From NCBI GenBank assembly GCA_028285655.1, contig JANQOT010000009.1, forward strand, positions 1-54,954: a stretch of 54,954 nucleotides of DNA. The letters are read 5' to 3'. Each line of letters starts with the position of its first letter. The stretch's first letter is position 1. The stretch comes from Gammaproteobacteria bacterium. Its GTDB lineage: Bacteria > Pseudomonadota > Gammaproteobacteria > UBA4575. Shown here in pieces: positions 1-54,954 of the stretch. Made by a program: the position numbers and the translations under genes. The notes below the pieces were generated by a model that searched no databases, was not told the DNA's origin, and worked only from the letters and a program-made list of their open reading frames with translations.

Positions 1-20
1 GCGACTCCATCCATGGTACG
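1..20 (-). repeat. Truncated B-type structured repeat abutting tRNA-Met (cut by window edge)
   Basis: gcgactcca...tccatg...ggtacg matches both ends and the loop of the copy at 26778-26813, but the hairpin-1 arms are missing. Confidence 0.3.
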
Positions 21-96
21 GCTATGTAGCTCAGTTGGTTAGAGCACAGCATTCATAATGCTGGGGTCATTGGTTCAAGTCCAATCATAGCCACCA
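20..96 (+). tRNA. tRNA-Met (anticodon CAT), elongator type
   Basis: 77-nt cloverleaf GGCTATGTAGCTCAGTTGGTTAGAGCA...CATAGCCACCA with anticodon loop TTCATAA. Positions 1 and 72 pair as G-C, and the sequence is near-identical to E. coli elongator metT from memory, so it is not the initiator. CCA is encoded. Confidence 0.93.
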
Positions 97-163
97 CACT
101 TGCGCGCGGGTATTGCGCGCGAATCAAGTATGGCGTAGCCATTCCTTATTTTTTTAAAAAATC

Positions 164-222
164 AGTAATAGGTCAGGCAATACAAAAGTGCCTTAAATAA
201 ATATGTGGGCCTGACCTGGTAG
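164..222 (+). ncRNA. Candidate structured element, tRNA-trailer family, copy Met-1
   Basis: AGTAATAGGTCAGGC...(30-nt loop ending TGG)...GCCTGACCTGGTA. The stem is GGTCAGGC/GCCTGACC. Confidence 0.35.
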
Positions 223-271
223 TACACGCAAATTATTCATGGCGCAGCCATTCCTTATTGTTTTAGATCCC

Positions 272-330
272 AGTAATGGGTTGCATGTTGCAATTATAGT
301 TTTGTTCAGAACAATGGATGCAACCTGGCA
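272..330 (+). ncRNA. Candidate structured element, tRNA-trailer family, copy Met-2
   Basis: AGTAATGGGTTGCAT...(loop ending TGG)...ATGCAACCTGGCA. The stem GGTTGCAT/ATGCAACC is fully compensatory relative to copy Met-1. Confidence 0.35.
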
Positions 331-373
331 TTCCTGATTTTGCTTGAAACAGCAGTATTAGCTGTTGCATGAC

Positions 374-820
374 TTATAAATTCTTATACTTCACAAGAAT
401 TTCTTTTGCTTCCCAGTTTCTTTGCAACCAGATACTCAAATTAGCATGTAGCATGTGCCATCGGAAGGTACTGTCTGTTTTTACGTTAGTTGCTTTCATA
501 TGATGAATCGCAATCTCGGACGCCATCGCCGAAATACGCGTGTATGGATCGATATGCTTGTTTGACAAAACATTGTTGGAAATGGCAGCAAACAGCCAGG
601 TGTAATTCCAGTAGGGTGTAATTTTTCCCACCTTGTTTTTCGCCACAAATTTTTCAGCGGCTGCCCACTGCTGCGATAACTGTGAGTCAGTCACAATAGC
701 ATGTTGCGGTTTTGAAGGGAGCGTGTCCAGTAAAGACAAGGAGTAACTATAAACCAGCCAGGGTGCGGTAATTAATGATATAGCTATTGCAGAACAAAGA
801 ATAAGAACTGCTTTTTTCAT
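374..820 (-). CDS. Hypothetical membrane-anchored protein
   Basis: The track ORF 374..847 starts at TTG. The first ATG (820) gives MKKAVLILCSAIAISL, an N-terminal TM/signal anchor. No confident family; the C-terminal WLQRNWEAKEILVKYKN is only faintly GT51-like. Confidence 0.55.
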   Translation of the reverse strand: MKKAVLILCSAIAISLITAPWLVYSYSLSLLDTLPSKPQHAIVTDSQLSQQWAAAEKFVAKNKVGKITPYWNYTWLFAAISNNVLSNKHIDPYTRISAMASEIAIHHMKATNVKTDSTFRWHMLHANLSIWLQRNWEAKEILVKYKNL

Positions 821-916
821 GTAGTCAAGCGTACGCGTACTGTTCAAAAAGCGATTATCCGCTATCTGCTAAATAATCGATATATTTTAATGTCTTGTTT
901 AAACAGGTGACCCGGC

Positions 917-1975
917 TCATGCATTAGTGTCGTCCTGCTGATTGATTTTGTCACTACGCAGTCTGTCTCTGTATTTTCCTTTGGCATATTTTTGCAGGTC
1001 TTCTATTTTGTCGGTTTCGTCCAGAATCTCCCTGCCCAGCATAGTTTCAATCGCATCTTCCAGTGTAACGATTCCTGCCGTCTGGCCGTATTCGTCTTCA
1101 ACCAGAAACATATGTTCCCGTTTTTTGATAAACATATCCAAAAGTGGCTGCACTGGAAGACTTTCAGAAACACGGGTTATAGATTTGGCAAGAGTGTGTA
1201 ATTGCAAATCCGACTTTCCTTCTCTTTCTTTGAATAATAAATCCCGGTTGATTACCAGGCCAACCACATTGTCAGGATTATCCTTATATATCGGGATGCG
1301 CGTAAATTGTTGTGTCTCTTTGTATGACAGCGCCTCGCCTATAGTCGAATTGGCATCCAGGCAGTGCATGACTGAACGAGGCGTAAGGATTTCTTCTGTC
1401 TTGATTTCGCGTAATTTAAGTACATTGTTCAAATATTCATTCTCTTGGCCGATCAGCGAACCCATCTGGTGTCCTAATGAAGCCAACGCAATTATTTCTT
1501 CACGGGATACTTCCTGTGTTTTATCTTTTCTGAATGACTTGGTAATAAGTTCTGAAACTAATATCAGTGGATAAACCAGTTTAATCAGCCAAAAGATGAT
1601 ATTGGAGGCCGGAACAGCAAGTTGGCGCCAGTAAGTTGCACCGATCGTCTTGGGAATTATTTCAGAAAAATATAGGATTACCAGAGTTAATATCACTGCA
1701 ATTGCGGTTTCCCAACGTACACCAAAAATTTTCGTTGCTTGAGCGCCAACCCCGGCAGCCCCCATGGTATGTGCAAAAGTATTGAGTATTAATATGCTGG
1801 CAATCGACTGATCCAGGCGGTCTTTTACCCGGTATAACATTTTTCCTCTGTTGGGGTGTTTTGCACTGATGCTTTCAACATAACTGGGCGTTATAGACAA
1901 CAAGACAGCCTCTAATACAGAACATAAAAAAGATATTCCGATGGCGATAGCTAAATATGTAAAAAGCAAAGTCAT
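917..1975 (-). CDS. CNNM/DUF21-CBS family membrane protein (TlyC/CorB-like divalent-cation efflux)
   Basis: 352 aa. N-terminal multi-TM DUF21-type region followed by a CBS-pair region (ILTPRSVM...VGLV...EYGQTAGIVTLED). ATG start. Confidence 0.8.
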   Translation of the reverse strand: MTLLFTYLAIAIGISFLCSVLEAVLLSITPSYVESISAKHPNRGKMLYRVKDRLDQSIASILILNTFAHTMGAAGVGAQATKIFGVRWETAIAVILTLVILYFSEIIPKTIGATYWRQLAVPASNIIFWLIKLVYPLILVSELITKSFRKDKTQEVSREEIIALASLGHQMGSLIGQENEYLNNVLKLREIKTEEILTPRSVMHCLDANSTIGEALSYKETQQFTRIPIYKDNPDNVVGLVINRDLLFKEREGKSDLQLHTLAKSITRVSESLPVQPLLDMFIKKREHMFLVEDEYGQTAGIVTLEDAIETMLGREILDETDKIEDLQKYAKGKYRDRLRSDKINQQDDTNA

Positions 1976-2179
1976 GGCACAAAAAGTAACGTTTTTAACT
2001 GGTTAAAAACCAGAGATTGTCTAAGGCAAATTCATAGTTTGACATATTTTGAATTCGCAGTCTTGTTGTGAGTTAAGTCATATTATGATGTATCGACCGG
2101 GTTGGTGGCTAAAAAATGTTACGGTATACAAAGGGTGCAAAAAGTATAATTCCGGACCTGGATATTGTCTGTTTTCAGC

Positions 2180-2265
2180 CAATGAGCAGGAGGTGGCTAT
2201 ACATACAAGGATGCACGCAGGCATAGCGATGTGCGAATAAGAGCCTGAATCAGGGAAAACGCTAA
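2180..2265 (+). repeat. Degenerate B-type repeat(s), left edge of island 1
   Basis: GAGCAGGAGGTGGC and GCAC...GTGCGAATAAGAGCCTGAATCAGGG resemble the B consensus GAGCAC-loop-GTGCGAATGARAGTT-hairpin. Confidence 0.4.
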
Positions 2266-2332
2266 CCTAATGTATAGTGCAAGCTATGCAATGCAGTGAA
2301 CTTTAATTGCCGAAGTCTTGTCTTAAATGCGT

Positions 2333-2442
2333 GTGCGGGAGAGCACGGATGCTCCGAAGTTGCTACCCCTTTTAATAGGAGTGCAGTGCCAAGAAAATTC
2401 TCCCGCATACCTTGCGAGCTTATTTCTGAAATCAAGCGACCA
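2333..2442 (+). repeat. Degenerate B+A composite repeat 3' of the SnoaL-like cassette
   Basis: GAGCACGGATGCTCCGAAGTTGC is a B-like core. It is enclosed by the inverted repeat TGCGGGAGA (2334) / TCTCCCGCA (2399). AAGCGACCAC lies next to the stop codon at 2443. Confidence 0.4.
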
Positions 2443-2880
2443 CTAATTTTGTTTGATCATATCCATATGGCCAAGTTGCTTCATTGATGTGTAGTTATCC
2501 CACTCAACCCAGGCTTCTGCAATTGTCTCGTTTTTAATTCGATAAATAGCTAGATACTCTATATCCATATCTTTACACGATGCAGGATATGGCCCCATTT
2601 TCCCGAGCTGTGTGCCTTTAAACTGTTGGCGGGCTGCGACTTTATCACCCTCGGCGACTAAATCTAAAATTTTTTCCCTGAATTTCGGAAAAATGGATTC
2701 TTGCGTGCGTAAGTACTGTATTAAATCTCCCCGGCATTTAACAGCGGGTTCTCCTGCAGCAAAGCTATGTCTTGCGAAATCTTCTGCTACCATGTTGTCG
2801 AGCATATCCCAATCGCGCTTGTTAACAGCATTTATAAAATTCTGCACTAGCGCTTTGTTAGATTCATTATTGTCGTTCAT
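2443..2880 (-). CDS. SnoaL-like / predicted ester cyclase family protein
   Basis: 145 aa. LVQNFINAVNKRDWDMLDNMVAEDF...IAEAWVEWDNYTSMKQLG is typical of the NTF2-fold SnoaL/ester-cyclase family. ATG start. Confidence 0.75.
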   Translation of the reverse strand: MNDNNESNKALVQNFINAVNKRDWDMLDNMVAEDFARHSFAAGEPAVKCRGDLIQYLRTQESIFPKFREKILDLVAEGDKVAARQQFKGTQLGKMGPYPASCKDMDIEYLAIYRIKNETIAEAWVEWDNYTSMKQLGHMDMIKQN

Positions 2881-2924
2881 ATTTTCTATAAGTTACCTAT
2901 TCATTTTCTACTTACGACCAATTA

Positions 2925-3028
2925 GTGAGCACAAGGAGGTGCGAATGAGAGTTGCATCAGGGACGATGCTTCCGTTTAGAATTACTGCTCGCTTCAATGA
3001 CCGCTTTCGGGCCAAAAGCGGTCATTCG
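2925..3028 (+). repeat. B+A composite structured repeat (reference copy)
   Basis: Hairpin 1 is GCAC/AAGGAG/GTGC (2929-2942), followed by the linker GAATGAGAGTT. Hairpin 2 is GCATC/AGGGAC/GATGC (2954-2969). The A module is the perfect 12-bp palindrome AATGACCGCTTT-cgggcca-AAAGCGGTCATT (2996-3026). The stop codon of CDS 3022..3438 lies inside it. Confidence 0.8.
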
Positions 3029-3438
3029 TTTTCTTTAAATAATTCAACACAATGCATCACACACTCTTCACAAATTTGTGCGTTATCCCCTAGCCAAACT
3101 AGCCGACCAGCTTCTTTTTCAGAACACTTACAAAACTCACAGTAGCTATCTTCCTCAGTGCTTTCTATTCCTCGTTTCAGTTTTCTGGTAAAACGTGGAC
3201 TAGAGGCAACCTTTTCTTTTGATGGCGATATCCTTAATGAATCATCAAAATTAACAGATTCTTCAAGCCACTCTATGTATAGCAACCCAGGCTCTTTATC
3301 AGATATTCCAGATGCTCTAACTAGCGGCATTTCGTCTGAAACACCAAATGAAATATGAAGTTGTTTAAGTGTGCTAGGGCCAACAGTTGCTATTCTTTTT
3401 TCATTTAAATAAACATCGTAAAAACAATTTTTATCCAT
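3022..3438 (-). CDS. Hypothetical protein with C-terminal ClpX-type C4 zinc finger
   Basis: 138 aa. The C-terminal CEFCKCSEKEAGRLVWLGDNAQICEECVMHCVELF matches the ClpX N-terminal zinc-binding pattern (CxxC...CxxC). The N-terminal ~95 aa have no recognisable family. Confidence 0.65.
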   Translation of the reverse strand: MDKNCFYDVYLNEKRIATVGPSTLKQLHISFGVSDEMPLVRASGISDKEPGLLYIEWLEESVNFDDSLRISPSKEKVASSPRFTRKLKRGIESTEEDSYCEFCKCSEKEAGRLVWLGDNAQICEECVMHCVELFKENE

Positions 3439-3490
3439 AAATATTATCCTGGGATGCAGTACAGTAACTAGAATTATATGTTCGGTTTAC

Positions 3491-3510
3491 GGCCAATAGC
3501 GGTCATTCAG
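3491..3510 (+). repeat. A-module repeat (solo)
   Basis: GGCCAATAGCGGTCATTCAG lies 6 nt from the stop of CDS 3516..4934. Compare GGCCAAAAGCGGTCATTC at 3011, 24981 and 25471. Confidence 0.6.
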
Positions 3511-3515
3511 GATTA

Positions 3516-4934
3516 TTATCCGAAACGTCTTAGCCATTTGAATTTTGATAGTGTATACGGAGGGTATCGCAACGGTAAATCGCCAAACGTGGATTTTATT
3601 AAAACGGCTCTAGCATGACTAAATGTAATGAAACTATTTCTGCCATGGTAAGCGCCAACACCACTTTGACCGACACCTCCAAATGGTAGATCAGGTACAA
3701 CCATATGCATAAGTACATCGTTAATACAAACACCTCCCGAACTTGTCTCTGAAATTACATTGTTTTGAACTTCTTTATCTTTAGTGAATAGATATAATGC
3801 TAATGGCTTAGGCCGACTATTCACGAAACCAATTGCATCTTCGATGCCTGAAACCGATATTACAGGAAGAATAGGCCCAAAGATCTCTTCGCTCATAATT
3901 AGCGAATCAGTGGACACTTTGGTCAACACTGTAGGTTCGATATAGAGATCGGCTTCATCCGAGTGGCCACCACTCACAATTTCTCCACTGTCCATCAACC
4001 CGATGAGTCGTTCAAAATGTGCTTGATTGACTATCCTCGGATAATCAGGGCTTGTCTTCGGATCATTTCCATAAAAATCCGCCACTACCGACTTGATATG
4101 CTGCGTGAGATCATCAATTATTGATTCATGAGCCAGTACATAATCTGGAGCAACGCACGTCTGTCCAGCGTTGACAAATTTCCCCCATACGATTCGTTTA
4201 GCTGCTACACGTATATCGGCATCACTATTCACAATACACGGACTTTTGCCACCTAGTTCAAGTGTGACTGGCGTAAGGTGCTTAGCTGCGGCAGCCATTA
4301 CAATTTTGCCCACACGAGGGCTGCCTGTGAAGAAGATATGGTCAAAGCGTTGTTCGAGTAAATTGCTGGCTACATCTGCCCCTCCCTGTATAACTCTGAT
4401 GGCATCTGAATCCATATATTCAGGGATAATCTCCGCGAGTAATGATGAGGTGTTTGGCGTGAGTTCTGACGGTTTTATGAGCACGCAATTACCGGCTGCA
4501 ATAGCGCCAATTAGTGGCGATACAATCAACATAAAGGGGTAGTTCCATGGCGCCATAATTAATACGACACCAAGCGGTTCATATATAATCTTGCTTTTGC
4601 CTGGCTGATTGTCTATTGGTGTCGAGACAATTTCTGGTTTCATCCAGTTTTTTAAATGTTTCAAAGCATGATTGATCTCATTAACGCACTCACCTGTCTC
4701 CGCTATGAATGATTCAAAGTTTGATTTTCTGAGATCCGCTCTAAGAGCAGCGAAGATTGCTTCCTCCTTTTCTATCGTCATTGCTTTTAATGACTTGAGT
4801 TGATCGATGCGCCATTTATAAGGGCGCGTCTTACGACTTTTAAACGTCGTATGCAAATTTGCTACTGTTCTTGCGAAATTGGGTTGAGACATGTCATTTA
4901 TTCTCACTTTTGAAGCAACTGAGTTTCTATACAT
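3516..4934 (-). CDS. NAD(P)+-dependent aldehyde dehydrogenase (class 3-like)
   Basis: 472 aa. ALDH motifs are present: ELGGKSP, the catalytic region GQTCVAPDY, and EEIFGPILP. The alternative ATG at 4892 (MSQPNF) would give 458 aa. Confidence 0.88.
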   Translation of the reverse strand: MYRNSVASKVRINDMSQPNFARTVANLHTTFKSRKTRPYKWRIDQLKSLKAMTIEKEEAIFAALRADLRKSNFESFIAETGECVNEINHALKHLKNWMKPEIVSTPIDNQPGKSKIIYEPLGVVLIMAPWNYPFMLIVSPLIGAIAAGNCVLIKPSELTPNTSSLLAEIIPEYMDSDAIRVIQGGADVASNLLEQRFDHIFFTGSPRVGKIVMAAAAKHLTPVTLELGGKSPCIVNSDADIRVAAKRIVWGKFVNAGQTCVAPDYVLAHESIIDDLTQHIKSVVADFYGNDPKTSPDYPRIVNQAHFERLIGLMDSGEIVSGGHSDEADLYIEPTVLTKVSTDSLIMSEEIFGPILPVISVSGIEDAIGFVNSRPKPLALYLFTKDKEVQNNVISETSSGGVCINDVLMHMVVPDLPFGGVGQSGVGAYHGRNSFITFSHARAVLIKSTFGDLPLRYPPYTLSKFKWLRRFG

Positions 4935-5034
4935 GACCTAACGATTCGGTGGTCTGAGGTAAATTATTCAAATAAAGTTTTTTAATTATGACTTACATCA
5001 ATTTATTACTTAAATGGGTTACACAGAGATTCAG

Positions 5035-5183
5035 CGAATATGAGCGCGTCTTCCCTGACGCGACTCCAATTCGCACTTCCCTGTGCTCAGGTACGAAAGC
5101 GGACCTTCAATGAATATGAGCGCGTCTTCCCTGACGCGACTCCAATTCGCACTTCCCTGTGCTCTGGCACGAAAGCGGTTATG
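5035..5183 (-). repeat. Two tandem B-type repeats in opposite orientation to those at 2925 and 24899
   Basis: A 53-nt stretch, gaatatgagcgcgtcttccctgacgcgactccaattcgcacttccctgtgctc, is present identically at 5036-5088 and 5112-5164 (period 76). Each copy is followed by ACGAAAGCGG. Confidence 0.85.
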
Positions 5184-5237
5184 CTGAATAATGTAGATCA
5201 GTATATTATAGAATGCTAATACACTATATTGTTTAAT

Positions 5238-5266
5238 ACCCGCTTTCGTCCCAAAGAAAACATTCG
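5238..5266. repeat. Degenerate A-module
   Basis: ACCCGCTTTCGTCCCAAAGAAAACATTCG resembles GACCGCTTTCGGGCCAAAAGCGGTCATTCG (2999-3028). CCCGCTTTCG is also the inverted complement of CGAAAGCGG at 5170. Confidence 0.4.
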
Positions 5267-5302
5267 ATTATGATAATAATATTCAGCCCGGAGTAGATAC
5301 GC

Positions 5303-6349
5303 ATGAACTACTATATTTATCTACCACTGTTTTATTTTTTACTAGTTAACAACTTTTTAATGGCGGGGGAAAATATTTCATATATGAACTCTGAGAAAGA
5401 GTTAATAGTGCTAGCGGCGCCTTTATCGGGTGATTTATATTACGCCAATCAGGTTGATGCTATATTTAATTTTCATATTGAGTATGTAAATCAAATAAAA
5501 GATCGCGATAATGTTTTAATTTTTGTAGATGAAAACACTTATGATGACTATGTCGAAAAAGTCGGAGAACAATACGTGGTGATAGCTCCGATGTTAGATA
5601 TTTGGATGCGTGATTTTAGTCTTTCTAACGTAATAGCGCCAGTCATGTTTCGATATACAGCTGCTGGTCAAGGGGGAGGTGATAGAGGACAGAAATATGC
5701 GGATACAGTCCAGGAACAGCTAGCTACAATCATAGAAGAGGCCGAACTAGAATTTAAGGAAACAAAATTACTAAACGATGGGGGAAATTTCGTTGATGAC
5801 TATCATGGGAATGTAGTAATAAGTACAAAATTTTTACGCGACAATAATATTTCTGAGAAACAAGCACGATCAGAGTTACAAAAGTTGATCAATATTAAAC
5901 ATGTGGCGTTTATAAATTCTGATGAGCAAGGCGGGCTAGAGCATGCAGACGGTGTGGTGGCATTTGTTGATAAGAATACAGTAATAATAAACTCATATGG
6001 CGAAGAAGGCTATTTAGCAAATTTACGTAGAGACTTGCAAAGAGGATTACCTGATGTGGTAATTCACGAAATTATAACTCCATACGACGATAGCGAAATT
6101 CACGACCGGCGGTTTAGCTCTGCTTGCGGGCTTTACACAAATGCACTTGTAACTCCTAAAAGAGTATATCTTCCACAGTTCGATATACCTCAGGATAAGA
6201 TTGCTATTCAACAAGTACAGCAAGCAACTACTCGGGAAGTAGTACCTGTTCCGTCTCACTATGTTTGCTCGATGGGTGGCGGTGTACGATGTATGTCTTG
6301 GCAATTAAGAGGACAAAATGCCAGTAAGCTTTTGGAATATTTTAATTAA
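5303..6349 (+). CDS. Agmatine deiminase / peptidyl-arginine deiminase (PAD_porph) family protein, predicted secreted
   Basis: 348 aa. Contains DIWMRD, GGNF, EHADG and the C-terminal catalytic-Cys motif GGGVRCMSWQ. The N-terminus is hydrophobic. GGAG lies 9 nt upstream of the ATG. Confidence 0.82.
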   Translation: MNYYIYLPLFYFLLVNNFLMAGENISYMNSEKELIVLAAPLSGDLYYANQVDAIFNFHIEYVNQIKDRDNVLIFVDENTYDDYVEKVGEQYVVIAPMLDIWMRDFSLSNVIAPVMFRYTAAGQGGGDRGQKYADTVQEQLATIIEEAELEFKETKLLNDGGNFVDDYHGNVVISTKFLRDNNISEKQARSELQKLINIKHVAFINSDEQGGLEHADGVVAFVDKNTVIINSYGEEGYLANLRRDLQRGLPDVVIHEIITPYDDSEIHDRRFSSACGLYTNALVTPKRVYLPQFDIPQDKIAIQQVQQATTREVVPVPSHYVCSMGGGVRCMSWQLRGQNASKLLEYFN

Positions 6350-6368
6350 GCCGACAGTTAAACTTTTT

Positions 6369-6462
6369 AATGACCGCTTTTGTTCGAAACCAGACATTAG
6401 TTCGCTTGCTATGCGGGCGCCATCCTTGGCGCCAACTTTCATTCGCGTATCCTTACGCTCAC
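6369..6462 (-). repeat. A+B composite repeat 3' of the plus-strand cassette
   Basis: AATGACCGCTTTTG starts 20 nt after the stop at 6349. The B part reads (reverse complement) GCGT/AAGGAT/ACGC, GAATGAAAGTT, GGCGCC/AAGGAT/GGCGCC. Both stems differ from the other copies but still pair. Confidence 0.75.
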
Positions 6463-6480
6463 GTGCTTGCACACATCTAT

Positions 6481-6535
6481 GAGTGCGAATTCAGGCGCTT
6501 GAAACGGGTCGGGAAGTGACCTTGCGAACGAGTAA
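6481..6535 (+). repeat. Partial B-type repeat
   Basis: GAGTGCGAATTCAGG...GGGTCGGGAAGTGACC retains the GTGCGAAT core and a GGGAAG-loop hairpin. It lies 3' of minus-strand CDS 6559..6792. Confidence 0.4.
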
Positions 6536-6558
6536 AAATAGTACAGTGAAATTTCTGT

Positions 6559-6792
6559 CTAACTTTGATTTTTGTAGTTTTGCAGGTATTCCAGAAACTC
6601 TTCTTCGACAATTTCGGTTTCTTCGACTGAAATATTATTTAGTCGGCGCTCAGGCATTTTGCGACGGTCCTTTTTGATCACCAATTCGCCCAGTTCCTTG
6701 CTTGAATCGCTTAACGTGCTGATAAAGTCTCTGCGGTCGCTTGTTGTCCGTCGCTCGTCCAGATCTTGATCTGTGTCCGCTTTTTCGCTCAA
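6559..6792 (-). CDS. Small Arg-rich hypothetical protein with ERRxxxDRR motif
   Basis: The track ORF 6559..6813 starts at TTG. An internal TTG at 6792 is preceded by AAGGAG with a 7-nt spacer. The protein shares GE(L/I)...RR...(P/D)(E/D)RR...EEF...Y with CDS 29145..29360. Confidence 0.45.
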   Translation of the reverse strand: MSEKADTDQDLDERRTTSDRRDFISTLSDSSKELGELVIKKDRRKMPERRLNNISVEETEIVEEEFLEYLQNYKNQS

Positions 6793-7064
6793 CGGTCTGC
6801 TCCTTTCTCTCAAAATTCTGAAGATTGTGTAGCCGGAGGGTTATCCCTCTTTAATTATTTTCTTAAGTATTACTTTTTTAAGTTTTTGATTATGTGATGC
6901 GATTGGCAGTTAGGTTTTTCGTCGCCAAGGGCTGTTCTGCATTAAATCCGGGAGCCCGGCCGTTAATAAGCGGTAGCGAAATAATCTAAACAGACTTGTT
7001 TTCTGTAACTTACCGAATCTTGTTGCAGTGTTACGGCAGGAGAATATAAATAATGATAAAACCA

Positions 7065-7094
7065 TAAAAAAACCCGCTTTGGTCAAAAGCGGGT
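7065..7094 (-). terminator. Rho-independent terminator of the cytochrome c lipoprotein gene
   Basis: ACCCGCTTT-ggtca-AAAGCGGGT hairpin, followed on the minus strand by a 7-T run, about 20 nt after the stop at 7116. Confidence 0.8.
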
Positions 7095-7115
7095 TTTAGT
7101 AGGTGTAATTGTTAG

Positions 7116-8873
7116 CTACGGTGTGACGGAGAAATTGTTCAGCATATATTTGGCAATATTGCTGGCACAGGTAGCGTCGCAGTTTGCCTCAGCATTTGGA
7201 GGCATTTCTGCTTCCAGGTAAGTAGTCAGTTCTGCTTCGTTTAAACAGTCAATGACACCACACATGTTATTCACCGGACCGATATTGAAATCGTATATGA
7301 TTGGATTGCCTAGTCCGGTAGCGCCATGGCAAAGTACGCAGTTATTTAAAGCATTTTCATATGCTGCTTTACCGGCGATAAATGCATCGTCATCTCTGTT
7401 GGTAACGGTAACATCCGCAACATCGTTGGCAGTAAGGGCGTCATACCCGGCATCGCCGCTGGTGGGGTCTCCGGTAACAATCGTATATTGAACATCGCCA
7501 TCGATCACGGTTTCGTCCACGCCAGTGACAGTAACAGTCTGCGGCATATTCCAGTTCGCCGTCGTGAAAGTGAGTGAAGTCGGATTCACGCTGCCTTCGG
7601 TCGGTGTTCCGCTGGAAATCGGAATTGTGACATCTGCGCTGGGCATGGTTTGCAGTACGACCGTAAAGGTATTGGGTCCGGGTCCGGCGCCGACTTCTGC
7701 GGTAATTAAACCCATAGTGGGGTTAACCGTTACACCGGCAGGTGGCGGGACTTCGTTGTCGTTATTGGTCAACGAAACATCGGACGGATTTATAACACTA
7801 TAGTCAGGATCTGCGCTGGTAATCGTAGTCATGACCATATATGCGATGTTTCCGTCCAGTACCAGGTCATCTACACCCGTTACGGTAACCGTTTGCAGTG
7901 TGCTGAAATTACCGCTATTGAAAGTGACTGCAGCTGGCGCAACAGTTCCTTCGGCAGTGTTGGAGCTGACAAAGTTAATTGTGACATCTACCGACGGTGC
8001 GGTACTTAGCGATACATCAAACGTTGCCGAAGTTCCGTTTTCGTCGGTAATCAAGCCGCTTACCTGGCTGATATTAACTGCTGCAGGAATAGCCACGTCG
8101 TCATCATTATTTACAAGATCAACTTCACTTGGGTTGGCAGCCAGGTTGCTGTAATCGGCATCGGCACTAATTGCAGCCGCGAAGATAACCTTGTATGCGA
8201 TGTTGCCGTCGACGTTGCCGTCATCGACACCTGTCACAACTACTGATTGTGGTTGATTCCAGTTGCTTGCATTAAAGCTCAGCATTGCCGTGCTTACGGT
8301 GCCTTCGTTGACATTGTCGCTGCTGACGCCGATGTTTACATCTGCGGTAGGCGCAGTGTCGAGAACCACCGTAATGGTTTCTGTTGCGCCGGATTCATCG
8401 GTAGTCGGATTGGCGGCGGCGGTAACGGTAATTCCAGGGGTTGCTGGCGGCGGTGGATTCGCGCCTGAACTAAACCACTGGTCCAGCATAAATACGGCAA
8501 TGTCGTGCGCACAGCTGCCTTGAGTTGTTCCCGTGCAAGCGCCGGGTCCGGCGCCGACATTCGGCATCGTAGCAGCTATAGACGCCGCCAATGTTGCAAC
8601 ATCTGTGCAGGAAGGACAGGTCGTGGGTGAAACAGTATTAATAGCGTTGAACGCCAAGCCTTCACCGTTAGCCCCGTGGCAGCCTACGCAACCCAGAGAG
8701 GCTTGTTGATAAAATGCAGCACCGCTTTGCACTACGGAATTGTTGGTGCTTACCGTGGTAGTCATTGTGGAACCAGGTCCTTCGGTGCTTTCACCCGAAG
8801 AACTACCACCGCACGCACTTAAGAAAATTGCGATAAAAGCAATTGCTGTAATGGCTCTGATTGCCTGATACAT
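7116..8873 (-). CDS. Lipoprotein with N- and C-terminal c-type cytochrome domains flanking three ~105-aa beta-sandwich repeats
   Basis: 585 aa. Lipobox FLSAC. Two CxxCH motifs (CVGCH near the N-terminus, CVLCH near the C-terminus). Three internal repeats have the pattern EG(T/S)V...(L/V)(S/T)F...N(W/F)(N/S)...Q(S/T)V(V/T)VTGVD(D/E)...DG...Y (Calx-beta/cadherin-like by pattern only). Confidence 0.8.
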   Translation of the reverse strand: MYQAIRAITAIAFIAIFLSACGGSSSGESTEGPGSTMTTTVSTNNSVVQSGAAFYQQASLGCVGCHGANGEGLAFNAINTVSPTTCPSCTDVATLAASIAATMPNVGAGPGACTGTTQGSCAHDIAVFMLDQWFSSGANPPPPATPGITVTAAANPTTDESGATETITVVLDTAPTADVNIGVSSDNVNEGTVSTAMLSFNASNWNQPQSVVVTGVDDGNVDGNIAYKVIFAAAISADADYSNLAANPSEVDLVNNDDDVAIPAAVNISQVSGLITDENGTSATFDVSLSTAPSVDVTINFVSSNTAEGTVAPAAVTFNSGNFSTLQTVTVTGVDDLVLDGNIAYMVMTTITSADPDYSVINPSDVSLTNNDNEVPPPAGVTVNPTMGLITAEVGAGPGPNTFTVVLQTMPSADVTIPISSGTPTEGSVNPTSLTFTTANWNMPQTVTVTGVDETVIDGDVQYTIVTGDPTSGDAGYDALTANDVADVTVTNRDDDAFIAGKAAYENALNNCVLCHGATGLGNPIIYDFNIGPVNNMCGVIDCLNEAELTTYLEAEMPPNAEANCDATCASNIAKYMLNNFSVTP

Positions 8874-9237
8874 TTTTTCGACCCCTCAAGGTTTCCTGTC
8901 TTACACGGCTGTTTCATAAAAGCAGCACGTAGTTTGTTCAGAGTTTCATGTTTCTTTATTCACTGTGATGCTTATCAACAGCGGTATGTGAACTCTGTCT
9001 ATTTTTGTAGTGAGGTATTTTTGAGTATTTATTCCGGTAGAAATCTCGCTACCGATAAGTGGCGGCTTTCAACCTATAAAAGGTAGTCGATCGTTTGTGA
9101 GTGCATGATGCCGATGACGTGGCGTGCGCGGATATTGCCGAAAGCAAAATCCAGCGAAATATTGAGGGTTAATTTGAATTTAAAAGCGGTATTGGTCCGA
9201 AGCGGGCATCTGTAATCGGGACAATTTAACCTCAGAT

Positions 9238-9519
9238 TCAACAGGAATGGGAAACGTTCTCGGGTCGTAAATGCATATCGCGCATCGCTTCGACATAGGC
9301 GCGTGCGCTTTGCGCAAATTCTAAAAACTCGTCTTTTGAAATATCCGCAAACAATTGCCAATAAGGCGATTCGCAAAATCCGATATACAGTCCGCCCAGA
9401 TCGCGACATTCGCAGTAAGAAATAATCAGTTTTTTATGTAGGTAATGCGGTCGCGAATTTAGTGAGCAGGTGGAACATAGCGTACAAATACCGCGTTCGG
9501 CAAGCTTGTTTTCTTTCAT
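9238..9519 (-). CDS. Cys-rich hypothetical protein
   Basis: 93 aa, ATG start. CTLCSTC...CEC...C arrangement. No family recognised. Confidence 0.45.
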   Translation of the reverse strand: MKENKLAERGICTLCSTCSLNSRPHYLHKKLIISYCECRDLGGLYIGFCESPYWQLFADISKDEFLEFAQSARAYVEAMRDMHLRPENVSHSC

Positions 9520-9830
9520 TTTCCAACATAGGTAGTTTTCATTTGCGCAAAATTATTAGCGTTGAATGTTACGTCTGTATGAATAAGGAAGGAATGGAAC
9601 AAATTCTGGTATGAGTGAACATGATTTTCAGAATTGCTCTGTTTGCAATGGGATACAAAAAATTGTCACAAAATCGTGTTGATGGATGGTGTTGTTTGAC
9701 GGATGAGAAGCACCATCATTTGTTGACCGATTACTCATTTCAGGAGTAAAACTTCGCTGTAACATAAGCATGTAACAAAGATTGTATCTACTCGCAGGGA
9801 CGAGAATTGCTCAACTGGAGGGCAGTAAAC

Positions 9831-10178
9831 ATGAAGGATATGGTGATCGATGCATGTCGTTGGTACATAGACGATAATTCAGAAGAAAATATTAAGCAAA
9901 AAATAGCTGAAGACTTCAAGAATCGTTATATTCCGCTGTTGCAGTTTTTCGAGGAAACGGGTCTTACCCGTACCAGAAAAATAAAAAAAGGAAATAACGA
10001 CTGGCTGGACTTCGAATTAAAAATGTCAGATTTTACGGACGAAGGGCTGGAATTGCTTATGCTCTGCCACGACAAATGGCTGGATGCAATTGCACGCGGG
10101 TCAAATCCGCAAAATATTGCACTATGGCAACGTCAGTTAAACAAGTTAAGAGAAGAAGATCCCATGATGCTGCATTAA
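9831..10178 (+). CDS. Hypothetical protein
   Basis: The track ORF starts at TTG 9807. The ATG at 9831 is preceded by GGAGGG with an 8-nt spacer. 115 aa, no family recognised. Confidence 0.55.
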   Translation: MKDMVIDACRWYIDDNSEENIKQKIAEDFKNRYIPLLQFFEETGLTRTRKIKKGNNDWLDFELKMSDFTDEGLELLMLCHDKWLDAIARGSNPQNIALWQRQLNKLREEDPMMLH

Positions 10179-10193
10179 TAGCGTCGCTCGGCG

Positions 10194-10682
10194 CTATTTG
10201 ATCATGGTGTAGATATAAAATTCGTAAGTAACCAAACCTGTATATATAAACAAGGCAAACATCAGCATTACGTCTACCCGCAACCAGTTAAAAACACGCG
10301 AATGATAGTGTGCGACCAGTATTACAACGCACACTGACGTCATTGCAATCTTCGTGATAATAAACGTGTTTGCTCCTTGCCTTAATAAATAATCCATAAT
10401 CGGATTTATTTCCACTGCGCCGTTATTCAGCAAATGCATGGTCATGGCGGCGTCTATTATGGATAGAAGAAGTAAGGCCAACCCCATTACCAGCAGTTTG
10501 ACATCGTACCAGTCGGTCTGGTGATAGAGATAATCCGCGCGACGCGGCCCGCGACGGCGACATTTAATACAACCAATCAGAAACCCTTTGAATGTCGGAT
10601 TACGGCGATCGCTGACTGCTCTACGTTCCAGGGCCAGTTGAGCGTCAGAGGTAAGATCTTCCCGGCTTTCTAGTGTGCTCAT
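10194..10682 (-). CDS. DUF5658-like integral membrane protein with N-terminal ERRxxSDRR motif
   Basis: 162 aa. Cytoplasmic Arg-rich N-terminus (ERRAVSDRRNP...CRRRGPRR) followed by about 4 TM helices. The family assignment is from memory of the pattern. Confidence 0.6.
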   Translation of the reverse strand: MSTLESREDLTSDAQLALERRAVSDRRNPTFKGFLIGCIKCRRRGPRRADYLYHQTDWYDVKLLVMGLALLLLSIIDAAMTMHLLNNGAVEINPIMDYLLRQGANTFIITKIAMTSVCVVILVAHYHSRVFNWLRVDVMLMFALFIYTGLVTYEFYIYTMIK

Positions 10683-10908
10683 GGATTAACGTGGGTCTTA
10701 TGCGGTTGAAAGGTTGGGATACTATCCCATAATTACTTTAAAAAATCGCCATAAAAGTTTGAACTACACCACATTTTATCTTTCGTTTGCATGAGTATTG
10801 AGCGACTTTGAGGCTTGCTGCGCACTTTTCAACTTTAAAATCAGGGGGCAAGAGGTTGTTGACGGTTGATCGACAACTGTCTCAAAACTGGAGAATTTTC
10901 TGGATTCG

Positions 10909-10939
10909 AGAAAAACAAGCCGGTGATTCCCACCGGCTT
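10909..10939 (-). terminator. Rho-independent terminator
   Basis: AAGCCGGTG-attcc-CACCGGCTT hairpin, followed on the minus strand by GTTTTTCT, 25 nt after the stop at 10964. Confidence 0.75.
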
Positions 10940-10963
10940 ATTGGGAATCGAGGATTACGAGGG

Positions 10964-11707
10964 TCAGCTTTTCTCGTGTAACTGTAACTGAACGATCTGC
11001 GGCTGATTATCGATGTTGATCGAAACTCGTAAAGCGTTTAAAGAGCTGATTTCCTGGTCGCCCGGGAAGAATAGAAATCCGTAGGCGATTTCACCGGTTT
11101 CGATACTGCGGTATTCAAACGAATGGTTGGCAAGATCTTCACGTATTTCCTGTCCGATTTCCTGATAGCGTTTGGCGCCCCCGATCACGGCACCAGCGGC
11201 CGCCCCGGCTGCGGCGCCTCGACCGGCACCTTCGGCTGCGCTATCCCCGGTAACAACCCCGGCAGCCGCACCAACCAACGCTCCGGTGGCAGCAAGTAGC
11301 ACTGCCGGCTTGGCTGCACCCTTGGCGGTTTCGCCGAGTTCGACGTGACGGTTAACCCGTCGGTACGCCTGGTCGTAGGTAAGCAACGGCCATGCCTGGT
11401 TTTCGGCATCGATTAAAAAAGTCTGGTCGCCACGAATCTCGATTTCGCCCTTTGATTTGTTATCCAGCACAAATCGAACCGGTACTACGCCGGCACCGCG
11501 AATATCGAATCCAAATGCTCGTTCGGCAGCGTCGGGCTGCAAATAGGCTTCTGCATACAAGCCGACTCCGTTGACTTCAAGTCCACCTGTTTGTTCGCTG
11601 GGAAGAGGTACAGGCGCGACCTTATCGCCGTAAGTAGAGCATGCGCTGACCATGAATAAAGAAAAAAGCGCGGCGGCGCCAACCGTAATGGATTTGGGGG
11701 CAATCAT
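10964..11707 (-). CDS. Lipoprotein with glycine-zipper region
   Basis: 247 aa. Signal peptide plus lipobox MVSAC. Gly/Ala zipper AATGALVGAAAGVVTG...GAAAGAAAGAVIGG. Confidence 0.7.
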   Translation of the reverse strand: MIAPKSITVGAAALFSLFMVSACSTYGDKVAPVPLPSEQTGGLEVNGVGLYAEAYLQPDAAERAFGFDIRGAGVVPVRFVLDNKSKGEIEIRGDQTFLIDAENQAWPLLTYDQAYRRVNRHVELGETAKGAAKPAVLLAATGALVGAAAGVVTGDSAAEGAGRGAAAGAAAGAVIGGAKRYQEIGQEIREDLANHSFEYRSIETGEIAYGFLFFPGDQEISSLNALRVSINIDNQPQIVQLQLHEKS

Positions 11708-11787
11708 AATGAGTTCCTCGCTGAAGGTGCGTGTTTTAAATATTAGTCTCTTAATGAGACACGGAGTTCAGCGGAAATATGACAGGC

Positions 11788-12867
11788 TTAAATATATTGC
11801 CTTTTAACTCGCTGTGCGATGCCGCATAAAAGTTCATAACTGATTGTATTTGCGGCGCGCGCGACGTCGGTAACAGAAATATCCATTCCCCAGAATTCTA
11901 CTTCGTCCCCGATATCGGCCTCGATTTCGTTGACGTCTATGGTAATCATGTCCATGGAAACATTGCCGACGATGGGTGCGTGTTTTCCATCAATACTGAT
12001 GTGTACGGTTTCATTCAGACTACGAGGATACCCGTCGGCATAGCCCAGTGCGGCGACTGCAACACGCATGTCCTGCGGACAAGTATACGTTCCGCCATAG
12101 CCGATACGATCTCCTTTGCTGCAATTTTTAATGGAAATTATCGGTGCGTGTAAAGACATCGCGGGAAGCAAATCGCTGGTATCCGGTTGCGAATGTCCGG
12201 ATTGAAACGGAGAGATCCCATATAATGCAAGACCGGGTCGAACCCAGTCGTAATGAGAATTGGAAAACGCCAGGGTTGCAGCCGAGTTTGCTGCGCTCTT
12301 CTCTCCATCTGGCATATCTTTACAAGCCTGTTCGAATAATTGCAATTGACGTTGAGTGGTTTTTTCATCGAGTAAATCCGCATTGGCGAAATGCGTCATT
12401 AATCTAATTTTTGCAACACGCTCGGTATCCAGTATTTGCTGGTAAACTTTGGCTGCTTCTTGCGGTGCCACACCCAAACGCGACATGCCGGTGTCAATTT
12501 TTAACCAGGCCTGGATAGGCTGTTTTAATTTACTGCCGCCAAGCAGTTTGATTTGATAATCACTGTGAATGACGGCTTGCACATTTGCATCCGCTATTTG
12601 CTGCAACTGTTGACTGTCGGCAAATCCCTGCAAACAAACAATAGGGTGCAGTATTCCTGCGGAACGCAGTGCCAACGCTTCATTGGCGCAAGCGACCGCG
12701 AAGGCGTCGGCTTGATGCAGTGCGCGAGCGGCCTCGACCAGACCATGACCATATGCATCGGCTTTAACCACAGCCATAATTTTCGACTGTGGTGCAAATT
12801 TACGCAGAGTGTTGAGATTGTGGGTCAAGTGTTCTAAGCGTATTACGGCATACGCAGAACGTATCAT
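11788..12867 (-). CDS. alr: Alanine racemase
   Basis: 359 aa. PLP-lysine motif AVVKADAYGHG. Position downstream of dnaB as in many gammaproteobacteria; overlaps the dnaB stop by 4 nt. Confidence 0.92.
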   Translation of the reverse strand: MIRSAYAVIRLEHLTHNLNTLRKFAPQSKIMAVVKADAYGHGLVEAARALHQADAFAVACANEALALRSAGILHPIVCLQGFADSQQLQQIADANVQAVIHSDYQIKLLGGSKLKQPIQAWLKIDTGMSRLGVAPQEAAKVYQQILDTERVAKIRLMTHFANADLLDEKTTQRQLQLFEQACKDMPDGEKSAANSAATLAFSNSHYDWVRPGLALYGISPFQSGHSQPDTSDLLPAMSLHAPIISIKNCSKGDRIGYGGTYTCPQDMRVAVAALGYADGYPRSLNETVHISIDGKHAPIVGNVSMDMITIDVNEIEADIGDEVEFWGMDISVTDVARAANTISYELLCGIAQRVKRQYI

Positions 12868-14270
12868 ACAGGGCTCTCGCTGGTATAAATTTCGGGCACG
12901 TAGTTTTCAAATCGTGTGAACGGACCCAGAAATGTCAAGCGGGATTTAAATATCGGTCCGTTGCGCTGTTTGGCGACAATAATTTCTGCCGTGCCTTTAT
13001 CGGGACTGTCTTCGTTATAGACTTCATCGCGATAAATGAACACAATCAAATCGGCGTCTTGCTCGATTGCGCCCGATTCGCGTAAATCCGACATCACCGG
13101 TCGTTTATCTGTGCGTTGTTCCAGACTTCGATTTAACTGCGAGAGCGCGATTACCGGCACGTCCAGTTCTTTAGCCAATGCTTTAAGTGAACGCGATATT
13201 TCCGAAATTTCATTGGTGCGGTTTTCGCTGCTGCCGGTAACCTGCATTAACTGTAAATAATCGACCACGATTAAAGACAGCCCGTGTTCGCGCTTCAGGC
13301 GTCGAGCACGCGCGCGCAATTCAATCGGACTTAATGCCGGGCTGTCGTCAATGAATAATTTCGATTCTGACAGCATGGAGACCGCACTGGTCAGGCGTGG
13401 CCAATCTTCATCGGAAAGTTTGCCGGTACGAATTCGCGTTTGATTAATGCGCCCGATCGAAGAAAGCATGCGCATGGTTAATTGATGGCTGGGCATTTCC
13501 ATACTGAAAATCGCCACGCTGGCCTGTTTGCGGATAACGGCGTATTCCGCCATATTCATGGCCAGACTGGTTTTACCCATCGATGGCCGTCCGGCGACGA
13601 CAATTAAATCCCCGTTTTGCAGGCCTGAAGTATTTTCATCAAACTCGTCGAATCCAGTAGGTAAGCCGGTAATCGGATCATCGCGTTCAAACAATTCATC
13701 GATGCGTTCAACAGTTGTTTTCAGTAATTCTTTAATGCCGACAAATCCGCGCAGGCGCTGTGCGCCCTGATCGCCGATTTCGAATATTTTCTTTTCCGCA
13801 ATATCCAGCAATTCTTTGCTGTCGCGTCCCTGGGTTTGATACGCCGAGCTTGCAATATCGGTCGCAACAGTCGCCAGGTTGCGCAGGATGGATTTTTCCC
13901 GAACGATATCGGCGTATGCGGCGATATTGGCTGCGGTCGGCGTCTCTTTGGCCAGCGTGGCAATATAAGCTGCGATATTTTGTGTATTGATGCCGGCGGC
14001 GTCTTCAGAGTGGGTGATTTTATCCGCCAGAGTGACAACGTCGAACGGTTGGCTTTGATGAGCGAGCTCGGCAATGGCACGATAAATAATACGGTGGTCG
14101 AATATATGAAAGTCTTCTTCGACAAGAATGTCGGCGATCTGATCCCAACTGCCGTTTTCCAGCATCAGACCACCCAGCACGGCTTGCTCGGCTTCTAAAG
14201 AGTAGGGTGGCGTGCGCAGAGATTCTGCGTTGGGTGCGGAAAATGCCGTGTTTGAAATAACTTCTTCCAT
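12864..14270 (-). CDS. dnaB: Replicative DNA helicase DnaB
   Basis: PPYSLEAEQAVLGGLM N-terminal motif, Walker A GRPSMGKTS, and the RecA-like C-terminus. The track start (14288) is TTG; the first ATG is 14270. Confidence 0.93.
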   Translation of the reverse strand: MEEVISNTAFSAPNAESLRTPPYSLEAEQAVLGGLMLENGSWDQIADILVEEDFHIFDHRIIYRAIAELAHQSQPFDVVTLADKITHSEDAAGINTQNIAAYIATLAKETPTAANIAAYADIVREKSILRNLATVATDIASSAYQTQGRDSKELLDIAEKKIFEIGDQGAQRLRGFVGIKELLKTTVERIDELFERDDPITGLPTGFDEFDENTSGLQNGDLIVVAGRPSMGKTSLAMNMAEYAVIRKQASVAIFSMEMPSHQLTMRMLSSIGRINQTRIRTGKLSDEDWPRLTSAVSMLSESKLFIDDSPALSPIELRARARRLKREHGLSLIVVDYLQLMQVTGSSENRTNEISEISRSLKALAKELDVPVIALSQLNRSLEQRTDKRPVMSDLRESGAIEQDADLIVFIYRDEVYNEDSPDKGTAEIIVAKQRNGPIFKSRLTFLGPFTRFENYVPEIYTSESPV

Positions 14271-14299
14271 TGGCGATACAAGCAACAAGTATTAAAGTT

Positions 14300-14749
14300 T
14301 TACTCTTCCGCTACAATCTCGACAGCGATAGTGACATTAACATCAGTGTGCAAATGTAATCCGACTTCGTACTCGCCGATACTGCGAAAAGCGCCGTCGG
14401 GCATGCGCACTTCACGTTTTTCTACCTGATGCCCTTGCGCGTGTAATGCTTCTACGACATCCACATTGCTGACCGAGCCGAACAGCTTGCCTTCGCCGGC
14501 TTCTTTGGCGGCAATAGTGAGTTTAATTCCTTCCAGTTTTTCTTTTCGTTTTTCCGCTTCTTCCAGCGCAGCGGACGCCTGTGCTTCAAGTTCCGCACGG
14601 CGCGCTTCAAACTCGGCAATATTTTCAGCGGTCGCAAATTTGGCGATTCCTTGCGGAATTAAATAATTGCGAGCATATCCGGGGCGTACGGTGACTTTTT
14701 CACCCAGTTCTCCCAAATTATCAACTTTACTCAATAAAATAACTTCCAT
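14300..14749 (-). CDS. rplI: 50S ribosomal protein L9
   Basis: 149 aa. MEVILLSKVDNLGELGEKVTVRPGYARNYLIPQG is the canonical L9 N-terminus. Confidence 0.95.
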   Translation of the reverse strand: MEVILLSKVDNLGELGEKVTVRPGYARNYLIPQGIAKFATAENIAEFEARRAELEAQASAALEEAEKRKEKLEGIKLTIAAKEAGEGKLFGSVSNVDVVEALHAQGHQVEKREVRMPDGAFRSIGEYEVGLHLHTDVNVTIAVEIVAEE

Positions 14750-14792
14750 CTGATTTTCCTTTGAATTTCAAAAACTAATTTCATTAATCGCA

Positions 14793-15695
14793 CTAAACGC
14801 GTTTACGAATATTTATAAACTCCTCACTCAAGCCGAATAGCATGACGACAAACAAAGCCTGGGGTACAAAGATCACCAATAAGTAGGTGATTATTAACCA
14901 TAGCTTGCCTTTTGTCATGGTGCCGGTAACTTTATGAATTACCGCCATTCCTTGCAGGAAGAATAAAAGCCCGATCACAACACTTAATTGGGCGGCAGCG
15001 AATGAACTGGAAAAAAAAGCCCAGGCGCCCAGCAGCAGTGCCGCAATAGCCAGCACTTTGCCCAGTCTAAATTCCAGAAACTCTTGCCGGTAATCAATTG
15101 AATCATTACGTAAGCAATGCCACCAGCGTCCCAGCATTAACGCGGTGCAGTGCATAAGCACCATGGATGCCAGCAGCATGCCGCTCATAAATTGAGCGCT
15201 AACCTGTATCAGTTTCGTTTTACGTTCGGCGGTATACTGCTGCGCGTCCAGCCATGCGCCCAGCATATCATTCAAAATATTTTCCCAGATAAGATGAATA
15301 TTCGGTAGCGCCGCCCAAATACCCAGTAACCCGACAATGCCCAGAACAACGGCCGCCTGAAATGAAAAGGACAGCGATTGAGTACGATAATAAATAATTG
15401 CCAGCACCAGGCTGGGAATGAACAAAGATAACGCGGCTGAAATTCCCAACGCAGGATGCCCCAAAAATGCAACACTGCAAACGGCGAGCGCTACCGCAGC
15501 ACTGGCGGCAATTAGAACACCGTTTTTGGGTCCGGCATGCAGGGTCACTAACACAATAGCGCCACCGGCTGCGATTGCGCTTAACGGAAAAATAAATGTC
15601 AGCAGGGCGAATCCGAACACTGCCGTAAAGGCTGCAAAGTGGCCGGATAAAATAAAGCTGGCGAGGCTCTTGTTCATTGCTACTTGTTTTTTCAT
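14793..15695 (-). CDS. Multi-pass membrane protein (DUF2232-like) inside the rpsF-rplI operon
   Basis: 300 aa, highly hydrophobic throughout, located between rpsR and rplI. Alternative ATG at 15677. Confidence 0.7.
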   Translation of the reverse strand: MKKQVAMNKSLASFILSGHFAAFTAVFGFALLTFIFPLSAIAAGGAIVLVTLHAGPKNGVLIAASAAVALAVCSVAFLGHPALGISAALSLFIPSLVLAIIYYRTQSLSFSFQAAVVLGIVGLLGIWAALPNIHLIWENILNDMLGAWLDAQQYTAERKTKLIQVSAQFMSGMLLASMVLMHCTALMLGRWWHCLRNDSIDYRQEFLEFRLGKVLAIAALLLGAWAFFSSSFAAAQLSVVIGLLFFLQGMAVIHKVTGTMTKGKLWLIITYLLVIFVPQALFVVMLFGLSEEFINIRKRV

Positions 15696-15717
15696 CCCGC
15701 GTTTCCGCGGGTGCGAA

Positions 15718-15942
15718 CTAGTGTTGGTCGCTGTACGGGAGTAGCGCTAAGTAGCGAGCCCGTTTAATCGCGGTCGTCAGCTGGCGTTGATACCGTGCCT
15801 TGGTGCCGGTAATACGACTCGGAACAATTTTTCCGGTTTCGGTAATGAAGTCTTTAAGCAAGTCGATATCTTTATAATCAATATGCTTGATACCTTCTTC
15901 GGTAAAACGGCAGTATCTTCTTCTGCGAAAATAACGAGACAT
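15718..15942 (-). CDS. rpsR: 30S ribosomal protein S18
   Basis: 74 aa. FRRRRYCRF...IDYKD...ITGT(K)ARYQRQL is canonical S18. Confidence 0.95.
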
Positions 15943-15944
15943 AA

Positions 15945-16409
15945 TTATTCCTCCTCAACGGCTTCGGCAACAGCTTCCGCTGCCGGTTCTGAATCTGCGG
16001 GGGTTGCATCGGCCGAACGACCGGATGCTTCGCTGGATGTTGTATCCGCGGCCGGTGTTGTTTCGCGGCTTTCGCGTTCACGTTCTTTTTCCAGCGACTT
16101 CATCATTGGAGAAGGTTCGGTAACAGCTTCGTTACAGGCGATTACCATGTGGCGTAAAACGGCATCGTTGAAACGGAAAGCGCTGACCAGTTCGTCAAGT
16201 GTTTCCTGGTTTGTCTCGATATTAAAAAGCACATAATGCGCTTTCAGAATTTTATTAATAGGGTAAGCAAGTATGCGACGGCCCCAGTCTTCCTGGCGAT
16301 GTATTTTGCCGCCTCCGGATTCGATCATGCTTTTGTAGCGATCGACCATGGCCGACACTTGCTCGCTTTGGTCCGGGTGGACCAGAAATACGATTTCGTA
16401 ATGTCTCAT
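15945..16409 (-). CDS. rpsF: 30S ribosomal protein S6 (long acidic C-terminal tail)
   Basis: [18 protein letters not shown] is the canonical S6 N-terminus. AAGGAG RBS. The tail ends in EEE. Confidence 0.95.
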
Positions 16410-16509
16410 TGTTGCTCCTTATGGACGTAGGCCTCCCGTGGACATTCGCGGTGAGGCAAGGTAGCGGGTTAAATAAAGCAGCGCAGTGTACGCGAGCCAA
16501 TGGCAAGAT

Positions 16510-17265
16510 TCAATTTTTAACCGCGGACTGGCGCTGGCGTACCGCTTCATACAGGAACAGGCCAGTAGCCACAGAAACATTAAGGCTTTCGACCGACCCC
16601 AGCATGGGCAGGGAGTACAGCTGATCACAACTTTCCCGGGTCAGACGGCGCAGTCCCTGACCTTCGGCGCCCATGACTATGGCGGTTGGATTACACAAAT
16701 TGGCGGTATAAATAGAGGCTGTCGCAGTACCGTCCGCGCCGTGAATCCAGACGCCGGCCTGTTTGAGTTTTTCTATACCGCGCGCAAGATTGGGTGTACG
16801 AACAATCGGCAAATGCACGGTCGCACCGGAAGCCACTTTATGTACGGTCGGTGTCAGGGGTGCGCTGTGATGCTGCGGCAGGATTACCGCGTCGACGCCG
16901 GCAGCATCGGCGGTGCGCAAGCATGCTCCCAGGTTATGCGGATCGCTGACGCCATCAAGTACCAGGTATAAAGGTGCGGTTGTGTAATCCCGGCATTGGT
17001 CGAGCAGATCCTGTTCGTCCGCCAGTGGTGTTGCCGAGCAACTGGCGGCAATGCCCTGGTGTTGCGAATTGTCACACCATTGATCAAGTTTTTTGCGCTC
17101 GATGAATTGCACCGAAATACCGAACTGTTTTGCTTGTTGAATAAGTTGTTCAATGCGCTTGTTGGTTTTATTTTGCTCGACCCAGATCGCGTGCGCACGT
17201 TCCGGATGGTGACGCAACAAGGCAGCGACGGTATGAATCCCGGGCAGAAATTCTTTTTTACTCAT
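16510..17265 (-). CDS. rlmB: 23S rRNA (guanosine-2'-O)-methyltransferase RlmB (SpoU/TrmH family)
   Basis: 251 aa. SpoU motifs (LDGVSDPHNLGACLRTA, SLNVSVA). Directly downstream of rnr as in E. coli. Confidence 0.9.
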   Translation of the reverse strand: MSKKEFLPGIHTVAALLRHHPERAHAIWVEQNKTNKRIEQLIQQAKQFGISVQFIERKKLDQWCDNSQHQGIAASCSATPLADEQDLLDQCRDYTTAPLYLVLDGVSDPHNLGACLRTADAAGVDAVILPQHHSAPLTPTVHKVASGATVHLPIVRTPNLARGIEKLKQAGVWIHGADGTATASIYTANLCNPTAIVMGAEGQGLRRLTRESCDQLYSLPMLGSVESLNVSVATGLFLYEAVRQRQSAVKN

Positions 17266-17270
17266 AACCT

Positions 17271-25470: not shown

Positions 25471-25490
25471 GGCCAAAAGCGGTCATTCAA
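25471..25490 (+). repeat. A-module repeat (solo)
   Basis: GGCCAAAAGCGGTCATTCAA lies 30 nt from the stop of CDS 25521..26654. It occupies the same position in the island as 3491-3510. Confidence 0.6.
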
Positions 25491-25520
25491 GTAATAACGA
25501 AAGTGATTACTTAGACGACG

Positions 25521-26654
25521 CTAAAAATATTTTCTTGCTAAATTCTTACATGTGCCATCAATTCCTGGGAACATAGTGGCTTCATTAATTCCCATTAAAT
25601 CTAACTCACGTAAGGCCTCATCACACATATTTGCATTTAAGTCATAAATTTTTAAAATTTTATTGCCGCTCTTCTGTTCAATATATTTTATTTCAAACTC
25701 AATGTCATGGATATTAGCGAAACTGACAACTGATTGTTGAGGCAATAATCTAGGATTATCAAATCCAGGCAGTTCATAAAACCAAAGCTGTTGTTCTGGA
25801 TGTAATATTACCGTGCTATTGAAATCAATTCTGCTCCAATTTGATCTATTAAACTCAAATATCCGCACATAGTTATCTCTGCTTGGTCGATCGGTCACAG
25901 TATATTTTGGATTTTGTTTTCTAGACCAGAACGAAAAAAATGCTGCTATAAACGGTGACTCAGTCCAATCAAGCAATGGAGTTGGGTGGCCGTGATGTTG
26001 TGCTAATGACAAAAATGAACTTAATTGTGTTGCATTATCCAAATCGTAAGTTCTGGGAAGCTGTGGGCTTAGGTATCGATGTAATCTTCGAAGGTCTTCA
26101 TCTAAAAACCTTACCAAATCGTTTCTACCTGTCCTATGAAACGTAGTATTTAGTTTGTACTTATTGTCCGCTACTCCTCGAAAAACTAACGCCGAATTTT
26201 CAAGTTTGGAAGATAGAATCTCAGATTTATATTCAGACCAATTTTCATATTTCGAATCCGGCTCATAGTTCTTAAAATTAAAATCTTTTCTAAGGCTAAA
26301 AGTACCGTTTGTATCGACATCGCTTCGCCAAGTACCATCTAGATATAATTGGCTATTCTCTTCTCGAATATTTCCTTCAAAATTTATAATATTAGGTACT
26401 GAATATCCTGTGGGATATTGGATTTCAGGGTACAGCTCAATAGGGTTATTTGCTTGTGCATCTAAGCGGTCGTCTTCAAAGTTAAATCTAAACCCATAGT
26501 ATGCGTACCTAGCTTCTGGAGATCCCTCTGCAAGGAATAGTCTTCCAACACTTGAATTATCCCGATCAATTGCAAGTGCAGTTACTCCATTGTTAGCGTT
26601 ATCTGGGGGACTTGCAAAACGACCCCACCATAGTCCGTTTACTTTATTTGGCAT
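25521..26654 (-). CDS. FRG domain-containing protein
   Basis: 377 aa. LVFRGVADNKYKLNTTFHR and LAQHHGHPTPLLDWTESPFIAAFF match the FRG-domain signature. The N-terminal ~150 aa are unassigned. The gene is very AT-rich. Confidence 0.75.
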   Translation of the reverse strand: MPNKVNGLWWGRFASPPDNANNGVTALAIDRDNSSVGRLFLAEGSPEARYAYYGFRFNFEDDRLDAQANNPIELYPEIQYPTGYSVPNIINFEGNIREENSQLYLDGTWRSDVDTNGTFSLRKDFNFKNYEPDSKYENWSEYKSEILSSKLENSALVFRGVADNKYKLNTTFHRTGRNDLVRFLDEDLRRLHRYLSPQLPRTYDLDNATQLSSFLSLAQHHGHPTPLLDWTESPFIAAFFSFWSRKQNPKYTVTDRPSRDNYVRIFEFNRSNWSRIDFNSTVILHPEQQLWFYELPGFDNPRLLPQQSVVSFANIHDIEFEIKYIEQKSGNKILKIYDLNANMCDEALRELDLMGINEATMFPGIDGTCKNLARKYF

Positions 26655-26719
26655 TTTAAATTGAATATATTGAAACTCTTTTTCTTATCTACCTACTTTA
26701 ACACGTACTATTCTAAATA

Positions 26720-26883
26720 AATGTCTGCTATGGGTCGTTAGCAGACATTCATTGAATATGAACGCGTCCTCCCTGACGCGACTCCAATTCGCACGTCCAT
26801 GTGCTCTGGTACGAAAGCGGGCATTCGCAATTATGCTCGTGTCCTTCATGACACGACTTCAATTCGCATATTCCCATGCTCAG
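26720..26883 (-). repeat. Hairpin plus two tandem B-type repeats in opposite orientation, right edge of island 2
   Basis: AATGTCTGC-tatgggtcgtta-GCAGACATT is the hairpin. B copy 26754-26828 ends in ACGAAAGCGGGCATTCGC. B copy 26829-26883 has stems GCAT/ATGC and TCGTGTC/GACACGA. Confidence 0.8.
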
Positions 26884-27031
26884 ATCAAAAACTGATTTTT
26901 CTATTTTATCCTGAAATTGGTTTCAATATGCAATATTTGCTCAGAATTAACGAGCATGGGGAGGGATTGTCTATGGAAGAGAGGGTAAACCGAGCACCAA
27001 ACTAAATTCAGTGCTCGGTTTAGACGAGAGT

Positions 27032-28726
27032 TTATTCAGCGCCTTCTCCGTCGATCTGGAACAGGGCGCCCAGGTTGATGCTGCCATGGACGTCCGGCGA
27101 TTGAATGTTGGTCAGGTCGGCAGGGTTGCCGCGATTGAGGTTGGAAGCGGTATCGTCCGGCGGGAATAGCACCAGCGATTCCAGAAATGCCTGAATATTC
27201 TGGCGGCCTTCTTCGCCCAGGCGTTCGTAGGCCACACGCGATTCGGTGGCTTCGCCGCCGTGTCGACGAATAACGGCATCCAGGTTAATGCTGCGACCGT
27301 CATGTCCATAGGGGGCGGTAGAGCCGACACCCCACAGCGGTTCGGTAACAAATTCAGTGACTACGGTACCGTCAAACTCGCGTTCGTGAAATGCCGGCCC
27401 TAAATCGTGCCGCTTTAAATCGGAATAAAAGTTGCGCACTACGAATTGTTCGCCGTTAGGAAGCAATTGCGGATAGGCGTCGCCGTCGTCCACTTCGCTA
27501 AACTGCGTGCTGGCAGTGGCAAATAGATTGTTGAAAATTCCCTGTGCCGGGTCGTAGGCGGTTTCGACATCGGCAATACGACGATCGCTTTGAATAGTCA
27601 TTCTTGGCGTATGACAAGTCGTGCAACCAATGTCCGCCATCAGACGTTTGCCCGTGCGGGCGGCCGCCGTGACTTTGTAGCGTCCGGGCTTGAAGTAATT
27701 AAGCAGATAAAATTCCAGGTGGTCGATAACTGCAGTATCGATTTCATTGCTAACGCCATCATTGTCGGGGTCAGCGTTAACGTCGCAGGTCGGCGGCCGC
27801 TCGAACTCATCCTGTGCAGGATCGTAATTAAAGCCGCTGGGGCTGGTCATGGCCTGTGGATTATCCGGGTCGGTTACGGCGCATAAGATCGGATCGACCG
27901 CCTGTAAACCCATTTCGTCTTTAAATGCACCGATGACGAACTCACGAATGGAAACCGTACCGCCCTGATGAAAAAACGGACGCACACGCAAATCTGCGTC
28001 CACGCCTTCCACTTGTGAGGTATCGATTTCACCATTGGGGCAGGCAGTAATAAAACCAAACGAAGTACGCTTGGCGCGCAACGGCGTGGTAACACAACGG
28101 TTACGTCGTTCGGCTAATGCCAATGCGCGATCGCGGCGTGCCCGTAGTCGTTGTGTCATCTCGTCGGCCAGTTGTTCAACAATACCCAGGCCAAACAAAT
28201 GCGGTGCGTCGCGACTGTCGGGGCGCGTATTCACATCGCCGCCAAAACCGGCAGATCCGCGCGGTCGACCATGGCAGGCTGCGCAGCTATCGGTTAAGCC
28301 GGCACCCAATGCTCGGTTTTGGGTGATGTCGCCGGTGGAATCAAGATTTACGCGCGGGCCGTTGCCTTCTGCGATCGAAAATTTACGTTGAAACAGTTGC
28401 CGGCCACGTCGAATGGAACGCGCCGGGTCGCGCTTTATTAAATAAACAGCCGAGCCGGGCGTATTAACGTCGCCGTGTCCGGCGCCGATCTGGTCAACCA
28501 GACTTTTACTGATACATCCGCCGGGAGCGTTAATTAATAAATTTTCATTGACCTTGTCGCAGGGAACCAGTTCGGCAAAATTGGGCTGCGGGTAAAAATA
28601 AAGTGCCAGACAGGTAACAAGAAAAAACGGGTAAAAATGATGTCGAACGTTTCGTTTAATATGGGTCTGATGCGTGAACAAGAGCATATTGGCTCTTGCT
28701 TGAATTAATTTCTCCTGTAGCGTCAT
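27032..28726 (-). CDS. Di-haem cytochrome c oxidoreductase, DUF1111 family
   Basis: 564 aa. Two CxxCH motifs (CAACHG, CTTCH). SCAACHGRPRGSAGFGGDV is a typical DUF1111 context. N-terminal TM/signal. Confidence 0.8.
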   Translation of the reverse strand: MTLQEKLIQARANMLLFTHQTHIKRNVRHHFYPFFLVTCLALYFYPQPNFAELVPCDKVNENLLINAPGGCISKSLVDQIGAGHGDVNTPGSAVYLIKRDPARSIRRGRQLFQRKFSIAEGNGPRVNLDSTGDITQNRALGAGLTDSCAACHGRPRGSAGFGGDVNTRPDSRDAPHLFGLGIVEQLADEMTQRLRARRDRALALAERRNRCVTTPLRAKRTSFGFITACPNGEIDTSQVEGVDADLRVRPFFHQGGTVSIREFVIGAFKDEMGLQAVDPILCAVTDPDNPQAMTSPSGFNYDPAQDEFERPPTCDVNADPDNDGVSNEIDTAVIDHLEFYLLNYFKPGRYKVTAAARTGKRLMADIGCTTCHTPRMTIQSDRRIADVETAYDPAQGIFNNLFATASTQFSEVDDGDAYPQLLPNGEQFVVRNFYSDLKRHDLGPAFHEREFDGTVVTEFVTEPLWGVGSTAPYGHDGRSINLDAVIRRHGGEATESRVAYERLGEEGRQNIQAFLESLVLFPPDDTASNLNRGNPADLTNIQSPDVHGSINLGALFQIDGEGAE

Positions 28727-29144
28727 TTCTAATCCTCGAACTTTGTTTTATGGGAGTAGGTAGGTTCATTCTTTATTCCTTGTTGTCTGTTGACTTCCCA
28801 AATTGTCGAGGAGCGATGAACGATAGAGGAATTTACTGTGCCTCATGCTCCGCAAAAGTATGTTGTCTCTTTCCATCTCTTTGCAGGAAACTAAAGTGTG
28901 AATTCCGTCACAAAAATATTTCAGTAAGCGCGATTAACGGTCGAATTCGGTGATAAACGGCTGAATTGTGCGGTCTGATGGCAAACAGTGTTGAATTCCT
29001 AACCGCATGAAGAGCGAGCGAAAAACTATGTTTAAAGTAATGTGATCAAGGTTTATGTCTGAAATAACCTAGCGTGAATATTTTCACATTATATAAAGAC
29101 TACTTTCGTACACTGGTAACCAGAATTTTCTAACGGAATTTCTT

Positions 29145-29360
29145 ATGTCGGCAAAGAAACCTTTTAAAACTCGAGCAGAAAAAAACCGCCGTAGTGAAAA
29201 AATGCGACGCTTTCCCATGCAAATCGAAAACGGCGAGATCCTTTTGCGTGAACGACGCCTGAATCCGGATCGCAGGCGCCCCGGTTTGCAAACGCAAGAG
29301 TTAAAAGTTTCTTCGGAAGAATTTGCGACATTATTTGAAGCGTATCGACAGCACGGGTAA
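29145..29360 (+). CDS. Small Arg-rich hypothetical protein with RRxxPDRRR motif
   Basis: 71 aa, ATG start. Paralogue-like to CDS 6559..6792 (GEILLRERRLNPDRRR...KVSSEEF...Y). Confidence 0.5.
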   Translation: MSAKKPFKTRAEKNRRSEKMRRFPMQIENGEILLRERRLNPDRRRPGLQTQELKVSSEEFATLFEAYRQHG

Positions 29361-29546
29361 TTGCCGCGGCAGGTAATTGTCTTTTTCAATATTAAAATTT
29401 ATTTTATTCCGCGCACGCGCAATTCACCCGGAATACCTTGCGCGTCTGTGTAAATAAATTTCTAAAAGAAGTATCAATTGCGTCCTGCTTTGACAGGAGT
29501 AAAATCGAGGAGTTTATTCAGTCAATTTAGTCAAAAAGCGGACACA

Positions 29547-29945
29547 ATGAAAACGAAAGACCGCCTTCCATTAGCGCTATTTACACTGCGCATCAGTGTG
29601 TTTTTAGTCATGTTGATGTGGACGCTGGATAAACTGGTCGACCCGAATCACGCTGCGCGTGTGTTTGAAAAATTTTATCAAATTTCCGGGCTTGGCATTA
29701 TTCATTTTTATATTCTGGGAATCGCCGAACTGATCCTGCTGTTAGCGTTTTTAGTCGGATACAGAAAAACGCTTTCTTATGGGCTGGTGCTGATATTTCA
29801 TGCCGTATCGACATTTTCCAGTTATCAACAATATCTGGATCCATTTACTTATCCCAATCTGTTGTTTTTTGCTGCGTGGCCAATGCTCGCCGCGTGTTTT
29901 GTGTTGTATTATCTGCGTGAATTCGATACCAAGTTGGTCGTCTGA
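29547..29945 (+). CDS. Hypothetical 4-TM membrane protein
   Basis: The track start 29478 is TTG. The ATG at 29547 gives MKTKDRLPLALFTLRISVFLVML. The stop overlaps the next start (TGATG). Confidence 0.6.
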   Translation: MKTKDRLPLALFTLRISVFLVMLMWTLDKLVDPNHAARVFEKFYQISGLGIIHFYILGIAELILLLAFLVGYRKTLSYGLVLIFHAVSTFSSYQQYLDPFTYPNLLFFAAWPMLAACFVLYYLREFDTKLVV

Positions 29946-30559
29946 TGGCAACGTCTTCCGCTGTATTTGATTCAACCGGTGCAGTAAAACTTCGTGAAGG
30001 CCGCGTATCCGACTGTAAAACGATCGCGGAACTGATTAACGCATCGGCAGAAGGCGCTGCTGAATATTTATTTGCGGATATAAGTAAATCGATCACGCCG
30101 ATCGAATATCTGGCAGGTTTGCTGGAGCAGGAAGTTTACTATTCTTATGCCAATACAGTGGTCGCAGAAGTTGAAGGCAATGTTGTGGGAATGGCGCTTA
30201 GTTTTCCGTCCGAGGGATTAGTGTGCCCGAAAATGCAGAATCAGTATTCTGCGCAGCAGTTACTTTATATTCAAAGTTTTGTCGAACACAAAATCGCCGG
30301 GAGCTGGCATCTGGATGCCTTATGCGTGTTGCCGAACTTCAGAAATTCCGGTATTGGCGGCAGATTGCTGGCCGCGGTAAAAACAAGGGCCCGGGGATAT
30401 AATTTTACAAGTGTCGGCGTATTCGTATTTGCCAGCAACGAGGGAGCGTTTAGATTTTACCGGCGGCACGGCTTTGATCATCAGGCCGATGTTGACGGCC
30501 ACGCACAGGAATTTTTACGCGCTAAAAATGGTTTGCGTCTGATGGAATGCAAACTTTAG
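29945..30559 (+). CDS. GNAT family N-acetyltransferase
   Basis: 204 aa. LCVLPNFRNSGIGGRLL acetyl-CoA motif. Translationally coupled to the upstream membrane protein. Confidence 0.8.
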   Translation: MATSSAVFDSTGAVKLREGRVSDCKTIAELINASAEGAAEYLFADISKSITPIEYLAGLLEQEVYYSYANTVVAEVEGNVVGMALSFPSEGLVCPKMQNQYSAQQLLYIQSFVEHKIAGSWHLDALCVLPNFRNSGIGGRLLAAVKTRARGYNFTSVGVFVFASNEGAFRFYRRHGFDHQADVDGHAQEFLRAKNGLRLMECKL

Positions 30560-30572
30560 GATTGCGGTAGCG

Positions 30573-33049
<2,477 letters not shown>

Positions 33050-33063
33050 GGCAGTAAATTGAT

Positions 33064-33255
33064 TTAGCTTTGACGAATAAAATACAAGAGTACCACGCCT
33101 ACTATCATGCTAAACAGCCCAAGTATGCGCAAGGTTTTATCCGGCATGATCGAGACGCTTTCCCACATTCTTCTTACCGTGCGGGGGCTGGCGAACGGCA
33201 GGATTCCCTCCAGCACCAGTACCAGAGCGCAGGCCGCCAGCAAATCATTCAACAT
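33064..33255 (-). CDS. DUF2065 small membrane protein (YjeT-like)
   Basis: 63 aa. ALVLVLEGILPFASP matches the YjeT pattern. Located downstream of hflC as in E. coli. Confidence 0.8.
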   Translation of the reverse strand: MLNDLLAACALVLVLEGILPFASPRTVRRMWESVSIMPDKTLRILGLFSMIVGVVLLYFIRQS

Positions 33256-33269
33256 TTAGCCGACTACAT

Positions 33270-34130
33270 TTACTGACGCGATTGGTTGAAGTATCGGAAA
33301 AATTGCGAATCCGGCTCCAGTACCAGAATGTCGTTTTTGCCACTAAATGTCTGTTTGTAAGCATTCAGGCTTTTAGTGAGCGAATAAAATTCCTCGTTTT
33401 TGCCATATGCTCTGGCGTAGATATCTGCCGCGGTTGCATCGCCTTCACCACGCAATTGCTCCGACTGTTTGTAAGCATCGGCCAGGGTAACCTGACGCTC
33501 GCGGTCTGCAGCAGCCTTGATTTTTTCAGCGGACTCCCGTCCGCGTGCTCGAAAGTCTTTCGCTACTCGATCCCGTTCTGCACGCATACGTTCATATACG
33601 GAATCGCTGATGTCTTCCGTGTAGTCGATACGACTGACACGCAGATCGACAATTTGTATGCCGAGCTGTTTGGAAAGTTCATTTGCCTTGAGTACCAGCG
33701 AGGTCATGATGTCGGCCCGTTCTCCGGACACCGCTTCTTTAATCGTACGCTGTGCGAATTCGTCACGCAGTTCGTCTTTGGTAATCTGGCTGAGCCGGTT
33801 ATTGGCCCGCTCTTCAATCCCGCCAGTTGCGACAAAGTAGTCGCGGACATTGTCGATGCGCCACTTCACAAAGAAATCCACGTAGACGTATTTCTTTTCG
33901 CTGGTGGGGAACAGATCCGGTTTTACGTCTAGTGTCAGAATACGTGAATCAAAAAACCTGACATCGTTTATGATCGGAATTTTCCAGTGCAAACCGGGTT
34001 TAATATCTGCCTGTTTGATTTCACCGAACTTAAACAGGATTGCACGTTCGGTTTCATCGACAGTATAAGCGCAGGTGAAATATACAATCGCGATTACCGC
34101 AATTATGCCGCCAACTATTTTAGTAATCAT
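33270..34130 (-). CDS. hflC: Protease modulator HflC
   Basis: SPFH/band-7 domain. The ATG at 34130 is preceded by GGGAGAG. The track start 34151 is a GTG that would overlap hflK. Confidence 0.92.
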   Translation of the reverse strand: MITKIVGGIIAVIAIVYFTCAYTVDETERAILFKFGEIKQADIKPGLHWKIPIINDVRFFDSRILTLDVKPDLFPTSEKKYVYVDFFVKWRIDNVRDYFVATGGIEERANNRLSQITKDELRDEFAQRTIKEAVSGERADIMTSLVLKANELSKQLGIQIVDLRVSRIDYTEDISDSVYERMRAERDRVAKDFRARGRESAEKIKAAADRERQVTLADAYKQSEQLRGEGDATAADIYARAYGKNEEFYSLTKSLNAYKQTFSGKNDILVLEPDSQFFRYFNQSRQ

Positions 34131-34131
34131 G

Positions 34132-35262
34132 TTACCTGCTCTCCCTGCCACGCACTGAACGCCGTGGGGTGTTGGTTAATCCGATATTACCTGTACTGTT
34201 GCTATTACCCATTGAAATAGAACCGGAAGAGCTGCGTTCGCCCTGAATTAGCTTATCCAGCGGTAAATACATCAGGTTATTGCCTCCTTCGACATCCATT
34301 ATTACTTTGGTACTGTTGCCGAATACTTCCTGGGCAGCTTCCAGATAAAGGCGTTCGCGGGTTACGCTGGGTGCTTTTTCATACTCCGTAAGTAAGGCTA
34401 AAAATCTTTCCGCTTCACCCTCGGCCTGGGCGACTATGGCTTCTTTATAACCAGTAGCTTCTTCGATTATGCGTGCGGCTTCACCACGTGCCTGCGGCAC
34501 AATGGTATTGGCATACGCTTCGGCTTCCTGGATAAATCGTTCCAGATCCTCGCGGGATTTGATTACATCGTCAAACGCACTTTGAACCGGCGCCGGCGGC
34601 TGGGTTTTTTCCAGGTTGAGCGTGGTTACTTCGATGCCTGCGTCATAACGATCAAGAATTTCCTGCATCAACGTTTTTGTGCTGGAGGAAATTACTTCCA
34701 GGCCTTCGTATAAAACGAAGTCGACTTTGCTTTTACCTACCACTTCACGAATGGCGCTTTCCATGGCCTGCTTTAGTGTGACTTCCGGGAAGCGAACGTT
34801 AAACAGGTAATCTGGAGCGTCTTTTACGCGAAACTGGGCAGCCAGCACAATTTCCACAATATTCTCGTCTTGAGTCAACATTGTGGTTTGATGTCTCGAG
34901 CTTCGAACTTGCTGCATGTCCACGCGGCGCAGTTCTTGAATAGGATAGGGGTAGTGCCAGTTTAAACCGGGCCCGGTGGTTTCTTCATACTCGCCGAATT
35001 GTAATATTACGCCGGCTTCACCTTCAGTGATTTTATAGATACCGGTAAATGCCCAGATCGCAAGCACGATAATTATCGCTGCTAATCCTAGGCCGGACGC
35101 ATTGCCGGGAGTTGTGCCGGAGCCTCCGCCTTTACCGCCGAAAATGCCGCCGAATTTGCGGCTCAAGTTTTGGAAAATTTCATCAAGATCGGGCGGACCC
35201 TGATTGTTGGAATTTCGATTCCAGGGATCCTGGTCGTTATTTCCTGGGCTATTCCAGGGCAT
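34132..35262 (-). CDS. hflK: Protease modulator HflK
   Basis: 376 aa. MPWNSPGNNDQDPW N-terminus, TM, SPFH domain. Confidence 0.92.
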   Translation of the reverse strand: MPWNSPGNNDQDPWNRNSNNQGPPDLDEIFQNLSRKFGGIFGGKGGGSGTTPGNASGLGLAAIIIVLAIWAFTGIYKITEGEAGVILQFGEYEETTGPGLNWHYPYPIQELRRVDMQQVRSSRHQTTMLTQDENIVEIVLAAQFRVKDAPDYLFNVRFPEVTLKQAMESAIREVVGKSKVDFVLYEGLEVISSSTKTLMQEILDRYDAGIEVTTLNLEKTQPPAPVQSAFDDVIKSREDLERFIQEAEAYANTIVPQARGEAARIIEEATGYKEAIVAQAEGEAERFLALLTEYEKAPSVTRERLYLEAAQEVFGNSTKVIMDVEGGNNLMYLPLDKLIQGERSSSGSISMGNSNSTGNIGLTNTPRRSVRGRESR

Positions 35263-35303
35263 GTAGATCTCCGTTAAATAATTAATAGTACAAAGAGCGC
35301 ATT

Positions 35304-36617
35304 CTATTCACTCTGCGCAAAAAAATCAGCTTTATGTTGAGCGTCTTTGTTGTCATCGGGACAGAATTTATAGGACAAATAACGTTCATGGGTCTCGGGT
35401 TTTAGTAATACTTCCATTTCCCACACGCCGGTAGGGTCGAATGTCTCTTTTATCACCGCATCTTGCTGGTAAAGTTCCGCGCGCAGCACCGCTTCGCTCA
35501 TGGGCAGACGCAGTGTCATGCGCACGCGTTGTTCTTCGAAGTACTGTTGCAATGCCGACAACAATAGCGTTAATCCCTGATTCTGCAGCGCAGAAACCCA
35601 CACTCTTTTTATGTTGTTATCATCTCCCATATCAATGTGTGGCATTTGGTGGGTTTGATCAATTTTGTTGTACACCAGCAATTGCGGGCATTGGTCCGCT
35701 CCGATTTGTTTTAGTACTTCATTGACGTGACCGATTTGCTCATTGCGCTGTTCGCTGCTTGCATCCACCACATTCAGTAATAAATCCGCTTCGCAGGTTT
35801 CCTGTAAAGTGGCATAAAATGCCTCGACCAGATCATGCGGCAGGTTCTGGATAAATCCTACGGTATCGGCCAGCACAATATGCTGGTATTTGCTAAGCGG
35901 AAATTTGCGTAGCGTCGGGTCCAGCGTGGCAAATAGCTGGTCGGCCTGATAAACATCGGCCTCAGTCAGACTATTAAATAATGTGGATTTGCCCGCATTG
36001 GTATAGCCGACCAGTGCCACAGTCGGAATAGAATTCTTTTTGCGTGCCTGCCGACCCTGGTCGCGTTGCTTGCGAACTTTTACCAGGCGTTTTTCCAGGT
36101 GTTTTACCCTTTGGGCCAGCAAGCGTCGGTCGGTTTCCAGTTGCGTTTCACCCGGGCCGCGTAACCCAATACCGCCTTTTTGCCGCTCCAGGTGGGTCCA
36201 GCCTCGTACCAGCCGCGTAGAAATATATTTGAGCTGCGCCAATTCTACCTGCAGTTTGCCTTCGTAAGATCTGGCGCGTTGCGCAAAAATATCCAGAATT
36301 AATCCGGTGCGGTCAAGCACACGGCACTTGCACGCTCGTTCAATGTTTCGTTCCTGGCTGGGGGACAGGTGATGATTAATCAGAATGAGTTCGACTTGAA
36401 GGGCGGCGACTTGTGCGGCTAACTGTTCGATTTTGCCCTGGCCGATCAGGAATCGCGGTTCGGGTTTAGCGCGCGAATAAATCGACTGATCCAGTTCAAG
36501 AGCGCCGGCGGAGCGCGCAAGCATGCCGAATTCCTCTAAGGATGCTGGATCGGGGGATTTGCCAAAAACCGGATGTACCAGTATGGCGCGTTCGCCTGAC
36601 TGGGGTCGTTCAAACAT
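35304..36617 (-). CDS. hflX: GTPase HflX
   Basis: 437 aa. GYTNAGKST P-loop, DTVGF, NKID. Downstream of hfq. Confidence 0.93.
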   Translation of the reverse strand: MFERPQSGERAILVHPVFGKSPDPASLEEFGMLARSAGALELDQSIYSRAKPEPRFLIGQGKIEQLAAQVAALQVELILINHHLSPSQERNIERACKCRVLDRTGLILDIFAQRARSYEGKLQVELAQLKYISTRLVRGWTHLERQKGGIGLRGPGETQLETDRRLLAQRVKHLEKRLVKVRKQRDQGRQARKKNSIPTVALVGYTNAGKSTLFNSLTEADVYQADQLFATLDPTLRKFPLSKYQHIVLADTVGFIQNLPHDLVEAFYATLQETCEADLLLNVVDASSEQRNEQIGHVNEVLKQIGADQCPQLLVYNKIDQTHQMPHIDMGDDNNIKRVWVSALQNQGLTLLLSALQQYFEEQRVRMTLRLPMSEAVLRAELYQQDAVIKETFDPTGVWEMEVLLKPETHERYLSYKFCPDDNKDAQHKADFFAQSE

Positions 36618-36649
36618 ACTGCAGACTATGATCCTGCAGCAGATACCTT

Positions 36650-36883
36650 CTATTCTGCTTCGTCACCAAAAGGAATTTTCACCATCTTTGCCGGCACGAT
36701 CGTAGAGATGGCGTGTTTGTACACCATTTGGTTCACTGAATTTTTTAGCACAATAACAAACTGATCAAATGAATCGATCTGACCTTGCAGTTTAATTCCA
36801 TTTACTAAATAAATTGAGACCGCGACTTTTTCTTTGCGTAAAGCGTTTAGGAAGGGTTCTTGTAGTGTTTGCCCTTTAGACAT
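36650..36883 (-). CDS. hfq: RNA chaperone Hfq
   Basis: 77 aa. [43 protein letters not shown] is canonical. Confidence 0.97.
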
Positions 36884-36977
36884 AATTGGTCTGCTCCTAA
36901 CTTTCGTTATTCTTATTAGATGTCACTGCATGAGCGCCACAAACAACTGTCGTTCGACGCCTAGTTTACCAGTTAGT

Positions 36978-37916
36978 TCATTGCAATTGGTAAATTATTT
37001 CTTCTGTAATGGCGTCTGTACCGCCTTTTTTCAAGGGGTCAATGCAGTAAGTATCCGGATAATGACGCAGCCAGGTTAGCTGCCGCTTGGCAAGTTGACG
37101 AGTGGCGGCGATCGCCTGATCGCGCATCTCCGGATAGTCGATGTGCCCTTCCAGGTAAGACCAGGCCTGTCGATATCCGATGCATCGCATCGACGACATG
37201 GCCGCAGTTAGGTTCCAATGTTCACGTAGAGTCTTTAGTTCTTCGATGAATCCGGCCTGCAGCATTTGATCGAATCGGGCGGATATACGGTCGTGAAGCT
37301 GGCTGCGATCCTGCGGAAACAGCCCTATGCAGACTGTGTTTATATCGCTTCGTACCGGCGATTTGCTTTGCTGCCACGCCGATAGTTTGACGCCGGTCAG
37401 CTGATATACCTCCAGTGCGCGTTGGATTCGTTGCGGGTCATTGGCATGGATTCGTGCCGCCGATTCCGGGTCGACTTCGGCCAGTCGTTGATGCAGTGCG
37501 GCCAGGCCATGGGTTTGGGTAAATTTCTCCAGCTGGCTTCTGGTGGCCGGGTCAGCGGCCGGTAGTTGCGACAACCCGAACTGTAGCGAATGAAAATACA
37601 TAATGGTGCCGCCGACCAGAATCGGCAATCGATCGCGCTGTAGAATTTCATCGATGAGCTGATTGGCGTCGCGACAAAAATCAGCGACTGAATATTGCTG
37701 GTCGGGGTTACGAATATCGATTAAGTGATGCGGGGCGATCTCTAAAATTGCCGGGCCGGGTTTGGCTGTGCCGATATTCATGTCGCGGTAAATCATGGCT
37801 GAATCGACACTGATAATTTCGCTGGGAATCGCCCGGTGCAAGGCGACGGCAAGCTCGGTTTTACCGCTGGCAGTGGGACCCATTACATATAAAACAGTTG
37901 AATGCTGCGCAGACAT
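36978..37916 (-). CDS. miaA: tRNA dimethylallyltransferase MiaA
   Basis: GPTASGKT P-loop. The track start 37925 is TTG; the first ATG is 37916. Confidence 0.92.
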   Translation of the reverse strand: MSAQHSTVLYVMGPTASGKTELAVALHRAIPSEIISVDSAMIYRDMNIGTAKPGPAILEIAPHHLIDIRNPDQQYSVADFCRDANQLIDEILQRDRLPILVGGTIMYFHSLQFGLSQLPAADPATRSQLEKFTQTHGLAALHQRLAEVDPESAARIHANDPQRIQRALEVYQLTGVKLSAWQQSKSPVRSDINTVCIGLFPQDRSQLHDRISARFDQMLQAGFIEELKTLREHWNLTAAMSSMRCIGYRQAWSYLEGHIDYPEMRDQAIAATRQLAKRQLTWLRHYPDTYCIDPLKKGGTDAITEEIIYQLQ

Positions 37917-37927
37917 GATGCTCAAGC

Positions 37928-39724
37928 TTAGCGCCCGCGCAAAAACAATTTATCCAGATCTTTTACACTCAGTTGAATCCAGGTGGGGCGACCATGGTTG
38001 CATTGATTGCTTCTTTCAGTCAGTTCCATGGAGCGTAGCAAGGCATTCATCTCGGTGACGGTCATTTTACGATTGGCCCGCACTGAACTATGGCAGGCAA
38101 TAGTGGATAGAATATCGTTGCGTGCCTGCTCAATGCGTGTGCTGAACTTGTTGCTTTGCCAGTCCGCCAGTAAGTCACGAATCAAATCGGCGATATTTGC
38201 ATGGCTTAGAATTTTCGGGACTGCACGAACGATTATGGATTCTTCACCGGTGCGGTCGACTTCAAAACCGAGAGATTCGAAAAAACCGTTTTGCTGTTCT
38301 GCCAGTAGTGCTTCAGATTGCGAAACAGCAATTTTAACTGGGACTAGAAGTTGCTGGCGCACAACGTGACTGTCAGATTCGGTATTTTTTAAATGCTCAT
38401 AAACAATGCGTTCGTGAGCAGCATGCATGTCTACCAGAATCAAACCTTCTGCATTTTGCGCAAGAATATAAATCCCGTGGAGTTGTGCCAACGCATAGCC
38501 AAGCAACGGTGTTTCTTCCTGCTGTTCAGTATTTGGATCACAGAATTCGTCGCCGGGGTAGGCGTGTAGCGGTTCATTTACGGCAGTTGAATATAATTGC
38601 CGGAACTGGTCTTCTGTTGTGGCACGATCGTGTGAAAAATAAGTTTGCGCGGATACCGGTGCTGTGGCTCCCGATGCCGCCAGTCTGGATAAATTATTGG
38701 AATCTATTTGTGCGGGACGCAATTCGCCAATGGCCTGTTTTAGTGTCTGACGGACAAAGTCGTGAATCGCACGGTTATCCCTGAAACGCACTTCATGTTT
38801 GGCAGGATGCGCGTTGACATCTACCGCATGGGGATCCAGTTCGAGAAAAAGGACATACGCAGGATGGCGCCCGTGATACAACACATCCTGGTAGGCAAGT
38901 TTTACTGCATGACTAATGGTTTTGTCGCGAATATTACGATGATTAATGTACTGAAATTGTAAATCGGCCTGCGTTCTGGAAAAGGCAGGTGCAGCCAGCC
39001 AGCCACTTATACGCATGGATTCAACAGCGCGTTCAAAATAGATTGCGTGTTCGATAAAAGCTTTGCCGAGTAATTTTTCCAGGCGTTGTTCTTTTTCTTT
39101 TTTATTGTTCGCAACCGGAAGGGAAAATATCGTTTTTTGATTATGTCGCAGCGAAAATGCGATATGAAAGTTTGCCAGTGCCAGCCGTTTTACTACTTGC
39201 TCGCAATGTGAGTACTCGGTTTTCTCGGTGCGCAAGAACTTGCGTCGCGCCGGAGTGTTATAAAACAGGTCGCTGACAATTACAGTCGAGCCCTGTGTGT
39301 GCGCGGCGGGCTTTATGGCCTTGCTTTCCGCCTTAAGTTCCCAGCCATGATTGCCGGCTTCACTATTGGATATAAGGTTCATTCTGGATACTGATGCAAT
39401 ACTTGGCAAGGCTTCTCCACGAAAACCCAGAGTCGACACGTTTAACAGTTCGTCCATGCTGGTGATTTTAGAAGTGGCATGGCGGGTCAGCGCCATCGGC
39501 ATTTGTGACTTGTCGATTCCGGAACCATCGTCGCGAATGCAGATTCGTTGAATGCCGCCATTCTCCAGTTCAACAGAAATAGAGGTGGCGCCCGCATCGA
39601 TACTGTTTTCCATGAGTTCTTTAACAATCGAAGCCGGACGCTCGATCACCTCGCCGGCTGCGATTTGATTAATCAGATTATCGGGTAGTTTTTGAATGAG
39701 AGTATTCACAGGTATTGTCGGCAC
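37928..39724 (-). CDS. mutL: DNA mismatch repair protein MutL
   Basis: 598 aa. LPDNLINQIAAGEVIERPASIVKELMENSIDAGA GHKL ATPase N-terminus. GTG start at 39724 (alternative GTG at 39709). Confidence 0.92.
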   Translation of the reverse strand: MPTIPVNTLIQKLPDNLINQIAAGEVIERPASIVKELMENSIDAGATSISVELENGGIQRICIRDDGSGIDKSQMPMALTRHATSKITSMDELLNVSTLGFRGEALPSIASVSRMNLISNSEAGNHGWELKAESKAIKPAAHTQGSTVIVSDLFYNTPARRKFLRTEKTEYSHCEQVVKRLALANFHIAFSLRHNQKTIFSLPVANNKKEKEQRLEKLLGKAFIEHAIYFERAVESMRISGWLAAPAFSRTQADLQFQYINHRNIRDKTISHAVKLAYQDVLYHGRHPAYVLFLELDPHAVDVNAHPAKHEVRFRDNRAIHDFVRQTLKQAIGELRPAQIDSNNLSRLAASGATAPVSAQTYFSHDRATTEDQFRQLYSTAVNEPLHAYPGDEFCDPNTEQQEETPLLGYALAQLHGIYILAQNAEGLILVDMHAAHERIVYEHLKNTESDSHVVRQQLLVPVKIAVSQSEALLAEQQNGFFESLGFEVDRTGEESIIVRAVPKILSHANIADLIRDLLADWQSNKFSTRIEQARNDILSTIACHSSVRANRKMTVTEMNALLRSMELTERSNQCNHGRPTWIQLSVKDLDKLFLRGR

Positions 39725-40071
39725 TACCCCAGTAAAATCGGTTTTTCATCGGACAGTTCAAACATTTGTGCGACACCTTGCAAGGCAAAGTCGCAAAAAG
39801 CCTGCTCTTTTCCCCATTGGGAGCCTTCATTAACGGTGTGTTCCTGGTCGGCAGACAGTACACGGATTTTGTACGAGTCCGAATCCTGCCCGGAGATTGG
39901 TTCGCAGGTAATGTATACTTCGGGTGCGGTCTTTCCTTCCTGTAATACAGCGGCTATATACAAGTAAGCGATCGGGTCATGGCTGGTGATTTCGGTTAAT
40001 AGCGTAATGTTGAATTCACCATATTGGTAACGCCGTTTGGGAATCGCGGTAACAATTGAAGGAATCGCCAT
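39724..40071 (-). CDS. Hypothetical protein translationally coupled to mutL
   Basis: 115 aa, ATG start. Its TAG stop overlaps the mutL GTG by 1 nt. No family recognised. Confidence 0.55.
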   Translation of the reverse strand: MAIPSIVTAIPKRRYQYGEFNITLLTEITSHDPIAYLYIAAVLQEGKTAPEVYITCEPISGQDSDSYKIRVLSADQEHTVNEGSQWGKEQAFCDFALQGVAQMFELSDEKPILLG

Positions 40072-40120
40072 AATTTATTGAAGCAGGGCTGATATTTTTA
40101 GTTTGTACGTATAAAAAGTA

Positions 40121-40954
40121 ATGGATAAAGAAGTCGTATGTTTATATCCCGAATTCGGGGTAACAGAACCATTGCAAGGATTGTATCTCAGGCGGAATTT
40201 TTGTGCTGATGCAAATACACGGCGTCCATTTGTTTATGCAAATTTTTTGAGTAGCCTGGATGGGCGGATCGCCTGGCGTGATTCGCACCAGGACAACTAT
40301 CAGCTGCCCGAAACACTAAAATCCGATGAGGACTTTCGATTATTTCTGGAATTGTATGCGCATGCGGATTGTATTGTTACGCATGCCGGCTATATGCGAG
40401 CCCTGAATACCGGACACCTGGGCAATGTATTGCAAATACCGCGCTTGGCGTGGACGGAAGATATCCACGCCTGGCGCAAAGAGCGCGGCATGGCTCCGGC
40501 GCCCGATGTAGTTATTATAAGCAGCAGTCTGGAGTTTCCGTGGCATGATTCTCTGGATCAATTTCAGCAAAAGGTTCATATCGCTACCGGCGCTCGCACA
40601 CCGACCGATAAAAAACAGTTTTGGCTGGACCGTGGCCGCGAGATACATGTTTTGGGAGACGACCGACAGGTGGATGCGGCACCCCTGGTCGAATTTTTAA
40701 GTAAACAGGGGTACGAGTCAGTTTATCTGGTCGCCGGTCCGCAGTTACTGCAGGAATTACTCATGCAATCTTTTGTGGATAAATTTTTTATGACCGTATG
40801 CCATCAATTATTAGGCGGCAGCGATTTTAAAAGTCTGGTGCCCGAACATAAGCTTGGCGACAAGGGGAAATTGCAGTTGCAGAGACTGTATATGGATTCC
40901 GAAAATTCCAGTATGCTTGGTCAATGGTATGCAGAATTTTCAGCCGGGCAATAG
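40121..40954 (+). CDS. RibD C-terminal domain (DHFR-like reductase) family protein
   Basis: 277 aa. FVYANFLSSLDGRIAW is typical of pyrimidine-reductase-like RibD_C proteins. Confidence 0.7.
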   Translation: MDKEVVCLYPEFGVTEPLQGLYLRRNFCADANTRRPFVYANFLSSLDGRIAWRDSHQDNYQLPETLKSDEDFRLFLELYAHADCIVTHAGYMRALNTGHLGNVLQIPRLAWTEDIHAWRKERGMAPAPDVVIISSSLEFPWHDSLDQFQQKVHIATGARTPTDKKQFWLDRGREIHVLGDDRQVDAAPLVEFLSKQGYESVYLVAGPQLLQELLMQSFVDKFFMTVCHQLLGGSDFKSLVPEHKLGDKGKLQLQRLYMDSENSSMLGQWYAEFSAGQ

Positions 40955-40999
40955 TTACCGGCAGGCAAGTTTAACCCAGGTATTACGAGAAATATTATT

Positions 41000-42010
41000 A
41001 TGGAATTTATTTCAGATTACGGTTTGTTTTTGGCAAAAGCGGCCACCATTGTTGTTGTTGTCTGGGTGGTATTGTCGATGCTGGTATCTTTTGCACACAA
41101 ACAACACGAACATGACCAAATAGAAATAAAAAATCTGAATAAAAAATTTGAAGACACCAGGCTGCAAATGCAGCAAAGCTTGTTATCCAAGAAAGAATCC
41201 AAGGAATTACTTAAGCAATCGAAAAAAGAAAACAAGAAAAAACAAAAAGAGCAAAGTGGTGACCGAAAACGTGTATTCGTTTTGAACTTCGTCGGCAATA
41301 TCAAGGCGAGTGCAGTTAAACATCTACGCAAGGAAATCACGGCCTTGTTATCGGTGGCGACTCCGGCAGATGAAATCGTTGTGTGTCTGGAAAACTCGGG
41401 TGGGCTGGTGCATGAGCATGGCTTTGCGGCATCGCAGTTGCAGCGAATTCGACAACGTGAAATTCCCCTGACGGTGGCAGTGGACAAGGTGGCGGCCAGC
41501 GGCGGCTATATGATGGCCTGTGTCGCAAATCGAATTGTAGCGGCGCCGTTTTCGATTATCGGCTCGGTCGGCGTATTGGCGCAGTTGCCTAACTTTATTC
41601 GACTGCTGGAAAAGCATGGAATCGATTTTGAGCAAGTAAAAGCCGGTGATTTAAAACGCACTTTGACAATGTTTGGTAAAAATACTGATGAAGACCGTGC
41701 GCGACTTACCGAGCAAATGGAAGAAACGCATGAATTATTCAAGGAATTTATTGCCGAACAGCGTGAGGTGGTTGATGTGCAGGCGATTGCGACCGGCGAA
41801 CATTGGCTGGGAAAGCGGGCGCTGGAGCTAAAGCTGGTGGACGAACTTATTACCAGCGATGATTATCTGCTGCGCCAAAGTGAGCACGCCGATATCTATG
41901 AAGTTAAACACGCGGCACCGAAAACTATTAGTGAGAAACTATCAAGCAGCGTGCAAATGGCGTTTGAGAAAGTGTTGACCGCCTGGTGGCAGCGCAATAT
42001 CACCGGTTGA
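41000..42010 (+). CDS. sohB: Peptidase S49 family protease SohB
   Basis: 336 aa. N-terminal TM, Lys-rich linker, S49 core (AASGGYMMAC...GSVGV). Confidence 0.85.
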   Translation: MEFISDYGLFLAKAATIVVVVWVVLSMLVSFAHKQHEHDQIEIKNLNKKFEDTRLQMQQSLLSKKESKELLKQSKKENKKKQKEQSGDRKRVFVLNFVGNIKASAVKHLRKEITALLSVATPADEIVVCLENSGGLVHEHGFAASQLQRIRQREIPLTVAVDKVAASGGYMMACVANRIVAAPFSIIGSVGVLAQLPNFIRLLEKHGIDFEQVKAGDLKRTLTMFGKNTDEDRARLTEQMEETHELFKEFIAEQREVVDVQAIATGEHWLGKRALELKLVDELITSDDYLLRQSEHADIYEVKHAAPKTISEKLSSSVQMAFEKVLTAWWQRNITG

Positions 42011-42015
42011 GATTT

Positions 42016-43512
42016 TTAAACGCCGGGAATAAGCAGTTTTTGGCCGACGCGAATTTTGTCGGACTGCAAAGAATTTACGCTGCGCAAGGAATCAAGACTG
42101 ACACGGTAGCGGAGCGCGATGCCCGATAGAGTTTCGCCTGGTCGAATAACATGTTTTTCTTTGGGTGTGCGTTTGGCGATGATTGCATTGTCCGGTGCAT
42201 GCTTATCCATGTAGGTTCTTACGCCGCGAAATATAGAATTTGCCAGTTTTTGTTGATGCTCCGCAGAACGCAGTTTCTTTTCTTCGGACGCGTTGGAAAT
42301 AAACGCAGTTTCGACCAGTATCGACGGAATGTCCGGTAGTTTAAGCACTACAAAACCGGCATGCTCGATACGCTTGCGGGTTTTTCCAATGTTGCCTAGT
42401 TCTTTGAGTACACTTTTGGCCAGATCCATGCTGGCATCGATAGTGGCGGTTTGCGACAGATCGACGATTACTTTTTGCAATACTTTATCTTTGCCTTCCA
42501 GGCTGACGCCGCCAATCACGTCGGATCGATTATGGCGTTGAGCGAGAATTTTCGCGGCCTCACTGCTGGCGCCATTTTTTGAAAGCACGTATACCGACGA
42601 ACCTCGGACGCGGCGATCGTCGATTGCATCGGCGTGCACCGAAACAAATACATCGGCGTTGTTATCACGCGCTTTTTTAATGCGGCCACGCAAGGTAAGA
42701 AAACGGTCTGAGTCCCGGGTTAACACTGCGCGCATGCCGGGTTCGGCGTTAATTAAACGCACCAGACGTTTGGAAATTTGTAGCACAACATCCTTTTCGC
42801 GAGTGCCGGCATAGCCAATCGCACCGGGATCCTTGCCGCCGTGGCCCGGGTCGACTGCAACCACGAAATCTCGGGCTTTAGCGCTGGCGACCTTGGATTT
42901 TTTGGGCGCGGCGGGTTTTTTCTTTGCTTTGGGCGTGGTGACTTGCGCAATAATATCTTTTTTAGGCGCCGCTTTTTTTGTTGCAGTTTTCTTGGGTGCC
43001 GCGGCAACGGTTTTTTTCTTGCTTGCCGTTACCGTCTTTTTCTTCGGTGTTGTTTTTATCGGTGCTTTAGCGAGTCTGGTTTTAACTTGCGCGCCTTTTA
43101 AATCCAGTACCAGGCGATGATTGGCGCCGTCGTGCGGAGGCAGTACAAAGCTTTTCGGAATAATTTGTTGATTCAGATCCAGCACCACACGGAGTTTGTT
43201 CTGGTCGCGTGTTGCGTGGCGCAGCTTTGCAACATGCGAAGCTTTGAACAGCGATTGATTAACCTTGGTGGTGAGCTTGCTGTCGCTGAAATCGATTACG
43301 ATTCTGCTCGGATTGTTGAGGGTAAAAATCTTGTATTTCGGAATACCTTCGGTATCAAAGACCACTCGTGTAATTTCGCCGCTTTTGGCCACTCGAATGT
43401 TTTTAATATCATTGGCGGCAGTGGCGGTCCCCATGCTAAAGCACAGGCATAACAATAGCGCCATTGTTGTGACGGTATAGCTGCGAATAGTGGCGAACTT
43501 CAGATGAAGCAT
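42016..43512 (-). CDS. amiB: N-acetylmuramoyl-L-alanine amidase (AMIN domain, Amidase_3, C-terminal LysM)
   Basis: 498 aa. AMIN-like N-terminus, Lys/Ala/Pro linker, VVAVDPGHGGKDPGA...SVHAD amidase_3 core, LysM tail (HVIRPGETLSGIA...). Located between tsaE and mutL as amiB is in E. coli. Confidence 0.88.
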   Translation of the reverse strand: MLHLKFATIRSYTVTTMALLLCLCFSMGTATAANDIKNIRVAKSGEITRVVFDTEGIPKYKIFTLNNPSRIVIDFSDSKLTTKVNQSLFKASHVAKLRHATRDQNKLRVVLDLNQQIIPKSFVLPPHDGANHRLVLDLKGAQVKTRLAKAPIKTTPKKKTVTASKKKTVAAAPKKTATKKAAPKKDIIAQVTTPKAKKKPAAPKKSKVASAKARDFVVAVDPGHGGKDPGAIGYAGTREKDVVLQISKRLVRLINAEPGMRAVLTRDSDRFLTLRGRIKKARDNNADVFVSVHADAIDDRRVRGSSVYVLSKNGASSEAAKILAQRHNRSDVIGGVSLEGKDKVLQKVIVDLSQTATIDASMDLAKSVLKELGNIGKTRKRIEHAGFVVLKLPDIPSILVETAFISNASEEKKLRSAEHQQKLANSIFRGVRTYMDKHAPDNAIIAKRTPKEKHVIRPGETLSGIALRYRVSLDSLRSVNSLQSDKIRVGQKLLIPGV

Positions 43513-43620
43513 TCGCGATACTCCGAATTATTCGACCTTATTAGATTAACTTTAACAAAAATAATAACATACAGCTAATTATTCAATAAAAATCTTCGAT
43601 ATAATGTTAAATTTCTCTAA

Positions 43621-44031
43621 CTAGGAGCAAATTTCCACGCGACGCTGGTCGCCGGCGTGGTGAATTTGAACATCAACGGTCGCTGAAGGAATACTCGATT
43701 GACCTTTTTCGGGCCATTCGATGAAGCCGATGGCCTTGTTGTGGAAATACTCGCGCAGGCCGATCCATTGCAATTCTTCCGGATCGGAAATTCTATATAA
43801 ATCAAAATGATGGACTTCGAGCGAGTCCAGCGAATAACTTTCGACAAGAGTAAAAGTAGGACTTTTTACCGGGCCGCGATGGCCAAGGGCGCGTAACGCA
43901 CCGCGTACCAAGGTCGTTTTGCCGGTGCCCAGCTCACCGCGCAGGTAGACCACGGCAGGTGCTTGCAGAGTATTGGCCAGCTCGGCACCCAGGGCTTCCA
44001 TCGCCTGGGGCGAACTTATGTAGCGTGGCAT
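43621..44031 (-). CDS. tsaE: tRNA t6A37 biosynthesis ATPase TsaE (YjeE)
   Basis: 136 aa. LRGELGTGKTTLVRG P-loop and FDLYR motif. Confidence 0.9.
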   Translation of the reverse strand: MPRYISSPQAMEALGAELANTLQAPAVVYLRGELGTGKTTLVRGALRALGHRGPVKSPTFTLVESYSLDSLEVHHFDLYRISDPEELQWIGLREYFHNKAIGFIEWPEKGQSSIPSATVDVQIHHAGDQRRVEICS

Positions 44032-45512
44032 GGATTTACCAGTGGGTATAAGGCCGGCAGCAGGTCGGCGGCCAAAATGCCGCGAGTGCCCCGGGTCGAG
44101 ACCGCTTCTCCCGCCAGTGCGTGCAGCAATACACCACAGTTGGTAGCTTCAAATAAGGAAATGCCCTGCGCGACCAGGCCGGCGATAGTTCCGGTGAGAA
44201 CATCGCCGGTTCCGCCGCTGGCAAGACTTGCATTACCTTTAGTGCAAAACCCAAGGTACTGCTCGTAACACGTAAGTGTGCCGGCGCCCTTGAGTACGGT
44301 GACACCTTTGAATTGTTCGTGCAGCGCCAGTATGGCCGAGACCCGGTCGGCTTCCACATCGGCCGGACTACAGGCCAGTAATTTTGCGGCTTCGCCGGGG
44401 TGAGGGGTTAATATCCAGTGATCGTTATTGCCGCCATTGCCGCTGAGCAATTGCAGGGCGTCGGCATCGATAATCAACGGCAGGTCGGTTTCCAATGCGC
44501 GTGCAAATATTTTCTGTGCCCAGCTATCCTGGCCCAGTCCCGGGCCGATCGCCACCACGCTGGCTTTTTTCAGCAATGGTCCCAGACCGCGTGCGTCGCG
44601 AACTCCTTTTACCATTAGCGAAGCGCAGCCCGCTGCAACCGCGGTGACGCTTTCGGGATGGGTCGCAACGCTGACCAGTCCGGCACCGACACGCGCAGCA
44701 GCTTCTCCGGCCAGGCGGGCCGCGTTAGGATAGCCACGATTACCGCCGATGACTAAGACGTGGCCGAAATTATTTTTGTAGCTGCTTGCACTGCGTACCG
44801 GCAATAAGCGCGTACGAATCGAGTCGGCAATCGTAGAACCTAATTCGGTGACTTCGTTAATCACTTCGGCCGGCAGGTCCAGCGAATCCAGCACAATATC
44901 GCCGGTGTAATTTCTTGCCTGGCCGGTGAGCAGGCCGGTTTTTAAACCAATAAAAGTAATGGTTGTATTGGCGTACACGGTAGGACCCATGGGGTTGCCG
45001 CTGGTAGCATTTAAACCGGACGGAATATCAAGCGAAACCACCGGTACCGGGGTTCGATTTATGCTCTGAATAATGTCGGCATTAATACCTTCGACCAGCC
45101 GACTTAAACCGGTACCGAAAATAGCATCGACGATTAAATCGCAATCGGGCAGATCAGTGCTCAGATCAACGTCGTCACCATCGTGGATAGCGAAATCATT
45201 TTGCGCGCGCGCTGCATCACCGCGTAATTTTGTAACCGGGACGATCGGCATTACGGAGCATTCAATTCCAGATTTTGCCGCCAGGCGTGCGACAATATAG
45301 CCGTCGCCGCCATTGTTGCCGCCACCGGTGATTATTAATATGCGTTTGGCAGATGGAAATTGCTGTTTGATTAGAGTGAGCGCGGCTTTACCGGCCCGCT
45401 GCATCAACTCATAACCCTTGATGCCAAATTTTTCGATGGCAACACTGTCCAACTGCCTGGCCTGTTCGCTGGAATACACCGGGTGTTGGTCACAATGGTT
45501 AATATAGTCCAT
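44016..45512 (-). CDS. nnr: Bifunctional NAD(P)H-hydrate repair enzyme Nnr (YjeF_N epimerase plus YjeF_C dehydratase)
   Basis: GGGNNGGDG in the N-terminal domain and GTGDVL in the C-terminal kinase-like domain. The track start is TTG; the first ATG is 45512. Overlaps tsaE by 16 nt. Confidence 0.9.
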   Translation of the reverse strand: MDYINHCDQHPVYSSEQARQLDSVAIEKFGIKGYELMQRAGKAALTLIKQQFPSAKRILIITGGGNNGGDGYIVARLAAKSGIECSVMPIVPVTKLRGDAARAQNDFAIHDGDDVDLSTDLPDCDLIVDAIFGTGLSRLVEGINADIIQSINRTPVPVVSLDIPSGLNATSGNPMGPTVYANTTITFIGLKTGLLTGQARNYTGDIVLDSLDLPAEVINEVTELGSTIADSIRTRLLPVRSASSYKNNFGHVLVIGGNRGYPNAARLAGEAAARVGAGLVSVATHPESVTAVAAGCASLMVKGVRDARGLGPLLKKASVVAIGPGLGQDSWAQKIFARALETDLPLIIDADALQLLSGNGGNNDHWILTPHPGEAAKLLACSPADVEADRVSAILALHEQFKGVTVLKGAGTLTCYEQYLGFCTKGNASLASGGTGDVLTGTIAGLVAQGISLFEATNCGVLLHALAGEAVSTRGTRGILAADLLPALYPLVNPCHAT

Positions 45513-45538
45513 ATGTCTAGTTCGCAATTAAAGTCGAG

Positions 45539-46612
45539 ATGAAAAAGCCTACCGTCCCTGCCAGTAGTATGCAAAGTTTAGTTGATGATATCCGTGCTTG
45601 GGCGCACGAACTTGGCTTCGATCAGATCGGCATAACAGATACCAGTTTGGAGCAGCATGAGGCACACTTGCTGAACTGGTTGCAGGCCGGTATGCATGGC
45701 GAAATGGAGTACATGCAAACGCATGGTACGAAAAGAAGCCGGCCGACTCAGTTGGTACCGGGCACGCTGCGTATAATTTCGGTAAGAATGAATTATCTGC
45801 CCCCGACAGCGCGCGATCCGCAACAGGTTTTGGACAATGCCGAAATCGCCTATATTTCCAGGTACGCGCTGGGCCGCGACTATCACAAAGTGATGCGTAA
45901 ACGATTGCAGCAACTCGCCGAGCGAATTCAGGAGCAAGTGGGGGAATTCGGCTATCGTGCATTTGTCGACAGCGCGCCGGTATTGGAAAAAGCGCTGGCT
46001 GAAAAAGCAGGTTTAGGCTGGATCGGCAAACATACAAATTTATTGTCCGAGCAAGCAGGGTCGTGGTTTTTTCTGGGTGAACTGTTTACCAATTTACCGC
46101 TGCCGGTGAACGAACATAAACATAATCATTGCGGAACTTGTCAGGCATGCATTGATATTTGTCCGACGCAGGCCATTATCGCTCCGTATAAACTGGATGC
46201 GCGTAAATGTATTTCTTATTTAACGATCGAAAATAAAAATTCTATTCCGATTGAATTTCGTAAAGCCATGGGCAATCGCATTTATGGTTGCGATGATTGT
46301 CAGTTGGTATGCCCCTGGAATAAGTTTGCAAAAACGGCGGCCCTGGATGATTTCGCGCATCGCCACGGACTGGATTCGCCTGCATTAGTCGAATTGTTTC
46401 TGTGGACGGAGCAGGAATTTTTAAGCAATACCGAAGGCTCTGCAATCAGGCGTATCAGTTACGAGCAATGGCTGCGTAATATCGCCGTCGCCTTGGGTAA
46501 CGCGCCTGGACAGCCGGAAATAATCGATGCTTTGCAACAACGCGCGGACCATCCTTCTGCATTGGTCAGAGAACACGTGAGCTGGGCGCTTGCCCGGCAT
46601 CTGGACGGGTGA
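45539..46612 (+). CDS. queG: Epoxyqueuosine reductase QueG
   Basis: 357 aa. Two 4Fe-4S motifs (CGTCQACIDICP, CDDCQLVCPWN) and a HEAT-like C-terminus. Confidence 0.9.
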   Translation: MKKPTVPASSMQSLVDDIRAWAHELGFDQIGITDTSLEQHEAHLLNWLQAGMHGEMEYMQTHGTKRSRPTQLVPGTLRIISVRMNYLPPTARDPQQVLDNAEIAYISRYALGRDYHKVMRKRLQQLAERIQEQVGEFGYRAFVDSAPVLEKALAEKAGLGWIGKHTNLLSEQAGSWFFLGELFTNLPLPVNEHKHNHCGTCQACIDICPTQAIIAPYKLDARKCISYLTIENKNSIPIEFRKAMGNRIYGCDDCQLVCPWNKFAKTAALDDFAHRHGLDSPALVELFLWTEQEFLSNTEGSAIRRISYEQWLRNIAVALGNAPGQPEIIDALQQRADHPSALVREHVSWALARHLDG

Positions 46613-46619
46613 GATACGC

Positions 46620-49310
46620 GTGAAAAAGTTATTCTTATTTTTCATCGGCATTTTGCTGATTATTGTAATTGCATTGGCGGCTGCCTATGTCTTTCGCGCA
46701 CCTTTAATGCAAAGCGCCGGACCCCTGATTGCCGATCAGCTTGGCGTAGAGATCGCCGAACTCGATATAGAGACAATCGGTTTGCGTCAAATTGTGATCC
46801 CCAGGTTCCGGGGAACATACTTCGCGCCCGGGAAAATTTTGGATGTGATGGTTGACCAGTTGACTGTCCAGATCGATCCATGGGCCGGTAAGCGCGATGC
46901 GATAAAAAGCGTCAGTGTGAAAAATATCGAACTGACCATTAATACAAGCAATGACAGTGCAGTCGAATCAGAAACCGAGGCTCGCGCAATCGATGTAATT
47001 AGAGGATTGCCGCCGGCATTAATCGCTATTGAGCGGATGGTGCTTACTTATCAGTATGCGCCCGAAAAAGTATTGCTGTATCAGGGAAGTATTACGCGTG
47101 ATCAAAACCAGTTGAAAACCACCGGCACGCTGCTGATGCCCGGATATATACAGTCAAACGTTTTATTGGCGTCGAATTTATTGTCATCGTTTGACTTAAA
47201 TATTACCTCTTTAAAATCAGACGGAGATCAACTGGATTTTTCCGGTGAATTTTCTTTGCAAGATCACTGGATTTATCTCAGCGGCAATGGGGACGTAAGT
47301 ATTTCTGCAGTTGAAACCTATCTGGAAAGACTTGAGTTGAAGCTACCGTTTAAATTAATAAATGTAGATAGCAATTTCGAATTAACAATGGAGGCGGATC
47401 TGGGATTGCCTGTTAATCGAATTGTCCAGTCCATGGCAACCAAGCTTGATCTGCGGGCAGATACTCAATTGCGCTTGCCGGACTATGAGCTGGAACAGGT
47501 TGATCTGGGATTGCATACCGAGTGTATTATCGAATCTGTAAGTATCGCGGATTGCCGGTTTCGCCAACCGATAAATGCCGAATTTGAATTTGCCCGCGCT
47601 CCTGTATGGGTAACAGAAAACTTCGACTGGAGCGAAAACCGGTTTACTGCAGAAATAAATCCTGCCAACGAAGTCGCGCTGCGTCTGGAGTTGAATGACA
47701 ATTTTAGCTATCAGGCTAAAGGCGACATGCGTGTTACTGCCCGCGCAAAAAATGCACCGCTATCCATCGATGCGTCAATTTCCGATATGGCATTGAACGC
47801 CGACGATAATGCATGGGAGTTGGACAGCATGCTGGAAGTCAAACTGGATGCCAACAAAATAAAAACGCCTGTACAAATGCAGCGTGCGGTTGTTTCGATG
47901 CGCGGAAGTATGCGGGGAACAAGCGAACGTATTGATATGCAGGTTTTAAAAAATACGCGAGTGATTGCGCAGAATATTAAGTCGCCCAACGTCGAAATTA
48001 ATAAAATTGAACTTGCTCAGGCGAATAATGCGAATGTGAGTTATGAATTTGCGACTGATTTGCTCAATGGGTCGAACTTAAACTATCTCATTCAGGCAGT
48101 AAGGATGAATAACGAAAACGCCCAACTGGAGTTTGAAGAAAGTCGTCTGGCGATCAAGAAATTACAGCGCAAAAATAATGACTGGCATGTTGCCGCACGT
48201 ATGGATGTAAATAAAATTAAGGCGGTTCGTGCCAACCGGACGATGGAATTTCATAGCGTCGGCACTGACTTGCAATTGAGCGGCGACCAAGTGGAAGTGC
48301 ATGGAGAAGTGGGGGTTGGTCAGGGAAATGCACCGCTAAAGATAGTGGGCAAACATCATCTAGACGAACAAGCAGGAAGCGTTGTTGTCACCATGGATGC
48401 ATTTGGACTGACGCAAAATGAAATGATAAAAGCGATAATCGCAACTACAGGTTTACCTTTGCAACTTAAGCAAGGTAGTTTGTCTACTCGAATTACTGCT
48501 AGCTGGGACGACATTGAGCAATTTGATCCTGTTGCCGAAATACAGTTAAAAGCAGAAAGCGTAGCGGGTGATTATGCGCAGAATCAATTCGAGGGATTGA
48601 ACACAGAAATTCAAGTTAACGGTTCGCAAAACCGGTTTGTCACGCAACCGATCGCGGTGACGATCGATAACGTCAATATAGGTGTGCCTATCACGAATAT
48701 AAGTTTTGGGTTCGACCGAATTGAAAAAGCAGAAAATAAACTACCGGTGATTCAATTAAATGAATTTTCCGCCAAGCTGCTTGACGGCAGTATTTATGCA
48801 AAAGAAATTGAAATGGATTTGAATCGCGCGGTCAACGAATTTTCTATCTATCTATTTAATTTGTCATTACAACAATTGCTTGCGCTGAATCAAACCGAAG
48901 ACCTGATCGCCAGCGGCAGATTTAACGGCGAGTTGCCGATGCGAATACAAAGCGAGGATTTTTCTATACAAGCCGGCTGGATAAAAGCCGACGAGCAGGG
49001 TGGTGTAATCAAGTACGATCGAATCGACGAAGTGCTGGTGGGCAATCCAAATCTGGAGTTGGTGGCCGATTTGCTGAAAGACTTTAGATATAATGAAATG
49101 TCTGCGCAGATCGATTTGCAGCCGGATGGTAATATCCTGTTGGCGACGAAATTACACGGTCGCAGCCCGAATTCCGAATTCGATAAACAAGTGAACTTAA
49201 ACTTTAATATAGAATTCAATTTGTGGAAATTTTTGGAAAGTGCTAGGTTGTTGACCAGAATTGATCAGGATATCAGCGAGCAAATAATTTCCAGACAACG
49301 GAATAAATAG
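46620..49310 (+). CDS. ydbH: AsmA-like intermembrane lipid-transport protein YdbH
   Basis: About 896 aa from the GTG at 46620 (MKKLFLFFIGILLI anchor). Large beta-rich protein followed by ynbE and ydbL, as in the E. coli ydbH-ynbE-ydbL operon. The track TTG start would overlap queG. Confidence 0.8.
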   Translation: MKKLFLFFIGILLIIVIALAAAYVFRAPLMQSAGPLIADQLGVEIAELDIETIGLRQIVIPRFRGTYFAPGKILDVMVDQLTVQIDPWAGKRDAIKSVSVKNIELTINTSNDSAVESETEARAIDVIRGLPPALIAIERMVLTYQYAPEKVLLYQGSITRDQNQLKTTGTLLMPGYIQSNVLLASNLLSSFDLNITSLKSDGDQLDFSGEFSLQDHWIYLSGNGDVSISAVETYLERLELKLPFKLINVDSNFELTMEADLGLPVNRIVQSMATKLDLRADTQLRLPDYELEQVDLGLHTECIIESVSIADCRFRQPINAEFEFARAPVWVTENFDWSENRFTAEINPANEVALRLELNDNFSYQAKGDMRVTARAKNAPLSIDASISDMALNADDNAWELDSMLEVKLDANKIKTPVQMQRAVVSMRGSMRGTSERIDMQVLKNTRVIAQNIKSPNVEINKIELAQANNANVSYEFATDLLNGSNLNYLIQAVRMNNENAQLEFEESRLAIKKLQRKNNDWHVAARMDVNKIKAVRANRTMEFHSVGTDLQLSGDQVEVHGEVGVGQGNAPLKIVGKHHLDEQAGSVVVTMDAFGLTQNEMIKAIIATTGLPLQLKQGSLSTRITASWDDIEQFDPVAEIQLKAESVAGDYAQNQFEGLNTEIQVNGSQNRFVTQPIAVTIDNVNIGVPITNISFGFDRIEKAENKLPVIQLNEFSAKLLDGSIYAKEIEMDLNRAVNEFSIYLFNLSLQQLLALNQTEDLIASGRFNGELPMRIQSEDFSIQAGWIKADEQGGVIKYDRIDEVLVGNPNLELVADLLKDFRYNEMSAQIDLQPDGNILLATKLHGRSPNSEFDKQVNLNFNIEFNLWKFLESARLLTRIDQDISEQIISRQRNK

Positions 49311-49366
49311 GGAACTTGTGATACAGGCTGGTAGTCAACAGGGGTACGAAGGTGATAAAAGAAGCT

Positions 49367-49558
49367 ATGAATAAATTATTTATACTTGGAGCCATCTCGA
49401 CTGCAATGCTATTGGCAGCTTGTAATCCAACGGTTAAGGTGGAAGCGCCGGAAGAGCCGATTACGATTAATATGAATATTAAAATCGAACACGAAGTGCG
49501 TATAAAAGTCGAGAAAGACCTGGAAGGTGTGTTTGCTGAAGACAGCGGATTGTTCTAA
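49367..49558 (+). CDS. ynbE: YnbE family lipoprotein
   Basis: 63 aa from the ATG. Lipobox LAAC, then PTVKVEAPEEPITINMNIKIEHEVRIKV, which closely matches E. coli YnbE from memory. Confidence 0.85.
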   Translation: MNKLFILGAISTAMLLAACNPTVKVEAPEEPITINMNIKIEHEVRIKVEKDLEGVFAEDSGLF

Positions 49559-49568
49559 GGAGGCGAGT

Positions 49569-49907
49569 ATGGGAGTAAAGAAAATTATGTCTAAATTTCT
49601 GTTGTTGCTTGTTTTAGTAACCGCCACAATTTTTGCATACGCTGCCGATTTGCAAACTGCCAAGAGCAGCGGTCTGGTTGGCGAGCAACTGAACGGATAT
49701 CTGGGGATTGTCGATGCCAGTGCAGGCGGTGATGTGCGCACGCTGGTCAAAGATATTAATGCCAAACGCAAGGCGAAATACGAAGCCATTGCCAGTCAGA
49801 ACAGCACCAGTCTGGAAACGGTAGAACTTCTGGCGGGTAAAAAAGCAGTCGAAAAAACGCAGCCGGGAAATTACATTCAGACGGCTACCGGATGGAAGAA
49901 AAAATAG
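49569..49907 (+). CDS. ydbL: YdbL (DUF1318) periplasmic protein
   Basis: AAGGAGG RBS, signal peptide, AKSSGLVGEQLNGYLG...INAKRKAKYEAIA DUF1318 pattern. Confidence 0.85.
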   Translation: MGVKKIMSKFLLLLVLVTATIFAYAADLQTAKSSGLVGEQLNGYLGIVDASAGGDVRTLVKDINAKRKAKYEAIASQNSTSLETVELLAGKKAVEKTQPGNYIQTATGWKKK

Positions 49908-50507
49908 TCATTCCTGCAGTTTTTTCCAGCAGAGTATGCGGTTGTTGCTCGGCATTTCCCAGTCCTGGTAAAGGCTGAAATTATTTTTTTGTGCCAATTG
50001 GTCTAGTTCGTCTTTATCGCGAATACGGGATTGCGGATCACGACTTATTAACCATTGATCGAAATCACGATTACTTTCGCTGGTGTATTCGCCGTTTATA
50101 TTGAATGGGCCGTACAGGCAAAAGTTTGCATTTGGAACCAGTACGTGTGCAAGGCCTGCAAACATGGCTTCTATTTCATGCCAGTGCATGATATGAGCGA
50201 CATTGGCTGCAAAAGCGGCATCGTATTTATTGTCAGGCCATTGTTTACACACATCGAGCACAATCGGTGCCGAAGTGTTTTTGCAACCGGCTTCGTCAAG
50301 CCACAACTTTATTCCTGCAATATTTTCTTTTTTATCGCTGGCCTGCCAGTTAAGCGCCGGCAAATGTTGTGCAAAATACACGGCATGTTGGCCGCTGCCG
50401 CTGCCAATTTCCAGCGCGCTGCGGGCGTCTTTAAACTCTGTTTGCAATACCGGTAAAATGGCGTCGCGATTTTGTTCCGCAGCCGGAGAAAAAGGTTTTC
50501 TAGTCAC
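49908..50507 (-). CDS. DUF938 family SAM-dependent methyltransferase-like protein
   Basis: 199 aa. KPFSPAAEQNRDAILPVL and LEIGSGSGQH motifs. GTG start. Confidence 0.7.
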   Translation of the reverse strand: MTRKPFSPAAEQNRDAILPVLQTEFKDARSALEIGSGSGQHAVYFAQHLPALNWQASDKKENIAGIKLWLDEAGCKNTSAPIVLDVCKQWPDNKYDAAFAANVAHIMHWHEIEAMFAGLAHVLVPNANFCLYGPFNINGEYTSESNRDFDQWLISRDPQSRIRDKDELDQLAQKNNFSLYQDWEMPSNNRILCWKKLQE

Positions 50508-50532
50508 GATTCAATCGCGCAAATGCATAGTT

Positions 50533-52143
50533 TTATTTGCGCGCATTGCGTATAAAGTCGATTAACGCATGAGTGGAGCAATCGGCATTGGTATGGGGTT
50601 TATCGTTCTGCAAAGAAGGTAATATCTGATTGGTTAATGTTTTGCCGAGTTCCACACCCATTTGATCAAACGAATTTATATTCCAGATGACTCCCTGCAC
50701 GAAAGTTTTGTGCTCGTATAACGCCAGCAAGGCGCCCAATGTCATCGGAGTTAAAGATTCACACATAATCGTATTGCTTGGCCGGTTACCCGGGAAGGTC
50801 ATATGCGGTGCCAGTTCCCTGACTTGCTGACCGGTAATGTTTTGACTGGCCAGCATTTCTATGGCTTCTTTTTTACTGCGGCCCATCATCAGCGCTTGCG
50901 ATTGGGCCAGCATGTTGGCCAGCAAAAATTCATGGTGGCCGTCGTGTTCATGGTCGGCTTTGGCGAAGCCGATAAAATCGCAGGGAACCACCGGGCCGCC
51001 CTGGTGCAATAACTGATGAAAAGCGTGTTGTCCGTTAGTACCGGCTTCGCCGAATACGATCGGGCTGGTTAGATAGCCTGCGCGTTTTCCGTCGCGAGTA
51101 ACACTTTTACCATTACTTTCCATGTCCAGCTGCTGCAAATACGAAGGCAGGCTGCGTAAACGGTGATCGTAGGGCAATACGGCATGGTGGGGGAACTTCA
51201 GAAAATTGATGTACCAGATGCCGAGCAATGCCAGTATCACCGGCAGATTATTGTTCAGCGGTGCGGTCTGGAAATGTTTGTCCATCGCATACGCTCCGGT
51301 CAACAATGAACGAAAATTTTGCATACCGATTTGCAATGCCAGTGGAAAGCCCACGGTACTCCAGAGTGAATAGCGGCCGCCGACCCAGTCCCACATATTC
51401 AGAATATGATCGCTGTCTATGCCAAACGATTTGGCGGCTTCTGCATTGGATGTAATGGCGACAAACTGTTTGCGTACCGAACGTCGAATACCGCTTTTTT
51501 CCCGCAGCCAGGCTGCAACTGTTTCCGCATTGATTCTGGTTTCAGGGGTTGCAAAACTTTTAGAAATAATAACGAACAGAGTATCTTGCGGTGATACCTG
51601 CGCAAGAATGTCATCCAGTAAATGCGCATCGACATTTGCAACAAAATGAACGTTGATTTCATCCTGGGTAAAATGTTGCAGGGCTTCACATGCCAGCTTG
51701 GGCCCCAGGTAGGACCCGCCAATACCGATTACGACGACCTCTTTGAGCGGAGTGTCTTTATAGCTTAACCATTGTTTGCGATGCAGTTTGTTGCACAGGC
51801 GTTCCATGCGCGCCAGCTCGGTTTCAACCTGTTTGCTTACCGGGGTGTTTTCATGGTTGCGTAAAGCCGTGTGCAGGACTGCGCGGTGTTCGGTATTATT
51901 AATTTCTTCTCCGGCGAACATTTTATCCCGCCATTCTTCCACTTCGGCCGCTTCCGCCAGTCTGCACAATAGCTCCAGCGTTTGCTCAATAATCCGGTTC
52001 TTGGAAAAATCGACCAGTAACGGATTGGAATGGATGGAAAATTTTTTAAATCGAATAGGATCTTCTGCGAACAGTTGACGCATTTCTACGTCACGCATTA
52101 GCGATGCGTGGTTAACAAGCTTTTTCCATTGTGCAGAGATCAT
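50533..52143 (-). CDS. pgi: Glucose-6-phosphate isomerase
   Basis: 536 aa. GIGGSYLGP, DWVGGRYSLWS and ESNGK motifs. Confidence 0.95.
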   Translation of the reverse strand: MISAQWKKLVNHASLMRDVEMRQLFAEDPIRFKKFSIHSNPLLVDFSKNRIIEQTLELLCRLAEAAEVEEWRDKMFAGEEINNTEHRAVLHTALRNHENTPVSKQVETELARMERLCNKLHRKQWLSYKDTPLKEVVVIGIGGSYLGPKLACEALQHFTQDEINVHFVANVDAHLLDDILAQVSPQDTLFVIISKSFATPETRINAETVAAWLREKSGIRRSVRKQFVAITSNAEAAKSFGIDSDHILNMWDWVGGRYSLWSTVGFPLALQIGMQNFRSLLTGAYAMDKHFQTAPLNNNLPVILALLGIWYINFLKFPHHAVLPYDHRLRSLPSYLQQLDMESNGKSVTRDGKRAGYLTSPIVFGEAGTNGQHAFHQLLHQGGPVVPCDFIGFAKADHEHDGHHEFLLANMLAQSQALMMGRSKKEAIEMLASQNITGQQVRELAPHMTFPGNRPSNTIMCESLTPMTLGALLALYEHKTFVQGVIWNINSFDQMGVELGKTLTNQILPSLQNDKPHTNADCSTHALIDFIRNARK

Positions 52144-52344
52144 TAAAAATCAGCGGGAATTAAAATGGACTTCTGGAATGTTAAGCGAAATAGTTATTGT
52201 TATCTTTGCTGAGGTTAACACGAGTGAGTTAAATGCAGCAGAGTTTTGTTGATGGATTTCCCGAACGGTAGCTTTTTAATCGGTGAGTTTGAAATTCGTT
52301 CTTGTTGCGGCAGCGGATTAATGTGCCAGCGCATTTGAATCAGC

Positions 52345-52374
52345 AATAAAAAAGCGGGCTATAAGCCCGCTTTT
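52345..52374 (-). terminator. Rho-independent (bidirectional-looking) terminator
   Basis: AAAAGCGGGCT-ata-AGCCCGCTTTT with T-runs on both strands. It sits about 25 nt after the stop of the small ORF at 52398. Confidence 0.8.
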
Positions 52375-52397
52375 AAATTCGTCTGGATAAACTGGAT

Positions 52398-52502
52398 TTA
52401 TCTGTAAATTGTGCCGTTTTTCAGGTGCGTGAACAGATTAATTTGCGCCACAATATTAATAACCACGGCAAGAAGAACGCATCCAACTACTAACCAAGCC
52501 AT
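52398..52502 (-). CDS. Candidate 34-aa single-TM peptide (not in the ORF track)
   Basis: GGAGAATAAACA then ATG at 52502. Translation MAWLVVGCVLLAVVINIVAQINLFTHLKNGTIYR, stop TAA, followed by a strong terminator. It lies downstream of panC on the same strand. Confidence 0.5.
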   Translation of the reverse strand: MAWLVVGCVLLAVVINIVAQINLFTHLKNGTIYR

Positions 52503-52552
52503 TGTTTATTCTCCATTTAATGTTAAAAGTTGCTGTCGCCCAGTATACACAT

Positions 52553-53398
52553 TTACGGTCTTGGGAAAAGTAAATTGTCTATTAAACGGGTAGAACCCAG
52601 CCAGGCGGCGGCCAAAACCACAATATTTGTAGTGTTTAGGCTGATGGCTTGCAAATGCGCTGCGTCGCGCATTGCGAAATAATCGCAACGAAATCCTGCT
52701 TGCTCCAGTTTTTGTATGGAGGATTTTTCCAGTGCAGGAATTTGCTCAAGCTGAAATTTAGATGGAATTTCACTCAATATTTGATAAAGCTGCGGTGCCA
52801 GTGCCCGCTGCTCGGCATTCAGATGGGCATTGCGCGAACTTAAGGCCAGACCATCGGGTTCGCGTTGCGTATCGCCCGAGAGTATCGTTACTTTAAAATT
52901 CAGCGATTGAACCATTTGCCTGATAATTAATAACTGCTGATAGTCTTTGTTGCCGAAAACCGCAATGTCGGGGGCGATTAGATTGAATAATTTTGCCACC
53001 ACTGTGCATACACCGGCAAAATGACCGGGGCGAGAGCGACCGCAAAACTCCTTTTCCAGCAGCGGTATGTGAATTCGCGGTGCTGCATCAAGTCCTTCTG
53101 GATACAGGTCTGATGTTTGCGGTGTGAAGACTGCATCGATATTTAAATTCTGCAGTTTATTCAAATCTGCATCCAGGTCGCGTGGATAACGAGCGAGATC
53201 CTCTGCCTGGTCAAACTGCAGGGGGTTTACAAAAATAGTGGCGACAACCCGTTTCGCGCGTGTTTTCGCAATCTCGATTAAAGATAAGTGCCCTGCATGC
53301 AGTTGTCCCATAGTAGGGACTACAGCAACAGAATCTTCCTGCCGGTGCCATTGCTGAGTCTGAGCGCGCATTTGCTCGGGGTTTGAAATTACCTGCAT
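52553..53398 (-). CDS. panC: Pantoate--beta-alanine ligase
   Basis: 281 aa. VPTMGQLHAGHLSLI HIGH-type motif. Confidence 0.95.
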   Translation of the reverse strand: MQVISNPEQMRAQTQQWHRQEDSVAVVPTMGQLHAGHLSLIEIAKTRAKRVVATIFVNPLQFDQAEDLARYPRDLDADLNKLQNLNIDAVFTPQTSDLYPEGLDAAPRIHIPLLEKEFCGRSRPGHFAGVCTVVAKLFNLIAPDIAVFGNKDYQQLLIIRQMVQSLNFKVTILSGDTQREPDGLALSSRNAHLNAEQRALAPQLYQILSEIPSKFQLEQIPALEKSSIQKLEQAGFRCDYFAMRDAAHLQAISLNTTNIVVLAAAWLGSTRLIDNLLFPRP

Positions 53399-53413
53399 AA
53401 TGATTGCTGTCGT

Positions 53414-54208
53414 TTATGCTGGCGGAAATTCGCCCGACTTCACTTCTTTAATGTATGCGCGAACCGCATTCTGAATGGTGCCGTTACCCATATAATTTTT
53501 TGCAAACGGCGGCGTTTTGCCGGGGGTGATTCCCAGTATGTCCTGCAGTACCAGTATTTGGCCGTCGCAGTCGCGACCGGCACCGATGCCGATGACCGGC
53601 AGTTCGACGGTGTTGGTGATTTGCGCGGCCAGGGATGCAGGAATACATTCGACCAGCAATAAATCTGCTCCGGCATTTTGCAGCGCAACCGCGGCTTGTA
53701 AAATAGCGTCGGCTGAATCGTTGTCGGTGCCTTGTATTTGATAACCGCCAATTTTGTGAATGTACTGCGGGCGTAACCCCAGGTGTGCGCAGACGGGAAC
53801 ACCGCACGCGCTTAGCTCGGAAACGATTTCGGCCTGTCGTTGAGTGGCTTCCAGTTTCACCATTTGCGCGCCGCCTTCCTGCATTAACAGTGTTGCATTA
53901 TGCAGCGCATTATCAACATTGCTGTAACTCATAAAGGGCATGTCGGCAATGACCAAAGCGGATGCAACGGCGGATGCTACGCAACGGGTATGGTAGATCA
54001 TGTCTTCCATGGTGACGGATACAGTAGAACTGTTTCCCTGAACTACCATGCCCAGCGAGTCGCCGACCAAAATTACATCCATTCCGGCTTCGTCCAGTAC
54101 TTTGGCAAAGGCGGCATCATAAGCGGTCAGACATGCGATTTTTTCTTTACGCTCTCGCATTTGCCGTAGCGAATTAATACTGGTACCCACGCTGTTTTGA
54201 GCGCTCAT
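53414..54208 (-). CDS. panB: 3-methyl-2-oxobutanoate hydroxymethyltransferase
   Basis: 264 aa. LTAYDAAFAKVLDEAGMDVILVGDSLGMVVQG is canonical. Confidence 0.95.
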   Translation of the reverse strand: MSAQNSVGTSINSLRQMRERKEKIACLTAYDAAFAKVLDEAGMDVILVGDSLGMVVQGNSSTVSVTMEDMIYHTRCVASAVASALVIADMPFMSYSNVDNALHNATLLMQEGGAQMVKLEATQRQAEIVSELSACGVPVCAHLGLRPQYIHKIGGYQIQGTDNDSADAILQAAVALQNAGADLLLVECIPASLAAQITNTVELPVIGIGAGRDCDGQILVLQDILGITPGKTPPFAKNYMGNGTIQNAVRAYIKEVKSGEFPPA

Positions 54209-54215
54209 GATCGCG

Positions 54216-54866
54216 TTAGCTTACGAAAGGAAGCGGGTTGAAATATCGCCGGCCGCTGGTGGTATTCAGAATTTGCGACTTCAATTGTTCGTAATCGCGA
54301 TCGTTATTTATAAAATCGATGTCGCTGGCATTAACAATCAGTAGTGGCGCGTCCTGGTAATGATAAAAGTAGTCGGCGTACGCCTCATTCAGTTGTTCAA
54401 GGTAATTGGCTTCTATAAAACGTTCAAAATTACGGCCGCGCTTGCGAATACGCTCCAGCAGAGTCGAAACAGGTGCCTGCAAGTACACCACCAGATCCGG
54501 TTTGGGTGATTCGACCATCATATGATCATAGACCTGCAGGTACAGGTCGAACTCTGTGGGTGTAAGCGTCACCTGGGCAAACAGCTGGTCTTTTTCAATC
54601 AGGTAGTCGGAGACTTTGGAGTGGGTAAAAATATTGCCCTGCCGCAAATGTTGAATCTGCTTGGCGCGATTCATCAGAAAGTACAGTTGGGTGGATAGTG
54701 CGGCTTCGCGCGGGCGCTGATAAAACTGTTCTAGAAACGGATTGTCGTCGATTTGTTCCAGTATCAGTTCCGACTCGAAGTCTTCTGCCAAACGGGTGGC
54801 GAGGCTCGATTTGCCGACTCCAATGGGGCCTTCGATGACAATGTAGTTGGGTAGCGGAGTCTGCAT
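54216..54866 (-). CDS. Deoxynucleoside kinase family protein
   Basis: 216 aa. IVIEGPIGVGKSSL P-loop and dNK-family layout, with the DRY/ERS-type region replaced by FLMNR. Located between folK and panB. Confidence 0.8.
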   Translation of the reverse strand: MQTPLPNYIVIEGPIGVGKSSLATRLAEDFESELILEQIDDNPFLEQFYQRPREAALSTQLYFLMNRAKQIQHLRQGNIFTHSKVSDYLIEKDQLFAQVTLTPTEFDLYLQVYDHMMVESPKPDLVVYLQAPVSTLLERIRKRGRNFERFIEANYLEQLNEAYADYFYHYQDAPLLIVNASDIDFINNDRDYEQLKSQILNTTSGRRYFNPLPFVS

Positions 54867-54880
54867 TTTATAGGTGTAGT

Positions 54881-54954
54881 TTAATCAATCCATTGGACTG
54901 GCACCTTTGCTTCAATCGGTGCACGGTTCCGAGACCTGGAATCATGAGGTTTTT
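54881..54954 (-). CDS. 3' end of an upstream gene, possibly folK (partial, cut by window edge)
   Basis: Open frame ...APIEAKVPVQWID ending in TAA at 54881-54883. The identity is guessed only from the common folK-panB-panC neighbourhood. Confidence 0.3.
   Translation of the reverse strand, partial: KPHDSRSRNRAPIEAKVPVQWID

Follow-up and report, generated by a model that had tools for sequence, protein, structure and literature searches.

Behind both tRNA genes of a 54,954-nt stretch of gammaproteobacterial DNA (hereafter, the window: the whole stretch that was analysed) lie short tandem units whose distal part is a 58-59-nt hairpin element, which we call E. We propose that E forms the structured core of a small repeat cassette, non-autonomous and specific to tRNA flanks, that moves or recombines as DNA, a reading to which we assign a probability of somewhat under one half (about 0.45). 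Tandem repeats in tRNA trailers that carry tRNA 3' ends are a known kind of sequence, as are small hairpin repeats; what is new is a discrete, covarying 59-nt hairpin common to different tRNA loci together with clear signs of recent mobility at the DNA level. tRNA genes are classic docking sites for mobile DNA. If E is a recombination site, it would define a very small mobile element specific to tRNA flanks and offer a mechanism for the origin of RtT-type repeats; if it is an RNA, it would found a new family of trailer-derived RNAs. Either way, E affects the annotation of tRNA 3' flanks and the assembly of metagenomes.

A hairpin family in tRNA 3' flanks

According to ARAGORN and Rfam the window has two tRNA genes and no more, tRNA-Met(CAT) and tRNA-Leu(CAG), and two copies of E lie behind each. 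The pattern AGTAATRGGT-N5-(25-40)-TGG-N5-ACCTGGYA has exactly four matches in the 54,954 nt, all on the + strand, and none in any of 100 shuffled sequences. These are the four stem-loops described in an earlier note on this DNA, at 164-221, 272-330, 19795-19853 and 19958-20016, the first being 58 nt long and ending at 221 rather than at 222. A fifth copy comes from a relative (locus L023), and we refer to the five as Met1, Met2, Leu1, Leu2 and L023. The flanks and the TGG, which had been called invariant, are so among the window copies, but the L023 copy has CGG instead of TGG; its 3' flank reads ACCTGGTT.

The stem of E consists of 9 bp (R-GGT-N5 / N5'-ACC-T) closing a loop of 30-31 nt, and when the four window copies and the one from the relative are aligned, 45 of 45 cells are paired. 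Five pairs are changed on both sides and one varies between A-U and G-U, and the three stem versions, CAGGC/GCCTG, TGCAT/ATGCA and CGCAC/GTGCG, are compensatory just as the note had claimed. None of 500 shuffles attained the observed covariation values, and shifting the 3' partner of the stem by 1-3 columns reduces pairing to only 20-38%. E is a real hairpin family that is kept by compensatory change and is under selection for structure. Folded as RNA, the + strand reaches -18.6 to -23 kcal/mol, compared with -13.8 to -16.2 kcal/mol for the - strand; folded as single-stranded DNA, E reaches -6 to -10 kcal/mol. The lower energies of the + strand, together with a G-U pair in Met2, fit a folded + strand.

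E has sharp borders (AGTAAT and ACCTGG), beyond which copies from the two loci are no longer similar. Within these limits the stem base and the flanks are conserved and the inner stem and the loop are variable, the stems differing among copies and the loop changing in sequence at a constant length. Such a combination of a conserved base with a variable inner stem and loop is the pattern of a hairpin recognised by a protein, as in attC or REPIN elements, and not that of a base-pairing small RNA. Nor does E resemble an intrinsic terminator, described as a GC-rich stem with a loop of 3-8 nt and a T-run directly after the stem: its loop measures 30-31 nt and no T-run follows its stem. The neighbouring small hairpins, unlike E, match that description.

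A covariance model built from the five copies was run with filters off on the 55-kb window and on 138 kb from relatives. It found no further E in these 193 kb, with a best non-member at 11.8 bits compared with 72-89 bits for the members. Each of the five copies has the orientation of a tRNA gene and lies no more than 400 nt downstream of that gene; the proposed confinement to tRNA 3' flanks holds throughout the window and the 138 kb of relatives. It was also correct that E is not a named RNA family, as Rfam returned only tRNAs, both in the window at the gathering score and at the two loci (1-500 and 19550-20300) at E<=10. Scans of public collections with the exact pattern gave 2 matches in GTDB genomes, 5 in JGI metagenomes and 11 + 100 in IMG/VR, all of which we regard as chance matches; their stems are complementary at 3 of 5 positions at most. 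This pattern demanded TGG and exact flanks and was too strict, as the L023 copy shows. A blastn search with the Leu array against phages and plasmids gave no match. The five known copies of E represent three stem types and come from a single uncultured lineage of Gammaproteobacteria.

Tandem units and their presence in relatives

E is not free-standing but forms the distal part of tandem units of 80-165 nt. These larger units with repeats of the insertion point, including two extra 21-nt ends of tRNA-Leu, go beyond the earlier note. The tRNA-Met locus comprises the following features.

20-96, +: tRNA-Met (CAT), elongator type (ARAGORN; Rfam RF00005, 74.6 bits)
97-156, +: native tRNA-Met trailer ("module X") with hairpins H1 and H2 (from the sequence)
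102-120, +: hairpin H1 within module X, GCGCGC, loop GGGTATT, GCGCGC
130-142, +: small hairpin H2 (ATGGCGTAGCCAT), then a T-run; scored as terminator-like
164-221, +: E copy Met1, stem AGGTCAGGC/GCCTGACCT, 30-nt loop (covariance model, 71.6 bits)
218-265, +: direct repeat (79%) of 109-156, comprising the 3' half of H1, a second H2 and a T-run (repeat family D1)
239-251, +: second H2 hairpin (terminator-like site)
272-330, +: E copy Met2, stem GGGTTGCAT/ATGCAACCT, with a G-U closing pair (covariance model, 73 bits)
329-341, +: third copy of the direct repeat CATTCCTKATTKT (repeat family D3; alignment with the relative L030)

The tandem period behind tRNA-Met is 108-109 nt, with the trailer repeated from the H1 loop onward, and the direct repeat at 218-265 begins inside the GGTA that ends Met1. 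The 13-nt repeat CATTCCTKATTKT has copies at 140-152, 249-261 and 329-341, the last directly after Met2. No second copy of the tRNA-Met 3' end was found near the Met copies of E. Repeats D2 and I3 had hinted at a degenerate third copy behind tRNA-Met (~352-436), which was rejected: the sequence is native, L030 has it at its empty site, and it overlaps a real gene at that gene's 3' end.

The tRNA-Leu locus has its own arrangement.

19576-19604, +: promoter-like site of tRNA-Leu, TTGACA-17-TACATT (promoter scan)
19625-19711, +: tRNA-Leu (CAG) (ARAGORN, Rfam)
19712-19794, +: unit 1 spacer, with terminator-type hairpin A (19712-19740), hairpin B and an AT-rich stretch of ~21 nt
19795-19853, +: E copy Leu1, stem AGGTCGCAC/GTGCGACCT (covariance model, 88.2 bits)
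19854-19874, +: copy of the tRNA-Leu 3' end, T-loop to CCA (TCAATCCTCTCCTGGGCACCA; repeat families D1/D2)
19875-19957, +: unit 2 spacer, with hairpin A', hairpin B' and an AT-rich stretch
19958-20016, +: E copy Leu2, identical to Leu1 at 57 of 59 positions (covariance model, 88.9 bits)
20017-20037, +: second copy of the tRNA-Leu 3' end (TCAATCCTCTCCTGGGCACAA; repeat search)
20038-20100, +: partial third unit without E, with hairpin A'', hairpin B'' and a T-run (families D2-D4)

Here the tandem period is 163 nt, and each unit runs from the last 21 nt of tRNA-Leu through hairpin A, hairpin B and ~20 nt of AT-rich sequence to E. The unit 2 spacer (19875-19957) is orthologous to the single unit of the relatives L022 and L023. 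A long-range helix between spacer and tRNA fragment, predicted for the 163-nt unit, was dropped as weak and broken in unit 1.

At three independent junctions the 3' end of E, ACCTGG(T), joins directly to sequence that recurs at the start of the unit. At two of the three, GGT microhomology lies inside a hairpin loop: at tRNA-Leu, GAGGT/TCAAG (T-loop) corresponds to CCTGGT/TCAAG, and at tRNA-Met, GCGGGT/ATTGCG (H1 loop) corresponds to CCTGGT/AGTACA (a slash marks the point of joining). The target segments that are repeated vary in length (13, ~24 and ~48 nt), whereas a transposase leaves target duplications of fixed size. Identity between E copies is 96.6% in the Leu array and 59% in the Met array; for the spacers the figures are 62% (Leu) and 72-79% (Met). 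By these comparisons E and the spacers have had separate histories.

We compared the window with orthologous rnr/tRNA-Leu loci of metagenomic genomes whose RNase R is 82-94% identical to that of the window (ENA/Logan assemblies ERZ893782, ERZ893895, ERZ893784, ERZ26696514, ERZ23491505, ERZ25073763, SRR23272297 and SRR23272272). The RNase R gene adjoins tRNA-Leu, and its best named matches are from Thioalkalivibrio, at ~60%. Compared base by base, the tRNA-Leu gene is 100% identical in the window, L008, L009, L022 and L023. Behind it, L022 (94% RNase R identity) and L023 (90%) alone carry E, which is absent from L008 (93%), L009 (88%), L028 (86%) and L010 (82%). With presence at 94% and 90% and absence at 93-82%, the distribution is patchy and does not follow relatedness. 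Indeed, L022 and L008 are mutually closest by rnr (85% at the nucleotide level), yet L022 has E and L008 does not. The contigs of three relatives break at the locus of the E cassette. The L022 contig ends inside E itself. Two loci recovered as neighbours of the CNNM gene (L024, L025) contain no tRNA and are uninformative.

In L023, a single unit stands behind tRNA-Leu, and after it come a 25-nt exact copy of the tRNA 3' end (GGTTCAAGTCCTCTCCTGGGCACCA) and a trailer that begins CACATGCGACTGGGTATTAGTCGC. In L009 the trailer beginning CACATGCGACTGGGTATTAGTCGC stands directly behind tRNA-Leu; with the direct repeat in L023, the two loci make a clean pair of filled and empty site. For tRNA-Met, the locus was available from the contig that carries L008 (L030) and has a native trailer without E. 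Aligned with it, the window has ~189 extra nt that hold both Met copies of E and are bounded by CATTCCTKATTKT, and the copy of this repeat at 329-341 is the distal edge of the segment missing from the empty orthologous site. This relative is thus empty at both loci and the window filled at both. Trailers homologous to module X lie behind tRNA-Met in L030 and behind tRNA-Leu in L009 and L023. The difference between filled and empty sites may reflect insertion, or else deletion between direct repeats.

L022 and L023 are only 77.5% identical over the first kb of rnr and 80% over the promoter region, whereas their unit spacers agree at 82 of 83 positions and the first 23 nt of E at 23 of 23. The single spacer difference indicates two alleles and not one assembled sequence. 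This near-identity could stem from exchange of a larger tRNA-anchored segment by homologous recombination and not from mobility of the cassette itself. Taken together, gain and loss among close relatives, near-unchanged sharing, the separate history of E and its sharp ends show that the cassettes behave as moving or exchanged DNA and not as a constant component of the tRNA operon. Among the ORFs of the window, Pfam scans revealed only housekeeping and accessory functions; none matched an integrase, a transposase or a reverse transcriptase. Neither an excised cassette nor a circular junction was seen. These points, like the unequal target repeats, weigh against the cassette reading.

Proposed cassette and competing explanations

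In the model that we favour, the cassette would be non-coding, lodge in the 3' flank of a tRNA gene in the orientation of the tRNA, and build short tandem arrays. It has three parts: a copy of the insertion point, which is T-loop to CCA at tRNA-Leu or the trailer-hairpin loop and T-rich tail at tRNA-Met; one or more terminator-like hairpins with an AT-rich stretch of ~20 nt; and finally E, whose ACCTGG(T) always abuts the second copy of the target. We infer that a recombinase or nuclease acting in trans, its gene elsewhere in the genome, may recognise E in folded single-stranded form, with the closing pairs RGGT/ACCT and the flanks AGTAAT and GG as putative protein contacts. Joining would occur at GGT within hairpin loops (GAGGT/TCAAGT in the T-loop, GGGT/ATT in the loop of the trailer hairpin), following a logic like that of integron attC sites or REPIN-type hairpin repeats.

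A more specific version of the model, which is rather doubtful, envisages miniature mobile cassettes of an as yet undescribed class, each made of a ~59-nt folded-hairpin site and a short terminator-bearing leader, inserted into hairpin loops at tRNA 3' ends by a hairpin-specific recombinase or an HUH-type nuclease with its gene elsewhere. The loop would be the T-loop or that of the first trailer hairpin, the tRNA would be regenerated, and cassettes would stack as in an integron, carrying no cargo genes and using the tRNA gene as their docking site. Several candidate signals, namely attC core sites, an IS608-type TCAA end, an IHF site and a boxA-like motif (in the Leu loop), were dropped, each being found in one copy type only. 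The TCAA end is present only where the T-loop supplies it.

The main rival, possible though not the explanation we prefer, is an RtT-like trailer RNA combined with ordinary recombination. E would act only as RNA: the tRNA transcript would run past leaky trailer hairpins and the array would be processed into units, the copies of the tRNA 3' end would serve as 3' processing signals in the manner of E. coli rtT RNA, and the hairpin would be a protein-binding or nuclease-blocking structure. The arrays would change by homologous or unequal recombination at direct repeats and identical tRNA genes, with no need of a mobility enzyme. The layout resembles that of E. coli tyrT-tyrV, where units end in a T-loop-to-CCA piece and the rttR RNA ends at CCA. 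The co-orientation of all E copies with the tRNA, a G-U stem pair that is tolerated only in the + strand and the stronger RNA fold of that strand are also in keeping with an RNA. In the Leu array E and the tRNA fragment are 96% conserved compared with 62% for the spacers, and the tRNA promoter is the only sigma-70-like promoter nearby. There is documented precedent in rrA/rrB/rrF, small RNAs between dual rRNA terminators that arise by read-through (PMC8144298).

However, terminator-like hairpins with T-runs stand ahead of every E, and no piece of the tRNA 3' end accompanies the Met copies. E is missing from close relatives at both loci, so it is not a needed processing signal. A variable loop of constant length together with differing stems would be unusual for a trans-acting RNA, and a cassette that is 99% identical within flanks that are 78% identical needs recent DNA exchange in any event. 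The reading of E as a DNA cassette and the RtT-like RNA reading are compatible with each other: the copies would also be transcribed whenever the tRNA terminator is read through, and an additional RtT-like role as RNA is possible.

The earlier note had raised the idea of an independently transcribed small RNA, which we consider improbable. Such a gene would have its promoter in the AT-rich stretch, start at or near AGTAAT and terminate at the next hairpin with a T-run. The short hairpin and T-run reported upstream of E are real and end 19-21 nt before all five copies, leaving an AT-rich interval of constant length; TAAAAT lies 2 nt ahead of Leu2 and AATTAT ahead of Leu1, and a hairpin with a T-run follows Met1, Leu1 and Leu2. 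The A/T-rich hexamer, on the other hand, is not conserved, as it differs among copies (TAAAAAAT, TTAGAT, AATTAT/TATAGA, TAAAAT) and L023 has no good one, none there having A2 and T6. No -35 element accompanies the hexamers to make a -35/-10 pair, and a promoter scan of the Met and Leu regions found no sigma-70-like site before any E: the Met region has 0 sites, and the Leu region has just the promoter of the tRNA itself at 19576-19604. Each copy has one or two terminator-like hairpins ahead of it, Met2 is without a separate terminator, and the single-stranded and loop parts that would form a seed are unconserved. When examined as small RNA genes, the E copies do not combine a promoter of their own with a terminator of their own.

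Other functions were considered and set aside. A sigma-54 site can be read in ACCTGGCATTCCTGATTTTGC, but with incorrect spacing and in a single copy. For the loops as guides or antisense sequences, no complementary match of at least 12 nt was found to the tRNAs, the window or the relatives, and for a type I toxin, no small ORF is conserved across units on either strand. The absence of a toxN-like gene downstream makes a type III antitoxin array unlikely.

Less credible again is the notion that the units are decayed tandem duplicates of the tRNA, each once a tRNA gene with its spacer as in the tyrT repeats, in which the 5' two-thirds drifted into a hairpin and gene conversion preserved the 3' end. 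The summed length of E (59 nt) and the fragment (21-25 nt) is close to that of tRNA-Leu (87 nt), in the E. coli 178-nt repeat the structured part aligns along the whole of tRNA-Tyr (score 42 vs 20.6 +/- 3.5 for shuffles), and the Leu copies of E have a weak colinear similarity to tRNA-Leu, for example TAGTCTTGTTAAGAG vs TAGTCTTCTTTTGAAGG. Local alignment of E with its own tRNA is nevertheless non-significant (p ~0.08-0.8), the RF00005 model misses E even at E<=10, and the Met copies are followed by trailer sequence and not by a tRNA-Met 3' end. Moreover, flanks and closing pairs are common to the Met- and Leu-linked copies, whose kinship is therefore with one another and not with their own tRNAs.

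Finally, a classical MITE or REP-type dispersed repeat that lies near tRNA genes by chance would likewise be short, non-coding and variably present, with inverted arms, but this very improbable reading is refuted in practice by the present data: the arms vary with full compensation where transposase-binding terminal repeats would be conserved, there is neither a fixed-length target duplication nor a GTAG head, other intergenic regions of the window and the relatives contain no E, and only one orientation relative to the tRNA occurs. The note had named a mobile repeat as the outcome that would overturn its view of E; indel polymorphism and apparent horizontal exchange bring E nearer to that scenario, but it is no classical MITE landing at random.

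Comparison with known systems

3'ETS-leuZ is an RNA derived from a tRNA 3' external transcribed spacer. Like it and like rrA/rrB/rrF, E lies downstream of a stable-RNA gene behind the first terminator, and its expression would need read-through. Those RNAs are conserved and single-copy with defined partners, whereas E is variable and tandem and its presence varies.

REP and REPIN elements are short non-autonomous hairpin repeats with conserved ends, preserved spacing and compensatory stems, expanded in some lineages and dependent on a single-copy RAYT transposase encoded elsewhere. E resembles them in being short, in forming a hairpin with conserved ends and preserved spacing and in keeping its stem by compensatory change. 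A REP sequence, however, has a GTAG head and a small loop, and its copies, numbering tens to hundreds, are spread over many intergenic regions in either orientation. E is seen only behind tRNA genes and in one orientation, with a 30-nt loop and no GTAG.

Integron attC sites, or "59-base elements", range from ~57-60 nt upwards, are used as folded single strands and have the core RYYYAAC/GTTRRRY. They lie at the 3' edge of array units, and their base and flanks are conserved while the inner stem varies with compensation. E belongs to the same size class, occupies the same 3'-edge position in a tandem unit, and has a conserved base and a compensating inner stem. It differs in its ends, which are AGTAATR/ACCTGGY and not RYYYAAC/GTTRRRY, and in its 9-bp stem and 30-nt loop in place of an almost fully paired, bulged hairpin. 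Unlike integron cassettes, the E units are without a gene, no intI or attI was seen, and the border repeats are far longer than 6-7 nt.

Elements flanked by att sites at tRNA genes, including CIMEs without their own integrase, are bounded by direct repeats of the tRNA 3' end and undergo tandem "accretion". E units similarly repeat the tRNA 3' end from the T-loop, with the intact tRNA proximal; they are tandem, patchy and without an internal recombinase. The exact 25-nt repeat around one unit in L023 and the empty site in L009 are what an att-flanked element would display. The cargo of E units, in contrast to that of CIMEs, is ~140 nt and not kilobases, and the Met units lie in the trailer, not in the tRNA. 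Unlike att sites, the repeats associated with E measure 13-48 nt at three junctions, and the conserved part is a hairpin with covarying arms. The two loci use different targets, the T-loop in the case of tRNA-Leu and the trailer in that of tRNA-Met, which speaks against an integrase with a single site.

Closest among known systems are the tyrT/RtT repeats of E. coli, which the E arrays resemble in layout, though not by homology. In the E. coli tyrT-tyrV locus, which we analysed alongside, 178-nt tandem repeats each end in AATCCTTCCCCCACCACCA (tRNA-Tyr T-loop to CCA), and the annotated rttR RNA ends exactly at the CCA of this tRNA-Tyr piece. The RtT model (RF00391, gathering score 45 bits) gave four matches of 133-138 bits in this positive control; it gave no match in the window at the gathering score, nor at E<=10 in 1-500 and 19550-20300. 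In both systems, co-oriented non-coding units stand in tandem in a tRNA 3' trailer, and the Leu units carry a structured segment followed by a tRNA end. A T-loop-to-CCA fragment is present in the Leu array (19854-19874 and 20017-20037) and absent behind tRNA-Met. The structured part in E. coli is a recognisable decayed tRNA-Tyr, whereas E is not tRNA-like. Unlike RtT, one family of E serves two tRNAs, and the E cassettes are polymorphic and seemingly exchanged among close relatives. For RtT, whose function and mode of action are not established, involvement in processing of the tyrT transcript and possibly in the stringent response has been suggested (bioRxiv 10.1101/2024.07.17.603846). Although repeats with tRNA 3' ends have been known at E. 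coli tyrT for decades, they have no accepted origin or function; the E arrays offer a tyrT-like layout caught in a dynamic state, with filled and empty sites and a cassette that is nearly unchanged across diverged genomes.

A second conserved trailer design

Behind the tRNA-Met gene of the window and of a relative's locus without the covarying 58-59-nt hairpin (E), and behind tRNA-Leu in two further relatives, the trailer follows a second conserved layout, named module X.

Occurrences of module X
97-156, window, behind tRNA-Met
10542-10470, (-) strand, L030 (relative's locus without E), behind tRNA-Met
9782-9725, (-) strand, L009 (relative's locus without E), behind tRNA-Leu
417-360, (-) strand, L023 (one E unit, then the native trailer), behind tRNA-Leu

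The module reads CAC-W-TGCG, then a hairpin with a 6-bp stem and the loop GGGTATT; AAATCAA separates this from a small hairpin, behind which come ATTC(C)TT and a T-run. The loop reads GGCTATT in L030 rather than GGGTATT, and the first stem shows a fully compensated difference, GCGCGC/GCGCGC versus GCGACT/AGTCGC. Module X is probably the native processing or termination module of this lineage's tRNA genes.

Hairpins of the tRNA-Leu array

The arms and flanks of Leu-type E, GTAATAGGTCGCAC ... GTGCGACCTGGTAT (window 19795-19809 and 19839-19855), resemble both halves of H1, the first hairpin of the native tRNA-Leu trailer (TGCGACTGGGTAT / GTATTAGTCGCA; L009 9779-9757, (-) strand), with their order permuted, as though E were H1 turned 'inside-out'. 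Comparison of the Met copies of E with their own H1 revealed no such permuted likeness, and that of the Leu type may be due to chance.

The terminator-type spacer hairpins of Leu units 1 and 2, A and A', are prolonged into long imperfect inverted repeats (window 19705-19746, 21 nt, 86% complementary; window 19855-19922, 33 nt, 79% complementary) that take in the tRNA's 3' end or that of the tRNA fragment. Many of the mismatches in the A' repeat, C-A when read on the + strand, would become G-U in the - strand. Directly 3' of the partial third unit, TCGTGTTTTTACT occurs twice as an exact 13-nt tandem duplication (20095-20120).

Variable regions and contig ends

Downstream of tRNA-Leu, window 20100-30560 is a gene-content hot spot with ~10 kb of accessory genes (DUF2470, DUF2314, glyoxalase, polyketide cyclase, cytochrome b561, GNAT, adhesin E, an FRG-domain protein and a di-haem oxidoreductase); four relatives (L008, L009, L010, L028) carry entirely different genes there, and the hot spot contains no integrase. 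A second tRNA-adjoining variable region emerges when window 1-7100 is set against L030 9230-10830: only ~1.6 kb, with a small 77-residue ORF and an ORF157 homologue, separates the cytochrome c gene from tRNA-Met in L030, whereas the corresponding ~7-kb interval of the window holds CNNM, SnoaL, a ClpX-type zinc-finger protein, an aldehyde dehydrogenase and a PAD_porph protein.

In three relatives the contig ends at position 1, inside E (L022) or inside tRNA-Leu (L026, L027). These ends look like repeat-type assembly breaks, and further arrays may therefore be hidden in the three genomes.

The tyrT repeats of E. coli

In the E. coli K-12 tyrT/tyrV locus (L029, NC_000913.3 1286300-1287800), each 178-nt tyrT repeat has a structured part that aligns with nearly the whole of tRNA-Tyr and is therefore a decayed pseudo-tRNA. 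One further match to RtT (RF00391), the RNA of these repeats, lies between tyrT and tyrV, and the annotated 3' end of rttR is exactly the CCA of the first pseudo-tRNA.

Follow-up and report, generated by a model that had tools for sequence, protein, structure and literature searches.

Arrays of single-gene modules joined end to end by a short near-palindrome in a gammaproteobacterial lineage (UBA4575)

How a set of unrelated genes, interspersed with copies of the same short repeats, comes to be assembled at one chromosomal locus is the question raised by an accessory island of an uncultured marine bacterium, Gammaproteobacteria bacterium (UBA4575). The window analyzed here comprises 54,954 nucleotides (assembly GCA_028285655.1, contig JANQOT010000009.1, positions 1-54,954, forward strand), and the island adjoins a CNNM gene on one side, with a cytochrome gene on the opposite side. 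A first-pass annotation had described it as a visibly AT-rich stretch of five unrelated genes with a repeat family at the junctions. Pfam confirmed four of the genes: SnoaL-like (2443..2880, minus strand; PF07366, E 5e-25), ClpX-type zinc-finger (3022..3438, minus), aldehyde dehydrogenase (3516..4934, minus, the first gene of a minus-strand array; PF00171, E 5e-94), and PAD_porph, agmatine-deiminase-like (5303..6349, plus; PF04371, E 4.5e-29). The fifth, a putative Arg-rich ORF of 84 aa predicted at 6559-6813, matched no Pfam family. The AT-richness proved modest, with a GC content of 0.38-0.43 in the island vs 0.41 next to CNNM and 0.48-0.51 toward the cytochrome gene. A second island of the same layout was located at 24406-26895. 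The two repeats, A and B, are restricted to these two islands, the rest of the 55-kb chromosomal window being core.

The repeats are real, as had been supposed, and far more frequent than expected by chance. The A site is a near-palindrome of 32-33 bp, GAATGACCGCTTT-TGGCCG-AAAGCGGTCATTC, in which two 13-bp arms flank a GGCC-centred core (13 + 6-7 + 13). The A core AAAGCGGTCATTC, allowing up to two mismatches, had 12 matches in the window vs 1.9 expected from shuffles, the six best all lying within 2995-6380 or 24988-25488; the 18-mer GAATGACCGCTTTTRGCC had six vs 0.1 expected, and a 25-nt pattern of B had five vs 0. A sites were present downstream of five of the nine island genes and none of the 41 core genes in the window (Fisher p = 6e-5). 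Rfam yielded no family for the sites.

An A copy at or just past the stop codon, on whichever strand the gene lies, had been claimed for every cassette gene of island 1, and was found for three. The zinc-finger gene ends inside a perfect 13-bp-arm palindrome (2995..3027, minus; DNA fold -13.3 kcal/mol, z -4.8), which supplies its TGA stop codon (3022-3024) as predicted; the aldehyde dehydrogenase gene is followed after 7 nt by a site whose right arm is weakly complementary (3478..3508, minus), and the PAD gene after 18 nt by a site in gene-strand orientation (6368..6399, plus), so that A does follow the gene across strands. No intact A follows the SnoaL-like gene or the Arg-rich ORF. The rule that B comes after A likewise held at 2913..2975 (minus; 70.5 bits), identified by covariation and fold as a pair of hairpins, their loops of TCCCT type, connected by the linker ACTCTCATTCGC, and at 6411..6474 (plus; 69 bits), behind A 6368..6399; no B accompanies the A site after aldehyde dehydrogenase. 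A possible degenerate inverted B containing GAATTCGCAC (6480..6535, minus), after the Arg-rich ORF, was recognized by eye only and did not match the B covariance model. At the CNNM side, an A centre and right arm (TTGGCTG-AAAACAGACAAT; 2162..2184, minus), defined by alignment A4 and BLAST boundaries, marks the end of the variable island and the start of a conserved CNNM unit, and a weaker B copy (2205..2268, minus; covariance model, 48 bits) serves as the left half-site ahead of CNNM, a layout shared with relative L021. The left arm and centre of a decayed A (GGATAATCGCTTTTTGAAC; 842..860, minus), 56 nt past the CNNM stop, are orthologous to intact post-CNNM A sites in four relatives (alignment A5). 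Island 2 holds a B module between a His-rich and a GNAT gene (24406..24468, minus; 54.4 bits), an A site with B after an adhesin-E-like gene (24887..25000, minus; A 24970-25000, B 24887-24949, 77.2 bits), and a type-II A site (GAATGACCGCTTTTGGCCGGTAAGCGAC; 25460..25488, minus), which does not fold, after an FRG-domain gene.

B spans 63 nt, contains two covarying hairpins, and takes the place of the left arm of an A site. In its structure 87% of cells were paired (15-43% in slid controls) and 7 of 12 pairs carried changes on both sides; none of 500 shuffles reached the observed percentage paired, the cells changed on both sides or the covariation score, and one reached the number of pairs changed on both sides. 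The covariance model recovered 19 copies spread over four genomes, while exact-pattern scans of species-representative genomes and metagenome contigs returned no true B copies. The B pair at 5035-5183 is tandem and inverted, as the first-pass annotation had it; however, it does not lie at the island's far end but heads the minus-strand array (5036..5183, plus; 75.4 + 72.4 bits, 76-nt period). Its copies (5040-5102 and 5116-5178) lie on the strand opposite to that of the B copies belonging to minus-strand genes, and each unit is followed by an A centre and right arm; the head is antisense to the genes it precedes, and it aligns with three other arrays. Next to it, an AT-rich module of ~50 nt with TATAAT (C; 5184..5235, no strand assigned) lies between two inward-facing A-type sites and is closed by an inverted one whose left arm is decayed (5236..5275, minus); homologs of C occur between inverted sites in L018 (8346-8395) and L016 (17651-17700). 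The head of island 2 (26720..26895, plus), also antisense to minus-strand genes, consists of a palindromic A-type site (26720-26750) and B copies at 26758-26820 and 26833-26895. Heads could be aligned over ~190 nt among four arrays from three genomes, and arrays start with this conserved non-coding head (two antisense B units and a terminal palindrome) and/or with a C module between inverted sites. Compared on its antisense strand only, each B resembles Csr/Rsm small RNAs, where GGA in the loop is the rule, in carrying GGA in two hairpin loops and the linker; on the head strand matching the array genes, the tandem pair therefore offers six GGA motifs, then a strong palindrome. Unlike these RNAs, B is found between cassettes in the opposite orientation as well, and the Rfam Csr/Rsm families did not match B even at E up to 5.

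To place the island among its relatives, we compared contigs L003, L006, L016, L018, L019, L021, L023, and L029, all of them from metagenomes, in which mis-joins at shared repeats are possible, but the repeats span only ~32 bp and six independent assemblies show coherent arrays. The window plus relatives, 146 kb in all, contain 43-44 A sites, of which none lies inside a CDS or core operon; for 35 a stop codon of the same orientation lies at -8 to +150 nt, and at 10 A itself supplies the stop codon. A takes the orientation of the preceding gene and stands at or shortly past its stop codon. Scatter of the repeat through core intergenic DNA, which the first-pass annotation had named as the sign against cassettes, was absent from the window and from the syntenic core DNA of L018 and L023. 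Conservation of A is high in the left arm and centre, the right side being variable, an asymmetry partly produced by the way in which the sites were found. Many non-folding sites still keep the left arm and centre. A common non-folding right side (GGTAAGCGAC) occurs in 12 of 43 sites. Covariation between the arms is weak overall, so that the working form could be a hairpin or a duplex site.

The L016 array has about 20 A sites in 20 kb, and further arrays were found in L003, L018, L019, L021, and L029, occupying several chromosomal hot spots in both directions, among them the flank of CNNM and the interval between tRNA-Leu and DHOR. A module begins with the right arm of a site, continues with a short leader and a single ORF, and ends with the left arm of the following site, which in many cases contributes the stop codon. 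The ORFs are compact, single, and mostly co-oriented, with cargo across arrays including SnoaL, GNAT, glyoxalase, isochorismatase, and many small unknown proteins. Gene content beside CNNM and at the tRNA-Leu/DHOR locus was wholly different in each relative examined. Modules recur across different arrays and lineages. The zinc-finger gene with its A site was found in five contexts with different neighbors (window, L016, L018, L019, L029), the module being 89% identical in nucleotides between L018 and the window vs about 74% for syntenic core DNA. Similarly, a 67-aa cassette is common to two arrays with different neighbors, and its 97-98% identity collapses at both flanking sites. The breakpoints of the CNNM unit come from alignments A4 and A5; its similarity to L003, L021, and L006 begins at 2162..2184 (A4). 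For these three units, the only modules with breakpoint evidence (resolution about +/-8 nt), between-genome similarity ends no more than about 8 nt from the centre of the A site, and what is shared is a gene with half-sites, rather than a palindrome with its flanks. These observations support the cassette-like interpretation of the first-pass annotation.

Pfam scans revealed no recombinase or transposase domain in the 50 window ORFs, in agreement with the claim that IntI, RAYT, and Y1 transposase are missing from the 55 kb. The only recombinase in the about 190 kb surveyed was a P4-type integrase in L029, 6.4 kb from a head; such integrases usually move whole islands at tRNA genes. No recombinase linked to an array head was seen.

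Our preferred reading, tentatively held at a probability of about 0.4, is that A is a junction for the exchange of single-gene modules, probably by an enzyme encoded elsewhere. Counting against this reading are that no array head has a linked recombinase, that three modules alone carry breakpoint evidence, that 12 of 43 sites share a non-folding right side, and that arm covariation is weak. A would be a core-type recombination site with strand exchange in the central overlap, through which a module may be excised or inserted whole. The responsible enzyme would not be encoded with the arrays and would act in trans, comparable to host XerCD on Acinetobacter dif modules or a distant IntI on attC clusters. 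A probably also gives each cassette mRNA a 3'-terminal hairpin. The dif modules of Acinetobacter plasmids and chromosomes are bounded by pdif (XerC/XerD) sites (PMC6449649, PMC13141974, PMC12907356). Like the modules described here, they hold one or few genes between short sites with inverted arms around a short centre, and are reshuffled in many contexts with an unlinked recombinase, the host enzyme being thought to act in trans. The pdif site is 28 bp long (11 + 6 + 11), related to chromosomal dif and variable in its centre (PMC6449649), whereas A (13 + 6-7 + 13) has a conserved centre and is gene-oriented. The A arrays further differ in being chromosomal and in having heads and B and C modules. 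A also appears unlike the dif sequence of E. coli.

A serious competitor, which we consider possible though on the doubtful side, is that A, B, and C are selfish or RNA-stabilizing palindromes of the REP/BIME type, and that modules are reshuffled as a by-product. The palindromes would have spread autonomously, for example with a RAYT supplied from another locus, and built up in flexible DNA under little constraint; recombination between the many near-identical copies, whether homologous, microhomology-mediated, or induced by hairpin breaks, would then move the modules without a dedicated site-specific system. Like REP, BIME, and REPIN sequences, A is a short extragenic palindrome just downstream of genes, in mosaics with other conserved motifs, and probably forms mRNA 3' hairpins. 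The A-B composite has a strong RNA fold (z -3.3), 11 of the 22 well-formed A sites have a T.G pair on the sense strand at an asymmetric position, and some orthologous sites stay complementary despite lineage-specific changes (such as the post-CNNM site in L006 and the GTCTGC/GCAGAC variants). Arrays without a linked recombinase suit this explanation, and breaks at the palindrome tip would be expected of hairpin cleavage, as by SbcCD. However, A is limited to flexible arrays, being absent from core operons in the DNA sampled and from the core intergenic DNA mentioned above; it lacks the 5' GTAG head of REP, and no RAYT was present in the about 190 kb examined. The coincidence of A with the boundaries of modules moving between loci, the conservation of left arm and centre in the many sites incapable of forming a hairpin, the weak arm covariation, and the exact stop-codon overlap at ten sites also argue against it, and an identity of 13-19 nt is short for RecA-dependent exchange.

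We regard as unlikely that the arrays are CALINs, in which A would be a very short, divergent attC with GAC/GTC replacing AAC/GTT, recombined as a folded single strand by a remote IntI. The likeness to integrons is broad: both have arrays of compact, mostly promoter-less and co-oriented single-ORF units, each ending in an imperfect palindrome that often holds the stop codon at its 5' end, with cargo typical of chromosomal integrons, the same cassette in different places, and a conserved non-coding region at one array end. An unrelated contig of 57% GC carries a canonical attC with a near copy of the type-II A motif immediately behind it. Yet attC sites measure about 55-140 nt, far more than the 32-33 bp of A, which has no unpaired spacer or extrahelical bases and a conserved rather than variable centre. 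IntI cuts attC at the GTTRRRY/RYYYAAC core (PMC8876359), but RYYYAAC at the start or a complementary GTTRRRY partner was present in 0 of 43 A sites, in keeping with the earlier statement that canonical attC R boxes are lacking. A chromosome carries several arrays, of either orientation, with no integrase beside the head and no IntI seen. Breakpoints at the palindrome centre, rather than at the 3' end of the site, match neither integrons nor IS200/IS605.

The latter is the least supported of the integron-, REP/BIME-, and IS200/IS605-like options originally proposed, and we think it quite improbable that the repeats derive from transposable elements, as the ends or remnants of, for example, IS200/IS605-type palindrome-associated elements or MITEs, with the genes as passengers or merely caught between insertions. 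Hairpin-forming sequences beside gene ends look like subterminal hairpins and would allow a single-strand mechanism, and long A forms with 10-50 nt between the arms and tandem amplification of B units could be read likewise. But no array locus encodes a Y1 transposase or TnpB, no distinct left and right ends, conserved target tetranucleotide, or flanking target duplications were found, breakpoints lie inside the palindrome, and the shared units are of the wrong kind. Very improbable, finally, is that A is an inverted pair of DNA-uptake signals doubling as a terminator, with cassettes exchanged by natural transformation: its right arm AAAGCGGTC presumably resembles the Apl-type uptake sequence ACAAGCGGTC, and inverted signal pairs occur downstream of genes in Pasteurellaceae and Neisseria, but uptake signals are scattered genome-wide, coding DNA included, while no A copy lies in coding or core DNA here, and the lineage is unrelated to both groups.

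If A is a junction for module exchange, B would be a gene-less 76-nt module with a structure-dependent role, and its placement at array heads suggests that it may take part in array expression or mark the insertion end. Collectively, the system looks like integron-style gene shuffling carried on without a known recombination site or enzyme, and the island belongs to a group of several such arrays in this lineage, their single-gene modules linked end to end through A.

The window consists of ordinary chromosomal core DNA (dnaB, alr, rnr, purA, hisZ, hflKC, hflX, miaA, mutL, amiB, pgi, and panBC) of an uncultured marine gammaproteobacterium, whose closest named PurA relatives are MAGs labelled Candidatus Thioglobus (75% identity), and the repeats were confined to two stretches, 2162–6535 (island 1) and 24406–26895 (island 2). 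Four of the five gene identities proposed for island 1 in the first-pass annotation were confirmed, the 84-aa Arg-rich ORF having no family match, and its statement that the window holds no recombinase was borne out, as no recombinase or transposase domain was found in the ORFs of the window. The minus-strand array of the window starts with a non-coding head, followed by the aldehyde dehydrogenase gene, an A site, the zinc-finger gene, an A-B junction, the SnoaL gene, a B module with a half-site, the CNNM gene, and a decayed A site, where A is the palindrome at or after cassette stop codons and B is a two-hairpin module. A long imperfect inverted repeat (GTGTGCGGGAGAGCACGGATGCTCC / GGAGTGCAGTGCCAAGAAAATTCTCCCGCATAC; 2331–2412), unrelated to A, B, and the AT-rich C module, lies between the SnoaL stop codon and the B module. 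A promoter and terminator scan of the island gave chance-level results, only two tRNAs in the window reached the gathering score in Rfam 15, with nothing relevant at E-values up to 5 in either island, and a literature search for the sequences or comparable systems returned nothing relevant.

The A site is a GGCC-centred near-palindrome of 32–33 bp (GAATGACCGCTTT / TGGCCG / AAAGCGGTCATTC), which begins with GAATGAC and contains one asymmetric position that gives the site a direction. The A core matched the window 12 times, compared with 1.9 matches expected from shuffles, and an 18-mer of the site matched 6 times, compared with 0.1 expected. Sites were surveyed in 146 kb (the window and contigs L003, L016, L018, L019, and L021 of relatives) with up to 4 mismatches to a left-arm 19-mer, a search that in part accounts for the asymmetry seen in site conservation. 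The survey yielded 43–44 sites, none of 44 inside a called gene; a co-oriented stop codon was present within −8 to +150 nt for 35 of the 44, and 10 sites supplied the stop codon themselves, as the TGA in AATGAC. The zinc-finger gene is such a case, with its TGA (3022–3024) inside A as originally noted, and A was indeed found to follow the gene whatever its strand, site orientation matching gene orientation throughout. The A site starts 7 nt past the stop codon of the aldehyde dehydrogenase gene and 18 nt past that of the PAD gene, and in L016 about 20 sites occur in 20 kb, after almost every small gene. The arrays have the integron-type layout of single-ORF cassettes, each ORF followed by a site.

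A sites were restricted to flexible DNA. Within the window, A followed five of nine island genes versus none of 41 core genes (p = 6e-5), and it was likewise absent from a 10-kb rnr-to-DUF5658 block of L018 and a 15-kb purA-to-DHOR block of L023, so that scatter through core intergenic regions was not seen in the core DNA sampled from the window, L018, and L023. BLAST searches of A against plasmids and phages gave chance-level matches only; viral contigs contained no B copy but did yield a few true A sites (in L008, L011, and L012). In L008, an IMG/VR contig, several A-type sites (1465–5900) lie beside a Dam-type methylase and two genes that form a PARIS-like defence pair (AAA_21 ATPase and DUF4435). 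An FRG-domain gene is present in island 2 of the window as well, and defence genes may be among the cargo of the arrays. A looser palindrome-core pattern retrieved hairpins in contigs of 56–60% GC, among which only L024 and L028 looked related to A, and the single copies between convergent genes in L025, L026, and L027 are probably ordinary terminators.

As single strands, perfect copies of A form strong folds (−13.3 kcal/mol, z −4.8). By contrast, 12 of 43 copies share a common right side (GGTAAGCGAC) and have no fold; the centre is conserved, and sites are either near-perfect palindromes or non-folding. Covariation between the arms was weak, a left GACC standing opposite a right GGAC in 10 of 22 well-formed sites. 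Given this weak covariation, the view that selection keeps A as a hairpin was abandoned, and in view of the non-folding copies as well, we do not claim the hairpin as the selected form of A.

The structure of the 63-nt B module, two hairpins with TCCCT-type loops joined by the linker ACTYYMATTCGC, is well supported. The B pattern matched the window five times, compared with none expected from shuffles. In the alignment, 87% of cells were paired and 7 of 12 pairs were changed on both sides. Across 500 shuffles, the real values for percentage of paired cells, cells with both sides altered, and covariation score were never reached, and the real count of pairs with both sides altered was reached once; slid controls were 15–43% paired. 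A covariance model found 19 copies (nine in the window, two in L018, five in L021, and three in L029) and none in L003, L016, or L019. Searches with the B pattern returned two chance matches in Actinobacteria among species-representative genomes, and two among metagenome contigs, both inside coding sequence of MMPL-type transporters; all four were discarded. An A centre and right arm always follow B directly, indicating that B takes the place of the left arm, and an "A-B" junction accordingly represents two consecutive sites around a gene-less mini-module. Tandem B copies have a 76-nt period. Comparison of G.U and A.C counts gave no preferred strand for B.

The same non-coding head of about 190 nt, composed of two B units antisense to the following genes and a terminal palindrome, opens four arrays in three genomes. 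On the array-gene strand it carries six GGA motifs in loops and linkers and then a strong palindrome, which is reminiscent of Csr/Rsm targets, but copies of B between cassettes are also found in the opposite orientation. L021 has the same head-to-CNNM frame, filled instead with cytochrome b561, GerE-family, and DUF4405 genes. The C module, about 50 nt, AT-rich, and containing a perfect TATAAT, was found between two inward-facing A-type sites in the window (5184–5235), L018 (8346–8395), and L016 (17651–17700), always at points where cassette orientation switches or diverges, and may serve as a promoter module for the arrays.

To follow the modules, contigs of relatives, all of them metagenome or MAG contigs, were reached via homologues of window proteins. 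Copies of the zinc-finger gene (82–88% protein identity) were found in five settings: between the aldehyde dehydrogenase and SnoaL genes in the window; within a long array, 9 kb from CNNM, in L016; abutting the 3' end of tRNA-Leu beside rnr, the locus of island 2 in the window, in L018; beside a DUF3179/HvfC/metG block in L019; and as the fifth module of a headed array in L029. At the DNA level, the module is 89% identical between L018 and the window, compared with about 74% for the syntenic core. A module encoding a 67-aa membrane protein is 96% identical in L029 and L018 with different neighbours. The presence of both modules beside different neighbours in relatives supports the cassette-like mobility suspected from the window alone. 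The CNNM neighbourhood differs in every relative examined, and the interval from tRNA-Leu (19625–20062 in the window) to the DHOR gene (at 27032) differs completely among the window, L018, and L023.

Module boundaries fell within the sites. For the CNNM unit (window, L003, L021, and L006), similarity opens with the centre and right arm of the upstream site, whose left partner varies: L003 has a normal left arm after aioA, the window and L021 have B, and L006 has an inverted site. The similarity stops past the left arm and centre of the site downstream, the right arms there being different. The 67-aa module is 97–98% identical from the right arm of its upstream site to the left arm of its downstream site, with its few differences within about 8 nt of both centres and unrelated outer flanks. 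The zinc-finger module breaks like the other two, and since three of its five copies share six bases, GGT(A/T)AG, just past the centre, the resolution of these breakpoints, based on three modules, is about ±8 nt. The limits of similarity in the three modules define the exchanged unit as right arm, leader, ORF, and left arm. Two genes gave no boundary information, as they occur in ordinary contexts without A sites: the SnoaL gene of L022, a more distant relative, and the Thalassotalea homologue of a His-rich 113-aa protein encoded in the window (24494–24835). The former gene ends in AAATGACCGCT, with AAAGCAGACC about 80 nt further on (L022 2091–2225), which may be the remnant of an A site with a long insert. 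Relatives of the His-rich protein with at least 90% identity, in a cluster of 106 members, occur in Oleiphilus and Thalassotalea. Its gene in Thalassotalea agarivorans lies near cytochrome b561 and polyketide_cyc2 genes, as it does in the window, so that an old conserved neighbourhood, and not cassettes, may make up part of island 2.

The sole recombinase in about 190 kb was a P4-type tyrosine integrase (Arm-DNA-bind_3 and Phage_integrase domains) at L029 1–1278, 6.4 kb from the array head, with a Fur/ZrgA/ABC metal operon in between. The Phage_integrase domain was absent from the ORFs of the window and from the genes directly beside the heads in L021, L029, L016, and L018. In the window, the 3' end of tRNA-Leu(CAG) (TCCTCTCCTGGGCACCA) is present three times at 19625–20062, with a 163-nt period and a small hairpin after each copy, and the copies resemble a stack of attachment-site scars left by successive integration events at this tRNA. 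Together with the L029 integrase, they indicate that classical integrase-driven islands use the same hot spot, which does not explain the exchange of individual modules.

We propose, with a probability of roughly 0.4, that A is a core-type recombination site. Single-gene modules would be exchanged at A by strands crossing in the site centre, through a recombinase encoded away from the arrays and acting in trans, and the transcribed site would probably also form a hairpin at the mRNA 3' end. That the exchange is site-specific and its enzyme acts in trans is inferred, as is any role of B. Apart from integron cassettes, the dif modules of Acinetobacter are, to our knowledge, the only well-known site-bounded gene modules, and A modules share with them occurrence in many contexts, breakpoints within the sites, and the lack of a linked recombinase. 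In sequence, A does not resemble the dif of E. coli, the site used for comparison because the organism's own dif lies outside the window, and A is probably not a dif site. The pdif site is 28 bp, with 11-bp XerC and XerD arms and a 6-bp centre, and is related to chromosomal dif (PMC6449649). A resembles these sites in its two-arm architecture (13 + 6–7 + 13) and the absence of a linked enzyme (PMC6449649, PMC13141974, PMC12907356).

A serious but somewhat less probable alternative is that A, B, and C are REP/BIME-like repeats, with shuffling caused by recombination or hairpin breakage between copies. A resembles such repeats as a short, strictly extragenic palindrome located mostly just 3' of genes in A/B/C mosaics; REP/BIME elements, however, are spread through the whole chromosome including core operons, whereas A was absent from core operons in the DNA sampled. 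REP/RAYT (REPIN) elements have a conserved 5' GTAG and a cognate RAYT gene flanked by REPs. A starts with GAATGAC and has no GTAG, and no Y1_Tnp-type protein or RAYT was found in the window or among the called genes of six related loci, although a RAYT may be encoded elsewhere in the genome. For these reasons, and because A was missing from the core operons sampled, a classical REP/RAYT family was rejected.

That A is a divergent attC acted on by a distant IntI is improbable. Integrons are the textbook example of a system for storing and rearranging single genes in bacteria. Their attC is an imperfect hairpin of about 55–140 nt that contains an unpaired spacer and extrahelical bases and has a variable loop. 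Cassettes end at the 3' boundary of the site, and the upstream gene thus takes the entire attC along when it moves. In contrast, A has 32–33 bp, no bulges, and a conserved centre, and A-bounded units break at the site centre and have differing right arms. In attC, the 7-bp core GTTRRRY (R') pairs with RYYYAAC (R''), and strand exchange by IntI takes place between the first two bases of the core (PMC8876359); the equivalent positions of A read GAATGAC / GTCATTC. RYYYAAC was present in none of 43 A sites (searched from −20 to +25 nt of the site start), nor was a complementary GTTRRRY pair. A complete integron would have intI, with attI and a promoter, beside its first cassette, whereas the array heads are non-coding and no integrase domain was found in the window or next to the heads in L021, L029, L016, and L018. 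Lacking the core and the bulges, short, conserved at the centre, and broken centrally, A was rejected as an attC. A canonical attC (GCCTGAC...GTTAGGG) was observed in L028 (11415–13090, the same DNA as L024 240–1830), a 57%-GC contig, beside lambda-like tail genes; immediately behind it comes GACTGCTTTTGGCCGTTAGCCGAC, which nearly matches the type-II A site (25460–25488 in the window), with two more GCTTTTGGCCG motifs within 1.6 kb, and may link A to true integron arrays in another lineage.

An origin of A, B, and C as transposon ends, of IS200/IS605 type or from a MITE, is very unlikely: IS200/IS605 elements encode a Y1 HUH transposase with or without TnpB, have different left and right subterminal hairpins, and insert 3' of a fixed tetra- or pentanucleotide, and an IS200/IS605 derivative was rejected since the loci examined contained no Y1 transposase or TnpB, one site type, and no conserved flanks. 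Finally, A sites can hardly be pairs of DNA-uptake signals.

We tentatively suggest an undescribed cassette system in uncultured marine Gammaproteobacteria. Its 32-bp GGCC-centred palindromic core site would be where single-gene and gene-less structured (B) modules are inserted, excised, and exchanged; a chromosome would carry several arrays, with a conserved non-coding head giving each its polarity, and the recombinase would be encoded away from the arrays. Such arrays occupy several chromosomal loci of abundant uncultured marine bacteria and are invisible to integron-finding software; the 19-nt left arm and centre, the B model, and the head provide a concrete starting point for mining flexible genes in these lineages, and the arrays define a tractable search for the missing enzyme. 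Should the shuffling instead be due to REP/BIME-like repeats, it would be an unusually clear case of extragenic palindromes acting as seams for swapping accessory genes. If the cassette-system reading is true, this would be a functional analogue of integrons without attC and without a linked IntI, and the existence of a third, unrelated type of site with this function would show that genome plasticity of the cassette kind arose more than once.

Follow-up and report, generated by a model that had tools for sequence, protein, structure and literature searches.

The window, by which we mean the whole 54,954-nt stretch of DNA analyzed here, combines a core gene block (rnr, dnaB, mutL, hflX, purA, and others) of mostly 46–58% GC with two stretches of lower GC content, one at 1–7 kb (38–43% GC) that adjoins a tRNA-Met gene and one at 19.7–27 kb (36–46% GC) that adjoins a tRNA-Leu gene, followed by repeated fragments of the 3′ end of that tRNA. 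A search of the window against Rfam at gathering thresholds recovered two tRNAs only. Two intergenic repeats, referred to here as A and B, recur in this DNA. All window copies of B are located between open reading frames, and they are confined to the two lower-GC stretches, with none in the core gene block.

Nine B copies were identified in the window with a covariance model (R1), a count that includes one weak match (E = 0.07); the others had E values from 5 × 10−21 to 3 × 10−6. A 27-nt B consensus had two matches in the window against 0.00 expected, which places the repeat far above chance. Read on the strand that carries GGA (the GGA strand), the copies share the layout GAG-stem1-A.GGA.-stem1′-CGAAT...AGT-stem2-A.GGA.-stem2′. 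The copy at 2921–2976 (forward strand; 71.6 bits, E = 5 × 10−21) consists of hairpin 1 (GCAC-AAGGAG-GTGC), the linker GCGAATGAGAGT, and hairpin 2 (GCATC-AGGGAC-GATGC). Immediately 5′ of it lies a degenerate 5′ arm and loop of A (CTACTTACGACCAATTA), and 20 nt to its 3′ side is an A hairpin at 2996–3026 (forward strand; nhmmer) that reads AATGACCGCTTT-CGGGCCA-AAAGCGGTCATT and folds as predicted, with a 12-bp stem. Two more copies on the forward strand are found at 24895–24950 (68.9 bits), with an A hairpin at 24971–24999 after it, and at 24414–24469 (27.2 bits, E = 3 × 10−6), a degenerate copy with an intact hairpin 2 and a decayed hairpin 1. On the reverse strand, the copy at 6410–6466 (52.2 bits) has the stems GCGT/ACGC (6445–6458) and GGCGCC/GGCGCC (6416–6433) and is followed by an A hairpin at 6369–6398.

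The remaining strong copies form two tandem arrays, both on the reverse strand. The first, at 5039–5170, lies upstream of an aldehyde dehydrogenase gene and comprises two short-variant units with a 76-nt period (B at 5039–5094 and 5115–5170; 63.6 and 60.2 bits with R1; fold z-score −4.7); in each unit, B comes after an A 5′ arm (CCGCTTTCGTRCC), giving the array four GGA hairpins in total. The second, at 26757–26887, also has two units (B at 26757–26812 and 26832–26887; 60.3 and 47.9 bits), the loops of the latter copy being weakened (GGGAAT and ATGAAG), and an A hairpin at 26720–26749 comes after it. In the short variant that makes up both arrays, B sits within the A loop, and the final stem of B leads into the A 3′ arm. 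Two A hairpins stand without B, both on the forward strand: one at 25458–25488, detected by nhmmer, and one at 3478–3508, at the 3′ end of the aldehyde dehydrogenase gene, where it is conserved in a related contig (L141). Every stem pair that the initial annotation had listed is present. Besides those of the 6410–6466 copy, hairpin 1 is GCAC/GTGC at 2929, 24903, 5036–5088, 5112–5164, and 26794–26807 and GCAT/ATGC at 26863–26876, and hairpin 2 is GCATC/GATGC at 2954 and 24441, GCGTC/GACGC at 24928, TCGCGTC/GACGCG in the 5043 copies, and TCGTGTC/GACACGA at 26832–26851.

Because nine copies are too few for a covariation test, B copies were collected beyond the window. A first scan of the GTDB genome collection with a pattern that fixed only GAGC, GGA, GCGAAT, and AGT (16 fixed bases) gave at least 119 loci, mostly chance matches, from which true copies were separated by nhmmer and the covariance model. 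About 38 true B copies (nhmmer) were recognized among the GTDB matches listed, from at least 11 species-level genomes. The host genomes, which include OZ241890.1, CBDEUS01, CBDCUI01, CBDCTA01, JANQOB01, and JBCCEI01, are MAGs of uncultured organisms labelled Gammaproteobacteria or Thiotrichales. A stricter pattern applied to metagenome contigs yielded 21 additional loci, and no B copies were found in IMG/VR viral contigs or PLSDB plasmids. Covariance model R1 detected ~80 B copies in the ~0.42 Mb of DNA searched, with local densities of nine in the 55 kb of the window and six in a single 5.6-kb contig (L137).

The stems of B covary. In an alignment of 42 copies (MAFFT, with the two hairpins entered as structure), 87.7% of stem cells were paired compared to 74.3% in shuffled alignments, and 77 cells showed double changes compared to 22, values that none of 500 shuffles reached; the covariation score was 0.433, against 0.18 for shuffled alignments and at most 0.124 for slid partners. 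An independent MAFFT alignment of 26 additional copies, none of which had been used in model building, gave the same picture (83.3% paired versus 74.0% shuffled; 37 versus 14 double-change cells; covariation score 0.337 versus 0.153 shuffled and at most 0.142 for slid partners). Individual pairs in the 42-copy alignment switch freely among pair types: pair 11–20 is A-U in 25 copies, G-C in 11, and C-G in 4; pair 12–19 is C-G in 31, U-A in 6, and U-G in 4; pair 37–48 is A-U in 32 and G-C in 9; pair 38–47 is U-A in 24, A-U in 16, and C-G in 2; and pair 33–51 is U-A in 13, C-G in 10, and A-U in 5. The collecting pattern placed no constraint on the two inner pairs of hairpin 1 or on any part of hairpin 2, so pairing at those positions was not imposed by the search. 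RNAalifold, given 26 full-length elements and no structure, independently predicted the same two hairpins. B is thus a real multi-copy element of two hairpins with covarying stems, and the compensatory changes reported in the initial annotation hold up in both the 42-copy and the 26-copy sets when more copies are placed in a structural alignment. The stems as first drawn need trimming: a core of 4 bp in hairpin 1 (96–98% paired) and 5 bp in hairpin 2 is robust, and only some copies form the three outer pairs of hairpin 2.

Constancy of the loops and linker accompanies this freedom of the stems, as had been noticed from the window copies. Across 68 copies, conservation is 94–100% for the GGA of both loops and 97–100% for the linker GCGAAT. 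These conserved unpaired segments, the paired changes in the stems, and the unsupervised RNAalifold prediction support the earlier view that the element acts as a folded single strand, RNA or single-stranded DNA, rather than as a double-stranded protein-binding site. The alternative that B is a palindromic operator array, bound as double-stranded DNA by a dimeric protein, strikes us as scarcely credible: each hairpin is a short palindrome and the copies do lie in intergenic DNA, but the half-sites vary as long as they remain complementary, the ANGGAN centres and the asymmetric linker are what is conserved, which is the reverse of an operator pattern, and divergent intergenic regions, where promoters are contained, are avoided (4 of 62 copies).

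The conserved positions of B resemble a known protein recognition motif. Both loops are closed by a C-G pair and, across the 68 copies, begin with A in 85–94% and end with a pyrimidine in 76–82%; at the second loop base, pyrimidines account for only ~41–53%, so that the loop consensus is ANGGAY and not strictly AYGGAY. A tandem G.A lies beneath hairpin 1, with G7 and A8 opposite G23 and A24 (94–100% conserved in the same 68 copies), flanked by U6-A25 and G5.U26 (GUGA...GAAU). The complete C-A-N-G-G-A-N-G motif (CANGGANG) is present in hairpin 1 of 51 of the 68 copies, in hairpin 2 of 51, and in both hairpins of 39. The distance from GGA to GGA is always 26 nt, which is within the range bridged by one dimer in dual-site CsrA binding. 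The SELEX consensus for CsrA is RUACARGGAUGU, in which ACA and GGA are invariant and GGA is presented in a hairpin loop (PMC4347634). The commonest hairpin 1 of B (GCACAUGGAUGUGC) agrees with it at 10 of 12 positions and the commonest hairpin 2 (GCAACAGGGAUGUUGC) at 11 of 12. Judged by sequence, the C-A-N-G-G-A-N-G loops of B are the CsrA/Rsm recognition motif, and we predict that they are bound. A tblastn search for csrA in ~0.45 Mb (the window and B-bearing genomes) did not find the gene, in a sample too small to be informative.

Among described structured RNAs, the closest counterpart to B is TwoAYGGAY (RF01731), a motif described by Weinberg et al. in 2010 (PMC2864571) that has two AYGGAY loops, tandem GAs in the stem, and a match to the CsrA motif (RMfam analysis, PMC4333381). 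In Pseudomonas, TwoAYGGAY is multi-copy with REP arrays at a fixed downstream position, its expansion has been termed mobile-element-like, and a Csr/Rsm sponge role has been noted as proposed; the same preprint describes an extended structure, a 3′ pseudoknot, and upstream arrays of 5–6-mers, and leaves the link between mobility and regulation open (bioRxiv 10.64898/2026.09.22.753630). B likewise has two sequential hairpins with A-N/Y-GGA-Y terminal loops, a tandem G.A in the stem, loops that match the CsrA motif, high copy numbers within Pseudomonadota genomes, a downstream REP-type repeat at a fixed position, and a mobile-element-like expansion, and some variants of each carry additional GGA hairpins. 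It differs in that about half of the copies have a purine at the second loop position, that B can sit within the loop of a REP-like hairpin, that its hosts belong to an uncultured low-GC gammaproteobacterial lineage, and that the common basal stem enclosing the hairpins of TwoAYGGAY is absent (RNAalifold, 26 full composites). A basal stem around both hairpins is possible in the first window copy and is not conserved in other copies. The RF01731 model gave no match in the window at the gathering score, in four loci at E values up to 1, or in sequences of 901 nt and 136 nt at E values up to 10; no TwoAYGGAY copy was present in the first 50 kb of plasmid pQBR103. Because the RF01731 model does not match and the common basal stem is absent, we file B as what appears from its sequence to be a new TwoAYGGAY-like variant and not as a demonstrated member of that family.

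[quoted passage not shown] Unlike those RNAs, which are each one dedicated sRNA gene, B occurs as dozens of dispersed copies, many of which abut coding sequence. For this reason, and because no GacA/UvrY box, promoter of its own, or Rfam match was found for it, the idea that B is a CsrB/Rsm-type gene was rejected. CsrB and Rsm sRNA models had no match in the window or the copies at gathering or relaxed thresholds, the GacA/UvrY box TGTAAG-N6-CTTACA was not present near the window copies, and promoter-like sites by these copies showed no excess over shuffles.

The A repeat is a 30-nt palindrome, AATG.CCGCT-loop-AGCGG.CATT, with a loop of TTCGGCCAAT or AACGACCCAA and a stem of 10–12 bp in which a G+C core is flanked by A-rich and T-rich bases. 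Like REP and REPIN elements, it is an extragenic imperfect palindrome of high copy number (91 sites) that occurs at gene 3′ ends. A stands alone at 35 of the 91 sites, and inverted doublets with copies 50–60 nt apart occur in five loci (L138, L054, L131, L106, and L061); given these solitary sites and doublets, A behaves like a REP/REPIN element. B itself is different, being two short hairpins with conserved loops and not a single palindrome; its attachment to A parallels that of TwoAYGGAY to REP arrays in P. fluorescens SBW25. In alignment columns from MAFFT and RNAalifold, the A hairpin read on the GGA strand contains 13 U.G versus 2 C.A pairs, in copies that are related and so not independent, an asymmetry that favours folding of the GGA strand; these columns were used in place of a brute-force wobble count, which was biased by its own scoring. 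The core pairs of B are uninformative on strand (6 G.U versus 6 A.C).

B and A are coupled in two arrangements. In the first, an A palindrome lies 8–37 nt downstream of B (46 of 78 copies, mostly at ~20 nt); counted from the side of A, 50 of the 91 sites are preceded by a B of the same orientation 13–133 nt away, again mostly ~20 nt. The resulting composite is ~105 nt long, 45 of the 46 falling between 100 and 115 nt and the remaining one measuring 129 nt. In the second, the 5′ arm and loop of A directly precede B, as in about a third of the copies, with the junction invariably where the loop ends (...CCAATA|GTGAGC); a strict match to this junction occurs in at least 17 of 76 copies compared to 0.5% of random control positions. 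In the tandem arrays of L054, L137, and L104, the unit [A 5′ arm and loop–B–spacer] is repeated n times and a complete A closes the series. A reading of B as a 5′ leader, with AGGTGA as a ribosome site and the ATG of A opening a mini-ORF (MSAFGQ*), was rejected because the second A loop variant lacks a stop codon and only about half of the spacers contain the AGGTGA block.

Comparison of related loci gives evidence that B is gained, lost, and retained. The aldehyde dehydrogenase gene by the 5039–5170 array is 86% identical over 1578 nt to its counterpart in L141, a 331-kb metagenome contig of 37% GC, and the identity extends to the A hairpin at the 3′ end of the gene. At the very position upstream of the gene that two [A arm–B] units occupy in the window, L141 carries an intact A hairpin; the flanks are 86% identical, and homology at the array site restarts at TGAATC. 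The 21 kb of L141 that were examined contain no B, and the A loops of L141 are of the same subtype as those in B-bearing contigs of the same sample series. In two other loci (L128 and L058), B–A units lie between sohB and amiB, two convergent genes that are 5 nt apart in the window. One array (L054) has one tandem unit more than its relative (L014), and a decayed B copy was found in L003. Retention is seen in nine locus pairs from different species, in which the flanking genes are only ~67–88% identical and B is at the same gene end. Between the members of these pairs, 17 of 81 stem pairs show a compensatory double change and 10 differ otherwise, and, of 216 conserved unpaired positions, 34 are changed, most of them N positions in the loops. 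The lower-GC setting of the window copies, together with the 86% match to a relative of 37% GC, suggests that these copies came in on acquired DNA.

These observations bear on the possibility that B and A form a purely DNA-level mobile repeat, either REP/REPIN-like or derived from IS200/IS605 elements (PATE/MITE type), whose single-stranded hairpins are read by a Y1 (HUH) transposase or RAYT with its gene elsewhere. Under this explanation, the stems covary because master copies must keep their hairpins for mobility, the GGA triplets are transposase contacts, and the match to CsrA sites is coincidental. The copy density, the tandem arrays with a fixed period, the REPIN-like inverted doublets, and the absence of an orientation bias of B between co-directional genes are all expected from such an element, as is the precise joint of B with A, between loop and 3′ arm, at many independent loci. 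The polymorphic sites fit as well, both the intact A hairpin of L141 against the A and two B units of the window and the B–A units between sohB and amiB against the 5-nt gap. Other features do not follow from it. No GT[AG]G head, GTAG included, is conserved at the 5′ end, the bases before GTGAGC being variable (TAG, GAG, TGG, GTG, and others) and A beginning with AATG; tblastn with E. coli YafM and IS200 TnpA queries detected no RAYT or IS200-type transposase in the window and the loci, which are a small fraction of the genomes. A transposase site predicts neither the exact CsrA consensus in two hairpins 26 nt apart nor the covarying A/U...U/A flank. Copies are kept at orthologous sites despite the divergence of the flanking genes, and the element is absent from the plasmid and viral collections. 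We regard a purely DNA-level role as the main rival and a serious possibility, though on balance less likely than not.

The initial annotation had likened B to attC sites and to the ends of IS200/IS605 elements, all of which are folded single-strand substrates with covarying stems that insert beside a hairpin at a defined point. These analogies are not borne out as membership. An IS200/IS605 element has a left-end and a right-end subterminal hairpin separated by cargo and inserts 3′ of a short target without duplicating it; B joins A at a fixed point after the loop, but neither such a hairpin pair nor a nearby transposase was identified; attC is one long bulged hairpin with R″/L″ and L′/R′ core sites, whereas B is two separate short hairpins plus a third. 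Rfam searches returned no attC match, and the flanking genes that were examined, ordinary metabolic or core genes, included no integrase.

The placement of B relative to genes, which we counted from crude ORF calls, is non-uniform. Of 62 copies, 31 have convergent neighbouring genes and 4 divergent ones, and those between co-directional genes are divided into 15 sense and 12 antisense. For ~20 copies, the start of B falls −7 to +4 nt from the upstream gene's stop codon, which is then a TAG or TGA within TAGTGAGC. B favours gene 3′ ends and avoids promoter regions. It is sense to the upstream gene in 52 of 70 copies, a figure that is mostly a by-product of the preference for convergent over divergent gaps and so is no proof of RNA function, and the 15 to 12 split between co-directional genes indicates no clear selection for the mRNA strand.

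Such placement would also be expected if B were a 3′-end RNA element without any link to CsrA, in which B and A together act, between closely packed and mostly convergent genes, as a transcript-end stabilizer that resists 3′ exonucleases, a weak bidirectional terminator, or a processing site and GGA is simply part of a stable loop. The downstream gene faces B in 50 of 70 copies, ~20 copies abut the upstream stop codon as described above, the composite fills the entire gap between two convergent genes in several loci, and A provides a G+C-cored hairpin of 10–12 bp between A-rich and T-rich bases. However, A has no free U-tract, since its flanking AAT/ATT bases pair into the stem; a separate, canonical terminator stands upstream of the L054 array; 12 copies are antisense between co-directional genes; and stability alone leaves the invariant GGA of both loops and the conserved linker unexplained. 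We consider this explanation decidedly unlikely.

We propose instead that B is a TwoAYGGAY-like RNA module that offers two CsrA/Rsm sites and that is coupled to, and spread by way of, a REP-like palindrome, a reading to which we give about an even chance; that RNA is the functional strand, that CsrA binds, and how the element moves are all deduced from sequence patterns. In this proposal, B is the core of a ~105-nt multi-copy intergenic element in a low-GC uncultured gammaproteobacterial lineage, and folds into two adjacent hairpins, one of 4 bp stacked on the tandem G.A and one of 5–8 bp. It would usually be transcribed as the tail of the upstream gene, each transcribed copy would present two high-affinity sites for one dimer of the CsrA/Rsm family, and tandem arrays would resemble small sponges of the CsrB/RsmZ kind. 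Coupling to A in two ways, with A ~20 nt after B or with B in the A loop beside the 3′ arm, is taken to mean that the element is propagated as a non-autonomous mobile repeat would be, with the arrangement that has B in the A loop generating the tandem units. The RNA side of the proposal is favoured by the CsrA-like loops, the tandem G.A, the U.G excess of the A hairpin, and the retention of copies at orthologous gene 3′ ends, and DNA-level mobility by the occurrence of B within A palindromes, the tandem arrays, the presence and absence of copies between relatives, and the lack of an orientation bias between co-directional genes. Against the RNA side stand the absence of a promoter or GacA box upstream of the window copies, the 15 versus 12 orientation split, the terminator upstream of the L054 array, the decayed copies (L003 and window position 24414), and the lack of an Rfam match.

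More tentatively, and with less confidence than in the module itself, we suggest that B might spread ready-made CsrA/Rsm sites of high affinity across the genome by entering the loops of REP-like palindromes at gene ends, thereby building a distributed sponge tunable by copy number or placing single mRNAs under Csr control; we think this extension somewhat unlikely. If true, it would be the first mechanistic link of REP-type mobility to post-transcriptional regulation, and it would explain the biology of TwoAYGGAY elements, the function of which has been unknown since 2010. Should the RNA reading be right, the view of Csr titration in such genomes would have to take in dozens to hundreds of dispersed CsrA sites. 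B is a simpler version from another lineage, either independently evolved or strongly diverged, reduced to two CsrA-type hairpins and one palindrome. In it, the junction between hairpin and palindrome is visible at single-base resolution, and a close relative provides a matched B-empty site with an intact A only, which makes both the binding of CsrA to the repeats and the route of entry into REP hairpins testable.

The weak ninth window copy deserves mention for its surroundings. It is a decayed B-like sequence (GCATAGCGATGTGCGAATAAGAGCCTGAATCAGGGAAAACGC) at 2213–2259 (forward strand; 13.9 bits, E = 0.07) in a GGA-rich intergenic region, and a relaxed Rfam search of positions 1960–2460 matched no family. 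The same region contains an extra CANGGANG hairpin at 2342–2356; of the 12 C-A-N-G-G-A-N-G hairpins in the window, 11 fall in B copies.

All copies of the two-hairpin B repeat, whose GGA hexaloops match the CsrA consensus, and of A, a 30-nt REP-like palindrome, lie within two low-GC stretches of the window (1–7000 and 19700–27000; 36–46% GC), both of which adjoin tRNA genes. Most of the core gene block, comprising rnr, dnaB, mutL, hflX, and purA, has a GC content of 46–58%. Within the first stretch, the aldehyde dehydrogenase segment (3477–5033) is 86% identical to a metagenome contig of 37% GC (L141), which suggests that the segment was acquired horizontally. At the second, the 3' end of the tRNA-Leu (CAG) gene recurs twice downstream of the gene, together with ~80 nt of flanking sequence, at a spacing of 163 nt (19625–20078; units at 19695–19736, 19858–19899, and 20021–20062, with longer repeats at 19795–19875 and 19958–20038). 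These look like stacked remnants of att sites left by integrations at the tRNA, and GC is reduced over the 7 kb beyond them. Separately, immediately downstream of tRNA-Met, a 48-nt direct repeat (109–156 and 218–265; 79% identical) includes the palindrome CATGGCGTAGCCATTCC.

The sohB and amiB-like genes are convergent in the window and separated by 5 nt (41000–43512), and in relatives (L128 3177–5012 and L058) the gap between them exceeds 1 kb and contains two B-A units in facing orientation. Elsewhere, A occurs as inverted doublets 50–60 nt apart, each made up of one copy per loop variant, an arrangement similar to that of REPINs (L138 1576–1688 and 2541–2652; L054 126–228; L131 943–1052; L106 7046–7133; L061 2407–2519). 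Some B copies have an additional GGA hairpin, whole or half (GAGCGCATGGATG...), joined directly upstream of hairpin 1, which gives three consecutive GGA loops (L123 1915–1985; L134 100–170; L035 1440–1460; L057 7615–7630). The tandem B array of L054 is downstream of a normal transcript end, since a canonical terminator, AAAAAAAGCCAGCGGAAGCTGGCTTTTTT, separates it from the upstream gene (~760–800, minus strand).

A canonical intrinsic terminator (minus strand; GGCCGTCT...AGACGGCC followed by T8), preceded by CATGTTGTTATTCTCGACTCCTCCTGGATTC, ends a non-coding block that is conserved between two of the collected loci (L003 ~3750–3880 and L129 ~3060–3180) and is probably an unrelated small RNA. 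In a metagenome contig of 47% GC (L146), a csrA gene (PF02599; 4479–4673) lies 2.6 kb upstream of a homologue of aldehyde dehydrogenase; because A and B repeats are absent from that contig, this gene is uninformative about the hosts of B.

GGA motifs are also abundant in a 467-nt intergenic region of the window (2170–2400, plus strand), which had no match in Rfam even when the search was relaxed to E values up to 10. This region may be the decayed form of a multi-hairpin variant, or else a distinct sRNA of the Csr type. It holds AGCAGGAGGTGGC, ACAAGGATGCAC, and a decayed B, together with one clean hairpin, GAGC-ACGGAT-GCTC (2342–2356, plus strand).
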